DNA from: an uncultured Candidatus Bathyarchaeia archaeon
GTDB lineage: Archaea; Thermoproteota; Bathyarchaeia; Bathyarchaeales; Bathycorpusculaceae
Length of the DNA stretch: 64,000 bases
Assembly: GCA_964501075.1 (NCBI GenBank)
Contig: CAZCRE010000001.1
Span: 10,778-74,777 of the forward strand
Direction of reading: 5' to 3'
Part shown: positions 1 to 64,000 of the stretch, one piece after another
Layout: every line of letters begins with the position of its first letter
How positions within the stretch are numbered: the first letter of the stretch is position 1
Made by a program: the position numbers and the translations under genes
The notes under the pieces: model-generated
What the model saw: the letters and a program-made list of their open reading frames with translations, nothing else
What the model was told of the DNA's origin: nothing
Databases searched by the model: none

Positions 1-1
1 A

Positions 2-1051
2 AAGGTTGCTTTATGCGGCTCCAACCCGCTCTCAACGCAAGACGACGTTGCTTCAGCATTAGCCGAAAAAGGCGTAAATGTCTTTGCTTGGCGGGAACAG
101 ACGACAGAAGAATATTACTGGTGCATAGAAAGAACCATCGACTACAATCCTTCAATAACTCTTGATGATGGAGCCGATCTTGTTGGCACAATTCATACAA
201 AGAGAACAGAAGCACTGCAAAGCATCAAGGGTGGCACAGAGGAAACCACAACAGGCGTTTTAAGATTGAGAGCCATGGAGAAAAATGGAAGCCTCAAATA
301 CCCAATAATAGCCGTAAATGACGCCTATACAAAGTACCTGTTCGACAATCGTTATGGCACAGGACAAAGCACTATAGATGGCCTCTTGAGAGCAACGAAC
401 ATTCTCTTGGCAGGAAAGAACTTCGTCGTCAGTGGCTACGGATGGTGCGCCAAGGGAATAGCCATGAGGGCACAGGGCATGGGAGCAAACGTGATAGTAA
501 CAGAAGTCAACCCACTCAGAGCTCTCGAAGCCGTCATGAACGGTTTCCGTGTTATGCCCATGAGTGAAGCAGCAGCCATAGGCGACATATTCGTAACGGC
601 CACAGGAGACATTAACGTACTAAGAAAAGAGCACATGCTAAACATGAAAGACGGGACAATACTTGCCAACAGTGGACACTTCAACGTTGAAATCAACGTG
701 AAAGAACTAGAAGAACAAGCAGTTTCAAAGAGAAACGTAAGGCAAAACTTGGAAGAATATACACTTAAGAATGGAAAGAAGCTATTCCTTCTTGCTGAAG
801 GAAGACTCGTAAACCTAGCTGCAGCAGAGGGTCATCCCTCAGAAGTAATGGATATGTCATTTGCAAATCAAGCCCTCAGCGTCGAGCATCTTGTAAAGAC
901 CAAGAATCTGCTGCCAAAGGTGTACCCTGTGCCAAGAGAAATAGATGAAGCAATCGCGAAGCTGAAGCTTGACTCAATCAACGTAGCGATAGACGAGTTA
1001 ACGAGCGAGCAACGAAAGTATCTGTCCACTTGGGAAATGGGAACAATATGA
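2..1051 (+). CDS. ahcY: S-adenosyl-L-homocysteine hydrolase, 5'-truncated by window edge
   Basis: Frame 2 is open from nt 2 ([30 protein letters not shown]...[13 protein letters not shown]) and runs into track ORF 266..1051. It has the NAD Rossmann motif [10 protein letters not shown] and an AhcY-like C-terminus. Confidence 0.9.
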
Positions 1052-1125
1052 ATAACCGCATGGAATCACGGCAAGATTTAAAAGGAATAAGAAAGTAAAC
1101 ATGCTTTACACGTGGTGAATTAGAA

Positions 1126-1488
1126 ATGGTTAGTAAAGATCAAGCAATAGGTGGCCTAATCTTCATAGTTTGCGTAGTGATCGCTATCTTTTACCTAGTC
1201 ACTCTGTTTTACCCACAATGGCTGAATGTGCTGAACATACAACCAGACAATGGAGTTGTCCAGTTCTGGGTCATCGCTGTACCAGTCTTTGTAGCATTCG
1301 TCGCAGTGATGGCTATAGGTGCGTGGATAGGCTGGACTATGGCTACGACACCGCCGCCAAAGCCCATAGAGGAAATAACGTCTGAGATTGAGAAGAAGGA
1401 AGAGACAACACCTCCGACGCCTGAAGAGCCAACGCAGCCAGAGGAAGCTGTAGAAGAAAAGAAAGTCGAAAGAAAGAAGAAGAGCTAA
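1126..1488 (+). CDS. small membrane protein (2 predicted TM helices, Pro/Glu/Lys-rich tail), function unknown
   Basis: Two hydrophobic stretches (LIFIVCVVIAIFYLVTLF; FWVIAVPVFVAFVAVMAIGAWIGW) followed by a charged low-complexity C-terminus. Overlapping ORFs on other frames look like shadows. Confidence 0.5.
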   Translation: MVSKDQAIGGLIFIVCVVIAIFYLVTLFYPQWLNVLNIQPDNGVVQFWVIAVPVFVAFVAVMAIGAWIGWTMATTPPPKPIEEITSEIEKKEETTPPTPEEPTQPEEAVEEKKVERKKKS

Positions 1489-1681
1489 GAGACGCACTCT
1501 TACTCTGGCAAAGCAGTTTTTATTCACATTTTTGGTCAGAATCCAAGAAGTGTTTCCAAGATAGAGACTCGCTTGCGCTTAGGAGTAAGAAAAGTAACGA
1601 AAGTGTCCAACCATCCATATTTCAAATTCATAATTGTTTTAATCAGCACAGTCTCTTAAGCCAAACAAGGATGAGAATCAA

Positions 1682-1870
1682 ATGTACACAGTTTGGATGA
1701 GAATCGATGCAACCTTGCCATGGATAGAGCTGGAAGAAACATACAAAACAAGAAATGAAGCAAAGAAAGGGGTACAGGATTTTCTCAAAAGCATGCGGGT
1801 GAGAATCGTGCACATGCCCGATAATGCGAGACAGGTTAAGGCATTAATAACAGTCAAATCAAGGCGTTAG
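1682..1870 (+). CDS. small hypothetical protein (62 aa)
   Basis: ATG-initiated ORF in an otherwise empty gap; no recognisable motif. Confidence 0.25.
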   Translation: MYTVWMRIDATLPWIELEETYKTRNEAKKGVQDFLKSMRVRIVHMPDNARQVKALITVKSRR

Positions 1871-1966
1871 ATCAAAACAGCCTATCGAAGAAGGCTGCGA
1901 TATCACTCTTCCTAGGCAAGATCATTACTTCATCCGATCGGTTAATAGTATGCTCAGACTGGTAGT

Positions 1967-2094
1967 TGGCGCCGGGGAAGGGACTCGAACCCCTGCGAGC
2001 CAGAAGGCCCACTGGCTACCTTGTCCGCTAATTCTAAGCCCCCTTTCTTTATCAGATCTCGAGGCCAGCGCGATAACCACTCCGCCACCCCGGC
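1967..2094 (-). tRNA. tRNA-Ser (anticodon CGA) with a ~40-nt intron in the anticodon loop, CCA encoded
   Basis: The reverse complement folds by hand into a cloverleaf. Acceptor GCCGGGG/CCCCGGC with discriminator G and CCA; D arm GCG-GAGTGGTTAT-CGC. Anticodon stem CTGGC/GCCAG with loop CTCGAG[intron]A. Long variable arm GGGCC-TTCT-GGCTC; T arm AGGGG-TTCGAGT-CCCTT. Confidence 0.85.
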
Positions 2095-2423
2095 CAAGAG
2101 TAAAGTCCAAGTTGGAAGCTTTTAGCTTTATCCAATACCAGACTAGTTCAGGAAAGGCGCAACCACTTGTTTAGTGATTGGCAGATCTTCGTTTGTCTAA
2201 CAGACATGAAACACTCACTCGTCTGACAACACCCATTAATTCTATCGACGCATCTTCGCAACATTCTTTGAAATGGGCTAGACTATTGAACTGATGAGCC
2301 TCATACCAGCCAAAATCATAGTTCATCCTTCGCAATCAATCTGCAATTCTGCGAAGAACCAAGCATATCTAACGCAAGCAAACGCAGGCTGGGCCTAAAG
2401 ATTTCACAATTGTCTGGCATGCT

Positions 2424-3101
2424 TTAGAAAGCGATTTGGCTCACTCTTTGAGGCGTCTTAGATAATGAAACATTATCACCTATCCTTAATTCTTTGGTGT
2501 ACTGGATTTCGCCACTTATGCGGCAATTGGGTTCAATCGTTATGCTCTCTCCATAGATGCTTTCTGCATCCGCCCCATTTCTCATCAGGACTTGCTTTCC
2601 AAAAATGTTCTCTACACTTGCTCCTTTGCCAATGTCGACTTGATCGGCCTTTATCGGTCCCCGAGCTTCTCCTCTTTTGCCTATTTCAACAAAATGCGCA
2701 GTTGCTCCTTCTATGGTGCGTATTGAGCCACCAACTTCCACGCGACCTTCTGCAATTGCTTTTCTAGCATTGAGCGTTCCGCCTACTTCAATGTTTTTTG
2801 CAAAGACCTCACCTCCGATTTCCACTCTTCCTCCTGTCTCTAATGACCCTGACAGTCTTAAGGAACCACCAACTTCCAACTTGCCCCCGACATCTATGCT
2901 GCCACCTTCACCTGAGCCACTTATTTCGACCTTGCCGCCAACGTCTATGTCCTCGAAGGTAAGATCTCCTTCGACTTTGAACGAGCCTCCTACGTCTATT
3001 GTGTGGCCCTTGCTCTTGTTAGAAAGAAGAACAACACCGCCGACATCAATGGTGTCAAACTCTAGTTCCTCTCTTGATTCGAAAACTCCGCCTACGTCCA
3101 C
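2424..3101 (-). CDS. beta-helical repeat protein, bactofilin/DUF583-like (downstream part of a probably split gene)
   Basis: Reiterated (I/V)DVGG...V.(I/V)GG repeats every ~17-20 aa. The C-terminal part (ADQVDIGKGASVENIFGKQVLMRNGADAESIYGESITIEPNCRISGEIQY) resembles polymer-forming bactofilin repeats. Only a GTG start is available. Confidence 0.6.
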   Translation of the reverse strand: MDVGGVFESREELEFDTIDVGGVVLLSNKSKGHTIDVGGSFKVEGDLTFEDIDVGGKVEISGSGEGGSIDVGGKLEVGGSLRLSGSLETGGRVEIGGEVFAKNIEVGGTLNARKAIAEGRVEVGGSIRTIEGATAHFVEIGKRGEARGPIKADQVDIGKGASVENIFGKQVLMRNGADAESIYGESITIEPNCRISGEIQYTKELRIGDNVSLSKTPQRVSQIAF

Positions 3102-3159
3102 TTCATTAATCCTACCGCCTCTGACTTTGGCTGCACCTCCAACATCTAGTTTCTGTATG

Positions 3160-3666
3160 TCAACTCTTGATTCTGTTGTAAATGCCCCCGCCTACATCGA
3201 TTTCCTTGGCTTTAACCTCTCCTTGGGCCTTGAAGCTTCCGCCCACATCTATGCCTTCAGCTGTCACAGTTCCATCAACTTTTAGGCTTCCACCTATGTC
3301 GATTTCTCTTGAGGTCAAATCCTTGCTGACAAACAAAGCCTTGCCTACATCCACAAGTTTTGCTGTCATCTTGCCATAGACTTCCAAGCGCCCGTCTTCA
3401 ACTTCGACTTTATCTTCTATGTCCAAGTTTCCGTTGATCGTTACATCTTGCTCTGCTTCGAGTCTCCTAGCTGTTAGATCACATTCAAAGAGGGTGTGTG
3501 TGTGCTCGAAGATACCATCGCCTTCGCAGTAGACCGTGCCTAGAACCTTCACCTTCGGTGGTGTTCCTGTCCCCTTTATGATAGCATTCTTGCCTACAAC
3601 CAAATCAGCGTCTACAATGTCCAAAGTTATTGTGCTCCTCGACGGAATCGATATTTTACTGTTCAT
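3160..3666 (-). CDS. beta-helical repeat protein, bactofilin/DUF583-like (upstream part of a probably split gene)
   Basis: Same IDVGG repeat family (REIDIGGSLKVDG, EGIDVGGSFKAQG, KEIDVGGG). The ORF ends just after a G5 homopolymer. Confidence 0.6.
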   Translation of the reverse strand: MNSKISIPSRSTITLDIVDADLVVGKNAIIKGTGTPPKVKVLGTVYCEGDGIFEHTHTLFECDLTARRLEAEQDVTINGNLDIEDKVEVEDGRLEVYGKMTAKLVDVGKALFVSKDLTSREIDIGGSLKVDGTVTAEGIDVGGSFKAQGEVKAKEIDVGGGIYNRIKS

Positions 3667-3734
3667 CTCTCAACCCTTCAATATGAAGCCATGTTCTTGT
3701 GCTTAAAAAACGGAACTCACCTTTTGTGACTACT

Positions 3735-3965
3735 TCACGACTGAAGAGTCACTCCTCTTTGAAGAGCGAATTCTGCCACGCTGTCTCTTCCCTGTCCAAC
3801 ACTGATCAGGTAATCCTTAGTAGTTCCTAAGAACATATGTGCCGAGAATTTTGCTGTAGGCTCGGTTTCTTCCGTGGCGCTTATGCTCTGAATTGTGCTA
3901 AACTTGGCTTTGTTTCCCAAGTTTAATATATTCTTGACTTTTCGTGTCATTCTTGCGCACCCCAT
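3735..3965 (-). CDS. hypothetical small protein (76 aa)
   Basis: ORF only; same strand as neighbours, no motif recognised. Confidence 0.2.
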   Translation of the reverse strand: MGCARMTRKVKNILNLGNKAKFSTIQSISATEETEPTAKFSAHMFLGTTKDYLISVGQGRDSVAEFALQRGVTLQS

Positions 3966-4056
3966 TCTATTCTAGGGAGGTCTATCATTATGCAACCCTT
4001 AAAAGGCGACGCACATCAAGAAAACACTCTTTGTAGTAACAAGATGTAACTGTAGC

Positions 4057-4332
4057 TCATTCTTCTAGCGCAGCGAAGAATTTTCGCATTCGTTTGAATG
4101 TTTCTAGGAATTCCAATCCCCATTTTGTGGCCCCATATTTCTTCGTATCATCCACAGGTATTTCTCTAATGAAGCCGTGCGAAACTAGAAAAGTCAGGAC
4201 CTTTTTTGTTCGATCTACTGGCATGTTAGCACCGTATGAGACTCTTGTCAATGAGCAGGTTCCCTTTCTCACAATCATCCCTATTACGTCTGCATAGATG
4301 TCATACTTCGTCCTCCTCCGCTCGTCTGACAA
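4057..4332 (-). CDS. winged-helix DNA-binding protein (archaeal wHTH, HTH_45-like)
   Basis: 91 aa. The pattern YDIYADVIGMI...CSLTRVSYGANMPVDRTKKVLTFLVSHGFI is typical of small archaeal wHTH regulators. Confidence 0.6.
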   Translation of the reverse strand: MSDERRRTKYDIYADVIGMIVRKGTCSLTRVSYGANMPVDRTKKVLTFLVSHGFIREIPVDDTKKYGATKWGLEFLETFKRMRKFFAALEE

Positions 4333-4494
4333 GGTATTTTCCTCGCAAGCTTCTCCATTATTTTACACTATATCACTAGTCTCGATGGCGTGATGAATAT
4401 TCTTTTGAACTGATCAGTTAAATGCTTTTAGCAATAGAACACGCTAAGACAACTCGGCTTAAGAGGCAGACCCCTTACAATGTCATGTGCCCGT

Positions 4495-5511
4495 TCAGTC
4501 TCTCTTTGAAACAACTAAATCTGCGATGTCCACGCTATGCTCATAAATTTGCCGCAAAAACGACGCCGCTGCTAAAATGTATGGCATGACTTCAACGGGC
4601 TGAACGCCTGCAACAGCTTCTATACTTGTAAAGTTCCGTTCCATCTTCTCGCGCATTGTTCGGACGCTTTCGGCTGATGCAGTATCACTTGCTATAAAAG
4701 CATTCAAAGCAACCTCATGAGCTTCGAAGCAAGCCGAATGAAAATCCACGAGAGATTTCCCCAAGTCCCCGCCTAACTTCAAACCCTTCAATTCCATTGT
4801 TTTGTTAGCTACATGAACGCACTCGTCTCCTATGGTTTCTACTAAGCTGGCGACTAGGCGGTAATCGAGGCATTCGATGGGGCTAACTCCCAATTTCTCA
4901 CTGAGTCTTGGGTTTTGGATAATTGTACGTAATATTCGCACAAGAAGGAAATACAATCTATTGATTTCATCGTCACGTGCGACAACATTTTTCGCCAAGG
5001 ACTGCTCTCCATCAATCAAGGCGTTAACAACATCGCGGTGCATACCAGCAGCAAGGGCATACGCCCGTCTCAGAATCTTTTCAGGCGGAAAACCTGACGG
5101 CTCCAATAAGCATTGCATGACTATGTTGGAGTAATCTTCCTCCACGATTTCTAGTCCTATTAGTCGGTTAACAGCACCTTTGACAATGTTTCGAACCTCA
5201 AAACTGATACAACCTTTCGATTCTACACGAATAATGTCAAAACCAAGCAAGTATTTGCCTATGATTTCGCGATTCAAATAAAGACCTGGCTTCAAAATCG
5301 CAGTGCGTTGAGAGGGAGCAACGCCGTACTGTGGGTCAAGGAGCAGCTTGCCATCGCTAGTCTCAACAATGGCTAGAATAGAACCACGATTCAATCCATA
5401 ACGTTCAGCCCAAGATTTGGGCACGCAAACAAAGAACGTGCCATTGGGAGTGCGCTGAACCTTGCGCATAACGCTCATATACATCACGCCCAGTGTCGCT
5501 AATTGCAACAA
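4495..5511 (-). CDS. PhoU-family phosphate uptake regulator with N-terminal AbrB/SpoVT domain
   Basis: MRKVQRTPNGTFFVCVPKSWAERYGL is an AbrB-like swapped-hairpin motif, followed by two PhoU-like helical repeats. The true start is probably one of the ATGs at 5484, 5478 or 5469; 5511 is a TTG. Confidence 0.7.
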   Translation of the reverse strand: MLQLATLGVMYMSVMRKVQRTPNGTFFVCVPKSWAERYGLNRGSILAIVETSDGKLLLDPQYGVAPSQRTAILKPGLYLNREIIGKYLLGFDIIRVESKGCISFEVRNIVKGAVNRLIGLEIVEEDYSNIVMQCLLEPSGFPPEKILRRAYALAAGMHRDVVNALIDGEQSLAKNVVARDDEINRLYFLLVRILRTIIQNPRLSEKLGVSPIECLDYRLVASLVETIGDECVHVANKTMELKGLKLGGDLGKSLVDFHSACFEAHEVALNAFIASDTASAESVRTMREKMERNFTSIEAVAGVQPVEVMPYILAAASFLRQIYEHSVDIADLVVSKRD

Positions 5512-5734
5512 TAATACTAACGTGTCTAAACATTTGGCGTGATATATAAATTTGCACAGCCGATTTCTGGATCACCCAGCAGCATGGCTGTAAAGCATTT
5601 AGAAAGACCTGTTGCCTCATGTTGAAGCTCGTCACCCATTCAGATAACTAGGTTAATAATGGAAGAAGTCAATAAAGCATAGTACAAAAAATGTAAAATT
5701 TGCTTGAGGCACATGCATAGAGAGCCGATCGAAA

Positions 5735-7309
5735 ATGAGCGACCCCGAAAAGCTTAGAAAAGCTGTGGAATTAACCATTGCAGCAGGGTATCAGTTAAAT
5801 CAAGAAGCTTTTTGCTTCTTAACAATGGTAGCCACTACGGAAGATCCATCTGAAATCATCGGTAAGGCCATAAAGAAACTTGGGGATTTGCACGAAAAAC
5901 CCTTTTTTATAAACAGAAGTCTCCTAGAAGAGCTGCTAGAAGAAGCAGAACAATCAAATGAGACGGCCACGAAAACACCAGATACTCAGTTTCAAGAACA
6001 GCCCAATCCGCAAGCACTTCAGACTTCGCAAATAACTGAAGGAAGGAAGCAATTCCAACCATACGCGAAAGGCATTGAGAAGAGCATCAACATCATTGAA
6101 AACTCATCTGGCAAGATCAGCTCGAACGGCACTATTGAGGATTTTCTGGAATACTTCCGCGACAGATTCAAGCGCACTGAAAGATTACTGAGGCAACGAA
6201 TTGATGTGAAAAGTGCAACGTCAATCATAGACGCGCTTAAAGCCCCTGCAAACACCAAGCTCAAGATCATTGGACTGATAACAGAGAAACGAGAAACGAA
6301 GCAACGAACAATTCTGTCAATAGAGGATCTAGAAGCACACATCACAGTTCTTGTATCACAAAATGCTTCAGAGGATCTCCGCAAAAAGGCACAATTGCTC
6401 ATGCTTGATCAAGTTGTCTGCTTAAGCGTCATCAAAGCAAAAACAGGATTGCTAATAGCAGATGACATAATCTTACCTGAAGTAGGCCAGAGAACCCCAC
6501 ATAAAGCCTCAGAACGAGTCAGCGCAGTACTCACCTCAGACATTCATGTAGGAAGCACAAAATTCCAAAGAGAATCTTTCAGCCGCTTCATACTATGGCT
6601 AAACGGGAAATATGGAAACGATCAGATGAAGGAAGTCGCAAGCCACATCAAATACGTTTTGATAGCAGGCGACATTGTTGACGGCGTGGGAGTCTATCCA
6701 AATCAATCGAAGGAACTGTCGACCAAAGACATCAACAAGCAATACCGCCTTGCTGCAAAGTACATTGAACAAATCCCAGATTACATAGAAGTGATAATAA
6801 TACCCGGCAACCATGACGCGCCCAGAAAGGCTCTTCCCCAACCCGCAATATCAGGCGCCTACCTTGAAGCACTCAAAGAATCAAAGAATGTCTATTCACT
6901 TGGGAATCCATGCACTGTGAGCATCCACGGCGTAGAAGTGCTTATGTATCATGGCCGCAGTCTAGACGATGTCATCTCTACTGTCCCAGGGATGAGCAAC
7001 AATAATCCCGAAAAAGCAATGCGTCTACTATTGCAGAGCCGCCACCTCGCTCCGCTATATGGTGGCAAAACCACATTGTCACCTGAAAGCAGAGACTCCC
7101 TTGTCATAGAGCGTGTCCCCGACATTTTCCATGCAGGTCACATTCATGCATTAGGTTACTGCAATTACCGAGGAGTTTCAATCATAAACTCCGGCGGATG
7201 GCAAGAACAAACAGACTATATGAAGAAGCTTGGATTCATGCCGACATGCGGGAAAGTGCCTGTCGTCGACCTCCAAACACTGGAAATAACTAATGTTCCA
7301 TTCAACTGA
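5735..7309 (+). CDS. dp1: DNA polymerase II (PolD) small subunit DP1
   Basis: 524 aa with calcineurin-like phosphoesterase motifs (SDIHVGS, GDIVDG, PGNHD, GHIH) and an OB-like middle region, as in archaeal DP1. Confidence 0.9.
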   Translation: MSDPEKLRKAVELTIAAGYQLNQEAFCFLTMVATTEDPSEIIGKAIKKLGDLHEKPFFINRSLLEELLEEAEQSNETATKTPDTQFQEQPNPQALQTSQITEGRKQFQPYAKGIEKSINIIENSSGKISSNGTIEDFLEYFRDRFKRTERLLRQRIDVKSATSIIDALKAPANTKLKIIGLITEKRETKQRTILSIEDLEAHITVLVSQNASEDLRKKAQLLMLDQVVCLSVIKAKTGLLIADDIILPEVGQRTPHKASERVSAVLTSDIHVGSTKFQRESFSRFILWLNGKYGNDQMKEVASHIKYVLIAGDIVDGVGVYPNQSKELSTKDINKQYRLAAKYIEQIPDYIEVIIIPGNHDAPRKALPQPAISGAYLEALKESKNVYSLGNPCTVSIHGVEVLMYHGRSLDDVISTVPGMSNNNPEKAMRLLLQSRHLAPLYGGKTTLSPESRDSLVIERVPDIFHAGHIHALGYCNYRGVSIINSGGWQEQTDYMKKLGFMPTCGKVPVVDLQTLEITNVPFN

Positions 7310-7356
7310 GGAATAAGATATATTGAATTGTTTCGATAATTGCATGCTAATTCTCT

Positions 7357-8607
7357 TCAGTGGGCATTGTTTGCACATTTTGACAAGCAATTTGGCACGT
7401 AATCGACTAGACGCCCGAGTCTGCCATCATTTGCAAAAACATCCTTAATAAGCCCCCGTGCTATTTCCAGCTTAATCCTTTTTGTTCGTCCATACCTTCC
7501 CATGCTTGTGACTTTAGCATTCAATAACCCCATAGAATCAAGTTCATTAACTAAGGACCCCAATCTGCGCTGTGTTAACGGCACAATTCCTACTTCACCA
7601 CAAATCTCGCTGTAGACTTCATAGATTTCTCCTGTAATAGCCTTTTGAATTTCTGCTTTGCTAAGAGTGTAAACGCTAAGGATCACAAGTTTTGAATGAA
7701 AGGTCAAGTTCTTCAAGGCTTCAAAAACACGATTGTGTTCTATGTGCTTTTCAGCCTCTCGCACATGATCTTCAACAACTACAGCAACGCCCTGTCGTTC
7801 AGCAACCTCACCAGCAACACGTAACAAATCTAGAGCTCGCCTAGCGTCGCCATGCTCTGCCGCTGCCAACGCTGAGCAGAGGTTGAGTGCAGACTCAGAC
7901 AAAGTGCATTCATGAAATGAGAGACTAGAGCGCTCTGAAAGAATATTCCTCAGCTCATTAGCATCGTAGGGTCTAAAGACCATCTCCTCCTCGCTTAGGG
8001 AGCTTAGAACACGTGGATCCAGTAACTCCTTCAGTCGCAAGTCATTAGAGATCCCAATCAGAGAGACTTTGCTTCTGGATAAGGATTCATTGATTCTGGT
8101 TAATTCGTAGAGGAGTATATCACCACGTGCTTTTATTAATGCGTCGACCTCATCCAAGACTATGATAAGAGTAGTCTTTGAGGAATCTAATCCTGTTTGG
8201 AACCTGTCAAAGACTTCGCCAGCAGAAAGCCCCGTGAATGGAACCGCTACACCTACGTTTTGGCAAAGGCTAGCAAAAATCCGGTATTCTGAACCCACTA
8301 TTCTGCAATTGACATAACAGAATCTGATAGGTGCACTGAATTCTTTAGCCTTGGCTTCCAAGTGATTCAGAACATATTTTACTACGGCAGTTTTGCCTGT
8401 ACCAGTCTTCCCATAAATAATTATGTTTGAGCTCCTCGCACCACGCAATACCGGCGCAATCGTCTCACCCAATTGCCTAATCTGATCCTCTCTGTGAGGT
8501 AATTTACCGGGTACGTAATCGTGCCGAAGCACATCGCGATCTTTGAAAACCTTGGAAACATGAGTAACTCTCTCAAACACCCCATCAAGAATGTTAGTTT
8601 CAGACAT
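7357..8607 (-). CDS. cdc6: ORC1-type DNA replication initiator Orc1/Cdc6
   Basis: AAA+ Walker A (GKTGTGKT) and Walker B (LIIVLDEVD), plus a C-terminal winged helix. The gene lies directly next to ORB repeats. Confidence 0.92.
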   Translation of the reverse strand: MSETNILDGVFERVTHVSKVFKDRDVLRHDYVPGKLPHREDQIRQLGETIAPVLRGARSSNIIIYGKTGTGKTAVVKYVLNHLEAKAKEFSAPIRFCYVNCRIVGSEYRIFASLCQNVGVAVPFTGLSAGEVFDRFQTGLDSSKTTLIIVLDEVDALIKARGDILLYELTRINESLSRSKVSLIGISNDLRLKELLDPRVLSSLSEEEMVFRPYDANELRNILSERSSLSFHECTLSESALNLCSALAAAEHGDARRALDLLRVAGEVAERQGVAVVVEDHVREAEKHIEHNRVFEALKNLTFHSKLVILSVYTLSKAEIQKAITGEIYEVYSEICGEVGIVPLTQRRLGSLVNELDSMGLLNAKVTSMGRYGRTKRIKLEIARGLIKDVFANDGRLGRLVDYVPNCLSKCANNAH

Positions 8608-8750
8608 CCCTCTCCCTTCTAAATACCTTCAAAGGTAACGCCACTTCTTCGAGTGGAGAAATAAGGGCTACCATACAAAAAAATAGATTGATGGTGTAAT
8701 AATCCTAAAAGTGTCCTATACTCTCGTGTCTGATCTCAAAGTCATATGGG

Positions 8751-8775
8751 CACACCCCTCGTCGTCCACTGGAAC
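8751..8775 (-). repeat. origin recognition box ORB1
   Basis: Reverse complement is gTTCCAGTGGAcgacgaGGGGTGtg: a dyad core TCCAGTGGA plus a G-string. Confidence 0.7.
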
Positions 8776-8942
8776 TCTGTCTTTGGAATAGATTATTGGA
8801 GAATTGTTGATGATTTCTTTATGAAAGAAGCATACTCTAAAGCGTTAATCCATAGTTATCAATATAATATATCTTGTAGAGTAAAATTGATAATCACTAA
8901 AGAATTTTGTTACGGAAAGTCAAAATTGGTTGACACTTTCCG

Positions 8943-8966
8943 TTTCCACTAGAAACATTGGGGTGC
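8943..8966 (+). repeat. origin recognition box ORB2
   Basis: tTTCCACTAGAaacattGGGGTGc. It is inverted relative to ORB1, across the AT-rich segment. Confidence 0.7.
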
Positions 8967-9183
8967 CACTCACGCAATGTTAAATTGCGGATCTGAATTC
9001 ATTGGCAAACGCTATCGTGCGCCTACCTTTCTGGAAAGGTCTATTTGAGAGATAGTCTTGAACTGGCCTTTGTCATTTCTGTTTCACTATTGTGAATACC
9101 TTGTGAAGTTTACTGAAAAATGGATGTTTTCTTTCTTCTTTCCACTATTATTTAGTTATCTATGCTCTTTTTCTGTGAATTGA

Positions 9184-9206
9184 CTCACCCCACATTTCTA
9201 CTGGAT
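9184..9206 (-). repeat. origin recognition box ORB3
   Basis: Reverse complement is aTCCAGTAGAaatgtGGGGTGag. Confidence 0.6.
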
Positions 9207-9405
9207 ATATAGATCAGAACCTTTCCCTTTCCCTTCTTGAGCTTCTGAAGTACTGTGAATGCTGTTATACCAAAATCATAGCAATTCATGCCTTTTTCTT
9301 CATTTGATGCTCAATTATAGGTTTTTCCATGGTTATCCTTGACCGTAACACCTATAACTTGTGAACTGTAGATTTGTGAACACCATCCCGAAATAGGTTG
9401 CACTA

Positions 9406-9840
9406 ATGCCTGCACGAAAGATACGTGTTGAGTTGTTCGACAGCGAAGGTAATCGTTATACGATAGCATTTGAAGGGCAGATAACCCGCGAGAAGACGCT
9501 GCGTCTTCTAGATATGGTGGAGCTTCTGGGTGGCGTGACGAATCAAGGGGTGAACTTCAGTTCAAGCGACAGTAACTTGAACCTTAATGTTTCCAAATAC
9601 GAGAAGGTCAAGATGATCACTCAAAGGAACTTCCCACTTGCTTGGTTTTCGTCAAAAGAAATCCAAACTGCCTTTGAGCAGGAGTTCAAGGAGCCAATAG
9701 GTCTGAGTACTGTAGCCACTTACCTTTCTAGGCTTGCGAGCAAGGGAGTGCTCACTAGGTCAGGCAACTCAAACAGCTTGAAATACAAAATGGCAAGGGT
9801 CCAGATAGAGGCACGACTAGAAGAAGCAAAGATTCGTTGA
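9406..9840 (+). CDS. hypothetical protein with C-terminal winged-helix-like region
   Basis: 144 aa. The C-terminus (IGLSTVATYLSRLASKGVLTRSG) looks like a wHTH recognition helix plus wing. Confidence 0.5.
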   Translation: MPARKIRVELFDSEGNRYTIAFEGQITREKTLRLLDMVELLGGVTNQGVNFSSSDSNLNLNVSKYEKVKMITQRNFPLAWFSSKEIQTAFEQEFKEPIGLSTVATYLSRLASKGVLTRSGNSNSLKYKMARVQIEARLEEAKIR

Positions 9841-10048
9841 AGCGTGAATGGAGACTTGGCTGGTCAACCTGTTACTTGAACCAATGATCTTGTAGATCGA
9901 GTGGGGCATCTTTTACGTTGTCGTAATGCCCTATTAATTATGAATATCTAACAACGAAAATCGGAAAAGAGGATACACCAGAACTACAGAACGTAGATGT
10001 GAACGAAGCCTTGCAGGAACATGAGCATAGAAGGAAGAAGTGGTGGCG

Positions 10049-10819
10049 CTAAGCTGCTTCACCCTCACTTTTCCTTAACAGTTTCTCCATTTCCTTCTTG
10101 ACGCTGTATTTAAATGGAATCTTGAGCATGTCTCTCTCTAGATAACCGCTCTCATACAGCTTCTTCATTAGCCTGGCAGTGTGCTCCCGGCTAAGCTTCA
10201 CTCTGTCCTTAATCTCTGGTGCTGTCTTTGAGCCTTCAGTGGCCAGCATTTCGAGAACTGCCAACTCCGTTTCGGTTAATGGCGCTAGCGCTCTATCCCT
10301 CTTGATTGAGATCACCGCGTCAATATTCGCCTCAGGACTAACTGGAATTTGTTGAGCGTGTTCTTCGACGTTTGCCATCTTTGTAGTCAAAGTCACTTGT
10401 GACTTGATCACATCACTGACTTGTTTAGTGAGTTCGTCGATCCTTGTAGAGATCTTGTCTCGATCTTCCGAAACGGAAGCTATTGCAGTTTCCATTGACG
10501 GCATGGCTTTTTGTGTCTCATCTGATTTCCTTATGGCCACTTCACTCTTGGCGCTAAGGGCTTCCAGTTTGAAGGCCACATGTTCCAGCTTTTCACTCTC
10601 AATCCCTAGCTGTCTATTGAAGCTCAATACGATGTCTTCCACTGATGCCCGTGCTTGCTTGTATTCCTTCCTCGCGCGCTGAAGCATGACGTAGCAACCA
10701 GCTGCCATGATTCCAGCCGTAGCGAGTAGGATTACCGAGAGACCCGTCGCAACCTCCGTTCTTCCTATCCTCCCTGTGACATATATGTGATTACATGTGA
10801 GTTGAACATGTTGCGTCAC
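10049..10819 (-). CDS. membrane-anchored coiled-coil protein with C-terminal MarR/wHTH-like domain
   Basis: One TM segment (LSVILLATAGIMAAGCYVML), a long heptad-like region, then LTETELAVLEMLATEGSKTAPEIKDRVKLSREHTARLMKKLYESGYLER. The start codon is uncertain because the 5' end overlaps palindromic DNA motifs. Confidence 0.55.
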   Translation of the reverse strand: MTQHVQLTCNHIYVTGRIGRTEVATGLSVILLATAGIMAAGCYVMLQRARKEYKQARASVEDIVLSFNRQLGIESEKLEHVAFKLEALSAKSEVAIRKSDETQKAMPSMETAIASVSEDRDKISTRIDELTKQVSDVIKSQVTLTTKMANVEEHAQQIPVSPEANIDAVISIKRDRALAPLTETELAVLEMLATEGSKTAPEIKDRVKLSREHTARLMKKLYESGYLERDMLKIPFKYSVKKEMEKLLRKSEGEAA

Positions 10820-11035
10820 ATATCACATGTCGTCATGAATGATTTAACGTTTATGGTCTTTTTGATGAGTGTTCCTATGACGTCACAGGTCGCATCCAAA
10901 GAATATGCGGCTTCCTGGGAACTCTGCTTGTCCTGATCCCCATGAAACGTGGCCTTTTCTATGGTTTGAGACCGGACTCTTGAACTTTGCCTCCAAGGAT
11001 TTGAACTGTAGCTCAGGTTGGAGTGACTTGTGACG

Positions 11036-11530
11036 TCACATTATTCCCTTTGATGGGTTGGCGAGCTGTTTCAGGCTTGTTTCCAGTTCTTCCCTAATGG
11101 TTTCTATGACTTTGAGATGGTCACCAAGTTCTGTACCTTTGTTTGGAAGTTGTTTGTAAGCTGCTATACACTCATGCAGTTTGTTTGCTACCTCCAAGTA
11201 TGGATCAAGGCTTGTGTCTTCAAAGACGCCTAAGTAGCCCAAGAGTAGTACTGTGTAGATGGATTTAACAACATTTTCTTTTGCCTGCCTTAATGTCCTG
11301 TTAAACGCGCCGCGGCTTATTCGCGCCTTCGTTAGTCTCAATCTGGCCTTTTCATCATATTTTAACTGTTTGCCCGAGATATTCTCGGACAAAACGTCTA
11401 TTAGCATTGTTTCGAGTTGCACTTTAGTCAAGTGACTATTTTTCGCCAGTATTTGCACAATGGGGTCGTCTAGTGAACCCTTTAACCATGTTTGGACGTT
11501 CTCTTTGAGCTTCATACTCTCACACGACAA
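11036..11530 (-). CDS. hypothetical protein (164 aa)
   Basis: Clean ORF, helical-looking, no family recognised. Confidence 0.45.
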   Translation of the reverse strand: MSCESMKLKENVQTWLKGSLDDPIVQILAKNSHLTKVQLETMLIDVLSENISGKQLKYDEKARLRLTKARISRGAFNRTLRQAKENVVKSIYTVLLLGYLGVFEDTSLDPYLEVANKLHECIAAYKQLPNKGTELGDHLKVIETIREELETSLKQLANPSKGIM

Positions 11531-11640
11531 GGTAATGTGAATGGATACAGTTTTGTATACTGGGTAGGCTTATAAGTCTGATTCTGACCGCTTGAGATTA
11601 CGTGCTTGATCAACAAAAGCCATTTATGTGAACTGAAACT

Positions 11641-12831
11641 ATGCTTAGTGAGGAAATCAACTTGAATCCGCGCTTCAAACCAGTGGAACGCTTGAAACAA
11701 ATCAAATCCTCAGGAATACGCCGCTTTTTCTCTTTGGCCAGTGAAGTGCCTGGCAATATTAATTTAAGCGTCGGAGAACCTGATTTTTGTCCGCCCAAAC
11801 GGAGCCTAGAGGCTGGCTGGAAGGCTGCGGAAGAAGGAAAGACCCATTATGCACCGACCAATGGTATCCCTGAGCTTCGAGAAGCACTTGCTGAAAAGGC
11901 CTTGAACGACTATGACCTTGCCTATGACCCTGACTCCGAGATTCTTGTAACCGCTGGAGGCACTGAAGCCATTTTCTTGGCGTTATTCGGGCTGGTGAAT
12001 CATGCAGACGAAGTACTAATCCCAAACCCCGGGTTCGTTATTTATGAGCCTAATGTCAGGCTAGCTGGTGGTACTCCAATTTCTATTCCGTTGCTTGAGA
12101 AGAACGACTTCAAAATATCTGCTGAGGACGTGATGTCACTCGTCACAAGGAAATCACGTGCAATCGTCTTGAACTACCCGAATAATCCTACGGGGGCAGT
12201 CCTTTCTTACGACGAGATTGCTGCTTTAGCCGAGATTGCGGTTGAACGTGATCTAATTGTGATTTCTGATGAAGTTTACGAAAGAATAGTTTATGATGAT
12301 GCTAAACACTATTGCATTGCCGCTTTCCCGGGTATGCGCGAACGCACTCTGGTCGTCGGTTCTTTTTCCAAAACCTATGCTATGACTGGACTAAGGATTG
12401 GATATGTTTATGGGCCTAAAGAGCTTGTGTCTAACCTCTGGCTCGTTCATCAATATACTGTTGCCTGTGTGAACAGTCTCTCACAGTATGTTGCTCTCGA
12501 TGCACTGAAGGCGCCGCAAGGATTTGTCAAGGACATGGTGAAGGAGTTTGACAAGCGGCGACACTTGGTTCACAATAGGCTCAATGCGATCAGCGGATTT
12601 CATTGCGCACTTCCAAAAGGCGCTTTCTATGCTTTTCCCAACATCAAAGACTTTGATTTGACTTCAGAGGAGTTTGCCGAGCTCTTGGCGAGAAGAGCAC
12701 GCGTGATAACTGTGCCTGGGTCCTCTTTTGGCAGCTATGGTGAGGGCCACATTAGGATATCTTACGCTGCCGCTTATGAACAGTTAGAAGTGGCCTTAGA
12801 CCGAATAGAAAACACTGCCAGGGCTCTTTAA
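11641..12831 (+). CDS. class I/II PLP-dependent aminotransferase (aspartate aminotransferase-like)
   Basis: 396 aa. NYPNNPTG motif and the PLP-lysine context SFSKTYAMTGLRIGY. Confidence 0.85.
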   Translation: MLSEEINLNPRFKPVERLKQIKSSGIRRFFSLASEVPGNINLSVGEPDFCPPKRSLEAGWKAAEEGKTHYAPTNGIPELREALAEKALNDYDLAYDPDSEILVTAGGTEAIFLALFGLVNHADEVLIPNPGFVIYEPNVRLAGGTPISIPLLEKNDFKISAEDVMSLVTRKSRAIVLNYPNNPTGAVLSYDEIAALAEIAVERDLIVISDEVYERIVYDDAKHYCIAAFPGMRERTLVVGSFSKTYAMTGLRIGYVYGPKELVSNLWLVHQYTVACVNSLSQYVALDALKAPQGFVKDMVKEFDKRRHLVHNRLNAISGFHCALPKGAFYAFPNIKDFDLTSEEFAELLARRARVITVPGSSFGSYGEGHIRISYAAAYEQLEVALDRIENTARAL

Positions 12832-12840
12832 TAGGTTCGA

Positions 12841-13680
12841 TTACAGCTTCTCTGCGCTCTTCCTCAATTCCTCGAATAGTTCAGGCCGCAAATCCTTCAA
12901 GGTTGGAACGAAAGTCTCAACTGATCTAATGTCGGCATAATCGATCTCACAAGTTACGAAGTCTTCCTCGTCATACTTTGCTTTAACGATAACCTCGCCC
13001 TGCGGCCCGATTAGTCTGCTGCCTCCCCAGAACTGCAGGCCATCCTCTATACCGACAAGGTTCACATACGCCAGAAAAGCTGTGTTTTCGATGGCTCTTG
13101 CAGATGTTAATGTTTCGAAGAATGATCGCCTAATTCCCGGCGAGGCAGAGATGCAGATGATTAACTGTGATCCTTCTAATCTTGTTAGGCGACTGATCTC
13201 TGGGAAGAAAATATCGTAACATATGATTAACCCTATTTTCCCAAGTTCTGTGCTAAAAGCTGCTGCTTGATATCCTGGACGAAAATACCTCTTCTCTTCG
13301 AAGACGCTATGAGTTGGCAAGTGCATTTTGCGATACTTCCCGATGAAACCATTTGGACCTGTTAGAACCGCTGAATTATATATGGTGGCTTGAGTTTTCT
13401 CGCTTAACTCTGGCATGCCAAAAACGATGTGCATTTTCGTCTTTCGCGCCAAGTTCTCTATAATATTTGTTGAAGGGCCAGGTATCGTTTCAGCAAGCTC
13501 GTAGATCTGGTCTCTGACAACGTAGCCGGTTAGAGAAAGCTCCGGAAAAATGACGAGATCCGATGATAGCTTTTTTGCCTTCACTACTGATTCCTCGATT
13601 CTTTTCAGGTTTACCTCTTTTGCTCCTTGCGCACAACTGATCTGGGCAAGAGTCACTCTGATTTTTTGCTTCATATTCAT
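12841..13680 (-). CDS. carbon-nitrogen hydrolase (nitrilase superfamily), probable glutaminase partner of NadE
   Basis: Glu-Lys-Cys triad contexts FPELSLTGY, YRKMHLP and GLIICYD. Its ATG overlaps the nadE stop (ATGA at 13677-13680). Confidence 0.8.
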   Translation of the reverse strand: MNMKQKIRVTLAQISCAQGAKEVNLKRIEESVVKAKKLSSDLVIFPELSLTGYVVRDQIYELAETIPGPSTNIIENLARKTKMHIVFGMPELSEKTQATIYNSAVLTGPNGFIGKYRKMHLPTHSVFEEKRYFRPGYQAAAFSTELGKIGLIICYDIFFPEISRLTRLEGSQLIICISASPGIRRSFFETLTSARAIENTAFLAYVNLVGIEDGLQFWGGSRLIGPQGEVIVKAKYDEEDFVTCEIDYADIRSVETFVPTLKDLRPELFEELRKSAEKL

Positions 13681-14513
13681 CCCCTTCTAAGCCTAAAATC
13701 TGCACCTACAGTTCTGTATGCTAGCTTGGTTGTTAACAACATCCTTCTCTTATGCTCAGCGGATAACCACTTGAGCTTTATCCTATTCACAAATTCTTCT
13801 TCCAGTACTAATTGCTCAGCGATCTCCTTCACAGTCATGAAATGTTCTAACCCATATAGGACTAAATCAAGAGTCTCATATTTGATGCCAAGTTCTCTTT
13901 CTGCTGTTTGGCCTGGCCACAGAGATGGTGATGGCGGTTTCATTATGATCTCTTCTGGAACACCGGTGTGTTTGGCAAGTTTTCGGACTTGTGTTTTGTA
14001 TAGATCCATGATTGGATAGATGTCAGCTGCAACATCGCCCCATTTTGTGAAATATCCCATCATCGTTTCCGACTTGTCTGAGCTCCCACAAACAAGTAAG
14101 TTTAACTTATTTGCGTAATAGTAAATGTAAATCATACGTGTTCGTGCTTTTATGTTACCTTTAGAGACCTTTTCTGAGATCTCAAAAACTGGTATCGCTC
14201 CATAGAATGCCTCCAGAATAGGTGTGATGTCACATAACTGTGATTTCAGTTTGAATTTTGCTATTATTGCTTGAGCATGTTTGATGTCCTCTTCATGGTA
14301 TGTTTCCCTTTCCGGCAACATAAGACCTAGGACTCTTCTACCGCCTATGGCTTTGGCTGAAAGCGCTGCAACGGTGCAGCTGTCAATTCCTCCGGACAAT
14401 CCGAGAACTACACCCTCGGAACTGGTTTTCTCAAAGTACTCCTTAATGAAACGCGTTATTTGTGTTTCAACATTCCGTAGATCCATGTCTAGAACTGAAG
14501 ACGTTAGCTCCAA
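13677..14513 (-). CDS. nadE: NAD+ synthetase (single-domain NadE)
   Basis: PP-loop motif GLSGGIDS; NadE-like length (278 aa) and layout. Confidence 0.88.
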   Translation of the reverse strand: MELTSSVLDMDLRNVETQITRFIKEYFEKTSSEGVVLGLSGGIDSCTVAALSAKAIGGRRVLGLMLPERETYHEEDIKHAQAIIAKFKLKSQLCDITPILEAFYGAIPVFEISEKVSKGNIKARTRMIYIYYYANKLNLLVCGSSDKSETMMGYFTKWGDVAADIYPIMDLYKTQVRKLAKHTGVPEEIIMKPPSPSLWPGQTAERELGIKYETLDLVLYGLEHFMTVKEIAEQLVLEEEFVNRIKLKWLSAEHKRRMLLTTKLAYRTVGADFRLRRG

Positions 14514-14613
14514 GCTAGTACCTCTTCAGGTTTATGATTTTGAGTCGAGTATTTAAGGACAAACATAAAATACTGGGTTGCCGTTGCCACTGTGGTATAG
14601 AAGGATTTGAAGA

Positions 14614-14880
14614 ATGGGACGAAGGAGAAGGAAAGTTGTTCGAGTTCCCAAGAAGCACTTACCCAAGCTCTTCTCTTGTCCTAAATGTGGCAAGGAGACA
14701 ATCCGTGTTGAAATCGTTCGTGATGAAAACCGTGCTGTGGTAGGGTGTGGCAGTTGTGGCGTTAGAGACGAGTTTCCTGTCAAGCCTGCTCAAGGCGAGA
14801 TTGACGTGTATTGTATGTTTACTGATAAGTTCTATGGTAAACCTAGGACCCCTTCCGCATCCGACATCACAGGTGCGTAG
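14614..14880 (+). CDS. elf1: transcription elongation factor Elf1 homologue (zinc ribbon)
   Basis: [14 protein letters not shown] basic N-terminus, FSCPKCG...VGCGSCG zinc ribbon and an EIDVY motif. Confidence 0.8.
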
Positions 14881-14885
14881 CTAGG

Positions 14886-15647
14886 ATGCCTTCTGCAATC
14901 GGGCCTGTCGAAAAACTTCTCCTCGAGAAGATTGAATCAGAGGGTTCCATTCACATAACTCTTATTGACCCTGAGAAAGTAACGCCTCCTCAAGGATCAG
15001 GAATCGCGAGAAAGGCGAAGGCCAGCGGCACAACAGCTATTATGATTGGTGGTTCAACATTTGTTTCAGCAGCGCATCTTGATGACATTGTCAGAATCGT
15101 CAGGCGCACTGTCAGAATTCCGATAATACTATTTCCGAACAATGTGACTGGCATAAGTCGCCACGCTGATGCTATCTGGTTCATGTCTCTACTAAACTCA
15201 GTTGACCCTTACTTTCTGATGGGTGCTCAAGTTCTAGGAGCACCGCTGGTCAAGAAATACCGCTTGGAACCACTTCCACTCGGTTACATTATTGTTGGAG
15301 AGGGTGGCACTGCTGGCGTCGTCGGCAAAGCCATTCCAGTTCCATACAACAAACCTGAACTTGCCGCGGCCCATGCGCTGGCTGGGCAGTACCTAGGCAT
15401 GCGTTTCATATACTTGGAAGCTGGGTCAGGTGCAAAGGAACCAGTTCCTCCTGACATGATTAGAATTGTCAAGCACTACATCGATATCCCTCTGATTGTT
15501 GGAGGAGGAATACGCTCCAGAGGTCAAGCCCTTGCTGCAGCATCCGCTGGTGCGGACATAATAGTGACTGGTAACGTTGCAGAGAACACTGGAGTGAGGC
15601 GTAGAGTTTCTGAAATAATCGAGGGGTTAAGACACCATAGAACATGA
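14886..15647 (+). CDS. geranylgeranylglyceryl phosphate synthase (PcrB/GGGPS family)
   Basis: IDPEK, MIGGS, YLEAGSGA and LIVGGGIR motifs; 253 aa. Confidence 0.85.
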   Translation: MPSAIGPVEKLLLEKIESEGSIHITLIDPEKVTPPQGSGIARKAKASGTTAIMIGGSTFVSAAHLDDIVRIVRRTVRIPIILFPNNVTGISRHADAIWFMSLLNSVDPYFLMGAQVLGAPLVKKYRLEPLPLGYIIVGEGGTAGVVGKAIPVPYNKPELAAAHALAGQYLGMRFIYLEAGSGAKEPVPPDMIRIVKHYIDIPLIVGGGIRSRGQALAAASAGADIIVTGNVAENTGVRRRVSEIIEGLRHHRT

Positions 15648-15929
15648 GATGTATTTGTAATACCTTGAAACGCCAGTTGCTAAAGGCCAGCCAAAAAGAG
15701 TGTTGATCTTAGGGAACTCGATTATGCTTTGACAGATTGAAATGCACATTTTTCACCGTTGAACACCATATGCCTGCACTATGGGTGTCTGCGTAGCACA
15801 AATGATAACGCTACTTTCATGTTTAATCTACATGAATTTACATTTCTGTTTGAACGGCCTTTTTTATCGATTTGTGTCAGAAAACAGTGATAAGCAGTGA
15901 TAAGCAGTCATACTTGCGGGTAGCTTCAA

Positions 15930-18900
15930 TTGAATAGCGAAATGAGTCAGACCTATCAAAACTATGTTGGCAATTTGGAAGACGAGCTCAAACAATTGTA
16001 TGCCATTAGCGACAATGCAAAGAGAATGGGAATTGACCCGTTGCCAATGACGGAGTGCAAAGTGGCGAAAGATCTAGCAGATCTCGTAGAAGGCCTTGTG
16101 GGCCCCAAAGGAGTCGCTGCAAGCATCAGAGAATTGAGTACAAAGCTTCCAAGAGAGGAGTTGGCTTTCAAAATCACTGAAGAAATCGTCTATGGCAAAT
16201 TCGGTCACATGGAGCCTGAAGTCGCAGCTGATCGAGCAATACGCACCGCACTCGCAATATTCACAGAAGGGCTCACTGCAGCACCATTACAGGGGGTTGC
16301 GAAAGTGGCGATAAAAGCAAATTCTGATAGAACTCGTTACCTCGCAATCTATTTTGCGGGGCCAATGCGCTCTGCAGGCGGTACGGATCAGGCTCTGACC
16401 TTAGTGGTCGGCGACTTCGTAAGGCGATTGCTAGGTCTTGAACGTTACAAGCCCACAGAAGAGGAGATTTCGCGCTTTATCGAAGAGGTTAGATTGTATG
16501 AACACTCCGTCTCTCACTTTCAATATCACGTTTCAGATGATGAGCTACGAAAGGCATTCCAGTGGATTCCAGTTGAGGTGACTGGCACAGAGTCAGATCC
16601 GTTTGAAGTCTCATCATTTCGCAATCTTGAAAGAATAGAGACCAATCGTGTGAGAGGAGGAGCCCTTAGAGTTGTAAACGACGGCATAGTCGGACGGGCT
16701 CCAAAGGTCTCTTCAATCATTGAGAAACTTGGATTCCAAGGATGGGATTGGCTTAAAGAGATTCGCGGAGAGTCTGAAAAGAAGTCGACTGGATTTATGA
16801 ACGACGTGATCGCGGGGCGTCCAATATTCTCTTTTCCGTCTAGACGTGGTGGGTTCCGACTGAGATATGGTAGAGCTCGAAACACCGGCTTGTCAGCCGT
16901 CGGTATTCACCCAGCAACAATGCTCGTACTTCAAGGATTTCTGGCTGGGGGAACGCAACTGCGATTGGAGCTTCCGGGAAAAGGTGGTATTGTAGTTCCA
17001 GTTGACACGATAGAACCGCCCTTCGTTCGGTTGAAAGATGGATCTGTTGTCAAAGTCACTATTGCGAATTTTGACAAACTGAAGAATGAAATCGAAAAAA
17101 TCCTATTCCTAGGAGACATTCTGATCAGTTTTGGTGATTTCTTGTACAACAGCAAATGGCTTGCCCCCTCCGGATACGTCGAAGAGTGGTGGATCGAAGA
17201 TTTGCGAAAGGCAGTGGCAGAGAGATTTGATGGTGCTATTGAAAATGCCGCTGGATCGGTGAAGATACCCTCTGAAAGACTTGAACAGCTTCTGGATGAA
17301 CCATTCAGAGCCAAACCTAGCCTTAAAGAATCAGTGGCTTTAGCAACGATTCTTGGCGTACCCTTGCACCCTGCCTACACATGCTTCTGGTCAAACCTCT
17401 CATCAGTTGAAGAGATCAGTCGCCTGAAAAAATGGCTTCATTCATCTGAGGTTCGGCGACAAGGCGACGGCATCGTTGAAATTGCTGGAGAGAATGACCC
17501 AAACGTGAAACGCGCCATGGACGTGATATGCTTACCCCATAGAATTCTAGAAAACACAATAGTAGTTGAGGGCGACGATGCACAAGCGTTTGCGCTCTGC
17601 CTCGGTTTTGACAATTCTAACAATATCAATGAACCTATGGCTAGTTCCATCTTAGATACTCTTCATATGTTTTCAGGTCTGCGGGTCAAGGAGAAGGCAC
17701 CTACATTCGTGGGTGCCCGAATGGGAAGGCCTGAGAAGGCAAAAAGGCGCGAGATGAAACCTCTTGTTCACGTGCTCTTCCCTGTTGGTCTATCAGGCGG
17801 TTCTCACAGAGACCTTGTTGAGGCTGCCTCACACGGGCCAGCACTTGTGGAAATTGTCAAGCGCAAATGCCCAAACTGCAAGTCTTTTACCTTCAGAACA
17901 AGATGTTTCAACTGTGGAGCTGAAACTTTAGTTGAGAAGACTTGTCCACGTTGTGGAAAGATTTCAAAAGAAGACTTTTGCCCAGCGTGCAAGATACCTG
18001 CGAGGAAATATGAGAGACAAACTGTGAATTTCAAAGAGTTGATTGACGCCGCAAGCAATAGCCTAGGCACTTCCTGCCCGAAGATTCTAAAGGGCGTAAA
18101 AGGCTTGACGAATGGCACCAAGACTCCAGAAACCATTGAGAAAGGGATATTGCGCGCCAAGTACGACCTTTCAGTTTACAAGGACGGCACAATTCGTTTT
18201 GACGCTACAAATGCGCCTCTGACTCATTTCAAACCCATTGAGATAGGAGTCCCAATTGAAAAACTCAGAGAACTGGGATATCTTTCTACCATAGATGGGT
18301 CAGATCTAACAGACCCAGACCAAACATGTGAACTCAAACTACAGGATGTTGTGGTTCCAACAAAAAGCGCACTATATTTCTTGCGAATTGCAAGTTTCAT
18401 AGATGAGCTACTAACAAAAATCTATGGCCTCCCTCCATTTTATAATGTCAAAAAAGTAGAAGATCTTGTTGGCCATCTAGTCGTTGGTCTAGCCCCACAC
18501 ACGTGTGCAGGGGTTTTAGGCCGAATAGTTGGCTTTACAAGCCTCAGCCTCTGCTACGCACATCCCATTTGGCACTCAGCCAAACGTAGAGACTGCGACG
18601 GCGACGAAGATGCATTAATGCTTGCACTTGACACCTTAATCAATTTCTCGCGTGAATATCTGCCTGCACAGATAGGTGGAATCATGGATGCGCCTCTTCT
18701 TCTGATCCCTATCGTCAACACGAAAGATGTGCAGAGGCAAGCCCATGATTTTGACGTTGCCAAAGCTTACCCACAAGAGTTCTACTTGAAAACGTGGGAG
18801 AAAACCGACGCCAAACAAGCTGGTGCCTTCATAGACCTTGTAAAATCAAGACTTGGCACTGAAGCACAGTTCGAAGGATTCGGTTTTACGACACCTGTGT

Positions 18901-19346
18901 CCAATGTTAACATGGGGAACCAGGAAAGCATGTACAAACGATTGAAGACCATGGCTGAAAAGCTCGATGGCCAACTCGAATTGGCTGAGAAGATTGAAGC
19001 TGTGGACGCTAGGAAAGTTGCTTTGAAAGTATTAACGAGGCACCTCATTCGAGACATCGCTGGAAACCTCAGGGCTTTCTCAACCCAAGCCTTCAGGTGC
19101 AAATCCTGCAATAAACGTTACCGAAGATTGCCTCTTAGTGGCAAATGCTCTGTATGCGGCGGAAAATTAACCTTGACCGTCTATAAAGGCGGCATAGAGA
19201 AGTATTTGGCAATAGCACAACGCTTGGTTGAGAAGTACAAGCTGCCAACGTATTATTCGCAGAGACTACTGTTGGTGGAAGAAGAGATAAAATCAATGTT
19301 CGCCAGCAAAAAGACAAAGCAAGCAAGTTTGACAGATTTCGCGTGA
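15930..19346 (+). CDS. dp2: DNA polymerase II (PolD) large subunit DP2
   Basis: 1138 aa with typical DP2 blocks, Cys clusters (CPNC..C..C, CPRCG..CPAC, CKSC...CSVCGG) and a DCDGDEDA catalytic-like motif. No intein seen. The likely real start is the ATG at 15942; 15930 is a TTG. Confidence 0.92.
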   Translation: MNSEMSQTYQNYVGNLEDELKQLYAISDNAKRMGIDPLPMTECKVAKDLADLVEGLVGPKGVAASIRELSTKLPREELAFKITEEIVYGKFGHMEPEVAADRAIRTALAIFTEGLTAAPLQGVAKVAIKANSDRTRYLAIYFAGPMRSAGGTDQALTLVVGDFVRRLLGLERYKPTEEEISRFIEEVRLYEHSVSHFQYHVSDDELRKAFQWIPVEVTGTESDPFEVSSFRNLERIETNRVRGGALRVVNDGIVGRAPKVSSIIEKLGFQGWDWLKEIRGESEKKSTGFMNDVIAGRPIFSFPSRRGGFRLRYGRARNTGLSAVGIHPATMLVLQGFLAGGTQLRLELPGKGGIVVPVDTIEPPFVRLKDGSVVKVTIANFDKLKNEIEKILFLGDILISFGDFLYNSKWLAPSGYVEEWWIEDLRKAVAERFDGAIENAAGSVKIPSERLEQLLDEPFRAKPSLKESVALATILGVPLHPAYTCFWSNLSSVEEISRLKKWLHSSEVRRQGDGIVEIAGENDPNVKRAMDVICLPHRILENTIVVEGDDAQAFALCLGFDNSNNINEPMASSILDTLHMFSGLRVKEKAPTFVGARMGRPEKAKRREMKPLVHVLFPVGLSGGSHRDLVEAASHGPALVEIVKRKCPNCKSFTFRTRCFNCGAETLVEKTCPRCGKISKEDFCPACKIPARKYERQTVNFKELIDAASNSLGTSCPKILKGVKGLTNGTKTPETIEKGILRAKYDLSVYKDGTIRFDATNAPLTHFKPIEIGVPIEKLRELGYLSTIDGSDLTDPDQTCELKLQDVVVPTKSALYFLRIASFIDELLTKIYGLPPFYNVKKVEDLVGHLVVGLAPHTCAGVLGRIVGFTSLSLCYAHPIWHSAKRRDCDGDEDALMLALDTLINFSREYLPAQIGGIMDAPLLLIPIVNTKDVQRQAHDFDVAKAYPQEFYLKTWEKTDAKQAGAFIDLVKSRLGTEAQFEGFGFTTPVSNVNMGNQESMYKRLKTMAEKLDGQLELAEKIEAVDARKVALKVLTRHLIRDIAGNLRAFSTQAFRCKSCNKRYRRLPLSGKCSVCGGKLTLTVYKGGIEKYLAIAQRLVEKYKLPTYYSQRLLLVEEEIKSMFASKKTKQASLTDFA

Positions 19347-19381
19347 AAAATCTTTTTCTATAGTGAGCTGCATAGTTATGC

Positions 19382-19666
19382 TTGATGGGTATGGCCAAGG
19401 AAAACTGTCACCCAAACGCATATTTATCAATTATCAGGAACGTCCAGCGTGGACTTCGGACTAGGACGTCAATATTGAACGTTTTGGAAAACGGTGCTGG
19501 TGACCCCAAAACGATTGGAGACAAAGCGCAACTGCACTACAGAGTTGTTATTCATCATTTGAGACTTCTGAAAACAGCAGGCATTGTTGAACAGAAAATG
19601 GGTAACAGGCCACGTGTTTGGGGATTAACAGGCGTCGGACAGAAACGCTTGGTTAATTCGCACTAA
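19382..19666 (+). CDS. ArsR/SmtB-type winged-helix transcriptional regulator
   Basis: RTSILNVLENGAGDPKTIGDKAQLHYRVVIHHLRLLKTAGIV is an ArsR-like HTH. Confidence 0.7.
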   Translation: MMGMAKENCHPNAYLSIIRNVQRGLRTRTSILNVLENGAGDPKTIGDKAQLHYRVVIHHLRLLKTAGIVEQKMGNRPRVWGLTGVGQKRLVNSH

Positions 19667-19950
19667 GGAAGGCATTCACAGGGCAAACAACCACATTTTG
19701 GGCACTTGTTATTATATTTACTTAAGGCGGCTCTTTCAAGATCCACCGCGACAACATTCGCAAGTGATGCTAACCAAGCAAAAACATCTGCAAACTCTTT
19801 CTCAAGTTCTTCCCTGTTTCCGTGTTGAAGAGCATCCCCCAGTTCTCCAACCTCATCCAGAAGCCACTCGTAGGTATTTTTCACGCTTCGTCTAGAATCC
19901 TTGTGGTAATACAGGCGACGCATCATTTCCTGAAAATCCCGAACGTGCAA
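19663..19950 (-). CDS. MazG-like nucleotide pyrophosphohydrolase
   Basis: LLDEVGELGDAL....ELEKEFADVFAWLASLAN (EExxE/D-type MazG helices), with a C-terminal CPKCGCLPCEC. Confidence 0.7.
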   Translation of the reverse strand: MHVRDFQEMMRRLYYHKDSRRSVKNTYEWLLDEVGELGDALQHGNREELEKEFADVFAWLASLANVVAVDLERAALSKYNNKCPKCGCLPCECLP

Positions 19951-20063
19951 ATTTGGGTCCTCCTAAACATCCTTGCATTTGCGGAAAGATAGATACTTTC
20001 TGGGTATGCATAATCTAGCCCTACTAAGAGTGCTCTATCAGAAGCTTTCGCACTTCTGTGGTA

Positions 20064-21395
20064 TCAACGGATTCTTACATACTTGTAAGCTTCTGTCGCA
20101 TTCTCGAAACAATAGTGTACTTTCTGGTAGTCTTTCCTGAACTCTGCAACATCAAGCCTCACTTTTTCTGGTGGCTCCTTGTCTATAACTACACGTTTGA
20201 TGAATTCTGCGATTTCACTCATATCCCGTTCTTTCATTCCAAGTCTGGTGATTTCTGAGACACCCAACCTTATGCCACCTGGATGCATGAAATGTCTTCC
20301 CTCCTTGATGTCCCATGGTAACAAGTTTCTGTTTATTATTACATTCGCGTTCTCAAGGGTTTCTTCAATTGTTCCGCCATCGCCATGCTTTGTAATATCG
20401 ATCAAGATTACGTGCGAGTTCGTGAAACCTTTGTGTTCTGCCAGAACATTAAACCCTCTTTCATAGAGTGCTTGAGCCAATGCCTTGGCGTTCTTGACTA
20501 CTTGGCTTGCGTATTCCTTGCCAAACTCGAGCATTTCCGCGCATGCAATCGTTAGGCCTGCAACAGCGTGCAAATGATGATTGCTTACCATTCCTGGAAA
20601 GGTTGCCTTCTTAATCTTTTCAGCGTTCCTTTCCCAAGATAATATGCCTCCATGCTGTGGCCCAAAGAATGTTTTGTGCGTGCTCAGACTGACAACATCT
20701 GCTCCTTCCCGTAGCGGATCTTGGAACTGTCCCCCAGCAATCAAGCCCGCTACATGTGCAGCGTCGTAGCCTACTGTTGCGCCCGCTGAATGAACAGCTT
20801 CAGCAAGCTCCTTGACAGGATGTGGGAATGGGAAGACGCTTGCGCCAAACATAACAAATCTTGGTGGCTTGCCCTTTGAAACGAGTTCTTGAATTTTGCT
20901 CTTCGCTTTGTCAACATCTATGTTAAGCTCTTTGTAATCCAAAGGAAGATATTCAACGATCAAACCCTTAACTGCGCCAGCAGTGCCACCTAACTCTTTC
21001 TTGCCCGATGTAATATGCCCCCCACATGGAATGGACAATGCTAGCAATATGTCGCTTGGCTCTGTGAAAGCTGTGTAAACAGCGAGGTTTGCTACGACGC
21101 CTGATATCGGTCTGACATCGACAAATTCGGCATTGTAGAGTTTTTTCATTAGTTCGATGCATTTGAATTCTATTTTGTCTATGAAGCGACAACCTGCGTA
21201 AACGCGTTCTCCCGGCCATCCTTCAGCATAGCGGTTTCCGAAGTCTGAAATGATGGCTTCACGAACAGCTGGGCTTGGAATGTTTTCACTTGCTATGAGT
21301 GGAATGTTCTCCTGAAACCACCTGTGATGTTGTTGAAGAACTTCGAAGGCTTGGTCATATTCCTCTCGATTGGTGGGCATAACGGGCACCTTCAC
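20064..21395 (-). CDS. glyA: serine hydroxymethyltransferase
   Basis: 443 aa. PLP-lysine context SLSTHKTFFGPQHG; LIASENIPSP near the N-terminus. Confidence 0.92.
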   Translation of the reverse strand: MKVPVMPTNREEYDQAFEVLQQHHRWFQENIPLIASENIPSPAVREAIISDFGNRYAEGWPGERVYAGCRFIDKIEFKCIELMKKLYNAEFVDVRPISGVVANLAVYTAFTEPSDILLALSIPCGGHITSGKKELGGTAGAVKGLIVEYLPLDYKELNIDVDKAKSKIQELVSKGKPPRFVMFGASVFPFPHPVKELAEAVHSAGATVGYDAAHVAGLIAGGQFQDPLREGADVVSLSTHKTFFGPQHGGILSWERNAEKIKKATFPGMVSNHHLHAVAGLTIACAEMLEFGKEYASQVVKNAKALAQALYERGFNVLAEHKGFTNSHVILIDITKHGDGGTIEETLENANVIINRNLLPWDIKEGRHFMHPGGIRLGVSEITRLGMKERDMSEIAEFIKRVVIDKEPPEKVRLDVAEFRKDYQKVHYCFENATEAYKYVRIR

Positions 21396-21494
21396 ATAAA
21401 GCTATCACACACTCAAAAATTAAAACTCTTCGGAGTAACATAACCTTAATAATGAAGAAAATCGTAGGATAACTTTGATACAAGGGGAATATTG

Positions 21495-21662
21495 GTGAGC
21501 AAGAAGAAGAAAGAACGATCTGGTCCGATGCCAGCCGCAAGTGCAGGGCTACTAAGGTTCTTTGAAGAAGAAACCGAAGGCATCAAAGTTCGACCGGAAA
21601 TCCTTGTAGTTGCATCGATAGCGTTAATAGTCATATGCGTCTTGGCTCAAGTATTCTTCTAG
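21495..21662 (+). CDS. secG: preprotein translocase subunit Sec61beta (archaeal SecG), 55 aa
   Basis: Hand translation gives VSKKKKERSGPMPAASAGLLRFFEEETEGIKVRPEILVVASIALIVICVLAQVFF*. It shows the SAGL(L/I)RFF motif and a C-terminal TM anchor. GTG start preceded by aaGGGGaa; an alternative ATG lies at 21528. It is below the track's length cut-off. Confidence 0.8.
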   Translation: MSKKKKERSGPMPAASAGLLRFFEEETEGIKVRPEILVVASIALIVICVLAQVFF

Positions 21663-21673
21663 TGCCTTGATGG

Positions 21674-21961
21674 TCATCGCCGTGAAGGCAGATGTAGAAC
21701 TTCTATTCGTTGGACAGAGTTCAGGTGAATGAATATTTCACTTCTTTCCTCTCTGCTGGCAACCTGCGGTATGGGTTGAGCGATGGTTGCGCGCAGAATA
21801 ACTGCTTCGGCGTTTGAAAGCCATATGCCTGCGGGTTCACGGGTGACGGCTACCAAAGTGCCTTCAAAACCATAGGCAGGATCCACGATAGCTCGTATTT
21901 CCTTTCCTACATTCTTCTCCAGCATGTGAAATATCGTCAAAGGAATATTTGTCTCTGGCAT
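21674..21961 (-). CDS. hypothetical protein, possibly Sm-like fold
   Basis: 95 aa. GFEGTLVAVTREPAGIWLSNAEAVI and EIFIHLNSVQRIEVL loosely resemble Sm1/Sm2 motifs. Weak evidence. Confidence 0.35.
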   Translation of the reverse strand: MPETNIPLTIFHMLEKNVGKEIRAIVDPAYGFEGTLVAVTREPAGIWLSNAEAVILRATIAQPIPQVASREERSEIFIHLNSVQRIEVLHLPSRR

Positions 21962-22189
21962 GAGACTTGCAAAACCCTAGTTGTTTACGTTTTACAGATA
22001 AGACACTTGTCCTTCTTAAAGTGTTTGTTTTTGTGTAGTCGTGAAAACCCGAGCTTTCACGCCATTTCCTATTGCTTACCTCAATGATGATTAATTGCAC
22101 TATTCTATGAAATCGGTGTTTGCGAATTCTGTATTGGTTTTACAACACTTTAATATGCTTAGTTTTGTCTTGAGACTTCATTTGAGGGG

Positions 22190-24016
22190 ATGAAAGTGGC
22201 AACTGCAGAATCATTAAGTCAGTCTATGAATAGCGTGGTCAAGCACTATGCATCTCTATTTAGGCTTCCTTCATATGAGAAGGTTATCTTACTTCAAGCA
22301 TTGATCTGCGTGGGTTGTTGGGTGTGCTCTGCTCTGATTCTCTTTCGTACTATCGAGGGGGTGCTTCTCGGTTTTTCACTAGGTTGGCTTCTATTTGTGA
22401 TTGGGTTCTTTTTTGATTATTTGTCAAACATATTGGTCTTACGCAATGATCCGATTTACGATCTGAGGAGAACTTCTACTGTGTCCCTCTTCTCATTAGG
22501 GCTGTGGTTTTTGTTTATCCTCTTTGGATCCGCTATAGGCAGCTTGTTCGGTTTATCGTGGTGGATTAGGCTTGTTCTCTTGGGGTTTTCAGGCGTGCTA
22601 ATACTGCGCCTAATAGTTTTTCAATCATCTTCATCTACTAGTTTGGATCGTACTGTGATGATGTCACTTCTGCAGCCTTTTTCATGTTTACTGCCCTTTT
22701 TGTTGCTTTGGACACAGATGGGATATACCATCTCGCTCAGCATGTGCTTCTTCCTTGCTCTCTCACCAATAATCAGCTTCTTCTCAGCTCGGTCTTTCCT
22801 CTTTCTACTGAATCGCGTGGGTGAACAAACCCTCAAAATCCCAGCCCTATCTCTATTCAAGGCCTTTCTTCTGAACTGGGTGGTCGGCCTAAACGCTCCT
22901 TTCGAAGAATTCCTCGAAAGATTAGGCGAAGAGCAAGACGTTAATGTTTCCTTACTGAAATTTGACGCTAACAAACCCAAGGTGGTAATAGTAGTTCCTT
23001 CTGTTCATCCTGGCCCGTTCAAGAACGTCGGAAGCAGCCTTTTGCCTTCACTACTTAAAATCGCGTTGGAAGAAAGGCTTGGTTACGTTACATGCGTGAT
23101 GCTGGGCATGCAAGGTCATGAACTTGACCTAGCCTCCCAATTTCAGAATCAAAAAGTGATCAATCATGTTCTCAAATCTATGGGTTTCGAAACCAGAGAG
23201 TCGACTGCTACTCCCTCTGTAAAAGTCAGTCATGACTTGGTTACTGTATGCTGCCAAATCTTTGGTAAAACTGCTTTTCTATCCTTCACGCTTGCCCCAA
23301 ACACGACTGAAGACCTTCCACAAGAGTTGGGTCTGTTTGTACGGCAAGAATCGGAGAAGCATGGTCTAGCTTGTTGTGTTGCGGTAAACGCGCACAATAG
23401 TATCAATAATGCCCTACAAATGCCTGTTGCGTTAGAAACACTTAAAGCCGCTGCAGCTGCCTGTTTGAAGAGGGCAACATCACTAAAGAAACTCCCTTTT
23501 CAAGTGGGGGCATCCACGATCATACCCCAGGAATTCAGTCTTGAGGATGGCATGGGCGTTGGTGGCATTACGGTAACTACGGTCAAAGTGGGTGAGCAGA
23601 AAACTGCCTATGTAGTGATTGATGGGAACAACATGGTTTCGGGACTGCGTGAGAAGATACTTTCGACCCTTCATATTTTGAATATTGATGAGGGTGAAAT
23701 ATTCACCACAGATACGCATTCTGTGAGTGCTGTGATATTGGGTAAGCGGGGCTATCACCCTATAGGTGAAGTCATGGACAATGAGAAGCTGATAGACTAC
23801 ATCAAAGAAGCTGCTCTCAAGGCTTTATCCTCATTGGAACCAGCTAAGGCAGCTTGCAGTGACGTCATTATACCCAAGGTTAAAGTCATAGGTGAGAAAC
23901 GTCTGTTCGCATTGTCTCTTCTCATAGAACGATCTCTCCAAAGAGCAAGAAGAGTTGTGATTCCTCTTTTCGGCTCCATAGGACTTGTCTTGATGTTGTT
24001 TTTGCTCCTTGTTTAA
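22190..24016 (+). CDS. polytopic membrane protein with large C-terminal domain (DUF2070-like)
   Basis: 608 aa. About 6-7 N-terminal TM helices, then a soluble region with VPSVHPGPFKNVGSSLLPS, and a terminal TM helix. The layout recalls archaeal DUF2070 proteins. Confidence 0.55.
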   Translation: MKVATAESLSQSMNSVVKHYASLFRLPSYEKVILLQALICVGCWVCSALILFRTIEGVLLGFSLGWLLFVIGFFFDYLSNILVLRNDPIYDLRRTSTVSLFSLGLWFLFILFGSAIGSLFGLSWWIRLVLLGFSGVLILRLIVFQSSSSTSLDRTVMMSLLQPFSCLLPFLLLWTQMGYTISLSMCFFLALSPIISFFSARSFLFLLNRVGEQTLKIPALSLFKAFLLNWVVGLNAPFEEFLERLGEEQDVNVSLLKFDANKPKVVIVVPSVHPGPFKNVGSSLLPSLLKIALEERLGYVTCVMLGMQGHELDLASQFQNQKVINHVLKSMGFETRESTATPSVKVSHDLVTVCCQIFGKTAFLSFTLAPNTTEDLPQELGLFVRQESEKHGLACCVAVNAHNSINNALQMPVALETLKAAAAACLKRATSLKKLPFQVGASTIIPQEFSLEDGMGVGGITVTTVKVGEQKTAYVVIDGNNMVSGLREKILSTLHILNIDEGEIFTTDTHSVSAVILGKRGYHPIGEVMDNEKLIDYIKEAALKALSSLEPAKAACSDVIIPKVKVIGEKRLFALSLLIERSLQRARRVVIPLFGSIGLVLMLFLLLV

Positions 24017-24087
24017 CCCAATATTAATATGGTAGACTTTTCAGAAGTCTCATTCGAGCAACCTACCGCCTAAAGCTTACGCCCTGA

Positions 24088-24360
24088 TTGCGCAAGGTAA
24101 CATTCAGCATATTAAAGAAAGAAAAGGTTGAGATGGGTATGGGGAAAATTGAAGTAGATGAAGAATTCTGTAAGGGGTGTGGCCTTTGCGTCAATGCATG
24201 TCCGCAAAAACTTATTCGTATTTCTAGTCGTGTCAGCAAGAAAGGTTATCATCCAGCCGAATTTGTTGGCTCTCTGAACAAGTGCTCAGGTTGCACTCTG
24301 TGTGCTTTGGTCTGCCCAGACGTAGCCATTACAGTTTACCGTGAAAAGAAAAAGGTCTGA
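24088..24360 (+). CDS. 2-oxoacid:ferredoxin oxidoreductase delta subunit (2x[4Fe-4S] ferredoxin)
   Basis: CKGCGLCVNACP and CSGCTLCALVCP motifs. The likely start is the ATG near 24133. Confidence 0.85.
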   Translation: MRKVTFSILKKEKVEMGMGKIEVDEEFCKGCGLCVNACPQKLIRISSRVSKKGYHPAEFVGSLNKCSGCTLCALVCPDVAITVYREKKKV

Positions 24361-24366
24361 GAAAAG

Positions 24367-25431
24367 ATGACTGAAAGGAAGTTTATGGCCGGAAATGAAG
24401 CAATAGCAGAGGCTGCTATTCAAGCAGGTTGCCGATACTATTTTGGCTACCCGATAACACCCCAAAATGAAATAGGTGAATATCTTTCATGGCGTCTCCC
24501 AGAAGTAGGCGGAACCTACCTTCAAGCAGAAAGTGAAGTGGCCGCTATATACATGGTGTTTGGAGCTGCTGGCGCAGGCGTAAGAGCAATGACATCATCA
24601 TCAAGCCCTGGAATCAGTCTCATGCAGGAAGGGATCTCGTACATTGCTGCAGCTGAACTTCCATGCGTTTTGGTGAACATGATGCGAGGAGGGCCAGGGC
24701 TTGGCGGAATTCACCCTTCGCAGTCGGATTACTTCCAGGCAACCAAGGGAGGGGGCCACGGCGACTACCACCTGCTCGTACTGGCTCCATCTACTGGTCA
24801 AGAAGCCGCTAACCTTACCATGCTGGCCTTTGATCTCGCTGATAAGTATCTGAACCCGGTCATGATTTTGGGTGATGGCAACATAGGTCAAATGATGGAG
24901 CCTGTGGAGTTCAGGCCGCCTGAGAAACCATTTAGAGGTTCGAAGAAAGATTGGGCTATCACAGGAGCTATTGGTGACAAGCGCAAATTGATAAAAACCC
25001 TGTATCTTGACCCAGTGATCTTGGAAAAGCGCAACTTGGAGATTGGTCGCAAACTACGTGAAGTAGTCAAGAATGAGGTGCGATTCGAATCCTACATGAC
25101 GGACGATGCCCATATAGTAATTGCTGCCTATGGAACAGTAGCAAGGATCGCAAAGACAGCCATAAAGGTTCTTCGAGGGAGAGGCTTGAAGGTGGGTTTA
25201 CTAAGGCCCATATCGCTTTATCCGTTCCCCTACCCAGCTTTTGCTCAAATGGCTGAGAGAGTGACAGATTTCTTGGTGGTCGAAATGAGCATGGGACAAA
25301 TGATTGAGGACGTGAAACTAGGCGTTTGCAACAAGAGCAGGGTGCGCTTCTACGGTCGAGTGGGTGGGATGGTTCCGAGCTATGATGAAATCATCGCAGA
25401 AGTTGAAAAGATTGCTAAGGGGGTATTGTAG
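24367..25431 (+). CDS. 2-oxoacid:ferredoxin oxidoreductase alpha subunit
   Basis: 354 aa with an N-terminus ([24 protein letters not shown]) typical of Kor/Por alpha. Substrate (2-oxoglutarate or pyruvate) cannot be resolved by eye. Confidence 0.85.
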
Positions 25432-25433
25432 AC

Positions 25434-26177
25434 ATGGAAATGGTTTTTGGAAGACCTAGAACGCTGACTTCGGCGAGCACACACTATTGCCCAGGTTGCG
25501 GTCATGGAATCATCCACAGGCTAGTGGCTGAAGTGATAGATGAACTTGGCATTAGAGAGAAGACTGTGGCTGTTGCTCCAGTGGGTTGCGCTGTCTTGCT
25601 CTACAATTACTTTGATCTTGATGCATACGAAGCCGCGCATGGACGCGCCCCAGCTATAGCAACAGGGTGCAAGCGAGTTCATCCTGAACTGGTAGTATTC
25701 ACCTATCAGGGTGATGGGGATCTTGCAGCAATAGGCACGGCGGAAATAGTTCACGCAGCGGCTCGTGGAGAACGAATCACTACTATATTCGTAAACAACG
25801 CGATCTACGGAATGACTGGAGGACAAATGGCGCCTACCACACTTATTGGTCAAAAAACCACAACCACTACGAATGGCAGAATGCCAGAGAAGGCAGGTTA
25901 CCCCATAAGGGTTTGTGAAATGCTCGCAACTCTTGAAGGTGCATCCTATATTTCCAGAGTAAGTGTAAGTAACTCCAAGAACATAATTCAGGCTAAGAAA
26001 GCAATCAAGAAGGCCTTTGAAACGCAAATCAAGAATCTGGGCTTCTCTTTGGTAGAAGTCTTATCCCAGTGCCCCACAAATTGGCACATGACGCCTGTTG
26101 AATCAACAAAATGGGTTGACGAAAAAATGGCTTCCTACTTTCCGTTGGGTGAGTTTAAGGGTCCGAAGGAGACATAA
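25434..26177 (+). CDS. 2-oxoacid:ferredoxin oxidoreductase beta subunit (TPP-binding)
   Basis: CPGCGHG and GDGD...NN TPP motifs; 247 aa. Confidence 0.85.
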
Positions 26178-26179
26178 AC

Positions 26180-26761
26180 ATGGCCGAAACGAAAAGCGAG
26201 AAACTGTATAAAGGTATTGTGATGGCGGGTTTCGGCGGCCAAGGTTTGATGTTTATTGGAAAACTGTTAGCGTACAGTGCCATGAAAGAAGGCAGACATG
26301 TAACATGGATTCCATCGTATGGACCCGAAATGCGCGGTGGCACTGCTAACTGCACAGTCATAATCTCAAACGAGGAGATAGGCTCACCTGTCACAACTCA
26401 TCCTCACGCAGCAATCATTATGAACAATCCTTCATTTGAGGCCTTTGAGCCACGTCTACAAACCGGCGGATTACTGCTATTCAGTAGTTCAATGGTCAAT
26501 CGCCCAATAACTAGGCATGACCTCAAGATGATGGCTGTCCCAGCAACTGAGATTGCCACATCCGCAGGCACCGAGAAAGCAGCCAACATGGTCATGCTTG
26601 GGACATACATTGCTCTTACGCGAATCGTCAGCAAAGAAAGCGTTATTTCGGGTCTGAAGGAACTCTTCGGCAAGAAGCTTGATCTCTTTGAAGTGAACGT
26701 GCGTGCACTTGAAGAAGGCATGAAGTTTGCCAGCAAACAACTAGCCAAGCAGCTTGCCTAA
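26180..26761 (+). CDS. 2-oxoacid:ferredoxin oxidoreductase gamma subunit
   Basis: GFGGQGLMFIGKLLA motif. It is the fourth gene of a tightly spaced delta-alpha-beta-gamma operon. Confidence 0.85.
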   Translation: MAETKSEKLYKGIVMAGFGGQGLMFIGKLLAYSAMKEGRHVTWIPSYGPEMRGGTANCTVIISNEEIGSPVTTHPHAAIIMNNPSFEAFEPRLQTGGLLLFSSSMVNRPITRHDLKMMAVPATEIATSAGTEKAANMVMLGTYIALTRIVSKESVISGLKELFGKKLDLFEVNVRALEEGMKFASKQLAKQLA

Positions 26762-26981
26762 CTATTGTCTTTGTTCACTACACATTCAGGAGCCACCCGA
26801 ACCACTATCTGCTCTCACCTCTTACGGAAAGATATAAGAACCCAAAATCTATGATATTAACCACTTCGTATTGGCTAACCGCTAACAGACAAAAGGATGG
26901 AGATATGATCTGACAGAATCAAAACAGAAGAAGGAGACGAAAAGAAAGGAAAAACCCTCAAAGCCGAAGGCACAGAAGGAC

Positions 26982-27293
26982 GTGCCAAAAGCCGCACCAA
27001 GAGTAGAACCAAGAGCAGAAGCTACAGAAAAAATCGTGTATGTCGGTCAAAAACCAGTGAAGAACTATGTGATTGCCTGTCTTATGTCATTCAATGCAGG
27101 CTCAAACCCAATAGTCATCAAAGCCAGAGGAAGAGCAATATGCAAAGCTGTTGATACTGTTGAACTGCTCAGACGAGCATTCTTGAAAGACTCGAGACTT
27201 CAAAGTATAGCCATTAGCACGGAGCAGGTGACCAGAGAAGGAAATCGAAAGGCAAACGTCTCAACTATCGAGATCACAGTGACTAGACCGTAA
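26982..27293 (+). CDS. albA: chromatin protein Alba
   Basis: VYVGQKPVKNYVIACLMSFNAGSNPIVIKARGRAICKAVDTVELLRR is the Alba core. GTG start; the N-terminal boundary is uncertain. Confidence 0.85.
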   Translation: MPKAAPRVEPRAEATEKIVYVGQKPVKNYVIACLMSFNAGSNPIVIKARGRAICKAVDTVELLRRAFLKDSRLQSIAISTEQVTREGNRKANVSTIEITVTRP

Positions 27294-27427
27294 ATACCTT
27301 CTTTGCGCATTTGAAATAGAAAACTGTAACACTGTTTTGCATAGCCAAACTCGGTATTTCGCCTTCTCTTTCAGCGGACAGCCATAGGTAATTATATAAA
27401 ACCGTTTTTTCTAACCTTTACAATCTC

Positions 27428-28774
27428 ATGGTGATATTGATGAGTGCTTACCCTAAAATCGTCGTCACTCCACCAGGACCAAAAGCAAGAGAATTCGTCA
27501 AAAAAGATGAAAGCCTGATTTCCCCTTCATATGGACGTTTCTATCCACTCGTAGTAGAATCTGCAAAAGGCTGTATAGTCAAAGACGTTGATGGAAATGA
27601 GTTCATCGATTTTAACTCCGGCCTAGTGTGCATGAACGTTGGGCATAGTCATCCTAAAGTTGTGTCGGCAATAAAGAATCAATGTGATCGCTTTTTGCAC
27701 TACTCCAACACAGACTTCTACTACAAGGAAGTCATCGAGTTGGCAGAAAAGCTCGCGAAAATCACGCCTGGAACACCTGACAAGAAAGTCTATTTTGGCA
27801 ACAGTGGAGCTGAGGCTATTGAAGCCGCGGTCAAGCTTGCAAAATGGCACAGTCGCAAGCAGCTTTTCATCGGTTTTATCAGCGCTTTTCACGGTCGCAC
27901 GGTCGGCGCCTTATCGTTTACTGCCAGCAAACCAACACAGAAACGGTACTTTTTCCCATTAATGCCAGGCGTTACACACGTGCCTTATCCATATTGCTAT
28001 CGTTGTCCATTCAAGCTGACCTATCCTGAGTGCCATTACTGGTGCGTGGACTTTATCGACGAATATGTTTTGCAGAAATACGTGCCTCCGGAAGACACGG
28101 CTGCAATACTGTTTGAAGCAATACAAGGTGAAGGTGGTTATGTGGTTCCGCCGCCAGAATATGGTCAGCGCTTGAAGAAACTTGCAGACAAGTATGGTTT
28201 GCTGTTCATAGTCGATGAGGTACAATCAGGCATCGGCCGAACCGGAAAATGGTGGGCAATCGAACATTGGAACGTTGAACCAGACATTGTGTGTAGCGCG
28301 AAGGGATTGGCATCCGGATTACCTCTTGGTGCGACAATCGCGAAATCAAAGGTGATGGACTGGGTTCCAGGCTCACATGCAAGCACTTTTGGTGGCAACC
28401 CATTGTCATGCGTCGCTGCAAGCGCAGTTATAGACATCATACAGGAAGAGAAGCTCCTAGATAATGCGACCAAGCAAGGCGCTTACATAATGAAAAGGCT
28501 GGAAGAGCTGAAGGGCAAAAGCGAAATTGTGGGCGACGTAAGAGGCAAAGGGCTGATGATTGGTGTTGAGATCGTTGAAGATAAGGAAAGCAAGAAACCA
28601 GCAGCGCAAAAGGCCAGCGAGATCATGACGCGATCATGGAAACGAGGGGTTAACGTGATCACTTGTGGGGCTTCAACCATCAGAATTGCACCGCCACTTG
28701 TCATTACCAGAGAGCTTGTGGACGCTGCTTTGGACATAATTGAGGACTCGATAAGAGAGGTTGAAAAGGCCTAG
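27428..28774 (+). CDS. class III PLP aminotransferase (4-aminobutyrate/acetylornithine aminotransferase-like)
   Basis: 448 aa. GNSGAEAIE, DEVQSGIGRTG and the SAKGLASGLPLGA PLP-lysine context. Confidence 0.85.
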   Translation: MVILMSAYPKIVVTPPGPKAREFVKKDESLISPSYGRFYPLVVESAKGCIVKDVDGNEFIDFNSGLVCMNVGHSHPKVVSAIKNQCDRFLHYSNTDFYYKEVIELAEKLAKITPGTPDKKVYFGNSGAEAIEAAVKLAKWHSRKQLFIGFISAFHGRTVGALSFTASKPTQKRYFFPLMPGVTHVPYPYCYRCPFKLTYPECHYWCVDFIDEYVLQKYVPPEDTAAILFEAIQGEGGYVVPPPEYGQRLKKLADKYGLLFIVDEVQSGIGRTGKWWAIEHWNVEPDIVCSAKGLASGLPLGATIAKSKVMDWVPGSHASTFGGNPLSCVAASAVIDIIQEEKLLDNATKQGAYIMKRLEELKGKSEIVGDVRGKGLMIGVEIVEDKESKKPAAQKASEIMTRSWKRGVNVITCGASTIRIAPPLVITRELVDAALDIIEDSIREVEKA

Positions 28775-28788
28775 CTTGCGTATTTGCA

Positions 28789-29216
28789 TGAAAATACGAC
28801 GACTCACAATAAACGATTACGATAAAATTACACGACTTTGGACCAGAGCGAATCTGGCATTTAAACCAAAAGCGCGTGACAGCTTGGAAGCTATAGCTAA
28901 CCAGATGGTTGTGCACCCTGACTTTTTTCTTGGTGCATTCGAAGACGATCGCCTCGTCGGCATAGCGGTCCTGAGTTCAGACGTGCGAAAAGGTTGGATA
29001 AACCGCTTAGCTGTTGATCCGAATCACAGAAGACATGGCATTGCCAAAGCTTTGATCAAAGAATCCGAAGAAATACTTCGAAAACATGGCGTCAAGTTGT
29101 TCTGTGCATTGGTAGACGATGACAACACAGCATCTAAGGATCTCTTTAGAACATGTGATTACGTTGAGCATCGGGACATAATTTATTTCAGCAAGCGGGA
29201 AAACGAAGAAGTCTAG
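28789..29216 (+). CDS. GNAT family N-acetyltransferase
   Basis: The RLAVDPNHRRHGIAKALI acetyl-CoA motif. The ATG at 28789 (MKIRRLTINDYDK) avoids overlap with the upstream gene. Confidence 0.75.
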
Positions 29217-29265
29217 TGTGTCTTGTACAGCCTTCTATAAGAAGTCGAGCAGTGTAAAGTAGCCT

Positions 29266-29841
29266 TTAGAATTTGCTCGGTTTTGCTATGATCTCCTTTA
29301 TCTTCAGGTTGAAAAACGTTGCAGCATGAGTCGGTTGTATTCTGAGGGCAGTGTCAGCGCCTCTGCCTGTTCCGCCTATGGCGATGACATCTTTGTCAGT
29401 TGGTATCAATCCTGCGTCCGCCGCCATCAGCGTTATCTCTACGCAAACTTTTGTTCCCTCCCCCATTAATCTGAGAACGTTTGCAATCAATTCTAGGGGT
29501 TGTATCGTGCCGAAGTCTTTGCGTATTGCGCGTTCAGCGCTGCTGAGGACGTGAGTGCCTGTGAAAATCTTTGCCCCGTTTGCCGTGATCTCCTGCTTAT
29601 GATCCTCTTGCAGTTCTGTCTTTCCAGGGTCTTTGAAACCGTATGAGTGGGTTACTACAATAACGTTGTGGCCTTTGAACAGTTTAGATGCTTTGGCTCC
29701 TGTTTCGCCGGTTGTTGAAGCAACCACTATGTTTTCTATGTTTTCCTTTTCTGCGTAGTTCTTAGTCAACGTCAGTAGATTATCGGTGTTCTCTTTTCCG
29801 GTTTCCTCAAAGTACGTGGTTTTCTTTTCTTTGAAGCTCAT
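29266..29841 (-). CDS. pyruvate kinase C-terminal (alpha/beta) domain-like protein
   Basis: 191 aa. IVVASTTGETGAKA and VIAIGGTGRGADTAL resemble the stand-alone PK_C-like family. Confidence 0.55.
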   Translation of the reverse strand: MSFKEKKTTYFEETGKENTDNLLTLTKNYAEKENIENIVVASTTGETGAKASKLFKGHNVIVVTHSYGFKDPGKTELQEDHKQEITANGAKIFTGTHVLSSAERAIRKDFGTIQPLELIANVLRLMGEGTKVCVEITLMAADAGLIPTDKDVIAIGGTGRGADTALRIQPTHAATFFNLKIKEIIAKPSKF

Positions 29842-29851
29842 TTGTTTTTCC

Positions 29852-30430
29852 TCATTTTTGATTGCTGACCGTTTCTTGATATGGTTCTTTTTGAATGATG
29901 CTCATGCTTTTTCCTTTTACTGGTTTTCTTTTCAGTGGTGTGCCACACACTTCGCATGTTTTTTGTTTGCTGTCTGCCGGGTATTTTCGGTGACATGCTG
30001 GGCAATATCTTATCCAGTGTAGGCGGCGACGGATTCCGTACGTTGCGAGCGAAACGAATTCTATGCCTACTTGGTTTGCGACGTTCTGTATTGAATAGTC
30101 GTCGGTAACTATCAATGGAGTGTATCCCTCAGTCTTGAGTTCGAGAGCCAATGCCAAAACTTGAAGGTCCGTCTCTGACAGGAAAAACGTGTCTCCGACG
30201 ACTGTTGCTGAAGCTTTAATCCTGCTCAGTGATATTTCGTTTGGTATCCTAACCCTAAGCTTTCCATTTTCAACCGCTATTTTGAATCTGACATCTGACA
30301 TGGAATTCTCTGCTATTTCGTCTTTGACCTTTGGAACAGTGTAATGTTCCCCCTCTATTGAGAGGGGATCAAAACCAGCTATCAAAGCAGATGTGTCCAA
30401 GACCACTGCTTTTTTCAAGGTGTTGTCCAC
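29852..30430 (-). CDS. nob1: endoribonuclease Nob1 homologue (PIN domain + zinc ribbon)
   Basis: An N-terminal PIN domain (VVLDTSALI ... TDDYSIQNVA) and a C-terminal CPACH...CEVCG ribbon. Confidence 0.75.
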   Translation of the reverse strand: MDNTLKKAVVLDTSALIAGFDPLSIEGEHYTVPKVKDEIAENSMSDVRFKIAVENGKLRVRIPNEISLSRIKASATVVGDTFFLSETDLQVLALALELKTEGYTPLIVTDDYSIQNVANQVGIEFVSLATYGIRRRLHWIRYCPACHRKYPADSKQKTCEVCGTPLKRKPVKGKSMSIIQKEPYQETVSNQK

Positions 30431-30439
30431 GGGGTCTTC

Positions 30440-31285
30440 TCACCTCATGCCCTTGAAAAGAAGCCTGCTCCTCAAGCGATCATAGAAGTTATCTGTGAAC
30501 CTTATGAATCTGGTCTCGTTCTTTGAACGTGTGACCGTTACTGTTGGAAGTTTTGAGCTTATGAGCCTATTGAATTGTCCATCGATCAAGACCAGCATTT
30601 TGTTTGGTCTGAGGACTTCGACTGTGAGGCTTGAGTTTCCCGGAAAGATCACCGATCGAAAATCAGTTAATGGGCATATCGGGGTTAGAACGAAAGCGTC
30701 TACGCTAGGGTCTAAGACGGGTCCCCCTGCTGATAGCGAGTAGCCCGTGGATCCTGTTTGTGTGGATATGAGTAGCGAGTCTGCTTGGCAAGTTAGAATT
30801 GGTTTGTTGTCTTTTAGAATTCGTGTATAGAGCAACTTGGCTGGTTCATCATGTGTAATCAGAACTTCGTTCAAGGCGTCAGGAAACTTTGATCCATCTG
30901 CCCTTGTGGCTAGCTTCATACATTTCTCAATTCCGTAATCGCCGTTGAGCCATTTGTCTACTGCGGTGAAGGCCAGTTTTGGTTCGACTTCGGTGAGGAA
31001 ACCTCTTATCCCCATGTTTATGGCAAGTATCGGCGGCTCCGGCTTTGGGATTGAAACACACGTTCTCAGGATTGTTCCGTCTCCACCAATCGTTATTATC
31101 AAGTCAGTTTTCATTCGTTCCAGAGGGATCATTTCGCCCGTTTGCACCATTTTGGCTAACGTATTCTCCACGTACACCTCCAAACCTTTGCCTTGCAGAT
31201 GTTGCGCAAGTTCCTCTGCAAGTTTTATGGCTCTTTTCCTATCATAACGAGCGGCGATGCCCACGGTCTTGAACAAAATCTTCAC
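30440..31285 (-). CDS. nadK: NAD kinase
   Basis: GGDGTILR motif and STQTGSTGYSLSAGGP; 281 aa. Confidence 0.88.
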   Translation of the reverse strand: MKILFKTVGIAARYDRKRAIKLAEELAQHLQGKGLEVYVENTLAKMVQTGEMIPLERMKTDLIITIGGDGTILRTCVSIPKPEPPILAINMGIRGFLTEVEPKLAFTAVDKWLNGDYGIEKCMKLATRADGSKFPDALNEVLITHDEPAKLLYTRILKDNKPILTCQADSLLISTQTGSTGYSLSAGGPVLDPSVDAFVLTPICPLTDFRSVIFPGNSSLTVEVLRPNKMLVLIDGQFNRLISSKLPTVTVTRSKNETRFIRFTDNFYDRLRSRLLFKGMR

Positions 31286-31374
31286 CGTTCACGGTATTAG
31301 CGGCACCTTAATCTATATATGGCTGTTGTTTGAATTGGGCTATAGATAGGCACTTGCAAAAAGCTGGTGAGTGA

Positions 31375-31767
31375 ATGAGCAAACCTGTTGATGTTGGGGA
31401 ACTACGTGTTGGCGGATACATGATGATTGAAGGTGAACCATGCCATATAGTTGACATTACAAAGTCGAAACCAGGCAAACATGGGTCGGCCAAAGCAAGG
31501 ATCGTGGGTGTAGGTGTTTTTGACGGCGTGAAGCGACAGTTCGTGAGGCCTGTGTCATCTAACGCCGAAGTGCCCATAATTGACAAAAGAACCGGCCAAG
31601 TTTTCGCAGTTACTCCCAATGGGATTCAGATAATGGACCTCGAAACCTACGAGTACTCGGATGCTCCTTATCCCGAAGATGCAGAGCTTAAAGCGAAACT
31701 CGTGGCCGGCGTTGAGATCGAGTATTGGAATATAATGGGCAAGATGAAGATCGTTAGAGCCAAGTAG
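31375..31767 (+). CDS. eif5a: translation initiation factor 5A (aIF5A)
   Basis: Hypusine loop TKSKPGKHGSAKARIVG; 130 aa. Confidence 0.92.
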   Translation: MSKPVDVGELRVGGYMMIEGEPCHIVDITKSKPGKHGSAKARIVGVGVFDGVKRQFVRPVSSNAEVPIIDKRTGQVFAVTPNGIQIMDLETYEYSDAPYPEDAELKAKLVAGVEIEYWNIMGKMKIVRAK

Positions 31768-31882
31768 ACTGAGAAGCAGTTAAACTGTTTTCATTAAGCA
31801 TTTCTCGTTACTATTAGAGGCCATACCATTGGCCACGGTCATTATCAAAGGTTTATTTCAGTGTCCGCCCTTATGGTGTTTT

Positions 31883-31945
31883 GAAGCCAATGATGCAAGA
31901 AGAGCCGTCTGACTAGTGAAGAATATGTTATGGGGCTGAGGCTTC
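31883..31945 (+). ncRNA. C/D-box sRNA (2'-O-methylation guide)
   Basis: Terminal stem GAAGCC/GGCTTC. C box aATGATGC (31890-31896), a 12-nt guide, D' CTGA (31909-31912), C' GTGAAGA/TGAAGA (about 31916-31922), a 13-nt guide, D CTGA (31936-31939). T/A-rich tttattt lies about 27 nt upstream. Confidence 0.65.
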
Positions 31946-32022
31946 AGCATGGTAACTATGGTAACAGCGCTTGTTCAATGCTAAGGCAATGTGACTTGAG
32001 TTTATTTTACATCGATTGTCTG

Positions 32023-32460
32023 CTATTTTGTGCTCAATCTTCGTTTACGCGGTAGGTGAACTTCCAATATTCCCTTCTTGAATTTTATTTTCATTTTGCT
32101 CATTCGCACGGGCACGGGCACTCGTGAATGGCAATGTAGCTTCTGAAATTCGCCTTCACAATGAGTTATGCCCAGTTCTGAAAACCGAACTTTCCTCTTC
32201 ATCTCAGCCGATATCTCGAGTGTGTTTTCATCCAAGGGTTTAACCTGAACTTTGTTTTCAAAAGTCAAAGGCAAATCAACTGTCACTACGACTTCAGTGG
32301 GTGTTATTTTCATGTCGTGAAGCGGCTCAATTGTGCGATTCCTCTGGTTCCAGCTCGGTCTATCCACCTGCCTCCTTCCCCAATGTTCGAACTCGTGCTC
32401 CAACTCCTCAAAATATCTGTCCACAATCTCAGAGATTGCATGCTTTCTTTCAATCGACAA
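32023..32460 (-). CDS. Hsp20/alpha-crystallin family small heat-shock protein
   Basis: VVVTVDLPL...LEISAE...GILEVHLPRK matches the alpha-crystallin beta-sandwich pattern. Confidence 0.65.
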   Translation of the reverse strand: MSIERKHAISEIVDRYFEELEHEFEHWGRRQVDRPSWNQRNRTIEPLHDMKITPTEVVVTVDLPLTFENKVQVKPLDENTLEISAEMKRKVRFSELGITHCEGEFQKLHCHSRVPVPVRMSKMKIKFKKGILEVHLPRKRRLSTK

Positions 32461-32474
32461 GACGATTCTCCTCC

Positions 32475-33218
32475 TTAGGAAACGTAAACAGGGATATCAT
32501 ATTCCTGTCCTTTTTTCATTTTGACCATTTCTTCCCGCGTACGTTTCATCACATCTCTGGCTTTCAGTCTGATCTCTTCGCCTTTCTCCAAGAGTTTCGC
32601 GACATCAACCTTTATCCCAGTAACCTTCGCTAAACTTTTCAATATCTCTGCCGCGGCTTCTGGATCCGGATAATTAAGAAAACATTGTGCGAGCAAAGTT
32701 ACTGCTGGTAAACCTATTTGCGAACAGCGCATCAGCATAATCGCTTGCGGACCAACCATGTAACCCTCCATAAGACCTTCGACACCCTTGTCTTGAACCA
32801 TCTTAAGCATCTCAGGACTTGACCCAGCTGCGAATACTTTCAACTCTTTTGCGTCCTGCCTGTCCTCGATGGGAATACCGCTCAACGAGATCATCATCCT
32901 AGCTTTCTTACTCTGTCCCCATTCAATCAAGCCGTCCATAACCTGGTAGATTATGTCAGCAGAAATCGGGGTTTCTGAAGCAGCTAGAAGAATTTTGTCG
33001 TTTCCAAAGATCCTTATTGGAGAGTGCGGTACTCCCTCATGTAAAACGACAATTGGTGGCAGCAACCGTGAATCCAAATAAGCCACTTCTTCCAAGCCTA
33101 ACTCGTCAATCAAATGAGATGCAGCGATTACCCCAACCAAACCAGCGTCCGGGAAACCGAAAAGCATCAGTGCACCAGATGGGATTTGTTTCTTCTCCAC
33201 GATTCTAGTCTCGCTCAA
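32475..33218 (-). CDS. PAC2-family proteasome assembly chaperone
   Basis: LMLFGFPDAGLVGVIAASHLIDELGLEEVAYLDS..LPP is typical of archaeal PAC2/COG1938 proteins. Confidence 0.7.
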   Translation of the reverse strand: MSETRIVEKKQIPSGALMLFGFPDAGLVGVIAASHLIDELGLEEVAYLDSRLLPPIVVLHEGVPHSPIRIFGNDKILLAASETPISADIIYQVMDGLIEWGQSKKARMMISLSGIPIEDRQDAKELKVFAAGSSPEMLKMVQDKGVEGLMEGYMVGPQAIMLMRCSQIGLPAVTLLAQCFLNYPDPEAAAEILKSLAKVTGIKVDVAKLLEKGEEIRLKARDVMKRTREEMVKMKKGQEYDIPVYVS

Positions 33219-33331
33219 ATCTAGCCCTCAAATACTTACAGTCTTGTATCGTGTAAAAACTTTATGCATGGCAACAGGAAAACAGCGAATACTTATTTAA
33301 AGCCGTACGAACTCTAGAACAAGAGAAAATT

Positions 33332-34666
33332 ATGGCCTTAGAACGCTTGGGTTCATCTCTTTACGAAGCAATAAAAAAAGTCTTCAAAGCCTCGGTTGTA
33401 GATGAGGCCACAGTCAAGGAACTCGTTCAAGACATACAGAGAGCTCTGCTCCAAGCAGACGTGAACGTTAAGCTTGTTCTCGAAATCTCAAAAAGGATAG
33501 AGGAAAGGGCACTGAACGAAAAGGTTCCCCCAGGGGTTTCCAGACGTGAACACATAATAAAAGTGGTCTACGAGGAACTAACTCGCTTTCTGGGCGAAAA
33601 ACCTGTTCCTGTCAAGATAGAACCAGGCAAAAGGAAGACAATTATGCTAGTAGGTATCCAAGGCTCAGGGAAAACAACGAACGGTGCAAAACTTGCCCGA
33701 TACTTTCAAAAAAGAGGGATGAAACCTGCATTGATCTGTGCTGACACGTTTCGACCGGGAGCCTACGCACAACTTCAACAGTTAGCTAATAGAATAAACG
33801 TGCCACTTTATGGTGATCCGAAAGCCAAAGATTCTCTCAAAGTAGTTAATGAAGGATTGAAACAGTTTACTGACAAAGATATTGTTATCATTGATACTTC
33901 GGGCCGTCACAAAGAGGAGCAAGAACTGATCAAAGAAATGAAGGCACTCGAAAAAAACATAAAACCTGATGAGGTCATACTCGTGATAGACGGCACAATC
34001 GGGCAACAAGCCCTAGTTCAAGCAAAAGCCTTCAACGAAGCCACACCAATAGGTTCAATCCTTGTGACAAAACTGGATGGTTCAGCACGCGGCGGCGGAG
34101 CATTATCAGCGGTTGCGGCCACAGGGGCTCCCATAAAGTTCATCGGGACAGGCGAAAAAGTGGAAGACATTGAACCATTTGTCCCGTCAAGGTTTGTGGG
34201 AAGACTTCTAGGCATGGGTGATCTCGAGACTCTTCTTGACAAGGTGCGAGAAGCCGAAGTCAAAGTTCCAGAGAAGAAAGCCAAGGCGATACTAAGCGGA
34301 AAATTCACTTTGACCGACATGTACGAACAGTTCGAAGCCGTAAAAGGAATGGGCACGTTTCGCAAACTCTTGAAGATGCTTCCAGGCATGTCTTACAACA
34401 TACCTGAAGAGATGCTTAACACGGCTGAAGATCGGCTTGAAAAATGGCGCGTGATGATCCAGTCAATGACTCAGCAAGAGAAGGATAATCCCAAGATATT
34501 CAATTCTTCAAGGATGAAGAGAGTAGCAAGAGGTTCAGGAACCAGTGAAAAAGAAGTGAAAGAGCTTCTAAAACAGTATGTGATGATGCGTCGGATGCTC
34601 AAAACCTTTCGAAGAAAGAAGAAACTGCCTTTCTTCGGAAAAGGCATGCCTGTCGACCTAGGATGA
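33332..34666 (+). CDS. srp54: signal recognition particle protein SRP54
   Basis: GTPase motifs GIQGSGKTT, DTSGRH and TKLDG, plus a Met-rich M domain. Confidence 0.93.
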   Translation: MALERLGSSLYEAIKKVFKASVVDEATVKELVQDIQRALLQADVNVKLVLEISKRIEERALNEKVPPGVSRREHIIKVVYEELTRFLGEKPVPVKIEPGKRKTIMLVGIQGSGKTTNGAKLARYFQKRGMKPALICADTFRPGAYAQLQQLANRINVPLYGDPKAKDSLKVVNEGLKQFTDKDIVIIDTSGRHKEEQELIKEMKALEKNIKPDEVILVIDGTIGQQALVQAKAFNEATPIGSILVTKLDGSARGGGALSAVAATGAPIKFIGTGEKVEDIEPFVPSRFVGRLLGMGDLETLLDKVREAEVKVPEKKAKAILSGKFTLTDMYEQFEAVKGMGTFRKLLKMLPGMSYNIPEEMLNTAEDRLEKWRVMIQSMTQQEKDNPKIFNSSRMKRVARGSGTSEKEVKELLKQYVMMRRMLKTFRRKKKLPFFGKGMPVDLG

Positions 34667-34694
34667 GTCAAGTTCAAATCAAGGGGAAACATGC

Positions 34695-36026
34695 TTGGAT
34701 ATTCTGCAAGAAGCATTGACGATGCTTGAACGGCACTCACTGTGTGACCATTGTCTAGGAAGGCAATTTGCCCTGCTTGGTCACGGAATTGAGAATGACA
34801 CTAGAGGAAATGCCATAAAAATGGTTCTGACGCTAAGAGCTCACGCCGCACTCTCAAAAGATACCGAAGCAGTTAGAACTCTCAAAGTCTTGGCGACCAA
34901 CGGGTTCTCGGAAATAGCACGAGAATTACTGAGAAAAGCCAAGAAACGTGTTCGAGTAGATTTCACTCAGAGGATATGCTTCCTTTGCGAAGGTAAACTT
35001 GAAGCCACTGAGAGCTTCGCCCAGAAAGCCGTCAACAGTCTCGCTCCATATGAGTATCACAATTTCTTAGTCGGGACGGAACTGCCCAAGAAAGTTGAGG
35101 AGCGTGAAGACGAGTTCAAATCAGAGTTCGGAGTAGCCTACGGCGAAAACATGCGCAATGAATTTGGACGATTGATAGGGAAAAAGGTCGCCGAATTGAT
35201 TGGAAAGCCTGTTGACTTTCTAAGACCTGAAATAGTTGTGCTCGTAAACCCATACGCTGACATAGTAAGCCTTCAAATCAATCCACTGTTTATTGCTGGA
35301 AGATACAAGAAGCTGGTCAGGGGCATTCCACAGTCAAAGTGGTTCTGTTCCAATTGCCGCGGAAGAGGCTGTGAGAAATGTAACTGGACTGGAAAAATGT
35401 ATCCGGAATCGGTGGAGGAAATCATCGCAAAGCCCTTCCTAGAAGTCACATACGGTATGAAATCATCGTTTCACGCCTCTGGAAGAGAGGACATTGATGC
35501 TCGAATGCTCGGCACGGGCAGACCCTTTGTACTTGAAATCACCAAACCCCAAAAAAGGTTTGTAGATCTTGAAAAACTTGAAAGGGCTACCAACAATTTT
35601 GGTAAGGGAAAGGTCCAAATTTCAAGCTTGCATTTTGCAGACAAAGACGTCGTAAGACGACTGAAAAAAGGAGAAGCTACCCAGAAAGAATATCGTGTGC
35701 TGATAGAGTTTGAAAACACGATTAAAGATAAGGACATGCGGTTACTTGAGAAGAAGCTAAAGAATACGTTGATCGCTCAGAAAACGCCCGTTCGTGTGGT
35801 TCACAGACGTGCGGACTTGACGCGAGAAAAGTACATATACGACGTGAATGTAAAGAAATTGTCACCTAGAGAAGCTGAGATGAAAATACGTTGCCAAGGA
35901 GGACTTTATGTTAAGGAGTTGGTTACGGGAGATGGCGGAAGAACGACACCCAGCATCTCAGAGATTCTCAAAAACAAAGCGAAGCCTATGAAGCTTGATG
36001 TTTTGAGAGTTATTATGGAAGACTAA
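34695..36026 (+). CDS. pus10: tRNA pseudouridine(54/55) synthase Pus10
   Basis: An N-terminal Zn module (CDHCLGRQF, CFLCEG), a second Cys cluster (CSNCRGRGCEKC) and the catalytic SGREDIDARMLGTGRPF. TTG start; an alternative ATG lies at 34722. Confidence 0.85.
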   Translation: MDILQEALTMLERHSLCDHCLGRQFALLGHGIENDTRGNAIKMVLTLRAHAALSKDTEAVRTLKVLATNGFSEIARELLRKAKKRVRVDFTQRICFLCEGKLEATESFAQKAVNSLAPYEYHNFLVGTELPKKVEEREDEFKSEFGVAYGENMRNEFGRLIGKKVAELIGKPVDFLRPEIVVLVNPYADIVSLQINPLFIAGRYKKLVRGIPQSKWFCSNCRGRGCEKCNWTGKMYPESVEEIIAKPFLEVTYGMKSSFHASGREDIDARMLGTGRPFVLEITKPQKRFVDLEKLERATNNFGKGKVQISSLHFADKDVVRRLKKGEATQKEYRVLIEFENTIKDKDMRLLEKKLKNTLIAQKTPVRVVHRRADLTREKYIYDVNVKKLSPREAEMKIRCQGGLYVKELVTGDGGRTTPSISEILKNKAKPMKLDVLRVIMED

Positions 36027-36038
36027 AGAGGTGGAAAA

Positions 36039-36335
36039 ATGAAAGGATCAAAAGGTTATCGATCAGGCACACGGCACTTGCTAAAAAAGGGACCGAGAAC
36101 GCATGGAAAACTCAGTCTGAGCAAACTGCTACAGGAATACCAGCCTGGAAACCATGTAATTGTGAGGATAGACTCAAGCATCCAAAAAGGAATGCCACAT
36201 AGACGCTTTCACGGCAAGACCGGCACAATAATCCAAAAACGTGGACGAAGCTACGTCGTAAGTGTGCCTCAAGGAGATGCAGTCAAGGAAATCGTTGTCA
36301 GGCCTGAACATTTGGAACCAGTCAGAAGTGATTAG
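36039..36335 (+). CDS. rpl21e: 50S ribosomal protein L21e
   Basis: MKGSKGYRSGTRHLL...GMPHRRFHGKTG. Confidence 0.92.
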   Translation: MKGSKGYRSGTRHLLKKGPRTHGKLSLSKLLQEYQPGNHVIVRIDSSIQKGMPHRRFHGKTGTIIQKRGRSYVVSVPQGDAVKEIVVRPEHLEPVRSD

Positions 36336-36336
36336 A

Positions 36337-36675
36337 ATGTCAAAAGAAACTGCAACAGAAAGGAAACTTACGCTTCCAAATGTAAAAAAGACACTTGATT
36401 CTATAGGCGAAGAAAATCTTGATCAGTTGCAGCGCCGCACATTAGACTATGTAGCCAAATTTGCCAAAGTCGACGCTGATGCAGCTGACAAAATCGTGGT
36501 GAAACTTGTAAATGAATTTGGGCTAGACGAAAACGAAGCTGTCCAAGTCGTCAACTGTATGCCAAGAACTGTTGATGAGTTGCGTGTTTTCCTTGCTGGT
36601 GGCCGCAAAATTATTGATGTGTCAACATTGAAAGCAATCATAGGCCTTTTGGATGAACATAGAAAACTGAAGTAG
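36337..36675 (+). CDS. rpoF: DNA-directed RNA polymerase subunit F (Rpo4)
   Basis: Starts at the ATG at 36337, right after the L21e stop. It sits in the conserved L21e-RpoF-DUF655-KsgA neighbourhood; the C-terminal helical HRDC-like region is present. Confidence 0.8.
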   Translation: MSKETATERKLTLPNVKKTLDSIGEENLDQLQRRTLDYVAKFAKVDADAADKIVVKLVNEFGLDENEAVQVVNCMPRTVDELRVFLAGGRKIIDVSTLKAIIGLLDEHRKLK

Positions 36676-36727
36676 CCCTTCCCAGACTTAACAACTATTT
36701 TTTAAGCAATAAGAACGTAAGATAAGG

Positions 36728-37309
36728 GTGAACATGACTATGATGGAGAAGCGTTACGAAGAGTACGCTTACATTCTAGATTTCCTACCACATGGCCGAC
36801 CGGGACTTCGCCCTCAGGGAAAGGCGGGATACAGAGCTGGGGCTCTGGTTCAGTTGGTAGGGGAAGAATTCTTCACACTTCTCGAAGCACTAGTCAAAGA
36901 CGGCGTAACGCTCAAACCTCATGACCGCGTCTACGTGGGAAAAGAATCACGTGAAGAAATCACCTACATAATCGGACGAATAGGATATGAGGAGCTAACT
37001 GCCGCAGCCAAGATGGAGCTTCCAACAGTGATCAATAGAATTGTGCTAAGTCGTGAAAGATGGTTCGTGGACTTTTTCAACAATTCAAGAGCCGTGACGC
37101 CGCGAATGCATGCACTAGAGCTGATTCCTGGCATTGGAAAAAAGTACATGTGGCAGGTCATAAATGAACGTGAAAGAAAACCATTCGAGAATTATGGCGA
37201 TCTGCAAAAGCGCACTGAACTGCCTAGCCCGGTCAAACTAATAACCAAAAGAGTCTTGGAGGAACTGGCTGGCGACAGCAAGTATCGGCTATTTACGAGA
37301 GTTCAATAG
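36728..37309 (+). CDS. DUF655 family RNA-binding protein
   Basis: YAYILDFLPHGRP N-terminus (OB fold) and a C-terminal helix-hairpin-helix; conserved position upstream of ksgA. Confidence 0.75.
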   Translation: MNMTMMEKRYEEYAYILDFLPHGRPGLRPQGKAGYRAGALVQLVGEEFFTLLEALVKDGVTLKPHDRVYVGKESREEITYIIGRIGYEELTAAAKMELPTVINRIVLSRERWFVDFFNNSRAVTPRMHALELIPGIGKKYMWQVINERERKPFENYGDLQKRTELPSPVKLITKRVLEELAGDSKYRLFTRVQ

Positions 37310-37310
37310 C

Positions 37311-38153
37311 GTGACCGATATTTCACGAAGTGACTTGAGCCTTCTGGCAAAAACGAAGTTTCTGCTTCGAGCAAATCGGATTCTTCCGAACAGGCTTCTA
37401 GGACAGAACTTCATGATCGAACCTTCAATATTCCAAACAATGAGCGACTATGCTTCGTTAGACAAGAAAGATGTCGTTGTCGACATTGGCGCAGGCTTGG
37501 GTTTTCTGACGCGTTCCCTTGCGAGTAAATGTAGAAGCGTCGTGGCTGTAGAGATAGATGATAAGCTAGTGAAGATCTTGCACGAAGAGCTTAGAGGCAC
37601 GTCTAATGTCAGAATAGTTCATGGCAATGTGCTCAAAATACAAGTTCCGAAGTTCAACAAGGTCGTTTCCGTTCCACCTTATGGGGTCTCTTCGCAATTA
37701 CTCTTATGGCTTTTAAGCAAGGATTTTGATAGTGCGGTGCTAGTTTTTCAAAAAGAGTTTGCAGATCGCCTTGTAGCTTCTGTTGGAAGCGAGAATTATG
37801 GATGGTTGACGGTTCTTGTCTACTATTATTCAAGGTGTGAACTTCTGGATGACATTCCAAAAGCGAAGTTTTATCCCCAGCCAAAAGTGGATTCTATCAT
37901 AATTCGCCTAAGTCCAAAACAGCCGCCACCGTTCTCATTGAAAAATACCTCATTGTTTACCAAGCTTACTCAATCAGTCTTCACTCAACGTAATAGAAAG
38001 ATCAGAAACGCTATCTTACCATTCCTCAAAGGAATACTTGCTAAGAACTCTGAGGAAGCCATGGCTTGTGTTGCGAGAATCCCTTTCAGCGACAAGCGAG
38101 TGAGAGAGTTGCAGCCTGAGGACTTCGGAGCCTTGGCAAATGTCCTCACATAG
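37311..38153 (+). CDS. ksgA: 16S rRNA (adenine-N6,N6)-dimethyltransferase KsgA/Dim1
   Basis: LGQNFM, VVDIGAGLGFLT (SAM motif I) and VSVPPY (motif IV). Confidence 0.9.
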   Translation: MTDISRSDLSLLAKTKFLLRANRILPNRLLGQNFMIEPSIFQTMSDYASLDKKDVVVDIGAGLGFLTRSLASKCRSVVAVEIDDKLVKILHEELRGTSNVRIVHGNVLKIQVPKFNKVVSVPPYGVSSQLLLWLLSKDFDSAVLVFQKEFADRLVASVGSENYGWLTVLVYYYSRCELLDDIPKAKFYPQPKVDSIIIRLSPKQPPPFSLKNTSLFTKLTQSVFTQRNRKIRNAILPFLKGILAKNSEEAMACVARIPFSDKRVRELQPEDFGALANVLT

Positions 38154-38763
38154 TAAGAAAATCTTCTTTGCCGATTACGTGTTTGATGTTGGAACGAAAG
38201 TCTATGAACCTGCAGAGGATTCGTTCTTCTTTGCTGAAAACATGAGGGTCAAACGCGATGAATATGTCCTTGATATGGGCACAGGGTGCGGCATTCTGAG
38301 CATTGTCGCTGCAGAGAAAGCGTCGAGAGTTGTCGCCATTGACATAAATCCATATGCTATCCGTTACGCAAAAGAGAATGCGGAAGTCAACTGTGTTAGA
38401 GACAAGTTGTCTTTTATACAGGGAGATCTTTTCACACCGTTAAGATCAGGGGAGCATTTTGACTTGATTATTTTCAATGCTCCTTACTTGCCGGAAGAGC
38501 CGTTTGAGAATAGCTCTTGGCTTGAACGCGCTTGGAACGGCGGGAAGACTGGAAGACAAGTTATCGATCGCTTCGTTCTTAATACATCTGAACATTTGAA
38601 AGAAGCTGGGCGAGTTCTCTTAATGCTATCAACTGTCACTGGCATCAATGCGACATTGCTGAAGTTCAGAGAGGGTGGGTTTAACGCAAAAGTTGCTGCC
38701 AAACTTGAATTGCCCTTTTTTGAAACTCTAGCGCTGTTGGAAGCAAAGCATTGCCGATCTTGA
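38140..38763 (+). CDS. HemK/Mtq2-like N5-glutamine methyltransferase
   Basis: VLDMGTGCGILS SAM motif and an FNAPYLP (NPPY-type) motif; 207 aa. Confidence 0.7.
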   Translation: MSSHSKKIFFADYVFDVGTKVYEPAEDSFFFAENMRVKRDEYVLDMGTGCGILSIVAAEKASRVVAIDINPYAIRYAKENAEVNCVRDKLSFIQGDLFTPLRSGEHFDLIIFNAPYLPEEPFENSSWLERAWNGGKTGRQVIDRFVLNTSEHLKEAGRVLLMLSTVTGINATLLKFREGGFNAKVAAKLELPFFETLALLEAKHCRS

Positions 38764-38774
38764 GTCCCATGTCG

Positions 38775-39371
38775 TCAAAGAACTTTTCGCAGTCTTATTT
38801 CATCTCTTATAGGTAATCCACTTATGCCACTCAAGATCTTACCATGCTTTTCTGCTATGACGTTTGGTTTCACTTCATAAATCTGGAACCCGGTCGCTTG
38901 ATAAAACGCTAGCGCTGGTAAGTCATCATTTGAGGTTGAAACCCGCAGTGTCTTCTTGCCCGTTTTTTTAGCTTCTGCTTCAACTTTTCGGATTAGACTT
39001 TTTCCAATTCCGGAGCCTTGATATTTAGGTTTCACTACCATTGCTACAATAATTAGAGCATCCTTGTCTTCTGCGAAAGATATGAATCCAACAATTCCGT
39101 CATCTACTTTTGCGATATGTGCCGGTAGTTCAGCAACATCAAATGTTCTGTCAAATGTCAATTGCTCAGTCTCTCCCCAGAACTGCTTGGCTGATCTCCG
39201 AATAATGGTTTTTTCAGTTTCCGATTTCGCCCTACAGATAGTGTAATCTATCTTCCTTTTCGCAATGCATGATGGACAATTAGTCCGCAATCGCGTATGT
39301 TCGCTGCATACTGTTCTTCCGCAAACACTGCATTTGTAGACTCCTTGTTTCTTGCAAAGCTTACAGCGCAT
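38775..39371 (-). CDS. zinc-finger (HIT/MYND-like cross-brace) fused to a GNAT acetyltransferase
   Basis: N-terminus CKLC-x7-CSVC-x4-C-x2-H-x6-CPSC. The GNAT core is VVKPKYQGSGIGKSLI. Confidence 0.65.
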   Translation of the reverse strand: MRCKLCKKQGVYKCSVCGRTVCSEHTRLRTNCPSCIAKRKIDYTICRAKSETEKTIIRRSAKQFWGETEQLTFDRTFDVAELPAHIAKVDDGIVGFISFAEDKDALIIVAMVVKPKYQGSGIGKSLIRKVEAEAKKTGKKTLRVSTSNDDLPALAFYQATGFQIYEVKPNVIAEKHGKILSGISGLPIRDEIRLRKVL

Positions 39372-39460
39372 GATGCTTCCCTTCTTTCCATTGTTCTTTC
39401 TGAAAAAGTATATAACGTGAAAGGTTCAGTAATGCTAGAAAAGCGATAGGGGTCTCAACT

Positions 39461-39982
39461 ATGTGTGTCTTGGGCAAGGACAAACTCAAACAATTAATTG
39501 AAAACTACAAATCAATATATCCGTACGACTACAACTTGCTGGACGGAGACGGCTACATTCTAACGGTCAAAGAAGAAACAACACTGCATTATCTTGAGCA
39601 TAAAAACCTAATAACTCACGAGATTGTTTTCATCCCGCCCGACATGGTCGCACATTTAACTGCCAAAAGTAAGTACGGGCGAATGGGGCTATCTTTCTTG
39701 AACGCGGCCAAAGTCCACAGCGGATTTACTGGCAGACTTGCCCTTGAACTTGTAAACTTGAGTAATGACCGTTGCCCGATCACAATCAAGCATGGAGACC
39801 CGTTCATGCATATCGAGTTTGTGACAAGAGAAGGCGGACCGTCCCCTTACAGTGGAGAGTACCAGTTCCAATACTTGACGGATGAAGAACTGCAAATGTA
39901 CATTCCAATCATGAAGAAAGTCTTCTCGAACTACGATGAACTGGCAAAGACATGGTTTAGAAATAAAAGACTGCAACCGTGA
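39461..39982 (+). CDS. dcd: dCTP deaminase/dUTPase-fold protein
   Basis: SKYGRMGLSFLNAAKVHSGFTGRLALELVNLS...PITIKHGDPFMHIEF matches the dCTP deaminase family pattern. Confidence 0.7.
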   Translation: MCVLGKDKLKQLIENYKSIYPYDYNLLDGDGYILTVKEETTLHYLEHKNLITHEIVFIPPDMVAHLTAKSKYGRMGLSFLNAAKVHSGFTGRLALELVNLSNDRCPITIKHGDPFMHIEFVTREGGPSPYSGEYQFQYLTDEELQMYIPIMKKVFSNYDELAKTWFRNKRLQP

Positions 39983-39987
39983 ATAGC

Positions 39988-41310
39988 TCATTTTTGAAGA
40001 ATGTGAATTTTCCTGCCGATCTTATGTCTTTTCTCGATATCAACAAAACACGACATCCCAATCAAGCTTCCAGCTAACCGATTTCCTTCGGCAAAAAAGT
40101 CCTTCTTAAAGGGAGAAACTGTCTTGAAGCCTAGACATCTAGCTCTTTCCTCAATGTTCAAAGTAATGAATTCTCCGCTGCGTGTCCTAATGTAAGGTGC
40201 CACAAAAACCAGTCTACCTCCACGCTTCAAAACCTTGTACGATTCCTCTAGAAAATCAAAATATAATGGCTTCAATTCATCGACTATCCCACTCGCGTGA
40301 CTTACAGTCGGAACATGGCGTAAGGCCGGTCCCAAATCAGGTTCAGTTGCGACGCAATCAACTGTCTCCTTACCTATTTGTTTCGTCAAGTTGCGCGAAT
40401 CCCCAAACATGACTGTGTATTTTGCGTTTGCTAGGTTATACTCACTTTTTAGCCAATCAAGATTTCTGCGGGAGGCCTCGACACACCACGGATTCATATC
40501 GATCCCTATTGTCTGTGCTTTCGCCAGAACAGCTTCTTGTAAAATCGTCCCTACCCCACAAAAAGAATCCAATAAGACTTTGCCGGGGGAACATGAAGAG
40601 AGATTTACCATTATTTTAGCCAATCTTGGAGGTATTGAGAAGATCTTGCGTTGAATAGGTCTATCAATGTCCCTCTTTTGAAATTCGAAGGGATTGTGCA
40701 CAGCGATGGTGTTTGCGACTACGGTTTGTTCCTCGCCTATGCAGCATAATATCTCTGCACTCTTTTCAACCAAGCCTTTCTTCAATACCTCTACATGAGT
40801 CAGTTGCGGTAGTTTCCTGTTTTTAGGGAAACCCATGAATCTAGCTCTTATGCCGTGAGCCGCAAAATCCTTCTTGAAATGACTTCCTAAGAATCTTTGG
40901 GTTCTCTTGGAAATTCGGTGGAAAACCGGATTCTCAAAGTACAGGCTGACTCCGAATACACAGTTTCCCGCTGTCTTGAAAATTTTCTGGAAGACTAGAT
41001 CTGAGGAGAGTTTTGATTCAATCTCTATCTGAGCTTCTTTCTTCATATGAATGAAAGCTTCAGCAACAATCCGTGAAGGAATAGATGTTATGACTCTGCC
41101 GATCTTCATAAATCCTCCAAGCTCATTAATACAAGAACCTTCCAGAGATTCCTCTCCAGCGATAACAAAGTGAGACTTTGAAAGGTCTGTAATTCTGAAA
41201 TTGTATTCTCTCGCTTCAAGGAATGATGAGAGCTCCGCTAGAGAAAGCTGCCAATTCTTTCCTGGAACAAATACGTAACTAGTTATTGTGGGGTTTGACA
41301 TTTCGATCAT
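39988..41310 (-). CDS. putative RNA (guanine-N2) methyltransferase, Trm11/COG1041-like
   Basis: SAM motif LDSFCGVGTILQEA. Motif IV reads VATEPDLGP instead of the canonical DPPYG. Long N-terminal domain, possibly THUMP-like. Confidence 0.5.
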   Translation of the reverse strand: MIEMSNPTITSYVFVPGKNWQLSLAELSSFLEAREYNFRITDLSKSHFVIAGEESLEGSCINELGGFMKIGRVITSIPSRIVAEAFIHMKKEAQIEIESKLSSDLVFQKIFKTAGNCVFGVSLYFENPVFHRISKRTQRFLGSHFKKDFAAHGIRARFMGFPKNRKLPQLTHVEVLKKGLVEKSAEILCCIGEEQTVVANTIAVHNPFEFQKRDIDRPIQRKIFSIPPRLAKIMVNLSSCSPGKVLLDSFCGVGTILQEAVLAKAQTIGIDMNPWCVEASRRNLDWLKSEYNLANAKYTVMFGDSRNLTKQIGKETVDCVATEPDLGPALRHVPTVSHASGIVDELKPLYFDFLEESYKVLKRGGRLVFVAPYIRTRSGEFITLNIEERARCLGFKTVSPFKKDFFAEGNRLAGSLIGMSCFVDIEKRHKIGRKIHILQK

Positions 41311-41548
41311 ACAGAACTACGCTTTGGCTGTCATGTGAGTGGCAATTGCTAGTATTCTGGTCCGATATTTTAGCATTCCAGTAGATCAAGACAGTTGGTT
41401 CGCTTGGATTGTTGCACTAGGCAATTTGTTGATTCTGAATATGTATTATCGAATCAAAAAGCAAATCAGTCATTCCGAAATTATGGTTAAGTTTGCTCCT
41501 AGAATGTTTAAATAGAACGGCATTGGTATGCTGAAGGGGAATTGTTGC

Positions 41549-42067
41549 ATGCACGCAAAGAATTACAGAGCTGTTAAAGGTCAATCATACACGAGAAAAG
41601 AGTTTGCAAAAGGTTTTCCAGCTTCTAAAATAACGAAATTCACAATGGGCGACACCAAGTTACACTTTGAATATGAAGTTAAGCTTATTGCTTTAGAGCA
41701 AGCTCAGATTCGCCATGTCGCATTAGAAGCCGCCCGTATAGCAGCAAATCGTATTGTGATAGACAAACTTGTGAATAACTATCGTTTGGATGTTCTGCCT
41801 TTCCCACATGTAATTCTCAGGGAGAACAAGATGATATTCGGTGCTCATGCGGACCGTCTTCAACAAGGCATGCGTGGTTCGTTTGGGAAACCTGTTGGAA
41901 CAGCAGCTCGCGTGAAGCCAAATCAAACGATAATAACAATTCACGTGAATAAGGAAGGCGTTGAAACAGCAAAAGAAGCTCTGAAACGAGGATCTGCCAA
42001 ACTTCCGATTCCCTGCAGGGTCACCATCGATAAACTGCAAAAGGAAGAGGCGAATTTAGTTGGCTGA
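41549..42067 (+). CDS. rpl10e: 50S ribosomal protein L10e (uL16)
   Basis: MHAKNYRAVKGQSYTRKEFAKGFPASKITKFTMGD. The ATG at 41549 is preferred over the upstream ORF start at 41528. Confidence 0.9.
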   Translation: MHAKNYRAVKGQSYTRKEFAKGFPASKITKFTMGDTKLHFEYEVKLIALEQAQIRHVALEAARIAANRIVIDKLVNNYRLDVLPFPHVILRENKMIFGAHADRLQQGMRGSFGKPVGTAARVKPNQTIITIHVNKEGVETAKEALKRGSAKLPIPCRVTIDKLQKEEANLVG

Positions 42068-44534
42068 AATGCGAGAAGATCTAGTTTTATGGTTTGAGAA
42101 TTTGAGGAAGACAGACATCCCGTCTGTCGGTGGCAAAAACGCCAATTTGGGCGAGTTAACAAATGCTGGCATACATGTTCCACCTGGCTTCGCCATAACT
42201 GCTTTTTCGTACAAGAGATTCATACAAGAGACTGGAATATCTTCAAAAATCTATGAAATCATAAAAGACACAATCACCAACCCGAATGAGCCAAAGCTTT
42301 ACGAAACTGCCTCTAAGAAGATTCGAGAGTTGATTGAGGCAACACCAATGCCGAAAGACATTGAAAACGCTATTAGATCTACATACGAAGAACTTTGCAG
42401 AAAACTTGGCATACAAGATGTCTTTGTTGCTGTAAGATCTAGTGCGACTGCTGAAGACTTGGCTGATGCGTCCTTCGCTGGGCAGCAGGAGACTTTTCTG
42501 AATGTTAGAGGTGTAGCTGAGGTTTTGGAGACAACTGTGAAGTGCTGGTCAAGTCTCTTTACGCCACGAGCTATTTTTTACCGCACCGAAAAAGGATTCG
42601 TTCATGAGAAGGTCTTCATAAGTGTCGGCGTTCAGAAAATGGTAAATTCCCGAGCTGCGGGTGTCATGTTTACTATAAACCCTGTTTCTGGCGATAATAG
42701 CCAGATTATCATTGAAGGTAATTATGGGTTGGGTGAAGCTGTTGTTTCAGGTGCGGTTACACCTGACAATTTTGTTGTTAGTAAGAAGACCATGAGTATT
42801 GTTGAGAGGCGCTTGGCCAAGAAAACGTTACAGTATATTCGTGACCCAAACACGGGCAAGACAGTGCATCTGGGGGTTCCTGTCGATAGGCAAGATCAAC
42901 CTTGCATAAGCGATGAGGAAATAATCCATCTTGCAGAACTGGCCAAGCGGATTGAACAGCACTATGGGCAGCCTCAAGACATCGAGTGGGCGATTGATAG
43001 GGATGTACCCTTTCCTAGTAACATGTTCATAGTGCAGTCGCGGCCTGAAACTGTTTGGGCGCAGAAGACTCCGGAAGCAATATTGAGAGGTGAGAGTGAA
43101 AAGTTGAAATCAACTGAAGAGTTAAAAGTCGTTGTTAGGGGAATTGCAGCTGGGAAAAGAGGTTTTGGCGTAGGCAAAGCAAAAATCGTGACAGATCCTG
43201 AAGAAGCTGCAAAAGTGATGCGAAAAGGCGACATACTGGTTACAGCCATGACTAACCCAGACTATGTGCCCTTCATGAAGCTCGCAGGAGCTATAGTAAC
43301 CGACAAGGGTGGTGTAACATGTCACGCAGCTATTGTCAGCCGCGAACTGGGCATTCCATGCGTTGTCGGTACCGAAAACGGAACGAAGCTCATGATCACT
43401 GGAGAGGAATACACAGTCGATTCTAGAAGTGGCATTGTCTACGAAGGCGTGCTGTCAACTTTGACGGAGCAACTTTCGTCTGCAGCCGGAGCAGTGGCAG
43501 GCTCCGCGGTTAATGGTGGCGTTTTCCAGTCAGTCCCTGTGACAGCGACCAAGATCTACATGAATTTGGGCGTGCCTGAAAAGGTCGAAGAATACAAGAA
43601 CCTGCCATTCGAAGGAATAGGACTGATGCGTACTGAATTTATCCTAGCCAGCTACATAGGCGAGCACCCGATGTTGTTTGTGGAGACGAATCAAGGGCAA
43701 AGGTTCGTAGATAAGCTTGCAGATGGAATAGCTACTGTTGCTAGAGCAGTGCAGCCTCGTCCAGTTGTAGTGCGTTTCAGCGATTTCAAGACAAACGAAT
43801 ATAGAGAGTTGAAAGGCGGCGAAAAATACGAGATAGTCGAAGCCAATCCGATGCTTGGATGGCGAGGATGCAGCCGCTACATAAGCCAATGGTATGAAAA
43901 GGCATTCAGACTTGAATGTCAAGCCATCCAAAAGTGCCGTAGGGAGTGGGGTCTCAAAAACGTGTGGGTAATGCTCCCTGTCGTACGCACACTGTGGGAA
44001 GCAGAGAAAGTCTTAAAGATCATGCAGGAAGAAGGCTTGGAAAGGTCGCGGGACTTCAAGATATGGTTCATGGCGGAAACGCCTTCAATTGCCATACTTG
44101 CAGACGAGTTTTCCAAGCTTTGTGACGGTTTTTCAATAGGTTCGAACGACATGACCCAAGGAATACTCATGATTGACAGAGACTCGGAGCGGCTGGGGCA
44201 GATGGGTTATTTCGACGAAAGAGATCCTGCTGTGAAGAGAATACTCGCTCACCTGATTAACGTGGCTCATGAGCATGGATGTACTGTCTCGATTTGTGGA
44301 GAAGGCCCTTCAAATCTCCCGGACTTTGCTGAGTTTCTAGTGAAAGCAGGAATAGACAGCATCTCAGTGAATAACGACGCTGTTGTTTCCACAAAGAAGC
44401 TCGTTGCAAGCATTGAACGAAAAATAATGCTGGAGGAACTTGCAGAACAAAGAGAAAGATCGCTCGGGCGAGTCAACAGGAAGCCAAGAGAAGACTGGGA
44501 ATGGACACCTAGGTGGAGCGGCACAGAAGAGTAA
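42060..44534 (+). CDS. ppsA: phosphoenolpyruvate synthase (pyruvate, water dikinase)
   Basis: ATP-grasp N-terminus (VGGKNANLGEL), phosphohistidine swivel GGVTCHAAIVSRELGIPCVVG and a PEP-utilising TIM domain. The likely start is the ATG at 42069. Confidence 0.92.
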   Translation: MAEMREDLVLWFENLRKTDIPSVGGKNANLGELTNAGIHVPPGFAITAFSYKRFIQETGISSKIYEIIKDTITNPNEPKLYETASKKIRELIEATPMPKDIENAIRSTYEELCRKLGIQDVFVAVRSSATAEDLADASFAGQQETFLNVRGVAEVLETTVKCWSSLFTPRAIFYRTEKGFVHEKVFISVGVQKMVNSRAAGVMFTINPVSGDNSQIIIEGNYGLGEAVVSGAVTPDNFVVSKKTMSIVERRLAKKTLQYIRDPNTGKTVHLGVPVDRQDQPCISDEEIIHLAELAKRIEQHYGQPQDIEWAIDRDVPFPSNMFIVQSRPETVWAQKTPEAILRGESEKLKSTEELKVVVRGIAAGKRGFGVGKAKIVTDPEEAAKVMRKGDILVTAMTNPDYVPFMKLAGAIVTDKGGVTCHAAIVSRELGIPCVVGTENGTKLMITGEEYTVDSRSGIVYEGVLSTLTEQLSSAAGAVAGSAVNGGVFQSVPVTATKIYMNLGVPEKVEEYKNLPFEGIGLMRTEFILASYIGEHPMLFVETNQGQRFVDKLADGIATVARAVQPRPVVVRFSDFKTNEYRELKGGEKYEIVEANPMLGWRGCSRYISQWYEKAFRLECQAIQKCRREWGLKNVWVMLPVVRTLWEAEKVLKIMQEEGLERSRDFKIWFMAETPSIAILADEFSKLCDGFSIGSNDMTQGILMIDRDSERLGQMGYFDERDPAVKRILAHLINVAHEHGCTVSICGEGPSNLPDFAEFLVKAGIDSISVNNDAVVSTKKLVASIERKIMLEELAEQRERSLGRVNRKPREDWEWTPRWSGTEE

Positions 44535-44547
44535 CACGCCTACTTTT

Positions 44548-45600
44548 GTGAACATTAAAGAAAAACGCTTGAAACCAGACTTCTTTGGTCGTGCAAAAGT
44601 GAAAATATTCGATTTCGAGGAAGAAAGAATCAAACAGGAAATTCTCAGACTTGGCGCCAAACGAGTTTTGGTCCAACTTCCAGAGGGACTGAAACCTGAA
44701 GCTCAACACTTGGCAAACACAATCGAGAAAACAGGTGCTATTCCCATGTTCTCAGCAGATCCGTGCTATGGCGCATGTGATCTTGTGACATCAGAAGCTG
44801 AAAGTCTAAATGCAGATCTGATAATCCATTATGGGCACTCAAAACTGTCAAAGCATGAGCGAGTCCCAACGGTATACGTGGAGGCAAGAGCAACTCTGCC
44901 AGTGGACGACGCAGTCGCAAAAGCCATACCCTTGCTTGAAAAATGGCGCAAAATCGGTTTAGCGACGACAGTTCAACATGTGCAAACTCTTGATAATGTT
45001 AGAGAGCTTCTGCTAAGAGCAGGCAAAATGGTTGTGATAGGCGATGCTGGACGCTTGGAATATCCCGGACAAGTTATAGGCTGCGATTATAGTAACGCAA
45101 GGTCAGTGGCAAAGGACGTTGAAGCCTTTCTTTTTGTCGGTGGCGGAAGGTTTCATGCTGTTGGCGTAGCCCTTTCAACCTCGAAACCGACGATAGTTGC
45201 TGATCCTTATGATAATTCCGCTTTTTCAGTTGATGAAGAAGCTGAGAAAATCGTCAAACAGCGGTGGGCAATCATTGAAGAGGCTAGAAAAGCAAAGACC
45301 TTCGCTATTCTGGTTGGGTTGAAGCCGGGGCAAATGAGACTGGAACAGGCTTTACAAGTCAAAGAGAAGTTAGAAGGAAACGGGAAGAAGGCACTTCTGC
45401 TCGCTGTCCGGGAAGTAGCGCCAGACCGGATCTTGCAGTTTCCTTCAATAGACGCGTATGTGAACACGGCGTGTCCAAGAGTGGCAGTTGATGATGCTTC
45501 ATGCTTTAGGAAGCCGCTCCTGAGTGTCCGCGAAATGTCAGTGGTTGTTGACGAATTATCTTGGGAAGATTTTTGCAGAAAAGGCTTGTTAGAAAACTAG
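44548..45600 (+). CDS. dph2: diphthamide synthesis protein Dph2 (2-(3-amino-3-carboxypropyl)histidine synthase)
   Basis: RVLVQLPEGLK...ADPCYGACD pattern. The in-frame GTG at 44548 removes the overlap with ppsA implied by the track ORF (44440). Confidence 0.8.
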   Translation: MNIKEKRLKPDFFGRAKVKIFDFEEERIKQEILRLGAKRVLVQLPEGLKPEAQHLANTIEKTGAIPMFSADPCYGACDLVTSEAESLNADLIIHYGHSKLSKHERVPTVYVEARATLPVDDAVAKAIPLLEKWRKIGLATTVQHVQTLDNVRELLLRAGKMVVIGDAGRLEYPGQVIGCDYSNARSVAKDVEAFLFVGGGRFHAVGVALSTSKPTIVADPYDNSAFSVDEEAEKIVKQRWAIIEEARKAKTFAILVGLKPGQMRLEQALQVKEKLEGNGKKALLLAVREVAPDRILQFPSIDAYVNTACPRVAVDDASCFRKPLLSVREMSVVVDELSWEDFCRKGLLEN

Positions 45601-46280
45601 ACTTGGAAAGGTTGCTTTCGCAAGCCAAGCCGCATCCGACGCCAAGCCCTGACCTCGAGCAATACACGATTCCCTCAGACGTTGCAGCTATGATGCTTTA
45701 TGTCGCCGCTTATACTTACGGAGATATAGTTGGCAAGTCTGTTCTAGATTTGGGGTGTGGTACAGGAAGACTGGCTTTGGGCGCAGCCTTCTTGGGTGCA
45801 AAGCAAGTTGTGGGCGTGGACTTGGACAAAGCAGCGGTGAGAGTCGCTGTTGGCAATTCAATCAGAACAGGGTTAAGAGGAAAAGTGCAGTGGGTTGCAG
45901 CTGATATAGATGTTGTATGTGGGCAGTTTGATACGGCTCTGCAGAACCCGCCCTATGGTGTACAAGTGCGAAGAGCCGACAGAAAGTTTCTGGAGAAAGC
46001 AATGGCAACGAGTAACGTTGCTTATTCGCTTCACAAGAGCACTTGCGATGGCAAGGTTGTTCGTGGGAAGTCAGGAGCAAACATCTCTGGAATTGTGTCG
46101 GCTGCTCCTTCTCCTTTCATAGAGAAGTTCGTTGAGGAACATGGTGGGAGTGTAAGAGCGGTTTATGCTATGATTATGACTATTCCACACATGTTCAGCT
46201 TTCACACAAAAAGGAAGCATGAATTTATCGTTGATTTGTGTGTTATTGACACGAATCGGAGCAAAGCCTCTGGAACGTGA
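45561..46280 (+). CDS. METTL5/COG2263-like SAM-dependent RNA methyltransferase
   Basis: LEQYTIP, VLDLGCGTGRLALGA and QNPPYG motifs. The start is uncertain (TTG at 45561, 45573 or 45603). Confidence 0.7.
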   Translation: MGRFLQKRLVRKLDLERLLSQAKPHPTPSPDLEQYTIPSDVAAMMLYVAAYTYGDIVGKSVLDLGCGTGRLALGAAFLGAKQVVGVDLDKAAVRVAVGNSIRTGLRGKVQWVAADIDVVCGQFDTALQNPPYGVQVRRADRKFLEKAMATSNVAYSLHKSTCDGKVVRGKSGANISGIVSAAPSPFIEKFVEEHGGSVRAVYAMIMTIPHMFSFHTKRKHEFIVDLCVIDTNRSKASGT

Positions 46281-46412
46281 TTGCAGAGCGAATCAAAAGG
46301 TTTATTCAGAAGCATGGAGGACTACATCTACGTCGATTTGGCAAATGCTTGGACTCATGTTGTGTGAGGATCAAAGCACACCTATCTGCAAAAACGCGAA
46401 AAGGGAACACGT

Positions 46413-46994
46413 ATGAACTCAAAATCAACCGAACAAAAAACTGGCCAGCTAGTGCTACCGGGTGAACGATTGGGCGTGATTGAAGAATTCACGCCTGACA
46501 CGGGTACTTTCGTAAAAGATGGAGTAATCTACGCCATGGTTGTTGGTCGCGCGCTTCGAGACCTTGCAAGCCGCCGCGTCTCAGTTTATCCTGTTGTTCA
46601 CGAAATCAGAGTTCCGAAAGTCGGAAGCACAGTGGTTGGACAAGTTTCAAACGTTCAATCGGAAAATGCAGCCGTACGCATATTTCAGATCGGTGGCAAG
46701 TTGCTTTCAGGAGTGTTTACAGGTGTACTTCACATTTCCGATGTCCATCTGCGATATGTTGACTCGATGTTCAGCGTTTGCAAGGCAGGTGATATAATAC
46801 GCGCCAAGGTTATTAGCTTAATGAATCAAGTTTATCACTTATCTACTAAGGATAAGGATTTAGGCGTGATCTATGCGTTCTGTTCGCATTGTGGGGGCAG
46901 TTTGGTTTCAAAAAGGCAGGGCATGTCCTGTCCTCGGTGCGGGAATATTGAGGAAAGAAAAATAGTTTTTGATTATGGGAAAGAACTGGTTTAG
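46413..46994 (+). CDS. csl4: exosome complex RNA-binding subunit Csl4
   Basis: VLPGERLGVIEEF N-terminus, an S1-like core (GVLHISDV) and a C-terminal zinc ribbon CSHCGG...CPRCG. Confidence 0.85.
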   Translation: MNSKSTEQKTGQLVLPGERLGVIEEFTPDTGTFVKDGVIYAMVVGRALRDLASRRVSVYPVVHEIRVPKVGSTVVGQVSNVQSENAAVRIFQIGGKLLSGVFTGVLHISDVHLRYVDSMFSVCKAGDIIRAKVISLMNQVYHLSTKDKDLGVIYAFCSHCGGSLVSKRQGMSCPRCGNIEERKIVFDYGKELV

Positions 46995-47012
46995 CACAAA
47001 TGGGGGATTTAG

Positions 47013-47297
47013 GTGAAAGCACGAGTGTTGAAGAGAACGCCGAATGAGCTTAAACTTGAAATCGAAGGTGTAGGACACACTCTGTGTAATCTGTTACAGA
47101 AGAAATTTTCGGAAGAGGAAAACGTGGAAATGGCCGGCTACGACGTTCCACACCCAATGACTTCAAAGGCTATAGTTTATGTTCGCGCAAAAGGAAACGC
47201 AAAACCAGAGGAAATCCTGAAGCATGCTGTCGCAAGAACCCGCGAATTGAACAAGGAATTTGGAAAAGAACTCAAAAAAGCCCTCAAGAAAGCGTGA
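47013..47297 (+). CDS. rpoL: DNA-directed RNA polymerase subunit L (Rpo11)
   Basis: LKLEIEGVGHTLCNLLQKKF...AGYDVPHPM. GTG start; conserved position after csl4. Confidence 0.85.
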   Translation: MKARVLKRTPNELKLEIEGVGHTLCNLLQKKFSEEENVEMAGYDVPHPMTSKAIVYVRAKGNAKPEEILKHAVARTRELNKEFGKELKKALKKA

Positions 47298-47712
47298 TTC
47301 TGCTCTTTATTCGTTCAAGCAACTGCCTTAAGCCTTCAACTGGGTCTTCACTTCTCATAAGCATTCTCACGCTTTCGTCCAGCGTAACACACTCATTCAG
47401 CCACGAATAAACCAGCAGCGCTTCGGCTGCATCAGCTAGATCATGGCAGCTCATACTAGACGAAACATGTTCTCTCAACCCTGCTCTTCTAAGCGCCTCA
47501 GCAAGTATGCTGCCTTTGACCTTGACTCCTATAGGTTTCTTATTTTTTTGTGATAACGTTAACGAATAAACGAAGTTTATGTACGTGTCTCCGAGAGATG
47601 CGAGTTTATGGTCTTCTAGCACTTCGGTCAGGCTTTTGTATGGTACTAGGAAAGAACTAGCGTTTATGGTCTTCTTCAATGGTGGACGCCTCTGCTTTGC
47701 TGTCTTATTCAC
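47284..47712 (-). CDS. RNase III-like domain protein (mini-RNase III-like)
   Basis: EDHKLASLGDTYINFVY and HDLADAAEALLVYSWL resemble the two RNase III signature helices; 142 aa. Confidence 0.45.
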   Translation of the reverse strand: MNKTAKQRRPPLKKTINASSFLVPYKSLTEVLEDHKLASLGDTYINFVYSLTLSQKNKKPIGVKVKGSILAEALRRAGLREHVSSSMSCHDLADAAEALLVYSWLNECVTLDESVRMLMRSEDPVEGLRQLLERIKSRITLS

Positions 47713-47722
47713 ATACTAGCTG

Positions 47723-48367
47723 TTAAAACTTGGGAATAAAACGCCCAGTTCTTCTTTGATATTCTCTGTATTCGTCGCCGAAACGTTGCTCCAAGAGTTT
47801 CTCTTCTTGGACAGTAACTTTGATGTACCCTGGAATGGCGGCTAATGGTATGAGCGTGACTATGTTTGGCCATAGGGTTATGAATCCAAGGAACATTAGG
47901 AAGTAGCCGAAATAGGACGGATGACGCACATAGCGGTATGGTCCCCAAGTGACAAGCCTATGGTTACCTCGCATTTCCCACGAAGTCGCGTATCTCCCGC
48001 GAGCAATCACGCTCCAGATGAACAGAGAATAGCCCATACCTGTCATTGCTAGACCCAGAACCTGCACGTAGATTAAGAAGGGAAGCTGAATGCTTAATGG
48101 CAAAACTTCTGGCGAAGAGACAATGTTGCTCAACATGACAAAAACATAGAAACAGACTTCAACGAAGTACAGTAGCGTTCCAAGAGCAGCTATGCTCACA
48201 ATGAAACCGGAAGGGTCTTCAACCTCTGCGTATGGTTCCTCTTGGCCATTGTGTCTATGCGCTTTCAGAATGTTGAGCAAGTTTACTGAAAAGAAGCACC
48301 CCAAGCAGATTGTGAGAAAACTGGTGATCAAGACTTCAAGAGGCATGATGTCAACTGGTTCGTGCAT
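47723..48367 (-). CDS. isoprenylcysteine carboxyl/phospholipid methyltransferase-family membrane protein
   Basis: Multi-TM protein with LVTWGPYRYVRHPSYFGYFLMFLG, the ICMT/PEMT signature. Confidence 0.75.
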   Translation of the reverse strand: MHEPVDIMPLEVLITSFLTICLGCFFSVNLLNILKAHRHNGQEEPYAEVEDPSGFIVSIAALGTLLYFVEVCFYVFVMLSNIVSSPEVLPLSIQLPFLIYVQVLGLAMTGMGYSLFIWSVIARGRYATSWEMRGNHRLVTWGPYRYVRHPSYFGYFLMFLGFITLWPNIVTLIPLAAIPGYIKVTVQEEKLLEQRFGDEYREYQRRTGRFIPKF

Positions 48368-48391
48368 CCATTTATAAGTCTATAGAAGCCC

Positions 48392-49015
48392 ATGTTCAGT
48401 GAAGACTTTGAGGGTTCTTACTTGTCCTGCAAAAGGTTTCGCGTAATAAAGCCCGAAATTCGGGTTTTAGGAGTTGATGATGGATTCTTCATTCCTCATT
48501 CAAGGAGTTTTGCGCCTATCGTCGGCGTTGTTTTCCGTGGCGGATACTGGCTTGACGGTGTGATGCACACAAGAGTAGAAGTGGACGGACTAGATGCCAC
48601 GGACAAGATAGCTTCTATGATTATTAACTCACCCCACAACAAGCAGCTGAGAGTCATAATGCTCAACGGCGTGACTTTTGCGGGCTTCAATGTCGTTGAC
48701 ATTAGAGACCTCAATTTGAAAACAAAACTTCCTGTCATAGCCGTGGTACGTGAAAAGCCCGACTTTTCAGAAATCTACAGCGCGCTGAAAAACCTGCCGA
48801 AAAGCGAAGAGCGGTGGGAGGTCATCAAAGGCACTGGGAAACCGTTCATGGTAAATACGCGAAGTAGGCGTGCTAAAGTCTATGTGCAAGCTTGCGGCAT
48901 CTTCGAGGACGATGCGCGGAAAATCGTGAAGGCGACTTCTACTCGAAGCGACATTCCCGAACCGTTACGTGTGGCACACTTGATTGCGTCTGGAGTGAGC
49001 ACCGAGGCTGTTTAG
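48392..49015 (+). CDS. UPF0215/DUF99 family protein
   Basis: RVLGVDDGFF...VGVVFRGGYWLDGV...VDGLDAT...IMLNGVTFAGFNVVD pattern. Confidence 0.7.
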   Translation: MFSEDFEGSYLSCKRFRVIKPEIRVLGVDDGFFIPHSRSFAPIVGVVFRGGYWLDGVMHTRVEVDGLDATDKIASMIINSPHNKQLRVIMLNGVTFAGFNVVDIRDLNLKTKLPVIAVVREKPDFSEIYSALKNLPKSEERWEVIKGTGKPFMVNTRSRRAKVYVQACGIFEDDARKIVKATSTRSDIPEPLRVAHLIASGVSTEAV

Positions 49016-49094
49016 CTTTGGCCTTTATGTCAACAAGAAAAGGTTTAAAAGACACTATGCCAAGGAAAAACAAACGACAACGGAGCAATAACTT

Positions 49095-49445
49095 ATGGAA
49101 TTTTGTCCAAAATGTGGTTCTCGTCTTGTACCCAAGAAAGCGAAAAACGGCAAAGATGCGACATTAGTCATGATCTGCCCGAAATGTGGCTACAAGAAGA
49201 AAGCAGCGGACAAGATTGAGCCGAAACCAATCAAAGCCGTCCAGACTAACCCACGGCAACTCGTTGCAGTAATCAGCAAAGAGGAGCAAAAGCTGAGAAC
49301 ACTGCCCACCGTAAGGATCGAGTGCCCCAAATGCGGCAACAACGTGGCCTATGTTTGGCAAGTGCAGACGAGAGGCGCCGATGAGTCTTCGACGCAGTTC
49401 TTGCGATGCACGAAGTGCAGCTACACATTCAGAGAATACTCATAG
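49095..49445 (+). CDS. tfs: transcription factor S (TFS; RNAP subunit M-like cleavage factor)
   Basis: N-terminal ribbon CPKCGS...CPKCG. C-terminal ribbon CPKCGN...QVQTRGADESSTQFLRCTKCS with the acidic DE hairpin. Its last 14 codons plus stop coincide with attL. Confidence 0.9.
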   Translation: MEFCPKCGSRLVPKKAKNGKDATLVMICPKCGYKKKAADKIEPKPIKAVQTNPRQLVAVISKEEQKLRTLPTVRIECPKCGNNVAYVWQVQTRGADESSTQFLRCTKCSYTFREYS

Positions 49446-49446
49446 A
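49403..49446 (+). repeat. attL (left direct repeat)
   Basis: gcgatgcacGaagtgcagctacacattcagagaaTactcataga; overlaps the tfs C-terminus and stop. Confidence 0.8.
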
Positions 49447-50337
49447 CTTTCAGATTTTGCTAAAGGAAATATTCTCAAGCTAGCTTTTGAGCTTAGAAAC
49501 AGGGGCTACTCTGAGTCTTACTTGAAGACTTTGATTACTGCTTTGAATCATGTCGCTTCGAGAGTCGACGTTGAAGACACTTCAGCAGTCTTAGAACTCG
49601 TGGCAAAAGCGAAATGGAGAGACAGCTACAAAGCTAACTTGTGCGATTTCTACAGTCACTACTGCAAGTTCTACAACATCGCTTTCTCTAAGCCGAGGTA
49701 CAGAAAAGATCACAAAATTCCGAGGGTGCCGAGTGAAGAGAAGATTAATCTGATAATTGGGCACGCATCGAAGAAATACGCGATAATCTACAAAATCGCT
49801 ATGGAATGCGGGCTAAGACCGGTTGAGATTGGCGATTTGACTCTGAACGACATAGATTTGGTCAAAGGAATAATCTCAGTCTGCTCTGCGAAGCATGGCA
49901 ATCCGAGGGTTCTGAAGTTGAAAGACGAGACTCATGCTATGCTGAAGAAGTACGTCGGCGAGCACAAGTTCGGCTTGAATGACAGACTGTTTCCGTCGGG
50001 GGCTGTTATCAGCAACACGTATGAGAGACTGAAAGCTTCGCTGTCTAAGAAGCTTTGCGATTCTGAGCTGAAGAAGATTCGACTCTACGACTTGCGACAC
50101 TACTATGCAACGATGCTCTACTACAAGACTAAAGACATACTTCTAGTGAAAGAAAAGCTCGGACACAGAAACATCAATAACACTCTGATTTACACGCATC
50201 TCGTAAACTTCAATGAGAATGAAGAGTTCTACAGCGCGACAGCAAAAGCAGTTGACGAAGCAGCGAAGCTCATAGAGCAGGGCTTTGACTTCGTGTGCGA
50301 CTTGGACGGAGTGAAGCTGTTCAGGAAGCGGAAGTAG
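49403..50337 (+). CDS. int: tyrosine recombinase, C-terminal catalytic fragment Int(C) of a split integrase
   Basis: Catalytic-type motifs GLRPVEI (Arg), LYDLRHYYAT (HxxR) and LGHRNINNTLIYTH (His...Tyr). The reading frame is open through attL into tfs with no credible start of its own. The track ORF start at 49351 lies inside tfs. Confidence 0.8.
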
Positions 50338-50770
50338 ATACTCAATTCCCTTTTTTCTCTGTTTACATAACGTAAGCTTAGTAGACTGCACTTAATCTCT
50401 ACAAACGCCCGCTGAAGGGTATTTTTGTCTTATTAGGGATTGATTGGCGAAACAGAGCTTTGAACGTATGAGCTGGGGCTACAGTTGGGTTTTCCCTGCA
50501 TTCGTCAGGTTTTGGAAGAGTCTAATCGAAAAGTATGGTTTCAAACAAGCCTTGTTCTTATGGAGCAAATTGCTTTGTAGTCCATTTGTCGTCACTCGCC
50601 AAGTGAGGTTGACTAGGTTCTTGCCTGAGTATGAGCATATGAATACAAAGAGTCTGCCTTGGGGTGCACTGTTTCGCACTTCTTTTGAATAATATGTGCG
50701 TGCACCTGACTGAAGCTGTTGGTAACATTCATTAGCCAAACTAAGTTATTATCCACTGAGGTGCGTTTGT

Positions 50771-52150
50771 GTGAAACCAATAGTTGTAAATGAGAGACCT
50801 AAAGATCATGATCCTGAGGACTGCCGAGTTCCAGGGTGCGAAAGATGTAAACTGGATGTACCTTTTAAGCTGCCATCGCAAATTGTCAAGGCACATAAGA
50901 ATGGCGATCTCGTTATTTTTGCAGGTGCCGGCGTGAGCACGGAAAGTGAAGGGATTTTTCCACACGATTTTTATGAAGAAATCAGAAGAGAAGTGAAAAT
51001 CCCAGGAGAAAAAAAGGTCAGTTTTCCGGATTTGATGAGCCTCTATTGCTCAGCGCCGCGAAGTCGCAAAGACCTTTTGCTTCTCATAAAGAAGCGAATC
51101 GATGAAGTCAAAGCCTATCCTGAATTATATAACTTTGCAGCGGAATTTCATCGAGAAATTGCAACCGTTCCTCACTTAAATGAGATATTTACGACCAATT
51201 GGGATGATTTTTTTGAAAGAGAGTGTGATGCGACACCGGTGGTAACGAGTCAGGATTTCGCAGTCGTTCAAGACACCCCAGGAAGGAAGGTCTTTAAGCT
51301 ACATGGTTCGATTTACAACTATGGTTCGATAGTAGCCACAAAAAAAGACTATGAAAAGTGCTACAGAAGACTTTCCACTAGCATAATTGGCGCTAATCTC
51401 AAAATTCTTCTGATGTCCAAGACTCTGGTCTTCGTTGGTTTTTCCTTTGACGATGAAGACTTTCTCAGGCTTTATCGCCTTCTGAAGAAGGAAGTTGGGG
51501 GTATGCTTCCACAGTGTTACGTTGTGACCTTGGACAAGAAGGCAAAAAGAAAGCTTGAAGAACTCGATATCGAGGCAATCCCGATTCTGACTGGAGCTAC
51601 TTACTTCGTTAAGAACCTCAAGAAGAGACTAGTTCAAGAAGGTACCATGTTGCCTGATTCACAATTTCTAGGCATTCCAGAGATGCTTAAAGTTCTTTTT
51701 TCGGAAAGCGAGAAGATTCAAAAGTTGAGTTTGAAAGAACACCCAGATCTACTTTATACGGTAGCATATGAGAACGGATTCATGCATGCTCTTAATCGAA
51801 TAGCTATGACTAGAAACTCGGGCGAATACGGTTGTGGTCCACATATATTTGCTATGATTAAGTCGTTTGACCCCTCAATTAAGACAGCCTTGCGGAAAAA
51901 GCATTACGTTCAAGCTGCTTTACTCACTGGATTTCAGGCGGGTCTTGTGTTTTACCTCTCAAGTCCTGAAGATCGAAAGAAAGTACCACTATACTATATG
52001 CATGGCTGCAAGGAAGAGATTATGAATGTCGAGCAATGCATAAAGCTTGAAAAAAAAGCAGCGTCCTCAAATAAACTGGCGCATGACCAAGCCAAAAAAG
52101 AGGTCAGAGGGATTCCTAAAGGCATTTTTATTCATTATCCACCGTTTTAA
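50771..52150 (+). CDS. SIR2-like (SIR2_2) domain protein with unrecognised ~170-aa C-terminal domain; candidate NADase defence effector
   Basis: DLVIFAGAGVS (GAGxS NAD loop), IFTTNWDDFFE (TTNxD, catalytic Asn) and VFKLHGSI (catalytic His). GTG start with GAGGTG 8 nt upstream. Confidence 0.75.
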   Translation: MKPIVVNERPKDHDPEDCRVPGCERCKLDVPFKLPSQIVKAHKNGDLVIFAGAGVSTESEGIFPHDFYEEIRREVKIPGEKKVSFPDLMSLYCSAPRSRKDLLLLIKKRIDEVKAYPELYNFAAEFHREIATVPHLNEIFTTNWDDFFERECDATPVVTSQDFAVVQDTPGRKVFKLHGSIYNYGSIVATKKDYEKCYRRLSTSIIGANLKILLMSKTLVFVGFSFDDEDFLRLYRLLKKEVGGMLPQCYVVTLDKKAKRKLEELDIEAIPILTGATYFVKNLKKRLVQEGTMLPDSQFLGIPEMLKVLFSESEKIQKLSLKEHPDLLYTVAYENGFMHALNRIAMTRNSGEYGCGPHIFAMIKSFDPSIKTALRKKHYVQAALLTGFQAGLVFYLSSPEDRKKVPLYYMHGCKEEIMNVEQCIKLEKKAASSNKLAHDQAKKEVRGIPKGIFIHYPPF

Positions 52151-52586
52151 TTTAATAGAGATAGAACTCTTAACGGAGAACGTGCGGTTCTCGTTCCGGA
52201 AAACGGTCTCGCTCGCATCGTTGGGAGTTTTGCGAGAGCAAAGTGTCTCTACAGCGCGGGCTAGCATATCACTCTGCAAACCTGAAAAACGCTGCTGCGG
52301 AAAAATCTTTCAGGCAGAATCATTCGATGGATTTGGCTTAAGCTGTTGAAAACCAAAACAGGGATTTTCCCCTATACTGTACTGTATATGGGGTTTTCAC
52401 TGTTTTGAAATGCTCTTAGAGAGTTGCTGACTGCGCTTTCAAAAATCTTCGAGGATAAGACTTTACCCCAAAACCCAAACACAAACACACAAAAAGCAAC
52501 TTGTGTGGTTCAATTGAGTTTCAATCTTTACAGGGTATTCATAATCCTTATCGCGCTAGCAGAGATCAAATAGTAGTCTGGTTGGT

Positions 52587-53069
52587 ATGTATCGCCGTCG
52601 AAGAAGTGCGCCTCTCAAATTCGAAAAAGCCTATGAAATGCGACACAATCCGACACCAGCAGAGGCGCGCATGTGGGAAATCATAAAGGGTCAAATGATA
52701 CCTAATTTTCCAAATCATATCTTCTACCGACAGTCCGTGCAATTTGGCTACATATTGGACTTTTACTGTCCAACATTGCGACTAGGCATAGAAGTAGACG
52801 GTGCCATACATAACGAAAGAAAATGGTATGATTGGCAAAAAGACACCAATCTAGCACGTAGGCAAATACAAATGTACCGATTTAGCAATGTGGATGTCTT
52901 CAACAACCCGCAGGGTGTCGCCACTCGACTCTTTCAAATCATACAAGACAAAACGATGCCTTGGTATGCAACGAGTCATGCATCAGCGCTTCCCAATCAG
53001 AAAGACTGCAAAATGATACAAGAGAAATCGACGCCTTGGTATAAGAAAATCTTCAGATTCCTAGTGTAA
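52587..53069 (+). CDS. DUF559 (Vsr/restriction-endonuclease-fold) domain protein
   Basis: NPTPAEARMWEII...FYRQSVQFGYILDFYCPTLRLGIEVDGAIHN...D..L.......RFSN matches the DUF559 layout (D...E-x-D/K core). Confidence 0.7.
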   Translation: MYRRRRSAPLKFEKAYEMRHNPTPAEARMWEIIKGQMIPNFPNHIFYRQSVQFGYILDFYCPTLRLGIEVDGAIHNERKWYDWQKDTNLARRQIQMYRFSNVDVFNNPQGVATRLFQIIQDKTMPWYATSHASALPNQKDCKMIQEKSTPWYKKIFRFLV

Positions 53070-53247
53070 TGCGCGCAATTCTTGGAATCCACGTTTGCTT
53101 TTCGTCTCTCAGATACTTAGCGCGCGCTATCAATATCTCTGAAAGCTGAGGCGCGGTCAAACTAACGCAAGGATCAAGTTTGGTTTACAAGAGAGGCTAA
53201 AACACGGTCAGCGCGCGCAGAACGCTGTTCACAATCGAAGATGGGAG

Positions 53248-55281
53248 TTATGGAGGGAGAGGGTTAGTCACGGAGTTCGCTGAGTCACTTTTAGCACGCC
53301 TTTTCCTTAGCGCGCGCCACCTGAAGATCACAGCTAGGGAAATGACTACGGCCGACACGACTACGCCCAATAAGTAGTAAATAGAGAAGCTAGGTGCAAA
53401 GACGCTAGGCATAACCGTAAATGTTAGGGTTTCGCTTTCGCACATGTTCCGCGCATAATCATTCGGTATGATCGCCGCCACTTTCCATACGCCATCCTCA
53501 AAAAGCGTAGGCGTGTCACTGAACCCCCCCATTCCATCTGTCGTCACGATTCTCGTAAACGTCTCACCGTCTGGTTTCTGATAATTCAGCGTCACCTCCA
53601 AGCCCGGAAATGCCGTCAGATTCCCTTCTACCCTTATGTGAGCAACTCCGTTGACCGTAACGTTTGAACCTGATGCCGTCTCGTTTTTTGGCAGCGAGAT
53701 TGTGACCTGCGTGTCGTACTTGTTGATGGGCGGAAGCACCTCTATCTTTCTGCGAAAGCCAGGGATGCCCTCTCCAGAAACTTCCACGTAGTATACACCT
53801 GTCTTGGCAGACGGATAGACTTCTATCCGATTGTTGACATAGCTTGAACCGCCGATCACAAAGACGGCTCCGCAACCATAATGCATAAACTTTGGGCATA
53901 CCACGACATGATAATCATACATCATCGACACGCTGCCATACACTTTGATCTTCGCTTCCTCGCCGATCCTTATCGGATAGCCACCAACAATGAGTGTTTC
54001 CATGCTCTCAGCTTCCCAATGATCCACATCACCAAGCCACGCCGCCTTCATCGTCCAATTTCCGGCTGCATCCGGCGCGAAATTGTCAACGTAGGTACCG
54101 TTGGCAGATGTCTCAACAGACTTGCTAGTGACAGTGCCGTCGGGCTTGGTATAGGTTAGTGTGATGTCTGCCCCAGCGACAGGCGGATCTAGGGAGATCG
54201 AAACCGACAGCGTCTCCCCTGGAATGATCTGCCAGTCCCCTTTGTCGAGAGTTAGACGAAGGGCTACTGACTTCAGTATCTCAAGGAAGCGTATGCAGCC
54301 GTCGCTTCCCCCAGTACATGCAAATTTACCATCCGCAGAAATGGCCACGTCCTTAAACCGAACATCTCCATCACCGGAGGAATATGCGGAGTACTGCGTG
54401 CCATCCCCATTAAGAAATACTAGTCCGTAGAACTGCGTCAACGCTATGCGGTTTTGGCTCACTGAAATCGAGTCAGGTCTAGGAATGTTCTCCTTGCTCC
54501 AGCTCACTCTTCCGTTCCCATCAAGACAAAGAAGAGAAGTCGGACCGTAAAGTGCCGCCACCAGATAATCGCCATTGGGCGAGACACCAATCATTTTTTC
54601 TTCGCCCATAATGAAGAAGCTCATGTTTAGTTTGTAGCTCCACAACACCATCCCCCTATCGTCAAGGAAGTAAATCTCATCATTGGTGCAAGCTGCTATG
54701 CGTTCACCACTAGAAGATACAGAGACTTGGTACACGCTTGCGTTTAGCTCTTGCTTCCAAATTCTGTCACCAGTGATATTGAAAAGCGCGACGCTTTGGC
54801 CGTCACCTGCGATTATGTACCTGCCGTCTGATGAAATCTCTATATCACCGTACGCAGGGCTATCAAGCAAACGCTTTTTCCACAGTATTTGCCCTTCCCT
54901 ATTAAAGAGGGAAACATTACAATCGTCTTTTTCAAGTATGGCGACCGAGCTGGCATCACCGGAAATCGAAATCGATATATCACCCTGAAGAGCTGAGTAA
55001 GACTTATTCCACAAAAGATTCCCCCCCTCTCCTAAGAGAAGGATATCTGCATCGAAAAGACCACGATATACCAAAGCCGCTACATAGCTGCCATCCGCCG
55101 AAAAACAAACACGCTCAACCTCTGCACCCGTAGGGTACTTCCAGAAAACCGAAACAGATGCCTCAACTGCGACGGTCGCCAACAAACACAACAAGACTGC
55201 AACCGCGAATAGTCGAATATGGGCCTTCCTCCATCCGCGTGTGCCCAAGAAGACTATCCATAAGGTTTCTATCGAAGCCAC
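53248..55281 (-). CDS. cell-surface protein: N-terminal signal/TM, PQQ/WD-like beta-propeller, Ig-like repeats, C-terminal TM anchor
   Basis: Repeats of the S(A/S)DG.Y(I/V)..., ...LW.(K/Y) type, many N-x-S/T sequons, and a terminal VVSAVVISLAVIF plus basic tail RWRALRKRRAK. Confidence 0.7.
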   Translation of the reverse strand: MASIETLWIVFLGTRGWRKAHIRLFAVAVLLCLLATVAVEASVSVFWKYPTGAEVERVCFSADGSYVAALVYRGLFDADILLLGEGGNLLWNKSYSALQGDISISISGDASSVAILEKDDCNVSLFNREGQILWKKRLLDSPAYGDIEISSDGRYIIAGDGQSVALFNITGDRIWKQELNASVYQVSVSSSGERIAACTNDEIYFLDDRGMVLWSYKLNMSFFIMGEEKMIGVSPNGDYLVAALYGPTSLLCLDGNGRVSWSKENIPRPDSISVSQNRIALTQFYGLVFLNGDGTQYSAYSSGDGDVRFKDVAISADGKFACTGGSDGCIRFLEILKSVALRLTLDKGDWQIIPGETLSVSISLDPPVAGADITLTYTKPDGTVTSKSVETSANGTYVDNFAPDAAGNWTMKAAWLGDVDHWEAESMETLIVGGYPIRIGEEAKIKVYGSVSMMYDYHVVVCPKFMHYGCGAVFVIGGSSYVNNRIEVYPSAKTGVYYVEVSGEGIPGFRRKIEVLPPINKYDTQVTISLPKNETASGSNVTVNGVAHIRVEGNLTAFPGLEVTLNYQKPDGETFTRIVTTDGMGGFSDTPTLFEDGVWKVAAIIPNDYARNMCESETLTFTVMPSVFAPSFSIYYLLGVVVSAVVISLAVIFRWRALRKRRAKSDSANSVTNPLPP

Positions 55282-55422
55282 CCCTTAAGAAAGCGAGGCA
55301 TTCCTTTCCCTAATCTATATTGGTTGCACCAATAGATATCATTTTTGGAAGACTCTTTTAAAACAATTAGCATGGAGCATAAGCTCATAGAGAGAAACTT
55401 TTTTAAGCCCAGAATGTGCATA

Positions 55423-55428
55423 TTTATA
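55423..55428 (+). promoter_or_regulatory. TATA-box candidate for the split integrase gene
   Basis: tttata lies about 20 nt upstream of the Int(N) ATG at 55446, consistent with a short-leader or leaderless archaeal transcript. Confidence 0.35.
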
Positions 55429-55445
55429 CCAAAAGAGGAATAGAA

Positions 55446-55547
55446 ATGGCTGAAAATGAAAAAGAGGCTAGAAATTTTGGCGATGCACTAAGTGCAGCTA
55501 CACATTCAGAGAACACTCATAGAATTCATGTTCAAAAATACGCATAG
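55446..55547 (+). CDS. int: Int(N): N-terminal fragment of the split integrase
   Basis: ATG at 55446 gives MAENEKEARNFGDALSAATHSENTHR, then runs out of attR into flanking DNA and stops at 55547. The residues SAATHSENTHR are shared with the frame entering Int(C) at attL. Confidence 0.7.
   Translation: MAENEKEARNFGDALSAATHSENTHRIHVQKYA
55480..55523 (+). repeat. attR (right direct repeat)
   Basis: gcgatgcacTaagtgcagctacacattcagagaaCactcataga. In the tfs frame it still reads CTKCSYTFREHS-stop. Confidence 0.8.
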
Positions 55548-55629
55548 ATGATTCTATTACTTTTTTGATAATTGGTTGGGACTCAAATATGGCTGCTGGC
55601 CTCCAACCAGCAAGCTATAAAAGTGTTAG

Positions 55630-56199
55630 TTAGGCCATTCTTTCTTGTCCGATGTGCTCTCTGTGAGACTGTTTCTTCTTTGGGATCGTTATCTTGAGTA
55701 CTCCGTTTTTGCATTCAGACGTCATAGAATTCGTGTCTAGGTTGCTCTTTGGCAGTTCTATGATCTTGTAGAAGTTCTTGGCTTTCACCTCAAGACCGTC
55801 TTCTCTGAAGTGCAATTGTATGTCTTCCTTTTCCTCTCCAGGCAATTCAACATAGATTTTTGTGGCGTCTTCTTCGTTGAAGATATCTGTTAATGGTTCC
55901 CGTATGTCTTTTGCTTCATTCTTTGAGAGTTCAAAAGGATTCTCGGGCAATGGTCTTCGTCTTGGTGGTTTCAACGGTTCAATCGGTTCTAGCGATTCGT
56001 TGAAGCCAAAGCGGCCTTGTATGATGAAGCCTTTTGCTTGTGGCTCATTGATTTCTCTGGTTTCCCAGGCGCCTTTGATTTTCCCGCTTGTTATTTCTCT
56101 GAACATCTCGTCTATTTCTTTCTGAAATCGTTTCATGAGTCTTCTGTTCAATGTGTCCAAGTCTTCAAACATATCGTCAAAATCATCACTAAATGCCAA
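55630..56199 (-). CDS. Hsp20/alpha-crystallin family small heat-shock protein
   Basis: KIYVELPGEEKEDIQL...GLEVKA...NGVLKITIPKK alpha-crystallin pattern. Confidence 0.75.
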   Translation of the reverse strand: MAFSDDFDDMFEDLDTLNRRLMKRFQKEIDEMFREITSGKIKGAWETREINEPQAKGFIIQGRFGFNESLEPIEPLKPPRRRPLPENPFELSKNEAKDIREPLTDIFNEEDATKIYVELPGEEKEDIQLHFREDGLEVKAKNFYKIIELPKSNLDTNSMTSECKNGVLKITIPKKKQSHREHIGQERMA

Positions 56200-56205
56200 C
56201 GTGCT

Positions 56206-56625
56206 TCACCTCCTGTCGTCCTCGATCTCTTGAACAGACTCCATCAAACGGTGCAATGCTAGGCTCATCATCATGAATGCCGTCCGCCCAAAATCTGAAC
56301 AGCTATACTTTCCTCGGCTCGTCTTTTCCAGAAGTCCGCCTTCTTCGAGTTTCCGTGAGTTCTCCCAGACAATCTTCGGGTTCAAATCCAGTTCTTTCAT
56401 GAAGCCTGTAAAACTGATTGTCTGGCTTTCCTCTTCGATCAATTGCTTCATCATTCTCAAGCGTGTTTCATGTGACAGAGCGTCAAAGATCTTTGAGAAC
56501 TTATCGAAGTCTTCTTCAGCTGCCTTGAACTCGTTTTCCAGATCCTCTTTCGGCCAATCTACTGGAGAAAGGGGCACCTCAAACACTGTTTTTCCATCTT
56601 GCATGAGCTTCAGTCTTAACTTCAT
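56206..56625 (-). CDS. ArsR-like winged-helix regulator, co-transcribed with hsp20
   Basis: FDALSHETRLRMMKQL...FMKELDLNPKIVWENSRKLEEGGLLEK is an ArsR-type wHTH. There is a 6-nt gap to the hsp20 start. Confidence 0.65.
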   Translation of the reverse strand: MKLRLKLMQDGKTVFEVPLSPVDWPKEDLENEFKAAEEDFDKFSKIFDALSHETRLRMMKQLIEEESQTISFTGFMKELDLNPKIVWENSRKLEEGGLLEKTSRGKYSCSDFGRTAFMMMSLALHRLMESVQEIEDDRR

Positions 56626-56643
56626 GAGGGCTTGCCTCGCTTA

Positions 56644-56671
56644 TTACCGTATGGTAATTACCATGTGGTAA
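56644..56671. promoter_or_regulatory. candidate operator: TTACC-N4-GGTAA repeated twice, sharing a central GGTAATTACC palindrome
   Basis: ttaccgtatggtaattaccatgtggtaa lies 19-46 nt upstream of the wHTH gene start. Confidence 0.45.
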
Positions 56672-56893
56672 TATGCAAGCCTTAAGCATTGAAAGGGCTC
56701 GCTTGAGACACAGGGAACATAAGCAAACCAAGCATCGCGCAATATCGGAAGATCATGTCCGAATCAAGAAAGGTCCATGAAGTGCTGAACACTGCGGCAA
56801 ATCAAACAAGGTGGGCCCTTCATTGGATTCGAACCTAGCTGAATGAAATCTTTTATTTACAAGTCAAGCATTATCATAAAGAAGGTAACGGCG

Positions 56894-57649
56894 ATGTTTA
56901 AACTCAAAGTAGCAGACGTTAAACTCCTGAGAGACATGATCACATCGATCTCAATCCTCGTCGACGAAGCCACGTTCAAAATCGATCCCGAAAGCTTGAA
57001 ACTAAGGGCCATGGACCCGTCCCGCGTGGCCATGGTAGACTTCGAGTGGCCAAAAACAATCTTCGAAGAATACCAATGTGACACACCCACAAAGATGTGC
57101 ATTAACGTAACTGAGCTTCTGAAGCTTCTAAAAAGAGCAGGCAAAGACGAAACGGTGGAACTATCGCTTGATGAGCAAACTGGAAAGCTTCAGGTAAAAA
57201 TAGCTGGAAAACACGCGCGAAATTTCACCATGCCTACACTTGAAGCCTCAGAAGAGGAAGTCCCAACACCCAAGATCACATTTAATGTGAAAGCAAAAGC
57301 CACTACCGAAGGACTAAGCCAAGCCATTGAAGATGCCCTGCTCGTGAGCGATCATGTGAGACTCGAAGCCGATCCAGAAAAACTCGTCTTCAACGCGGCT
57401 GGAGACCTCATGGGCGCAAACATAACCATCCAAAAAGGAAGCGACACACTTCTGGATTTGGAAGTCAAAGAACCGTCAAAAGCAACATTCAGCTTAAGTT
57501 ACCTGGCTGAAATAGTCAAAGCCGCATCCGCAACATCTGACATCGCAACAATCGAGTTCTCATCAGACATGCCGATAAAACTTGACTTCCAACAAACAAA
57601 AGAAGGAAGGCTCTCATTCTTCTTGGCTCCAAGAATCGAAAACGAATAA
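56894..57649 (+). CDS. pcna: DNA polymerase sliding clamp PCNA
   Basis: MFKLKVADVKLLRDMITSISILVDEATFKIDPESLKLRAMDPSRVAMVDF... with two-domain symmetry; 251 aa from the ATG at 56894. Confidence 0.9.
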   Translation: MFKLKVADVKLLRDMITSISILVDEATFKIDPESLKLRAMDPSRVAMVDFEWPKTIFEEYQCDTPTKMCINVTELLKLLKRAGKDETVELSLDEQTGKLQVKIAGKHARNFTMPTLEASEEEVPTPKITFNVKAKATTEGLSQAIEDALLVSDHVRLEADPEKLVFNAAGDLMGANITIQKGSDTLLDLEVKEPSKATFSLSYLAEIVKAASATSDIATIEFSSDMPIKLDFQQTKEGRLSFFLAPRIENE

Positions 57650-57662
57650 TGTGTAGAGCAAG

Positions 57663-58706
57663 ATGCAACGCACAACTGGCAAATTCACGTTGAATGACCT
57701 AGCAAAATACCCTTTCCTCAAAGAAGCCACAGAGCACGTTAAGAAACTAGACGTGAAGATCGAGGACTTGGTAAATCCCGACCTCGCGAATGTTGTTGAA
57801 CGCGCTGAGGAAAGAGTTGAAGAGGCAATTCTATACACGCTAGTGAGTAGAAGGCAACGAAACGAGGAAGTCGAGATTCTCTCATTTCCAGTTGCAACAA
57901 TGCTTGTAGTTGCTACCGAAAATTCATTCATTAAGAAAAGATACGCATTAGCTGAAGCAAAACAAGTATACACTGATTTATCACTTGAACCCAAAGAGAA
58001 GATAATGGCGATTGCGGAGAACTTTGGGTGGAAACTAGTGGCTAATGATCGTGCTGACATGCCCTGCGAATTCTCGTTAAGCTTCGTGGACTATATCAGA
58101 AACACATCGAGCATGCACGAAGGAAAGTGGAAACTTGTCAACCGTTTGTTAGGGAAGGGAAATGTCTACCTGACAAAGAGCGAGACTGCGAGGCTGCTTT
58201 GCGAAGAAATCCGCAAACACATTGAAGAACGACTGCAGGTTAGAGAGCAGCCCATCTTTCCAGCAAGGATCGCAGAGATCGCCGAGAAGATCAAGAAACT
58301 ATCTCTGGAGAAGATAGGGAAAGCGGAAATGGAAGGCTTTCCAAAAGAAATGGTCCAGACAGCATTTCCACCATGTATAAACGCTCTTTATCAAGCATTC
58401 ACCTCTGGCAGGCACCTCTCACATGTGGGCAGATTCACACTTACTTCCTTCCTCGTTAACGTAGAAATGCCACCTGCGAAAGTGATCGAATTATTCAGAA
58501 ACTTCTCGGATTTCAGCGAAAAAATGACCCGTTACCAAGTGGAACACATCGCGGGAGAGAAAGGATCAAGAACAAGCTACCTTCCACCAAAATGTGATAC
58601 GTTGAAGACACATGGCATCTGTGTGAACCCTGATGGTTTGTGCGAGGGAATTAGGCATCCGCTGGCCTACTACAGGCGAAAACTGAGGTTTACGAGGAAA
58701 ATTTGA
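57663..58706 (+). CDS. priL: DNA primase large subunit PriL
   Basis: FPPC...HLSHVGRF...YLPPKCDTLKTHGICV..DGLC Fe-S cluster cysteines and overall PriL layout. Confidence 0.85.
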   Translation: MQRTTGKFTLNDLAKYPFLKEATEHVKKLDVKIEDLVNPDLANVVERAEERVEEAILYTLVSRRQRNEEVEILSFPVATMLVVATENSFIKKRYALAEAKQVYTDLSLEPKEKIMAIAENFGWKLVANDRADMPCEFSLSFVDYIRNTSSMHEGKWKLVNRLLGKGNVYLTKSETARLLCEEIRKHIEERLQVREQPIFPARIAEIAEKIKKLSLEKIGKAEMEGFPKEMVQTAFPPCINALYQAFTSGRHLSHVGRFTLTSFLVNVEMPPAKVIELFRNFSDFSEKMTRYQVEHIAGEKGSRTSYLPPKCDTLKTHGICVNPDGLCEGIRHPLAYYRRKLRFTRKI

Positions 58707-58750
58707 AAACACTTGTTGGAGAGTAGCTTTTATATAGCAAGCACTAATAA

Positions 58751-59527
58751 GTGGACGCTGTCGTTGGAAGGGGAAGAGTAGCAATGGAACGTTCGCCGGT
58801 AGAGGGGAACCTTGAAATAGATTCAGATGTCGGAGTGATCCTCCCCACATACTGTGAAGTGGCGAATATTGAAAGAATAGTTCAGGAAATCGAGAACCTG
58901 AATCTGAACACTACCATACTTGTCATAGATGATTCGAGCCCAGATCGGACAGCTGACACAGTAAGAGCTCTTCAGAAGAGATACGAAAACGTGTTGCTTC
59001 TTGTAAGACCTAGAAAGTCAGGACTTGGAACTGCAATAACTGACGGGTTTAGGGTGTTTTTATCACTTCAAAATCCTCCTAAGTGCATTGTGACGATGGA
59101 TGCTGACTATTCGCACAATCCTAAGGAAATACCAAGATTGATAGCCCCGACGCATGACGCCTATGACCTTATAGTTGGCAGCAGGTACTATCGTGGAGGA
59201 AGCACCCAAGACTGGAGTATCGTGCGCCTAGCGATCAGCAAAATAGCAAACCTGATCACAAAATACAGGATTGGCGCAGGAATATCCGATTACACCAGTG
59301 GAATGCGGTGTTACTCGACGAAACTTGTCAGGAGCATGATAAGCGATCTACACAGTCAGACCTATGAAATACAGATCGAAACGATCAGACAGGCTAACCT
59401 GCGAAAATTCAGTATAATGGAAGTGCCTATAACCTTCGTAAACAGGAAAAAAGGAAAGTCAAAACTGAGCATAAACGAAATAAGAGATTTCCTTTCTTAC
59501 ATCGCGTCGCTCAACCGGAAGCACTGA
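58751..59527 (+). CDS. GT2 polyprenol/dolichol-phosphate mannosyltransferase-like glycosyltransferase
   Basis: VILPTY.E..NI, VIDDSSPDRTAD, MDADYSHNP and GSRY..GG motifs. The likely start is the ATG at 58784. Confidence 0.8.
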   Translation: MDAVVGRGRVAMERSPVEGNLEIDSDVGVILPTYCEVANIERIVQEIENLNLNTTILVIDDSSPDRTADTVRALQKRYENVLLLVRPRKSGLGTAITDGFRVFLSLQNPPKCIVTMDADYSHNPKEIPRLIAPTHDAYDLIVGSRYYRGGSTQDWSIVRLAISKIANLITKYRIGAGISDYTSGMRCYSTKLVRSMISDLHSQTYEIQIETIRQANLRKFSIMEVPITFVNRKKGKSKLSINEIRDFLSYIASLNRKH

Positions 59528-59963
59528 TGCTTAGATTTGCCGTGCATTGCGCAGTTCGAGTGTTTTCTTTGAATAGGTTCAGCAGGAATGCAAAGCTCTA
59601 GTCAGATGCGTTCTAAACTATGCCCTGAGAGCTTAAATCAAAATGCGTTTCACACTCTAGTCCTTGGGAAGAATAGCTAGACGTGAGATTCGTAAAGATG
59701 GAATGCAGCGAGTTTCTTTACCTCTTAGTCATACTTCACACTGTAATCTTCTCAGTCTCACAATTCTCAGGCACTACTCCTTCAAGACTGGTGCACGGGA
59801 TCTCGACATATTTACACAATCACTATGGCCATCCTGTTTGATGAAGTTTCTCTCCACGGTTGCGAACTTTTCATCAAACTCGCGCGGCAGCTTTTGCGTA
59901 ATGAGAGCGTATTTATAACGACGTGTTTAGAGTATAAGAATATAATATGAAGGATAGATCGTA

Positions 59964-61175
59964 GTGAAGATCCTTCTCGTGAGCAGAGGAGTATTTCCTG
60001 TCCCGGTCAGAACTGGTGCTGGTGCGGAGGCGCATATGTATAATATTGCTAATGCTATTGCAGAGCTAGGTCACGAGGTACACTATGTAGCAAACACCTC
60101 AGGAGAGACAAAATTCCATAAGAACATCATTTTGCACGAAACAAAAACATCAAAAATTCTTGCCAGCAGAAGCTTTTATGCCTGGGCCTTCTGCCATGCT
60201 TCGGGAAACGTCAAATCGTTCAGAGAAGCCTTAAAGACAGTCAAGAATGAAGCTCACGACTTTGATGTAATACACGGCCACGGGAACCTGTCAAGCTTGC
60301 TTCTCTCATACGTCAAAGGGAGAACCCCAGTGATCTATACCGTTCACGACACACCTCCATACAGTTGCAGTTACGGCTCAATGAAGGAGACAGTAATACA
60401 CAATGCATCATTCAGCCTGATTGACCTCGTGACTTGGCGCAGGATGGACCATCTGATCGCTGTGAGCAAGAATCTGAAAATGGAGATAATGAAGAAAGGA
60501 ATACCCTCAGGAAAGATCAGTGCGGTCTATAACGGTGTGAGCGTCGAGTTTCTTCAGGAGAATGACGCCGCAACCTCTAGGCGCGTCTTGCAGGAAAAAT
60601 ACGGAATAGCCAATAGTTTCTGCCTTTATGTTGGTAGACTCGATTGGAGGAAAGGCTTAGACTACCTGCTGTACGCTCTTAGAGCTACTGACTTAAAATG
60701 TGTCATAGTGGGAGATGGGCCAGAACGCGAGCATCTTTTTGCATTGGCCAAGGCCTTCGACTTGCATGATAGAGTTATCTTTGCAGGATTCGTGCCTCAG
60801 CATGATTTGAAGCATTTCTACGTTGCTGCAGATTTCTTTGTTCTGCCTTCGCTTGCTGAGGGGCTTCCTCTTGTCGTGTTGGAGGCCCTAGGGTCAGGAT
60901 GTCCAGTAATTGCATCGAATGTAGCTGGAACACCTGAAATAGTCTCAGATGGCTACAATGGATTGATCGTTCCCCCTAGAAACGCTAAGATCCTGTCGAA
61001 AGCGATACAGGAATTAACTCGTAACCCAGAGTTGCGTAGAAAGATGGGCCAAAACGCACGCCACACAGTCAACGCAAACTTTACGTGGGGAAGCGTTGCT
61101 AAAAGAGTTCTGAAAGTGTATGACGAAGTTTGCGCCCAAAGAGTCCAACCTAAGCAGATACAGGAAAGTTTCTGA
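59964..61175 (+). CDS. GT4 (group 1) glycosyltransferase
   Basis: MKILLVS...GG.E; the C-terminal EGLPLVVLEALGSGCPVIASNVAGTPEIVSDGYNGLIV is the E-x7-E region. GTG start. Confidence 0.85.
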   Translation: MKILLVSRGVFPVPVRTGAGAEAHMYNIANAIAELGHEVHYVANTSGETKFHKNIILHETKTSKILASRSFYAWAFCHASGNVKSFREALKTVKNEAHDFDVIHGHGNLSSLLLSYVKGRTPVIYTVHDTPPYSCSYGSMKETVIHNASFSLIDLVTWRRMDHLIAVSKNLKMEIMKKGIPSGKISAVYNGVSVEFLQENDAATSRRVLQEKYGIANSFCLYVGRLDWRKGLDYLLYALRATDLKCVIVGDGPEREHLFALAKAFDLHDRVIFAGFVPQHDLKHFYVAADFFVLPSLAEGLPLVVLEALGSGCPVIASNVAGTPEIVSDGYNGLIVPPRNAKILSKAIQELTRNPELRRKMGQNARHTVNANFTWGSVAKRVLKVYDEVCAQRVQPKQIQESF

Positions 61176-64000
61176 GATAACACGAGAAGAATCTGTTCGT
61201 CTTTCCGTTCTCTTCCTGATAAGCCTCCTACTCATAGTGGGCTATTTCGTAAAAGTCGGAAGCCTCGTCCAAGGAGTCGACTCCTTGATGTGGGTCACGA
61301 ATGCTGACTACTACAAAGGTTTCAACTGGCTTTTCTCTTGGTACGACAGAACCTCGCTTGGTTTCGCAAGAACCCCCACCTTGCTAGAAATGGCCTTAGG
61401 GCTAGCTACAAATGTATTGGATCCGTCATGGGCGTATCGATTTGTTCTTCTATTGATCGTTCTCATGGCGAATTTGGGATCTTACCAATATATCAAGCAT
61501 TTGACAGGTAGCTCAAATGCAAGCCTCGTCGGAGCGTTCTTCTACGTCTCAAACCCATGGTTTCTCCATGAAATAACGGATGGGCACATTGACATTCTGG
61601 CCGCCGTAGGGCTATTTCCATGGCTGCTCTTGGTGACGGAGAAAAGGAAACTAATCATGACGGCAATCGTTGCATCTGTCTTTCTAACAGCGGCTCACCC
61701 TCAAGGCATATATGCTTTCGGATTCATATTCATCGCATATCTGATTGCGACTTTGCGAGTAAACAGGCGGGATGTTTCTTCTTTTCTATCAGTCTCGGCG
61801 CTTACTCTCGGTTTGTCCATGTTCTATGTGGAACCCTTTGTACTCGTGAACGGGTTCGGGGGATTCTCAGGGTTGAAACTGTGGGTCATAGAAGATATAT
61901 CCGAGTTTATAATGCCTCTGTGGCTTGTAATCTTGATCTTTGGTTCAGTTTTGTTTGCCTCGATCTTGGTTCTGAAGCACGCAAGGGACCTTAAACATTC
62001 ACTGTTCTTCGCTGTTGCAGCCGTCCTCACAGCGTTTCTTGCATCAACCCCGACTCTACCCTCATTGGACGGCATCTACTTGTGGATGTTTCGCAACCTG
62101 CCCTTCTTCTCAATTTTTAGAGTGCCGTCAAGATTCCTGATGATTACGACGCTCTGCGTCGCCTGCATGATTGGGATGCTTGCAAGCAGAACGCGCATCA
62201 TGAAGACTGCAGTGAAGATACCGTTCTGGAATAAGAGGGTACGGACGGACAAGACATGCAAAACAATCATCGTGGTCTTAGTCGTGACGACGTTTATCAT
62301 AGGCTCCTTCGCAACTAAGGAGCCATGGTTTGGAAACTACACACCTGATCCTGAATGGATCTCGAACTACCAGTGGCTCAGAATCCAGCGCGGCGATCTT
62401 GGAATCGTATATACGCTGCCTGTGACAAGCGGTTGGATACCTACACCTTATGGAACTACTCAGGACTATGGTGCTGTTAGTACACTCTTCTCAGGCAGAC
62501 CCGTAGTAGGTACACCGTCGCAAACGGCCGCCTCGTATCCCCTGCTAAAGTATCTGCAACGGTTAGTGCTAGATAATGCAACGGATCAATGGCTCAAACT
62601 CTTGGGTTCAATGAACGTAAAATATGTTACTTCTGGGCCTAACATCGGTGAACAGAAGGCGTTTGTTCCTAACCAAGAAGGTTTTGATACGAACAAGACT
62701 GTCTACGCGTACGAAGACGCTCAAGTATATGAGAATCCATACTGGACCCCTATGTTCAAGATCGTGCCTGGCGCAAATCTGTTAGTCGGTGGATACGATG
62801 ACCTTGATTCACTTCTACGCCTTTCGCTCAATCTCAGCAACTCAGCATTACGATTCCTGACCTCACAGGAAAACGTGAACCTTGTAGACTGCTCGTCTTT
62901 GATTTATGAAGACTTCATGGACTATCTCATGCTAACGATGGACCGGGCCCTGAGAATTCATGCTTATCGGTTTGGCGTAGACTACACAAGAGACCCTGCG
63001 AAGGATTGGATCAAAGAAGACCGCTGGAAGATCGGTGGCGCATTCGTGTTCAACGGTCTCACATTGTCAGTCAGTGGCACGCACTCACTCGTCATACCTT
63101 TCGAGTCAAACGAAGACGGAGAATATCGAGTGTTTGCACGGGTGTTGTCCGGTTCTGCCGGAGACAGGGGACATTTGACTATCTCAAACGTGACATTGCT
63201 GCCTCTATGGAGTTCTCACAGTTTCAAGTGGTACGATTTCGGGCAGACAGAGGTAGTGTACCATCAAGGCTCGCTTGCACTGAGTAATGAGGGAGGAAGA
63301 AACGACATAGATGAAATAGTCTTGGTCAAACAGAAGGACTTCAACGAACATACTGTCAACGTGTCAGAAGAACTGCGAGGCTACTCGGGGCAAATAGCCC
63401 TTTGTAACAAAGCTTCAAATGTATTCAATGTGTCCATGGAATCAGACTGGGAGGTTATTGAAGACCCGTTCAGCGGAGAAGTCCTCCACAGCTCGGGCTT
63501 TGCAGAATTGTCTTCTGGTCTAACGATCGGCGACGGCGAACCAACCTTTCCGCTCACAGTGCCTCCGCGCACCACAAATCTCATCATCACCTTCAGGGCG
63601 AAAACAGCTGGGAGCATCATCCTGCAGGTCGACAATGTGACAGCATCAAGCAGCAGGAAAAAAGGGTACAGTCTATACACTTTCTATCTACCTTCCCTTA
63701 CAGAGGGCCTCCACCACATTCACTTGCACTTCATGGGCGAAACGAGCATTGACTACATAGTGATATCCTCTCTGTCGAGAAATGGCATATCGATTGAGGA
63801 AGCCTTAGCCAACACTAGTAGTTACGGTAGAGTAGTATCGGTTCAGAAAGTGAACTCGGCAAAGTACGTCTTGAACGTTGAAAACACCAAGGCGGGGTCA
63901 TACTTGGTGACTTCAATCTCCTACGACGAGCGATGGAGAGGATTCATCGACGGAGTTGAAATCCGCCCTACAAGAATGAACGACGTTTTGCTGAGCTTTC
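61120..64000 (+). CDS. large polytopic membrane protein with extracytoplasmic C-terminal domain, YfhO/GT-C-like putative glycosyltransferase (3'-truncated by window edge)
   Basis: I read frame 1 codon by codon from the ATG at 61120 to nt 64000 and found no stop (>960 codons). It has about 10 or more hydrophobic segments in the first ~400 aa. The end, SYDERWRGFIDGVEIRPTRMNDVLLSF, resembles YfhO-type C-termini. It is absent from the ORF track because it lacks a stop. Confidence 0.8.
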   Translation, partial: MTKFAPKESNLSRYRKVSEITREESVRLSVLFLISLLLIVGYFVKVGSLVQGVDSLMWVTNADYYKGFNWLFSWYDRTSLGFARTPTLLEMALGLATNVLDPSWAYRFVLLLIVLMANLGSYQYIKHLTGSSNASLVGAFFYVSNPWFLHEITDGHIDILAAVGLFPWLLLVTEKRKLIMTAIVASVFLTAAHPQGIYAFGFIFIAYLIATLRVNRRDVSSFLSVSALTLGLSMFYVEPFVLVNGFGGFSGLKLWVIEDISEFIMPLWLVILIFGSVLFASILVLKHARDLKHSLFFAVAAVLTAFLASTPTLPSLDGIYLWMFRNLPFFSIFRVPSRFLMITTLCVACMIGMLASRTRIMKTAVKIPFWNKRVRTDKTCKTIIVVLVVTTFIIGSFATKEPWFGNYTPDPEWISNYQWLRIQRGDLGIVYTLPVTSGWIPTPYGTTQDYGAVSTLFSGRPVVGTPSQTAASYPLLKYLQRLVLDNATDQWLKLLGSMNVKYVTSGPNIGEQKAFVPNQEGFDTNKTVYAYEDAQVYENPYWTPMFKIVPGANLLVGGYDDLDSLLRLSLNLSNSALRFLTSQENVNLVDCSSLIYEDFMDYLMLTMDRALRIHAYRFGVDYTRDPAKDWIKEDRWKIGGAFVFNGLTLSVSGTHSLVIPFESNEDGEYRVFARVLSGSAGDRGHLTISNVTLLPLWSSHSFKWYDFGQTEVVYHQGSLALSNEGGRNDIDEIVLVKQKDFNEHTVNVSEELRGYSGQIALCNKASNVFNVSMESDWEVIEDPFSGEVLHSSGFAELSSGLTIGDGEPTFPLTVPPRTTNLIITFRAKTAGSIILQVDNVTASSSRKKGYSLYTFYLPSLTEGLHHIHLHFMGETSIDYIVISSLSRNGISIEEALANTSSYGRVVSVQKVNSAKYVLNVENTKAGSYLVTSISYDERWRGFIDGVEIRPTRMNDVLLSF

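Follow-up and report, generated by a model that had tools for sequence, protein, structure and literature searches.

In the 64-kb window (the whole stretch of DNA that was analysed, 64,000 nucleotides from a Bathyarchaeia archaeon), 6.1 kb of DNA lie between tfs and hsp20 (Table 1). The tfs ORF scored 83 bits against TIGR01384 (TFS_arch; curated cut-off 64.75) and matched Pfam Zn_ribbon_TFIIS at 1e-18. The usual gene order in 80 Bathyarchaeia species representatives is endo-dU, tfs, PCNA, PriL. A recombinase, a SIR2-like gene, a DUF559 gene and a surface protein had been predicted between the repeats that bound the 6.1 kb, and these contents were borne out by Pfam.

Table 1. Features of the tfs locus (window coordinates)
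Feature	Position	Strand	Remarks
tfs (transcription factor S), 116 aa	49095..49445	+	last 14 codons and stop in attL
attL, left 44-bp direct repeat	49403..49446	+	same junction in independent contig L004
Candidate core recombinase-binding dyad TGCAC-N3-GTGCA	49407..49419	.	CTKC zinc-knuckle codons
int(C), integrase codons 27-322 and stop (296 codons)	49447..50337	+	Pfam PF00589, 5e-20
Hypothetical ORF, 82 aa, flanked by int and the SIR2 gene	50444..50692	+	gene also called in Logan contig L093
Stand-alone SIR2_2 protein, 459 aa, N-terminal CxxC, helical C-terminal domain	50771..52150	+	Pfam SIR2_2, 8e-22
DUF559 protein (Vsr-like endonuclease fold), 160 aa	52587..53069	+	Pfam DUF559, 7.5e-19
Secreted or membrane-anchored surface protein, 677 aa	53248..55281	-	Pfam PQQ_2, 3e-8
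Conserved right-end non-coding segment, candidate promoter	55392..55445	+	upstream of int(N)
int(N), ATG and 25 codons (MAENEKEARNFGDALSAATHSENTHR)	55446..55523	+	last 14 codons = attR
attR, right 44-bp direct repeat	55480..55523	+	spanned by independent contig L100
Chromosomal flank, native tfs downstream region with T6 run	55524..55629	.	contiguous with tfs in L091
hsp20	55630..56199	-	

Cargo of the element

For the 82-aa ORF, no match was found in Pfam or PADLOC. The SIR2 protein matched ThsA in PADLOC (9e-23), the match being confined to the SIR2 region. Its AF2 model reached a pLDDT of 90.6 with ThsA, KomC/HAM-SIR2 and DSR2 as the best PDB folds, and residues N143, D145 and H178 are invariant. 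By homology, the protein is predicted to be of the defence-associated NADase type and may act in defence. No ThsB, TIR, SLOG, HerA or other partner could be detected within the element by Pfam or PADLOC. The DUF559 protein matched NCBIfam PRK09767 at 3.6e-9, which is under the cut-off of this model, and a neighbouring DUF559 gene is not a conserved feature of the SIR2 cargo family. The surface protein has a hydrophobic segment at its N-terminus and a transmembrane anchor at its C-terminus, as well as a beta-propeller (PQQ_2) and Ig-like domains, with additional weaker Pfam matches to propeller and Ig domains. Replication, conjugation and capsid genes were not detected in the 6.1-kb element, and therefore it is probably non-autonomous or a reduced member of its family. 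With an integrase and att sites, and with no viral, conjugative or transposon hallmarks, it corresponds to a cryptic integrated element sensu Krupovic 2019.

Direct repeats and junctions

Realignment reproduced the 44-bp repeats, both mismatches and the spacing of the original prediction. Nucleotides 49403-49446 and 55480-55523 are direct repeats with 42 of 44 identical positions and a start-to-start spacing of 6077 bp; the mismatches are G/T at 49412/55489 and T/C at 49437/55514. At weaker similarity the repeat widens to 49398-49449 and 55475-55526 (47/52 identical). The chance expectation for such a pair in 64 kb is ∼6e-14, and no third copy was found in the 64-kb window, even when up to 10 mismatches were allowed. 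The left copy had been read as the last 14 codons and the stop codon of tfs, which holds for a genuine TFS gene (TIGR01384 above cut-off). Its translation is ...RCTKCSYTFREYS-stop when read in the frame of tfs and DARSAATHSENTHR when read in that of the integrase. The right copy, proposed to be an alternative tfs end, indeed gives ...CTKCSYTFREHS-stop when spliced to the tfs body. The dyad listed for attL is found in attR (55484-55496) and in empty sites as the 13-bp palindrome TGCACTAAGTGCA and is a candidate core recombinase-binding site. The crossover probably lies near 49403-49411, a placement based on two polymorphic positions that are possibly ordinary strain variation.

An assembly duplication had been named as a possible refutation, but both junctions were confirmed in independent assemblies. 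Logan contig L100 (ERR3804374) covers window 53034-55717 with 99.9% identity and runs across attR into hsp20, Logan contig L004 (ERR12814473) covers window 46980-49457 and runs across attL into the element, and Logan contig L092 spans window 49428-52734. Logan contig breaks were also considered as a sign of mixed occupied and empty populations; this was dropped, the breaks at 49442, 49444 and 49457 lying off the att boundary.

Empty sites

The search for empty sites in related genomes, suggested at the time of the prediction, was positive. In contig L091, with flanks that are 95-96% identical, tfs runs straight into the sequence of window 55524, and the break coincides exactly with the end of the 44-bp repeat. 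The TFS proteins encoded by L001 and L002 are identical to that of the window, and in both contigs hsp20 follows tfs without an intervening insert. When two independent lysogens (the 6.1-kb element and L090) were compared with two empty sites, the polymorphisms fitted the earlier view that the element supplied the present tfs end and that the chromosomal end was kept in attR. In an exact att-pattern scan of JGI metagenome contigs, only L090 (occupied) and L091 (empty) were identified, and the same scan of IMG/VR gave nothing; the exact pattern thus revealed no attP or circular form of the 6.1-kb element in either set of contigs. An integrase search of IMG/VR identified no close relatives of the element, and an exact-protein look-up of Hsp20 for same-strain right junctions returned nothing.

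The 25 nt at 55524-55548, present in L006 and L091 and absent in L001, were tried as a degenerate third att copy left by an older integration. The alignment scored 12, which shuffled sequences also reach (mean 9.7, maximum 15). The occurrence of the same 25 nt in L006 and at the empty site of L091 identifies them as ordinary chromosomal DNA.

ARAGORN identified no tRNA genes in the 64-kb window or at tfs loci, which excludes a cryptic tRNA target. A protein-coding attB had been called unusual in archaea. This was overstated, since 14 of 68 thaumarchaeal elements have a protein gene as target, with the insertion in its 3'-distal region (PMC6563490; PMC8371274 section 19); such sites are uncommon in archaea, yet documented.

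The integrase gene is split by integration

Integration into the 3' end of tfs, as originally predicted, is supported, but the prediction was incomplete: attP lies inside the integrase ORF, and the gene is split by integration. When int(N) is joined to position 49447, an in-frame 322-aa integrase ORF is restored, and in the sister element L086 an intact integrase gene runs across attP. Four independent elements (the 6.1-kb element, L090, L010 and L049) have the ATG and ∼12 conserved codons of int(N) at their right ends. The same four have kept the right-end motif upstream, which comprises CTTTT(T)AAGCC, ATATTTATA and GAGG ahead of the ATG, and the similarity to L090 resumes at window 55392. 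This segment is a candidate integrase promoter.

The frame of int(C) is open upstream to 49351, within tfs. A translation start of the integrase downstream of att is improbable, since residue ∼30 marks the beginning of the conserved first helix, with no in-frame start codon ahead of it. A start for int(C) supplied by tfs at the invariant Asp-Glu codons (GAT-GAR) was rejected, as no enrichment was observed in occupied genes: GAT:GAC at the tfs Asp codon was 6:6 in occupied genes and 39:38 in others. The alternative frame of tfs is open in 87 of 89 genes, irrespective of occupancy.

The integrase is XerA-like

In the family alignment, int(C) spans the whole core-binding and catalytic region and contains a conserved C-terminal tail. 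Alignment to XerA (5hxy) gave R150, K175, Y240-x-x-R243, H266 and Y275 as catalytic residues; RLYDLRH of the integrase pairs with HVLRH of XerA, which defines a YxxR box. The KxxR signature (R...KxxR...Y) of the SSV-type family is not present in the integrase. For the integrase of the 6.1-kb element, P0024 and P0088, PF16795 (Phage_integr_3) was not matched and PF00589 was the only match at E≤10. The SSV1 integrase structure was not matched at E≤1, and XerA was the best match. int evolves under purifying selection (dN/dS of int(C) versus sister copies 0.10-0.13). In the SSV-type family, the halves of a split integrase are inactive and excision requires an intact copy. int(C) of the 6.1-kb element has the full set of conserved positions from residue ∼30 onwards and could therefore, provided that it is translated, be active.

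Related elements at tfs

Contig L086 has a terminal overlap of 141 bp, in agreement with a head-to-tail assembly, and its attP agrees with the att of the 6.1-kb element at 39 of 44 positions. Most simply it could be a 4.5-kb circle or, alternatively, a tandem integrated dimer. What L090 has in common with the 6.1-kb element is confined to int(C) and the final ∼130 bp. The cargo of L090 differs and includes a DUF3987 helicase-like gene and Mrr, and a 905-aa NosD/beta-helix surface protein is encoded, in the same orientation, where the 6.1-kb element has the 677-aa protein.

Among the 80 species representatives, an integrase homologue or fragment adjoins tfs in L006 (as a tandem pair), L007, L009, L010, L049 and L056, and repeats of the tfs end were found in L010, L049 and L071. 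L007 is frameshifted, only fragments are left in L009, L010, L049 and L056, and the losses in L006 comprise an ATG and an attR. In at least 27 database homologues the N-terminus is the alternative-frame translation of the tfs end, and more distant relatives read through tRNA genes. The element had been regarded as a small one of no recognised family. The family indeed seems undescribed, but the element is no one-off and belongs to a large group distributed throughout the Bathyarchaeia. On balance, we lean towards a large, apparently undescribed family of integrative elements of Bathyarchaeia, in which self-splitting originated independently a second time, in a XerA-like enzyme (PF00589, YxxR), and of which a monophyletic subclade switched its target from tRNA genes to the 3' end of tfs, where the zinc knuckle is encoded.

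Discussion

The 6077 bp between the repeats are, with high confidence, a small integrative mobile element that was site-specifically recombined into the 3' end of tfs and whose integrase gene spans the att site. In the free form, int would run from the ATG now located at 55446, via attP (codons 13-26), into 49447-50337. Recombination of attP with the almost identical 44 bp at the end of tfs (attB) would lead to integration, which parts the putative promoter and the first 26 codons at the right end from the remaining 296 codons at the left end and puts int(C) directly behind tfs, out of frame. The TFS protein remains unchanged, because the element carries a synonymous copy of the tfs terminus. 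The att sequence is read in two frames, once to give the second CxxC knuckle in the zinc ribbon of TFS and once as a target-dictated N-terminal peptide of the integrase, which precedes the first conserved integrase helix. As int(C) retains the entire enzyme, the split may represent a promoter and start-codon switch for directionality and not a true 'suicide'.

It is possible, although we rather doubt it, that the 6.1 kb are a fixed and decaying integration remnant, a genomic island past excision in which the intact ORFs are merely young. No replication or transfer genes were found in the element and no free form was detected in the JGI metagenome or IMG/VR, and many relatives at the tfs site are clearly decayed (L006, L007, L009, L010, L049 and L056). 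However, both int halves are intact and in frame with the ATG kept, the att copies agree at 42 of 44 positions, every cargo ORF is open, int is under purifying selection, and a related strain has an empty site. The 6.1-kb copy may still be able to excise. Having no recognisable replication gene, it may be a dead end.

That the 6.1 kb could be the provirus of a small archaeal virus is suggested by the large surface protein and by L105, a head-tailed virus contig with terminase, portal and major capsid protein genes, at the end of which lies an integrase of 35% identity that shares the C-terminal tail. This is very unlikely, as Pfam and PHROGs identified no capsid, packaging or other virion gene in the 6.1-kb element, L090 or L086, and no close relative was found in IMG/VR. 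Still less credible, to the point of being negligible, is an assembly or binning artefact in which a foreign contig was stitched into the MAG at a common 44-mer. Short-read contigs from other samples do end near attL (L003 at 49442, L005 at 49444, L004 at 49457) and L092 starts at 49428, but in independent samples L100 runs across attR and L004 across attL, the same architecture was observed for L090 and L006 in other assemblies, and the longest exact match between the repeat copies is 24 nt, which is shorter than typical assembly k-mers.

The SSV-type or 'suicidal' (type I) integrases are known from SSV1, pTN3 and pT26-2 (She 2002; Badel 2020, PMC7253208; review PMC8371274). As in these systems, attP of the tfs elements lies inside the integrase ORF and the gene is divided between int(N) and int(C), the att site is ∼44 bp, and a compact module of integrase, att and promoter is joined to variable cargo. 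Tandem arrays, hybrid junctions and related enzymes with different target specificity are also shared. In contrast to the SSV type, the enzyme of the tfs elements is PF00589/XerA-like with YxxR and has neither PF16795 nor KxxR, int(N) consists of just 26 codons without a conserved domain whereas int(C) is the complete enzyme, a protein gene and not a tRNA gene is the target, and the hosts are Bathyarchaeia and not Sulfolobales or Thermococcales. The self-splitting integrase architecture has been ascribed to a single event in the PF16795 superfamily, which is described as monophyletic (PMC8371274). The catalytic signature R...YxxR...Y resembles that of the pNOB8-type (type II) integrases (PMC8371274 section 8), but pNOB8-type genes remain intact on integration, whereas int of the tfs element is split.

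NitEve-E2, which occupies a Zn-finger protein gene, and NitEve-E3, whose integrase is split, are similar in being small and integrase-only, without viral or conjugative hallmarks. The NitEve elements also insert at the 3' ends of conserved protein genes, restore the end of the ORF and reuse the site in tandem. However, their att sites are mostly short (down to 8-13 bp, versus 44 bp at tfs), tfs is not among the targets named for them, and the combination of a split integrase with a protein-gene target is not described there. The cargo SIR2 shares the SIR2 fold and the catalytic N, D and H with Thoeris ThsA, DSR2 and Kongming KomC. Unlike these, it has no SLOG domain, no ThsB/TIR partner, no C-terminus of DSR2 length and no KomA/B partners, and it represents a stand-alone family of ∼460 aa with its own helical C-terminal domain.

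Bathyarchaeia are abundant sediment archaea, and to our knowledge their mobile elements have barely been charted. The tfs locus offers an integration module that is defined in its parts, namely the integrase, the 44-bp att and the promoter, with a defined chromosomal target, for which empty, occupied, tandem and head-to-tail (probably circular) forms are naturally available. The module could be a site-specific integration tool for Bathyarchaeia-like hosts, and the variable cargo (SIR2, DUF559, Mrr) flags tfs as a spot at which archaeal defence genes can be sought. Whether dyad symmetry occurs within protein-gene att sites was asked in the 2021 review (PMC8371274), and tfs provides an answer, as the CxxC codons make a 13-bp palindrome there. 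Self-splitting of integrases reaches beyond the SSV/pTN3/pT26-2 lineage. In such enzymes, any target-dictated sequence can apparently serve as the N-terminal peptide, with translations of tRNA T-arms in one clade and the alternative frame of tfs in another, and the evolution of target switching can thus be compared directly between sister clades.

Integration at the 3' end of tfs

The direct repeats bounding the element were found as originally predicted, with 42 of 44 positions identical, a spacing of 6077 bp and both predicted mismatches (G/T at 49412/55489, T/C at 49437/55514). Weaker similarity extended the repeat to 47/52 positions over 49398-49449. By chance, such a pair is expected ∼6e-14 times per 64 kb, and no third att copy was present in the 64-kb window. 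The left copy, likewise as predicted, is the 3' end of tfs: its ORF scored above the curated TFS_arch cut-off (TIGR01384; 83 vs 64.75 bits) and contains a TFIIS zinc ribbon. Three contigs from short-read assemblies of other samples, covering attL (L004), the element interior (L092) and attR with the chromosomal flank (L100), were 99.6-100% identical to the window. Since both junctions and the interior were reproduced, the structure is not an artefact of a single assembly.

TFS relatives assigned the window to the Bathyarchaeia, with L006 (MAG MFD04408.bin.2.185, TFS 94% identical) as closest species representative. The search for empty sites in relatives, proposed with the original prediction, was positive. 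In L001 and L002, obtained by exact-protein TFS look-up, hsp20 is located 80 bp after tfs with nothing between. In L091, identified by an att-sequence scan of metagenome contigs and 95-96% identical to the window in its flanks, tfs ...CTCATAGA is directly followed by ATTCATGTTC..., the sequence starting at window position 55524, and the absent segment is exactly that between the window repeats. It is concluded that the integrated element at tfs is real and that its original interpretation was essentially right, but it had recognised neither that the integrase is split nor how large its family is.

In 80 Bathyarchaeia species representatives the usual gene order is endo-dU, tfs, PCNA, PriL, and in most Bathyarchaeia outside the clade of the window PCNA directly follows tfs. 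An hsp20/HTH pair between tfs and PCNA was found in this clade only, and no att remnant pointing to an older integration as its source was found. The HTH139 homologue of L091 aligned as two overlapping pieces, suggesting a frameshift or an assembly error. Elsewhere in the window, Rfam identified a 125-nt tRNA (46 bits), probably with an intron; with ARAGORN, no tRNA was detected in the 64 kb.

Features of the window and of related contigs (positions without a contig handle refer to the window)
Feature	Contig	Position	Strand	Remark
tRNA (Rfam)		1970-2094	-	
tfs ORF		49095-49445		
attL		49403-49446		
int(C)		49447-50337		codons 27-322
C-terminal extension of integrase		50284-50337 region		residues 280-322
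SIR2_2 gene		50771-52150		
int(N)		55446-55523		ATG + 25 codons
attR		55480-55523		
hsp20 + 139-aa HTH gene		55630-56625	-	found in window, L001, L002, L006, L090, L091
Window part covered	L004	46980-49457		spans attL
Window part covered	L092	49428-52734		element interior
Window part covered	L100	53034-55717		spans attR + flank
Tandem pair of elements at tfs	L006	10312-15900		middle att copy 12758-12801
int frameshifted, at tfs	L007			
int fragments adjoining tfs	L009, L010, L049, L056			
Repeats of tfs end	L010, L049, L071			
Terminal overlap	L086	1-141 / 4529-4669		
tfs with integrase at end	L087	9742-10987		also L088, L089
HTH139 homologue	L091	1534-1952		two overlapping pieces
Virus contig	L105	1-10960		IMGVR_UViG_3300032069_000851

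The integrase gene is split by integration

The ORF after attL encodes a tyrosine recombinase (PF00589, 5e-20), and its frame continues back through attL into tfs, where it differs from the tfs reading frame. On the right side of the element, the ATG at 55446 opens the frame MAENEKEARNFG, which is followed by attR in the same phase. Joined, int(N) and int(C) form a single uninterrupted ORF of 322 aa; integration has split the integrase gene of the window element. The ATG with ∼12 codons (M-[A/T]-E...K-E...G-[D/A]-A) directly before the right att was found in four independent elements (window, L090, L010 and L049), which also keep a CTTTTAAGCC/TATA-like segment upstream of the ATG. In the family alignment homology begins with the first core-binding-domain helix (residue ∼30), and no in-frame start codon is present between att and this helix; therefore, the gene must start upstream of att. 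Int(N) is just 26 codons long and att dictates 14 of these, which leaves every conserved position within int(C). Beyond the catalytic tyrosine, a strongly conserved extension of ∼40 residues (...YSATAK.V.EA.KLIE.GF.YV...KLFRKRK) lies outside the usual tyrosine-recombinase fold.

On the sister contig L086 (4669 bp, MEGAHIT k141; terminal direct overlap of 141 bp), the integrase, 58% identical to the window enzyme, is one intact ORF with attP at codons ∼18-32, matching the window att at 39/44 positions. L086 represents a head-to-tail junction, for which a 4.5-kb circle is the simplest form. Its terminal overlap stops precisely where its att ends on the 3' side. Such an overlap is expected from a graph branch between attP-type and attR-type junctions within one sample, which hints at free (or tandem) and integrated forms coexisting in that sample. 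No free form of the window element was found among metagenome contigs or in IMG/VR, and this copy may or may not still be mobile.

Integrase lineage

In gene architecture the window integrase is the same as the SSV-type (type I, 'suicidal') archaeal integrases. The window enzyme, P0024 (tfs clade) and P0088 (tRNA clade) matched no Pfam family except PF00589, even at E<=10, and the window integrase matched no SSV1 integrase chain at E<=1. The best solved structure was XerA (5hxy, 2e-13), and the box RLYDLRH aligned to HVLRH of XerA, giving R...YxxR...Y. This signature is the one given for the pNOB8 type, which is non-splitting (PMC8371274). The enzyme is therefore SSV-type in gene layout, yet two defining sequence features of the SSV family are absent. 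Four tRNA-clade proteins (P0095, P0104, P0116 and P0117) have GVMP where others have GLRP (alignment A2, columns ∼180-186) and seem to be without the catalytic arginine of box I. A 35%-identical integrase at the end of L105, a head-tailed virus contig with terminase, portal and HK97-like capsid protein, keeps the C-terminal tail ...LFRKRK of the family, with HxxR replacing YxxR.

Integrase family and target switch

Database searches gave 670 homologues at E<=1e-10. Complete N-termini at roughly >=50% identity carry ...SSC.A.SA.THSENTHK, which is the tfs end translated in the alternative frame; these homologues therefore come from tfs-integrated copies. At 41-49% identity, N-termini read GFESHPPHH, AGSNPxPS and similar, and the two ORFs checked each overlapped a tRNA gene (L095, tRNA-Leu(tag); L099, tRNA-Ala(ggc)). 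When 105 catalytic regions were compared in a neighbour-joining tree, all 27 tfs-labelled sequences fell into one clade without any tRNA-labelled sequence, and all 18 tRNA-labelled sequences fell outside it.

In L090 the site is occupied by a ∼11.7-kb sister element, which has only int(C) (∼92% nucleotide identity) and the last ∼130 bp in common with the window element and carries Mrr, a DUF3987 primase/helicase-like protein and a NosD/beta-helix surface protein among its cargo. The dN/dS of int(C) among different integrated copies was 0.10-0.13; therefore, these evolve as functional genes. In the L006 array, the integrases of elements 1 (methyltransferase-like cargo) and 2 are 71 and 91% identical to that of the window, respectively; the middle int(N) lost its ATG and has 2 nt deleted, and before hsp20 a third att copy is no longer present. 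On L087, an 88%-identical integrase lies at the end of a tfs (82% identical protein) whose neighbourhood is a different one: ParB_N, PIN, a transposase of the IS240 family and numerous hypothetical genes lie upstream, and both endo-dU and PCNA are absent. This locus may represent another lineage or a tfs copy borne on another mobile element.

Cargo

The SIR2_2 protein (459 aa) belongs to a stand-alone family with 572 homologues in bacteria and archaea, whose invariant residues include NAD-site N143, D145 and H178, and also an N-terminal CxxC pair (C23 and C26; alignment A1). For its confident model (pLDDT 90.6), the best PDB matches were ThsA, KomC/HAM-SIR2 and DSR2, all defence NADases, and were confined to the SIR2 domain. 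The C-terminal domain (∼296-445) is all-helical and well predicted and had no match, Pfam giving SIR2_2 only. Neither ThsB nor another partner was found in the element, and genes of the family do not share DUF559 as a conserved neighbour. Further cargo consists of a DUF559 protein and a 677-aa anchored beta-propeller/Ig protein. By homology only, the cargo may be labelled defence-like. No replication, capsid or conjugation genes were detected in the element with PHROGs, Pfam and PADLOC, and it is interpreted as a reduced, probably non-autonomous family member.

Recombination site and target

Two lysogens, window and L090, could be used to compare att polymorphisms. At repeat position 10, the attL of both has G, and attR and empty sites have T; both attL end in TAGA, and the attR of L090 ends in TAAA, as in its empty-site proxy L001. 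These two polymorphic positions would fit strand exchange near the tfs-proximal repeat end (49403-49411), by which the final 35 nt of the lysogen tfs would be mostly element-borne, consistent with the predicted supply of a replacement tfs end. The dyad TGCAC-N3-GTGCA arises from the CTKC zinc-knuckle codons TGC-ACN-AAG-TGC; in attB it is perfectly palindromic over 13 bp, and it is a candidate for the core site.

Among thaumarchaeal elements, 14/68 are integrated 3'-distally in protein-coding genes, one target being a Zn-finger protein gene whose stop codon is restored by the element, and NitEve-E3 has one split SSV1-like integrase (PMC6563490). Further protein-gene targets are known, and dyad symmetry in them was posed as a question (PMC8371274, section 19). 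Suicidal integrases and target switching were described in Thermococcales (PMC7253208). A full-text literature search gave nothing relevant on tfs as attachment site, and integrases receive no more than brief mention in papers on Bathyarchaeia viruses and MAGs. Here, a self-splitting integrase of a different tyrosine-recombinase lineage occurs together with a new, recurrent protein-gene target in a host group that is little explored. Within the last 150 nt of tfs in 78 species, att is the most conserved 43-nt stretch (majority-base frequency 0.874 vs 0.823), a parallel to the rationale usually given for tRNA genes as targets.

Follow-up and report, generated by a model that had tools for sequence, protein, structure and literature searches.

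The window, by which we mean the whole 64,000-nucleotide stretch of DNA analysed here, contains an integrated element of approximately 6.1 kb at the 3' end of tfs, in which 52-nt direct repeats, spaced 6,077 bp from each other, flank genes for an integrase, a SIR2 protein with a distinctive C-terminal domain (CTD; hereafter SIR2-CTD), a DUF559 protein, and a surface protein (Table 1). This att repeat is the only direct repeat of at least 20 nt between positions 48500 and 56500, and a pattern search returned two matches where 0 were expected; a search confined to 48800-53400 gave no att repeats. Two related contigs (L089 and L090) represent empty sites, each holding one repeat copy and running straight from tfs to HSP20, and the gene for the 677-aa surface protein is missing from both. 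The empty sites and the att repeats establish that the SIR2-CTD gene is strain-variable and is carried on an integrated element, as had been proposed when the sequence alone was read.

Table 1. Features of the integrated element and of the SIR2-CTD gene (positions in the window).
Feature	Position (nt)	Strand	Description and basis
attL, left 52-nt direct repeat	49398..49449	+	Covers the 3' end and stop codon of tfs (TFS/RPB9); aligned with the empty sites
Tyrosine integrase	49351..50337	+	Pfam Phage_integrase E=5e-20; PHROG integrase E=1.6e-27; frame analysis
Shine-Dalgarno-like GGTG	50760..50763	+	7 nt upstream of the GTG start; read from the sequence
SIR2-CTD gene	50771..52150	+	459 aa, GTG start, stop included; ORF listing
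Zinc-knuckle-like motif H13-x4-C18-x4-C23-x2-C26	50807..50848	+	Family alignment; putative metal binding
SIR2_2 / SIRim NADase domain, residues ~36-289	50876..51637	+	PF13289, PADLOC, PDB sequence matches, Foldseek
Catalytic N143	51197-51199	+	Alignment to ThsA N112
Catalytic H178	51302-51304	+	Alignment to ThsA H152
Family-specific all-helical CTD, residues 290-459	51638..52147	+	Domain-only AF2 model; profile and fold searches
DUF559 (Vsr-like endonuclease fold) protein, cargo	52587..53069	+	Pfam DUF559 E=7.5e-19
Membrane-anchored beta-propeller / Ig-like surface protein, 677 aa, cargo	53248..55281	-	Pfam PQQ_2, WD40, Big-like
Predicted authentic integrase 5' end in the excised circular form	55446..55523	+	ATG at 55446, MAENEKEARNFGDALSAATHSENTHR, in frame through att; translation
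attR, right repeat copy	55475..55526	+	90% identical to attL, 6,077 bp from it

Because its reading frame continues through attL, the integrase in its integrated form has a chimeric N-terminus that includes sequence from the tfs region. In the excised circular form, the 5' end of the gene would instead be supplied from the far end of the element, where a predicted start opens a frame that continues through the att sequence. An exact-match search of metagenome and viral contig collections for the circular attP junction gave 0 matches, a result that is uninformative because it requires both an exact match and an assembled episome. The DUF559 gene is not a recurrent neighbour of the SIR2-CTD family, and the 82-aa ORF upstream of the SIR2-CTD gene had no homologues or family matches.

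The SIR2-CTD ORF is full length and free of frameshifts, and its GTG start agrees with the equivalent position at the N-termini of homologues. We identified 581 homologues, mostly 440-470 aa long with full-length coverage, and the ORF is therefore a real gene and not a chance reading frame. Near-identical copies of the window's gene were present in at least three other samples. The protein (full-length AF2 model, pLDDT 91, pTM 0.88) has a three-part architecture consisting of an N-terminal Cys/His motif, a SIR2_2 domain, and an all-helical CTD.

The enzyme domain matches the Pfam SIR2_2 family (PF13289; E=7.7e-22, 78.3 bits; cutoff, 24.5). The three SIR2 signatures first recognised by eye, FAGAGVS (residues 50-56), TTNWDDFFE (141-149), and KLHGS (176-180), occur in that order and all coincide with columns that do not vary in an alignment of 76 family sequences, where G52, G54, N143, H178, and all NAD-motif residues are invariant. 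A phmmer alignment to BcThsA (6lhx) places N143 on ThsA N112 and H178 on H152, so the catalytic Asn and His do align with SIR2 and are intact, as they had appeared to be. According to DSSP, the central sheet of the AF2 model has seven strands (47-51, 138-141, 155-157, 173-176, 218-222, 249-253, and 270-273) and no Cys-rich or Zn-binding insertion within the Rossmann fold. A seven-stranded sheet without an inserted Zn-binding module distinguishes the SIRim proteins (PMC12700824), and the model of the 459-aa protein has both of these features. Foldseek matched the SIR2 domain to KomC, ThsA, and DSR2 (E-values from 6e-9 to 1e-6 over ~280 columns), and PADLOC matched it to the SIR2 half, and no more, of the ThsA1 model (E=9e-23, 78.6 bits). 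All of the domain's top matches by sequence and by fold are experimentally characterised defence NADases (ThsA, KomC, and DSR2). As judged from alignments and the structural model, the protein has an intact catalytic core of the immune SIR2 type (SIRim), and homology suggests that it has NAD+ glycohydrolase activity.

The N-terminal Cys cluster DCRVPGCERC, which had already been noticed in the sequence, is conserved across the family as part of a zinc-knuckle-like motif. Its CxxC is invariant (C23 and C26 in 76/76 sequences), H13 is found in 53 of the sequences, 50 carry either C or H at position 18, and 65 of the 76 have at least two extra Cys/His within the 14 residues upstream of the CxxC. 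This motif probably binds metal.

The last ~170 residues, described in the sequence-only reading as helical and matching nothing nameable, form an all-alpha domain. The domain-only AF2 model (pLDDT 94.6, pTM 0.91) has four long helices, and the conserved features include an MLPD linker, the motifs YQDG..H and AY..GY..G, and a C-terminal HHxPF motif. Conserved CTD residues are often glycines or aromatics and could be merely structural. The pTM of the full-length model and the conserved MLPD linker indicate that the CTD is tightly coupled to the SIR2 domain. A Pfam search with 25 CTDs, SLOG/STALD families included, returned no match, nor did a PDB profile search or searches of PADLOC and NCBIfam. 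A Foldseek search of the PDB with the predicted structure of this region found no fold match (best E=2.1, TM<=0.31). The CTD is not a SLOG domain because it is all-alpha, as its lack of resemblance to SLOG had suggested, and the PDB search gave no match even to ThsA chains; SLOG or another described sensor was therefore rejected as its identity.

A CTD profile search of 1.84 billion representatives matched 375 clusters. Among the best 150 of these 375 matches, the CTD was found only at the C-terminus of proteins of ~420-493 aa, and for these matches we rejected the idea that it is a module shuffled into other architectures. The CTD evolves faster than the enzyme domain (family median CTD/SIR2 identity ratio of 0.69). 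Faster evolution is typical of sensor domains, and we propose that the CTD has a sensing role.

We compared the protein with known SIR2 defence systems. Thoeris ThsA (BcThsA 6lhx/8bto, SeThsA 7uxt, EcThsA 8wc0) has the closest SIR2 domain by sequence and is among the top fold matches. Both proteins have an N-terminal SIR2 domain, a C-terminal regulatory domain, and the same catalytic Asn and His, and the original description of the protein as ThsA-sized is apt (459 versus ~476 aa). However, the C-terminus of ThsA is an alpha/beta SLOG (STALD) domain that binds gcADPR, whereas the CTD is an all-alpha bundle. The PADLOC ThsA model is matched at positions 11-237 of 478 only, the Cys/His knuckle sets the SIR2-CTD protein apart at its N-terminus, and there is no adjacent ThsB/TIR gene, either on the element and among its neighbours or in 88 family loci.

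DSR1 and DSR2 are likewise encoded by single genes, with an N-terminal SIR2 NADase whose fold matches and a C-terminal helical region, which in these proteins directly recognises a phage protein. They are ~1000-1200 aa long, however, and the SIR2-CTD protein is, as was pointed out from the sequence, far shorter (less than half). It scores 28.6 bits (Dsr2) and 10.7 bits (Dsr1) with the NCBIfam models, whose cutoffs are 1400, the match is confined to the SIR2 core, and Foldseek gave no match between the CTD and the DSR2 MID/CTD solenoid in a library with many DSR2 chains. The nearest functional precedent is sole-Sir2, a single SIR2 protein of similar size with an unannotated second domain. In vitro, this ~440-aa single-gene protein converts NAD+ to ADPR by hydrolysis, and one of its homologues shields E. 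coli from T2/T4 (10.1101/2024.12.27.630466). Compared by description only, sole-Sir2 has the reverse domain order (SIR2 C-terminal, unannotated part N-terminal), and it sits in type I-C cas operons (CRISPR-supervised), whereas 0/150 immediate neighbours of the SIR2-CTD family are strong cas matches. KomC (Kongming / HAM-SIR2) provides the best Foldseek match of the SIR2 domain (9v0g_E, E=5.8e-9; 8zsf, TMt 0.70), but it is a bare 264-aa SIR2 activated through KomA/KomB and dITP, whereas the protein here has a 170-aa CTD and no partner genes.

Further candidates were rejected: SIR2-HerA (Nezha / Gao_19), as no HerA is present here or among recurrent neighbours; the short pAgo system SPARSA, as the CTD has no APAZ match in Pfam/PADLOC and no pAgo gene is a neighbour; Avs5 / SIR2-STAND, as the 459-aa protein has no NTPase domain; Lamassu LmuA-SIR2, as the LmuA match covers residues 137-265 only and no SMC-like partner is on the element; and PADLOC PDC-S25, as the match is limited to residues 125-231 and covers positions 125-234 of the 517 in the profile (E=4e-13). 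The protein falls inside the SIRim / SIR2_2 class, which includes vertebrate FAM118A/B, by its PF13289 match, seven strands, lack of a Zn module, and catalytic Asn/His. Only the enzyme domain serves to define that class, and the CTD and N-terminal knuckle set off a separate, unnamed family. The defence-sirtuin class of the enzyme domain is already known; what is new here is the CTD and its architecture.

The SIR2-CTD family is distributed patchily over Archaea and Bacteria, from Bathyarchaeota to Listeria. For 88 loci, we clustered every ORF lying within 6 kb, and we annotated 150 immediate neighbours with Pfam and PADLOC; and on both counts a conserved partner gene was rejected. The 150 neighbours span 184 Pfam families. 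The absence of TIR, HerA, pAgo, or STAND genes nearby, noted from the sequence, extends to all genes of the element and its neighbours, and the 88 loci contain no recurrent partner and no recurrent TIR or other signal-generating gene. There is no conserved synteny across these loci, in contrast to what uniformly housekeeping homologues in a conserved chromosomal context would show. Strong PADLOC matches make up ~7-9% of immediate neighbours (a rough count from aggregated output), and the types include DRT, Type IV REase, HEC-05, ShosT, and PDC-S02/S15/S22. The commonest, yet rare, neighbour is an integrase (11/88 loci). Individual settings vary: a Halocella member lies in an island with Type III R-M, FRG, and GmrSD, an Enterococcus member adjoins HamA, one member is on the mobilizable C. 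glutamicum plasmid pCGR2 next to the relaxase, and another is at a provirus end adjoining a serine recombinase. Other members are lone insertions, and several archaeal copies have housekeeping genes on both sides and lack other defence genes nearby. For the SIRim clade as a whole, antiphage neighbourhoods are reportedly enriched 12-fold (10.1101/2024.09.18.613514). One full-length member was found in IMG/VR (2.9 M contigs) and none among INPHARED phages, and a viral gene was accordingly rejected as the identity of SIR2-CTD.

Class membership and genomic context together suggest a defence function. We favour, with a probability of roughly 55%, the interpretation that the product of the SIR2-CTD gene is a NADase for abortive infection that unites sensor and effector in one autonomous polypeptide, and that the gene is carried as mobile-element cargo. 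Under this model, as long as a cell is uninfected, the SIRim NADase would be held inactive by the helical CTD to which it is tightly coupled. The CTD would detect an infection cue, which could be a viral protein or a small molecule, and the SIR2 enzyme would then be released, probably through assembly of an oligomer or filament as in other defence sirtuins. The released enzyme would deplete NAD+ and growth would stop before the virus completes its cycle. The gene would travel between hosts as cargo of mobile elements, in this case the 6.1-kb element in the 3' end of tfs. The word "candidate" is appropriate for this defence role, which is inferred from class and context, and the window's copy also has an atypically diverged CTD (see below).

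Defence sirtuins are a major class of prokaryotic immune effectors with human relatives (FAM118/SIRanc), and infection sensing is their variable and least understood part. To our knowledge, few abortive-infection systems have been characterised in archaea. We tentatively suggest, at somewhat less than even odds, that the gene is the first representative of a self-contained immune protein family, as yet unnamed, in which a ThsA-like SIR2 NADase is joined to a Zn knuckle and to a sensor of unseen fold, that acts without a partner in Archaea and Bacteria, and that is spread on integrative elements, plasmids, and proviruses. Such a family would be a compact, partner-free sirtuin whose sensor domain has no detectable relative in Pfam or solved structures and is conserved from Bathyarchaeota to Listeria. 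If this is true, the CTD represents a new class of infection sensor, whose cue must occur widely enough to be useful to hosts ranging from Bathyarchaeota to Firmicutes. Discovery of the cue would add a sensing module to the immune repertoire and provide a minimal system in which to study how SIR2 is activated. With this family, NAD+-depletion immunity would reach into archaea, and an abortive-infection system based on NAD+ depletion would for the first time be linked to a mobile element of archaea. In the window, a gene of defence type travels on an element that is very small and whose integration target, tfs, codes for a protein.

The association with mobile elements also admits an unlikely alternative, in which the NADase is a toxin for element maintenance or competition between elements that punishes element loss or the entry of a rival mobile element, and is not antiviral proper. 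Family members are cargo of an integrative element, a mobilizable plasmid (next to the relaxase), and a provirus end, integrases recur at the frequency given above, and action against plasmids is known for SIR2-pAgo systems. However, there is no conserved small antitoxin-like neighbour, the 82-aa upstream ORF being without homologues, and many chromosomal copies have no detectable mobility gene nearby.

The window's copy is altered at 5/20 of the best-conserved CTD positions (Q334E, D335N, S354G, Y366F, and Y384L). It is the only one of the 76 sequences with four of these changes, and its sensor domain may therefore be re-tuned or decaying. The changes accumulated stepwise (P0002 shares three), and the CTD/SIR2 identity ratio of the window's copy is 0.56, compared with the family median of 0.69, which ranks it third of 76. 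The gene could thus be a decaying or altered passenger with an intact core and a sensor that is no longer inducible, or that has been re-tuned in a lineage-specific manner. We consider this improbable as an overall account: the ORF is full length with near-identical copies elsewhere, no invariant residue of the SIR2 domain is lost, AF2 models the CTD with very high confidence, and fast change in a sensor domain is expected under an arms race.

A self-contained sensor-effector remains our preferred interpretation over a split system in which the CTD binds a second messenger produced by a sensor encoded elsewhere, similar to Thoeris with a non-SLOG receptor. The SIR2 domain is closest to ThsA, both by PADLOC (78.6 bits) and by PDB matches, and a conserved polar/aromatic cluster in the CTD (Y333, Q334, D335, H339, S354, Y366, Y379, and Y384) could line a ligand pocket. 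Such a split is nevertheless quite unlikely: defence effectors almost always adjoin their sensors, no recurrent TIR or signal-generating neighbour was found in the 88 loci, the 6.1-kb element itself carries none and delivers the gene alone, and the spread of the gene over very distant phyla argues for autonomy.

It is very improbable that the protein is a housekeeping or regulatory sirtuin, acting as an NAD-dependent deacylase or ADP-ribosyltransferase on a cellular target: JGI pipelines label many members "NAD-dependent SIR2 family protein deacetylase" and some archaeal copies lie among housekeeping genes, but the Pfam match is to PF13289 and not to canonical sirtuins, the score with the NCBIfam model of the canonical deacylase is only 11.5 bits (cutoff, 221), the protein has the seven-stranded sheet of SIRims and no Zn-ribbon module, and the gene is strain-variable and patchy without conserved synteny. 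The closest MAG matches of the SIR2-CTD protein are from Bathyarchaeota, and the window itself carries archaeal housekeeping genes.

The gene for the SIR2-CTD protein (CTD, C-terminal domain, residues ~290-459) lies exactly where the sequence-only reading had placed it. Its GTG start is preceded, 7 nt upstream, by a Shine-Dalgarno-like GGTG and agrees with the N-termini of the closest homologues, which fall at the equivalent residue. The SIR2 signatures occur in the order first described, FAGAGVS (residues 50-56), TTNWDDFFE (141-149) and KLHGS (176-180), and Pfam SIR2_2 (PF13289) matches residues 138-263 (E = 7.7e-22). The best PADLOC match was ThsA1 (E = 9e-23), limited to profile positions 11-237 of 478, which correspond to its SIR2 half. 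With the NCBIfam models, Dsr2 and Dsr1 matched below threshold and the canonical deacylase model scored 11.5 bits against a cutoff of 221. We aligned the protein to B. cereus ThsA (6lhx) using phmmer, which placed N143 on N112 and H178 on H152, which we take from the ThsA literature to be the catalytic residues; the Asn and His are intact, as had been proposed. Columns that are invariant in our alignment of 76 family members include G52, G54, E58, R109, H127, T141, T142, N143, E149, H178, G179, S180, S225, D228 and D230, and the window's enzyme core retains every one of them. The active site is intact and immune-type, and the protein belongs to the SIR2_2/SIRim class, with which it agrees in every sequence and fold criterion.

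Coordinates of the features discussed (window positions unless a locus is named)
Feature	Position	Strand	Remarks
Rfam tRNA	1970-2094	-	125 nt, 46 bits
Tyrosine integrase	49351-50337		PF00589, E = 5e-20; upstream of SIR2-CTD gene
attL	49398-49449		52-nt direct repeat
SIR2-CTD gene	50771..52150	+	GTG start, 459 aa
Changed codons 334/335	51770-51775
Changed codon 354	51830-51832
Changed codon 366	51866-51868
Changed codon 384	51920-51922
DUF559 protein	52587-53069	+	Vsr-like endonuclease fold; downstream of SIR2-CTD gene
32-nt sequence	52936-52967
Beta-propeller surface protein	53248-55281	-	677 aa
Short ORF at attR	55416-55547
Predicted int start, circular form	55446		ATG
attR	55475-55526		52-nt direct repeat
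NucS_C/DUF7669 gene	L004 8809-9549, L005 6668-7408
Listeria farberi and Enterococcus quebecensis members	L082 3741-4877, L083 8001-9137		guaA-adjacent
Vagococcus vulneris member	L081 8001-9137

The full-length AlphaFold2 model, built with the family alignment as input (pLDDT 91, pTM 0.88), comprises three parts in order: a seven-stranded Rossmann domain (~36-289), an all-helical domain (296-445) and a conserved tail. A Foldseek search of the PDB matched this model to KomC (Kongming), ThsA of three species and DSR2 (E from 6e-9 to 1e-6), each match being limited to the ~280 columns of the SIR2 domain; nothing in BFVD was significant. The last ~170 residues, earlier guessed to be helical, are all-helical both in this model and in a CTD-only model (residues 286-459 with 24 homologous CTDs; pLDDT 94.6, pTM 0.91), which has four long helices and shorter ones. 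The remark that they match nothing held in Foldseek, which found no PDB fold match (best E = 2.1, TM ≤ 0.31) in a library that includes full-length ThsA and DSR2 chains. The CTD profile had no match among PDB sequences (best E = 0.2), and none of the 25 CTDs had a meaningful Pfam family match. As SLOG is an alpha/beta fold and the all-helical CTD has no Foldseek, PDB-profile or Pfam match, the CTD is not SLOG, in line with the sequence-only reading, nor any sensor with a solved structure.

An exhaustive HMMER search of 1.84 billion cluster representatives with the CTD profile identified 375 matching proteins, 313 of them at E ≤ 1e-10. Among the 150 listed, the CTD lies at ~270-460 of a 420-493-aa protein in all full-length matches, and the shorter matches are fragments. 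This constant position argues that the CTD is exclusive to the SIR2-CTD architecture; a module shared with other architectures was rejected, only one architecture being found among these 150. The CTD is tightly coupled to the SIR2 domain. It changes faster than that domain (median CTD/SIR2 identity ratio of 0.69 across the family), and its invariant positions in the 76-sequence alignment are Y333, G336, G351 and G387.

The N-terminal "small Cys cluster" picked out earlier takes the form H13-x4-C18-x4-C23-x2-C26. C23 and C26 are present in 76/76 sequences and H13 in 53/76; 50/76 have C or H at position 18, and 65/76 have two or more further Cys/His in the 14 residues before the CxxC. This pattern suggests a small putative zinc knuckle specific to the SIR2-CTD family, with predicted metal binding.

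To our knowledge, the characterised members of the class are all NAD+-consuming enzymes (ThsA, DSR1/2, SIR2-HerA, SPARSA, Avs5, KomC and FAM118B), and the prokaryotic defence members ThsA, DSR2, Avs5 and KomC are cue-activated, several via oligomer or filament assembly. FAM118B activity also requires filament assembly (PMC12700824). Because characterised members act in this way, we propose, at a probability only slightly better than even (about 55%), that the SIR2-CTD protein is a single-protein sensor-effector NADase for abortive infection. The CTD would keep the NADase off until it bound an infection cue, binding would activate the enzyme and deplete NAD+, and depletion would abort the infection. 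Candidate functional sites are the conserved MLPD linker, the near-invariant C-terminal HHxPF, and a polar/aromatic cluster in helices 2-4 (Y333, Q334, D335, H339, S354, Y366, Y379 and Y384).

The protein misses defining features of every named system tested. ThsA has SLOG and a ThsB partner, both absent here; relative to KomC, the SIR2-CTD protein has an additional CTD and lacks KomA/KomB. At 459 aa it is, as noted earlier, far shorter than DSR1/2, and it scores far below the DSR model cutoffs. SIR2-HerA, SPARSA, Avs5 and Lamassu were rejected on the absence of a partner or required domain, and PADLOC PDC-S25 matched only partially. The proposed mode is closest to DSR2 or to the recently reported "sole-Sir2", a single-gene SIR2 protein of ~440 aa with NAD+-hydrolysing activity, a homologue of which protects E. 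coli against T2 and T4; compared by description only, "sole-Sir2" differs in that its SIR2 domain is described as C-terminal and its gene lies in I-C cas operons (10.1101/2024.12.27.630466). We found no name or functional test for the family, the CTD fold or the N-terminal knuckle in PADLOC v2, Pfam, NCBIfam, PDB or the searchable literature. The general concept of joining a defence sirtuin to a sensing domain is well known, and the family is a solid candidate, especially for archaeal immunity and new-sensor discovery, with no conceptual surprise.

The window's copy has a diverged CTD. It alone of the 76 carries Q334E, D335N, S354G and Y384L, and it is one of two with Y366F; these changes hit 5/20 of the best-conserved CTD columns, and QD to EN is an acid/amide swap between adjacent residues. 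Three of the same changes occur in P0002, an 80% identical member, relative to which the changes accumulated stepwise. The ORF is intact, with near-identical copies in several samples. In this Bathyarchaeal sub-lineage, either the sensor has been re-tuned or its constraint has been relaxed.

Searching 5.8 billion proteins yielded 581 homologues, nearly all 440-470 aa long and with query coverage of 95-100% down to ~40% identity; PF13289 is the only Pfam domain in every one. Scanning a single genome for each species turned up 178 relatives. The best 80 of these include archaea (Bathyarchaeota, 54% and 48%, Nitrosopumilaceae and Micrarchaeia), and bacteria (many CPR lineages, Acidobacteriota, Gemmatimonadota, Planctomycetota, Bacteroidota, Proteobacteria and the Firmicutes Bacillus, Paenibacillus, Listeria, Enterococcus and Vagococcus). 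The distribution is patchy, a horizontally transferred pattern.

Clustering of all ORFs within 6 kb at 88 loci revealed no conserved partner gene; the largest cluster, tyrosine integrases, covers 11/88 loci at variable positions. The 150 immediate neighbours match 184 Pfam families, none in more than three loci, and by a rough count ~11-14 are strong PADLOC matches (RT/DRT, Type IV REase, HEC-05, ShosT, PDC-S02/S15/S22, CARF, PbeA and CapP). Whether homologues sit in defence islands or beside integrases, a question raised earlier, has a divided answer: some do, such as those at the integrase loci and the Halocella sp. SP3-1 copy (Type III R-M on one side, FRG and GmrSD genes on the other), but several archaeal copies are lone insertions amid housekeeping genes. 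The copy on C. glutamicum plasmid pCGR2 lies between a MobF relaxase and a 999-aa N6 methylase, and the sole IMG/VR member directly adjoins a large serine recombinase near its contig end; INPHARED phages had no match. The E. quebecensis copy is flanked by a HamA (Hachiman) gene and guaA, and the L. farberi copy also adjoins guaA, an arrangement suggestive of an integration or defence hotspot next to guaA. In these two loci and that of V. vulneris, the BLAST matches cover query residues 22-393 only, so the C-terminal ~70 residues of these members diverge from the archaeal type. In two Bathyarchaeota-like contigs the SIR2 homologue is immediately preceded by the gene of a NucS_C/DUF7669 protein that matches PADLOC candidate PDC-S02 (E = 3e-30). 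Ahead of that gene lies a run of small unannotated ORFs, and the region may represent a further small cassette for mobility or defence.

The window contains the archaeal genes PCNA, PriL, TFS, Csl4, RpoL and PEP synthase. Direct repeats and empty sites bear out the suggestion that the SIR2-CTD gene is carried on a small integrating element. No flanking repeats were found within 48800-53400. In two empty-site contigs (L089 and L090), found in public assemblies via the exact TFS protein, a gap of 81 bp separates tfs from HSP20, an ArsR-like gene, PCNA and PriL, which in the window lie 6 kb farther from tfs. BLASTN identified a duplication of the last ~45 nt of tfs at 55480-55526, confirmed by alignment with the empty sites. 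The resulting 52-nt direct repeat has copies that are 90% identical and 6,077 bp apart, and its core pattern occurs twice against zero expected; no other direct repeat of at least 20 nt was reported in the element region. These bounds place the integrase, SIR2-CTD, DUF559 and 677-aa surface protein genes on the element. The insertion site is the 3' end of protein-coding tfs (TFS/RPB9), not a tRNA gene; the repeat regenerates the tfs stop codon, and L089 and L090 encode an identical TFS protein. No replication or virion genes are on the element, and no TIR, HerA, pAgo, STAND or other partner came up when all element genes and their neighbours were scanned with PADLOC and PHROGs, as the first inspection had indicated.

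The integrase ORF runs through attL and a short ORF runs into attR in the same frame, with a predicted int start in the circular form (MAENEKEARNFGDALSAATHSENTHR, then LSDFAKGN...). On this prediction attP would overlap the int 5' end, and the integrase would have its N-terminus replaced on integration, in an SSV-like partition whose N-terminal piece is very short. Searches of metagenome and viral contig collections detected no circular junction. The 677-aa protein combines a PQQ/WD40-like beta-propeller at the N-terminus with Ig-like/MG2 domains and a TM anchor at the C-terminus, and could alter the cell envelope and perhaps virus adsorption. The DUF559 protein weakly matches the DpdF N-terminal region in PADLOC (E = 7e-6); its gene is not recurrent beside family members, and a 32-nt sequence is imperfectly repeated three times within and near its 3' end. 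Elsewhere, ARAGORN in bacterial mode found no tRNA across the window, and the Rfam tRNA is probably an intron-containing archaeal tRNA.

Follow-up and report, generated by a model that had tools for sequence, protein, structure and literature searches.

The window (the whole stretch of DNA analysed, 64,000 nt) contains a mobile element of 6,077 bp inserted in a Bathyarchaeia chromosome (49447-55523, measured from core start to core start). The element lies directly behind the host gene that encodes the 116-aa transcription factor S (TFS; 49095-49445, forward strand). The product ends ...KCSYTFREYS* and was identified by matches to NCBIfam TIGR01384 (TFS_arch), at 83 bits where the cutoff is 64.75, and to Pfam Zn_ribbon_TFIIS (1e-18). 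A direct repeat of 52 nt with 90% identity (49398-49449 versus 55475-55526) flanks the insertion. Within it, a 34-nt att core is identical at 33 of 34 positions between attL (49413-49446) and attR (55490-55523), both read on the forward strand, the sole mismatch being T49437/C55514. When up to three mismatches are allowed, the core matches twice in the 64-kb window, compared with 0.00 matches expected from 100 shuffles. The right boundary of the element is fixed by comparison with the closest genome (L005), in which homology to the window restarts at 55527, just past attR. The predicted circular junction (55523|49447) reads ...GAACACTCATAGA|CTTTCAGATTTTGC, and the predicted restored empty site (49446|55524) reads ...TTCAGAGAATACTCATAGA|ATTCATGTTCAAAAATACG.

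The two ends of the element each carry part of a tyrosine recombinase gene. Behind attL lies Int(C), which encodes residues 27-322 (296 aa; 49447-50337, forward strand, TAG stop at 50335-50337) and includes a match to the Pfam Phage_integrase family (PF00589, 5e-20). At the opposite end, an ATG at 55446 opens a short forward-strand ORF, Int(N), that supplies residues 1-26 (55446-55523), reads through attR, and stops at a TAG at 55545-55547; homologous starts occur in relatives. Between these parts are cargo genes for a defense-like SIR2 protein (459 aa; 50771-52150, forward; Pfam SIR2_2 8e-22, PADLOC ThsA 9e-23), a DUF559 protein with a Vsr-like endonuclease fold (160 aa; 52587-53069, forward; Pfam 7.5e-19), and a secreted or membrane surface protein with beta-propeller and Ig-like domains (677 aa; 53248-55281, reverse; Pfam PQQ_2 3e-8 plus other weak beta-propeller matches). 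In the composition profile, the 677-aa cargo gene has a G+C content of ~0.50 versus ~0.43 in the rest of the element. A Pfam search recognized no replication, conjugation, or capsid/virion genes among the cargo, and with this gene content, the element may need helpers or be unable to move. The possibility that it represents a virus found no support, as neither the single protein nor a family alignment (A2) retrieved a close viral relative from IMG/VR, the sole match being 29% identical.

The att site coincides with the 3' end of TFS. Specifically, attL comprises the last 11 TFS codons and the TAG stop. In the TFS frame, attL encodes ...FLRCTKCSYTFREYS* and attR encodes ...FWRCTKCSYTFREHS*; thus, the element brings its own TFS C-terminal coding end, and TFS remains full-length after insertion. 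The att DNA is therefore dual-coding: frame 0 yields the C-terminus of TFS, and frame +1 yields Int residues 15-26. Codon 15 straddles the left edge of the core, and residues 16-26 (SAATHSENTHR) are att-encoded. With a conserved protein-coding gene as its target, the att DNA must satisfy two reading frames, which bears on how often the layout evolved and on the way targets are switched. REYS* is the C-terminus of every one of the 80 Bathyarchaeia TFS orthologues, so the mismatched C55514, at core position 25, is either the allele of the element or a later mutation. In the former case, strand exchange would have fallen within the final 9 bp of the core, ACTCATAGA. A T6 run in host arm B' (55561-55566, forward strand) is probably the native TFS terminator, which the insertion would have pushed 6 kb away.

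To place the site in context, species-representative genomes were scanned with the TFS protein, yielding 80 loci. Almost all bear the label Bathyarchaeia or Bathyarchaeota, and a few carry other bin names. The gene order endonuclease dU (EndoDU), TFS, and PCNA is common to these representatives. No integrase homologue follows TFS in 76 of the 80, and PCNA mostly lies within ~100-700 nt. The other four (L005, L006, L009, and L048) have an integrase or its remnants directly 3' of TFS, and at one further locus (L070), the TFS end is duplicated. L005, whose TFS and PCNA are 94% and 95% identical to those of the window, carries two tandem Int(C) genes after TFS, and other genomes, too, frequently hold decayed or tandem copies here. 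The TFS 3' end emerges as an integration hot spot that can be used to delimit mobile elements in Bathyarchaeia metagenome-assembled genomes. In the window itself, Hsp20/ArsR was considered as a possible older element, and no degenerate third att copy was detected between attR and PCNA at up to nine mismatches.

A first-pass annotation, made from the sequence alone, had proposed that integration splits the integrase gene and that its halves rejoin in frame. Joining 55446-55523 to 49447-50337 bears this out: the resulting 969 nt form a single ORF of 322 aa, close to the ~320 aa anticipated, with no stop or frameshift. The ORF from ATG 55446 reads into attR as described, and the same frame at attL continues into the recombinase body. 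The placement of attP inside the 5' region of int, with Int(N) and Int(C) at attR and attL, respectively, likewise holds in the join and is displayed directly by a pair of related elements discussed below. The target is also non-tRNA, as claimed, given that attL is the TFS 3' end and that no tRNA genes occur in the 64-kb window. Residues 1-26 of the joined protein consist of MAENEKEARNFGDAL followed by the att-encoded SAATHSENTHR, and the complete Int(N) ORF translates as MAENEKEARNFGDALSAATHSENTHR-IHVQKYA*, with seven codons in host DNA before the stop.

The sequences upstream of ATG 55446 resemble start signals. A Shine-Dalgarno-like GAGGA (55435-55439, forward strand) lies 6 nt before the ATG and is conserved in relatives; versions of the form (T)AGAGG/GGAGG (GAGG) are found 6-9 nt before the start in the window, L009, L088, L098, L118, and L124. 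The same six loci share a (C)TTTTTAAGCC motif at equal distance, represented in the window by the TATA-like box TTTTTTAA (55399-55406, forward strand), ~40 nt upstream of the int start, which we infer to be the int promoter. The spacing between TATA box and transcription start in archaea is usually ~26 nt. The tttata at 55423-55428 that had earlier been taken for the TATA element ends 17 nt before the ATG, which is too close, and it is not conserved; it is probably not the promoter, and TTTTTTAA replaces it as the candidate.

Structure prediction suggests what the split removes. In an AlphaFold model built with 31 family members (mean pLDDT 80), residues 1-26 score below 50, and the first helix spans residues 24-44, while the XerA model NF040815 aligns from Int residue 50 onward. 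Because the modelled fold begins at helix 24-44 and the XerA alignment at residue 50, Int(C) is predicted to hold the whole enzyme fold. Int(N) would accordingly be a disordered tail, and the split is predicted to take away the promoter, Shine-Dalgarno sequence, and start codon instead of a folded domain. As for transcription in the integrated state, no run of five or more T residues occurs in 49446-50350, a stretch that reaches from the TFS stop past the int stop, which makes read-through from TFS into Int(C) plausible. In a scan for T-runs, the first T6 past the TFS stop lies 14 nt after the int stop (50351-50356, forward strand), where any TFS read-through transcript would likely end.

A homology search with the joined protein retrieved 673 relatives. 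Two related loci capture the proposed states of the gene. The first, L001, is a k141 contig whose ends overlap by 141 nt, corresponding to 4,528 bp, in which the att core lies inside the codons of an intact int. This integrase (P0029; 327 aa, 57% identical to that of the window) is a single ORF that passes through att from a start with a Shine-Dalgarno sequence, and its opening residues, MKAKGNSKRNEARASSFSAALSAATHSENTHK, resemble Int(N) of the window. The overlap proves a P-O-P' junction and fits a circle or a tandem dimer alike. The second, L104, comes from a different sample and source and matches L001 at 4,527 of 4,528 nt, yet it is inserted after a TFS 3' end, with the 34-nt core duplicated, Int(C) at attL, and a MKAKGN... 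start reading into attR. L001 and L104 are a natural episomal/integrated pair for the family, represented by a 57%-identical relative of the window element; for the exact element and strain of the window, neither a circular junction nor an empty site was recovered. Another candidate for an episomal int, L124 (P-O-P' with no TFS upstream), was set aside after its int proved to be frameshifted and its flanks appeared cellular.

The arrangement recurs among other relatives. All 45 metagenomic integrases with ~50% identity or more and a TFS 3' end in view lie directly 3' of TFS, and in 42 of the 45, the TFS +1 frame runs into Int(C) without a stop. Many of the 673 relatives begin with MFGKCR...SSCDA.NATTHSENTHK, a TFS zinc ribbon read in the +1 frame. 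A second core after a short int-frame ORF with a start was found in L088, L093, L098, L104, L112, L117, L118, and L009. At least eight relatives share the Int(N) start motif M-[TA]-E-x-x-K-E reading into attR, and the type I split is also seen in L104 (when compared with L001), L088, L098, L112, L117, and L118. More distant relatives (44-49% identity) adjoin tRNA genes, including tRNA-Leu inside the called ORF (L165), tRNA-Ala (L168), and tRNA-Gly (L170), and no start lies in the interval from the end of the tRNA to the first helix. That missing start suggests a wider clade with the same split layout on tRNA targets; attR repeats were not detected within the available flanks of the tRNA-abutting L166, L168, and L170. 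For the group with 32-36% identity (L134-L159), ARAGORN detected no adjacent tRNA.

The family assignment of the enzyme departs from that expected for its gene organization. The match to PF00589 scores 72.4 bits (cutoff 27.1), and the catalytic set R150, K175, Y240-x-x-R243, H266, and Y275 is invariant or nearly so across the 31 sequences of alignment A2. Box II reads L-Y240-D-L-R243-H, a YxxR signature. In PDB searches by sequence, profile, and structure, the archaeal XerA proteins 5hxy and 4a8e ranked among the best matches, with IntI4, XerH, Tn1549 Int, Cre, and lambda Int also retrieved. On sequence grounds, the integrase is nevertheless not XerA: it reaches 99.8 bits against the XerA equivalog cutoff of 220 (NF040815), and its gene resides in an att-bounded element absent from most genomes. 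The first-pass annotation had called the integrase SSV-type, and this stands for gene organization, which is type I: attP lies inside the int ORF at codons 15-26, and Int(N) and Int(C) occupy opposite ends of the element. It does not stand for the sequence family, as the sequence, profile, and structure searches led to XerA instead. For the window protein and for three relatives alike, PF00589 was the sole family reported at E values up to 10, with no match to PF16795, and box II is YxxR as opposed to KxxR. Structures of SSV1 Int are present in the PDB, and the SSV1 integrase was absent from the PDB searches (single sequence, E ≤ 1; profile, E ≤ 10) and from the top 50 Foldseek matches. By sequence, the enzyme is an XerA-like tyrosine recombinase (PF00589, YxxR) outside the SSV/pTN3/pT26-2 family.

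The reading we favor, and hold with high confidence, is an element that carries attP inside the 5' end of its own integrase gene in the type I, or "suicidal," layout and whose int is split in frame by integration. In the circular form, int would be one 322-aa ORF with its own TATA-like box, Shine-Dalgarno sequence, and ATG, and with codons 15-26 serving as attP. Recombination of attP with the TFS 3' end would insert the element, and TFS would be restored by the identical C-terminal coding end that the element supplies. Insertion would cut int, carrying the promoter, start, and 26-residue tail to attR and leaving the 296-aa Int(C) directly behind the TFS stop, without a promoter or native start of its own. 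Excision would then presumably need an intact integrase in trans.

The most resilient alternative, which we still judge unlikely, grants this architecture as history and takes the window element to be a trapped, decaying remnant unable to excise, as in L005, L006, L009, and L048. The lack of recognizable replication, conjugation, and capsid genes agrees with such an interpretation, as do the frequency of decayed and tandem copies at the TFS site in other genomes and the one-position difference between the att cores. Against this, int is undamaged in both halves, which share a frame and retain every catalytic residue, and the start, Shine-Dalgarno sequence, and TATA-like box are preserved; together with cores identical at 33 of 34 positions, this points to recent integration. 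The question of a remnant also concerns the present mobility of the element, not the identity of the structure.

A second alternative, in our view improbable, holds that integration swaps the promoter and start of int without killing the gene: Int(C) would be co-transcribed with TFS and translated from an ATG within TFS, giving an active enzyme of 328 or 318 aa. The earlier statement that the recombinase body has no start codon is indeed not literally true. Upstream of attL, the int frame is open back to 49315 and includes ATGs at 49351 (328-aa ORF) and 49381 (318-aa ORF); an ORF scan delimits this extension into the TFS +1 frame at 49351-49446 on the forward strand. The shorter ORF is exactly the one called in the public annotation (P0001), and GAGAGG lies 8-13 nt before its ATG. 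The absence of a run of five or more T residues from the TFS stop to the int stop would also favor such expression, and since the replaced N-terminus is predicted to be disordered, any of these starts would be expected to yield the whole fold.

Comparison of occupied and empty sites argues otherwise. The TFS +1 frame is free of stops over at least the last 32 codons in 74 of 76 empty sites and in 38 of 39 occupied sites. As the TFS genes of empty sites share the open frame, it is a property of TFS and not of the element. An in-frame ATG is present in 53 of 76 empty sites versus just 15 of 39 occupied ones (Fisher p = 0.002, uncorrected for relatedness). Selection by the element for an open frame or ATG upstream of attL is thus unsupported, with the frame open where no element resides and ATGs rarer where one does. 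Moreover, the conserved start, Shine-Dalgarno sequence, and TATA-like box sit at attR instead, and ribosomes are not generally expected to initiate efficiently inside a translated gene in an overlapping frame. A second start that made the left fragment self-sufficient had been named beforehand as grounds for rejecting the split. The ATGs at 49351 and 49381 formally touch on this point, but since 24 of the 39 occupied relatives lack such an ATG and TFS genes generally have the open frame, we do not take them as a refutation; they are probably fortuitous and not the native int start. The open +1 frame also has a practical consequence, as it leads gene callers to report "complete" integrases of 318-328 aa that are host-element chimeras, masking both the split and the boundaries of the element.

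The notion that int is a classical type II gene (lambda/pNOB8-like) starting downstream of att, for example at a TTG giving MKTLITALN... (P0003, the L005 homologue), with att merely adjacent and Int(N) coincidental, is very hard to credit: gene callers do give versions of 268-271 aa starting within the body for many homologues, and YxxR is the pNOB8-type signature (PMC8371274), but such a start would strip the predicted core-binding domain of helix 24-44 and a portion of helix 49-63, both confidently modelled and conserved, no ATG is present from att up to residue 145, in L001 a start preceded by a Shine-Dalgarno sequence opens one ORF that passes through att, and starts reading into attR recur in at least eight relatives.

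Returning to the self-splitting integrase, a broader proposal extends from the window to its relatives, and we advance it tentatively, as quite possible though short of probable. Under this proposal, an undescribed large XerA-like clade in Bathyarchaeia and related Thermoproteota would possess the suicidal layout, which would either have an origin separate from the SSV/pTN3/pT26-2 lineage or greatly widen that lineage. One sub-clade would have moved from tRNA genes to the dual-coding TFS site. Since Int(N) would be no more than a disordered tail, integration would act as a switch that disconnects the promoter and start codon from an otherwise complete enzyme, with possible re-arming in some hosts through TFS read-through and a TFS-embedded ATG.

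Published accounts place the layout elsewhere. In a 2021 review (PMC8371274), suicidal integrases are tied to PF16795 and assigned a single origin in one monophyletic superfamily. The layout is attributed there to hyperthermophilic archaea, protein-gene targets are given for other integrases only, and the signatures KxxR and YxxR denote SSV-type and pNOB8-type enzymes, respectively. For the pT26-2 family, Badel et al. 2020 (PMC7253208) list tRNA targets only. Krupovic et al. 2019 (PMC6563490), in the portion of the paper considered here, count 14 thaumarchaeal elements inserted at the 3' ends of protein genes, along with a single split SSV1-like integrase, NitEve-E3; that portion mentions neither a split integrase paired with a protein-gene target nor TFS as a target. 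The Bathyarchaeia virome paper (PMC10541130) contains no description of a split integrase at TFS. More generally, our literature search, which is provisional given its incomplete coverage, found no report of TFS as an integration target or of split integrases in Bathyarchaeia.

On this provisional basis, what is new here is the self-splitting layout in an Xer-like Bathyarchaeia family together with a dual-coding TFS att, the layout itself being known from hot-spring archaeal viruses. Finding a suicidal layout in a different recombinase family bears on how often it evolved. It also places the layout in a class that is widespread in sediments and soils, and a relative with a natural circle/integrated pair supplies the proof. 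Bathyarchaeia are known mainly from sediment, soil, and peat metagenomes, in contrast with the mainly hyperthermophilic hosts of SSV-type elements.

The type I integrase organization was reportedly set out by She et al. in 2002, and the element shares it with SSV1, SSV2, pTN3, and pT26-2: attP is in the int ORF, Int(N) and Int(C) lie at opposite ends, and att is translated as protein. Further features in common are the tandem and decayed copies that pile up at the target and an excision that presumably requires an intact integrase from elsewhere, acting in trans. Int(N) of SSV1 is ~65 residues long and has a role in multimerization; that of the window is smaller, at 26 residues predicted to be disordered. 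SSV-type enzymes belong to PF16795, whereas the window enzyme is XerA-like (PF00589) with no match to PF16795 or SSV1, and the KxxR of the former (PMC8371274) is YxxR in the latter. The SSV-type target is a tRNA gene, which is usual and not strictly defining, as opposed to the TFS 3' end with an att read in two frames. The pNOB8-type (type II) integrases share the R...YxxR...Y signature and the PF00589-like Xer/integrase sequence space with the window enzyme, but their int stays intact on integration, whereas here it is split. Archaeal XerA, which functions in chromosome dimer resolution (5hxy, 4a8e), is the best match in sequence and structure and has the same two-domain Xer fold. The window enzyme differs from XerA in its additional C-terminal beta-alpha-beta-beta extension, its att-encoded N-terminal tail, and its location in an att-bounded element. 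Finally, the surveyed thaumarchaeal elements often have very short att sites (PMC6563490), whereas the core in the window spans 34 bp and a whole sub-clade uses the same target.

The integrase reading frame coincides with the +1 frame of the 3' end of the transcription factor S (TFS) gene. In the window, this frame is open across positions 49315-49446, and it is likewise open in nearly all TFS genes of the related loci (L005-L084). Over at least the final 32 TFS codons, the +1 frame is stop-free in 74 of 76 empty-site and 38 of 39 occupied Bathyarchaeia TFS genes, compared with an expectation of ~20% for random sequence by our own estimate. Owing to this open frame, gene callers report chimeric "integrases" of 318-328 amino acids that start within TFS.

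The int-att module appears to be common to elements of differing cargo. At L085 (Ga0315274_10012108, 234-1155), an integrase 93% identical to that of the window lies behind a 98%-identical TFS, and none of the three cargo genes of the window element was found downstream of this integrase. The closest species representative, L005 (CAVTAO010000003.1, 10354-15900), carries two distinct Int(C) genes in tandem behind TFS, with 72% and 93% identity to the window Int(C). The middle att of this locus lies at 12768-12801, the ATG of its Int(N) has been lost, and the rightmost attR is deleted; the arrangement has the appearance of a tandem array that has become trapped. Only in the window and L005 is TFS separated from PCNA by Hsp20 and ArsR-like genes, both encoded on the minus strand in the window (55630-56199 and 56206-56625, respectively); TFS adjoins PCNA in most Bathyarchaeia. 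A search between attR and PCNA, a stretch that includes this pair (55630-56625), recognized no att remnant at up to 9 mismatches, and the genes may represent an older insertion or be specific to the lineage.

Among the cargo, the SIR2_2 protein (50771-52150) matches the SIR2 domain of Thoeris ThsA (PADLOC, 9e-23). No ThsB-like partner was recognized near the gene, and the element may thus carry it as a defence gene that acts alone. A SIR2 protein with 24% identity also occurs downstream of a distant (33%) integrase at L146. The DUF559 gene holds a 32-nt direct repeat in its 3' end (52936-52967 and 53011-53042, 88% identical), by which a C-terminal peptide is duplicated (IQDKTMPWY and IQEKSTPWY).

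In five related integrase genes, which come from different samples (L118, L121, L123, L124, and L130), the reading frame changes at approximately the same place, about Int residues 68-88, between the core-binding and catalytic domains. Possible explanations are descent from a common ancestral pseudogene, a site at which frameshifts recur, or an artefact of sequencing. Beyond the catalytic Tyr275, the window integrase bears a conserved C-terminal beta-alpha-beta-beta extension (Int residues 287-322, window 50305-50337 region) that is absent from XerA. Other relatives abut tRNA genes. The tRNA-Leu in L165 and tRNA-Ala in L168 run parallel to the integrase, whereas in L170 (P0116) a tRNA-Gly gene (7596-7673) abuts the integrase body on the opposite strand, the same antiparallel arrangement of tRNA and integrase as in pT26-2 (PMC7253208).
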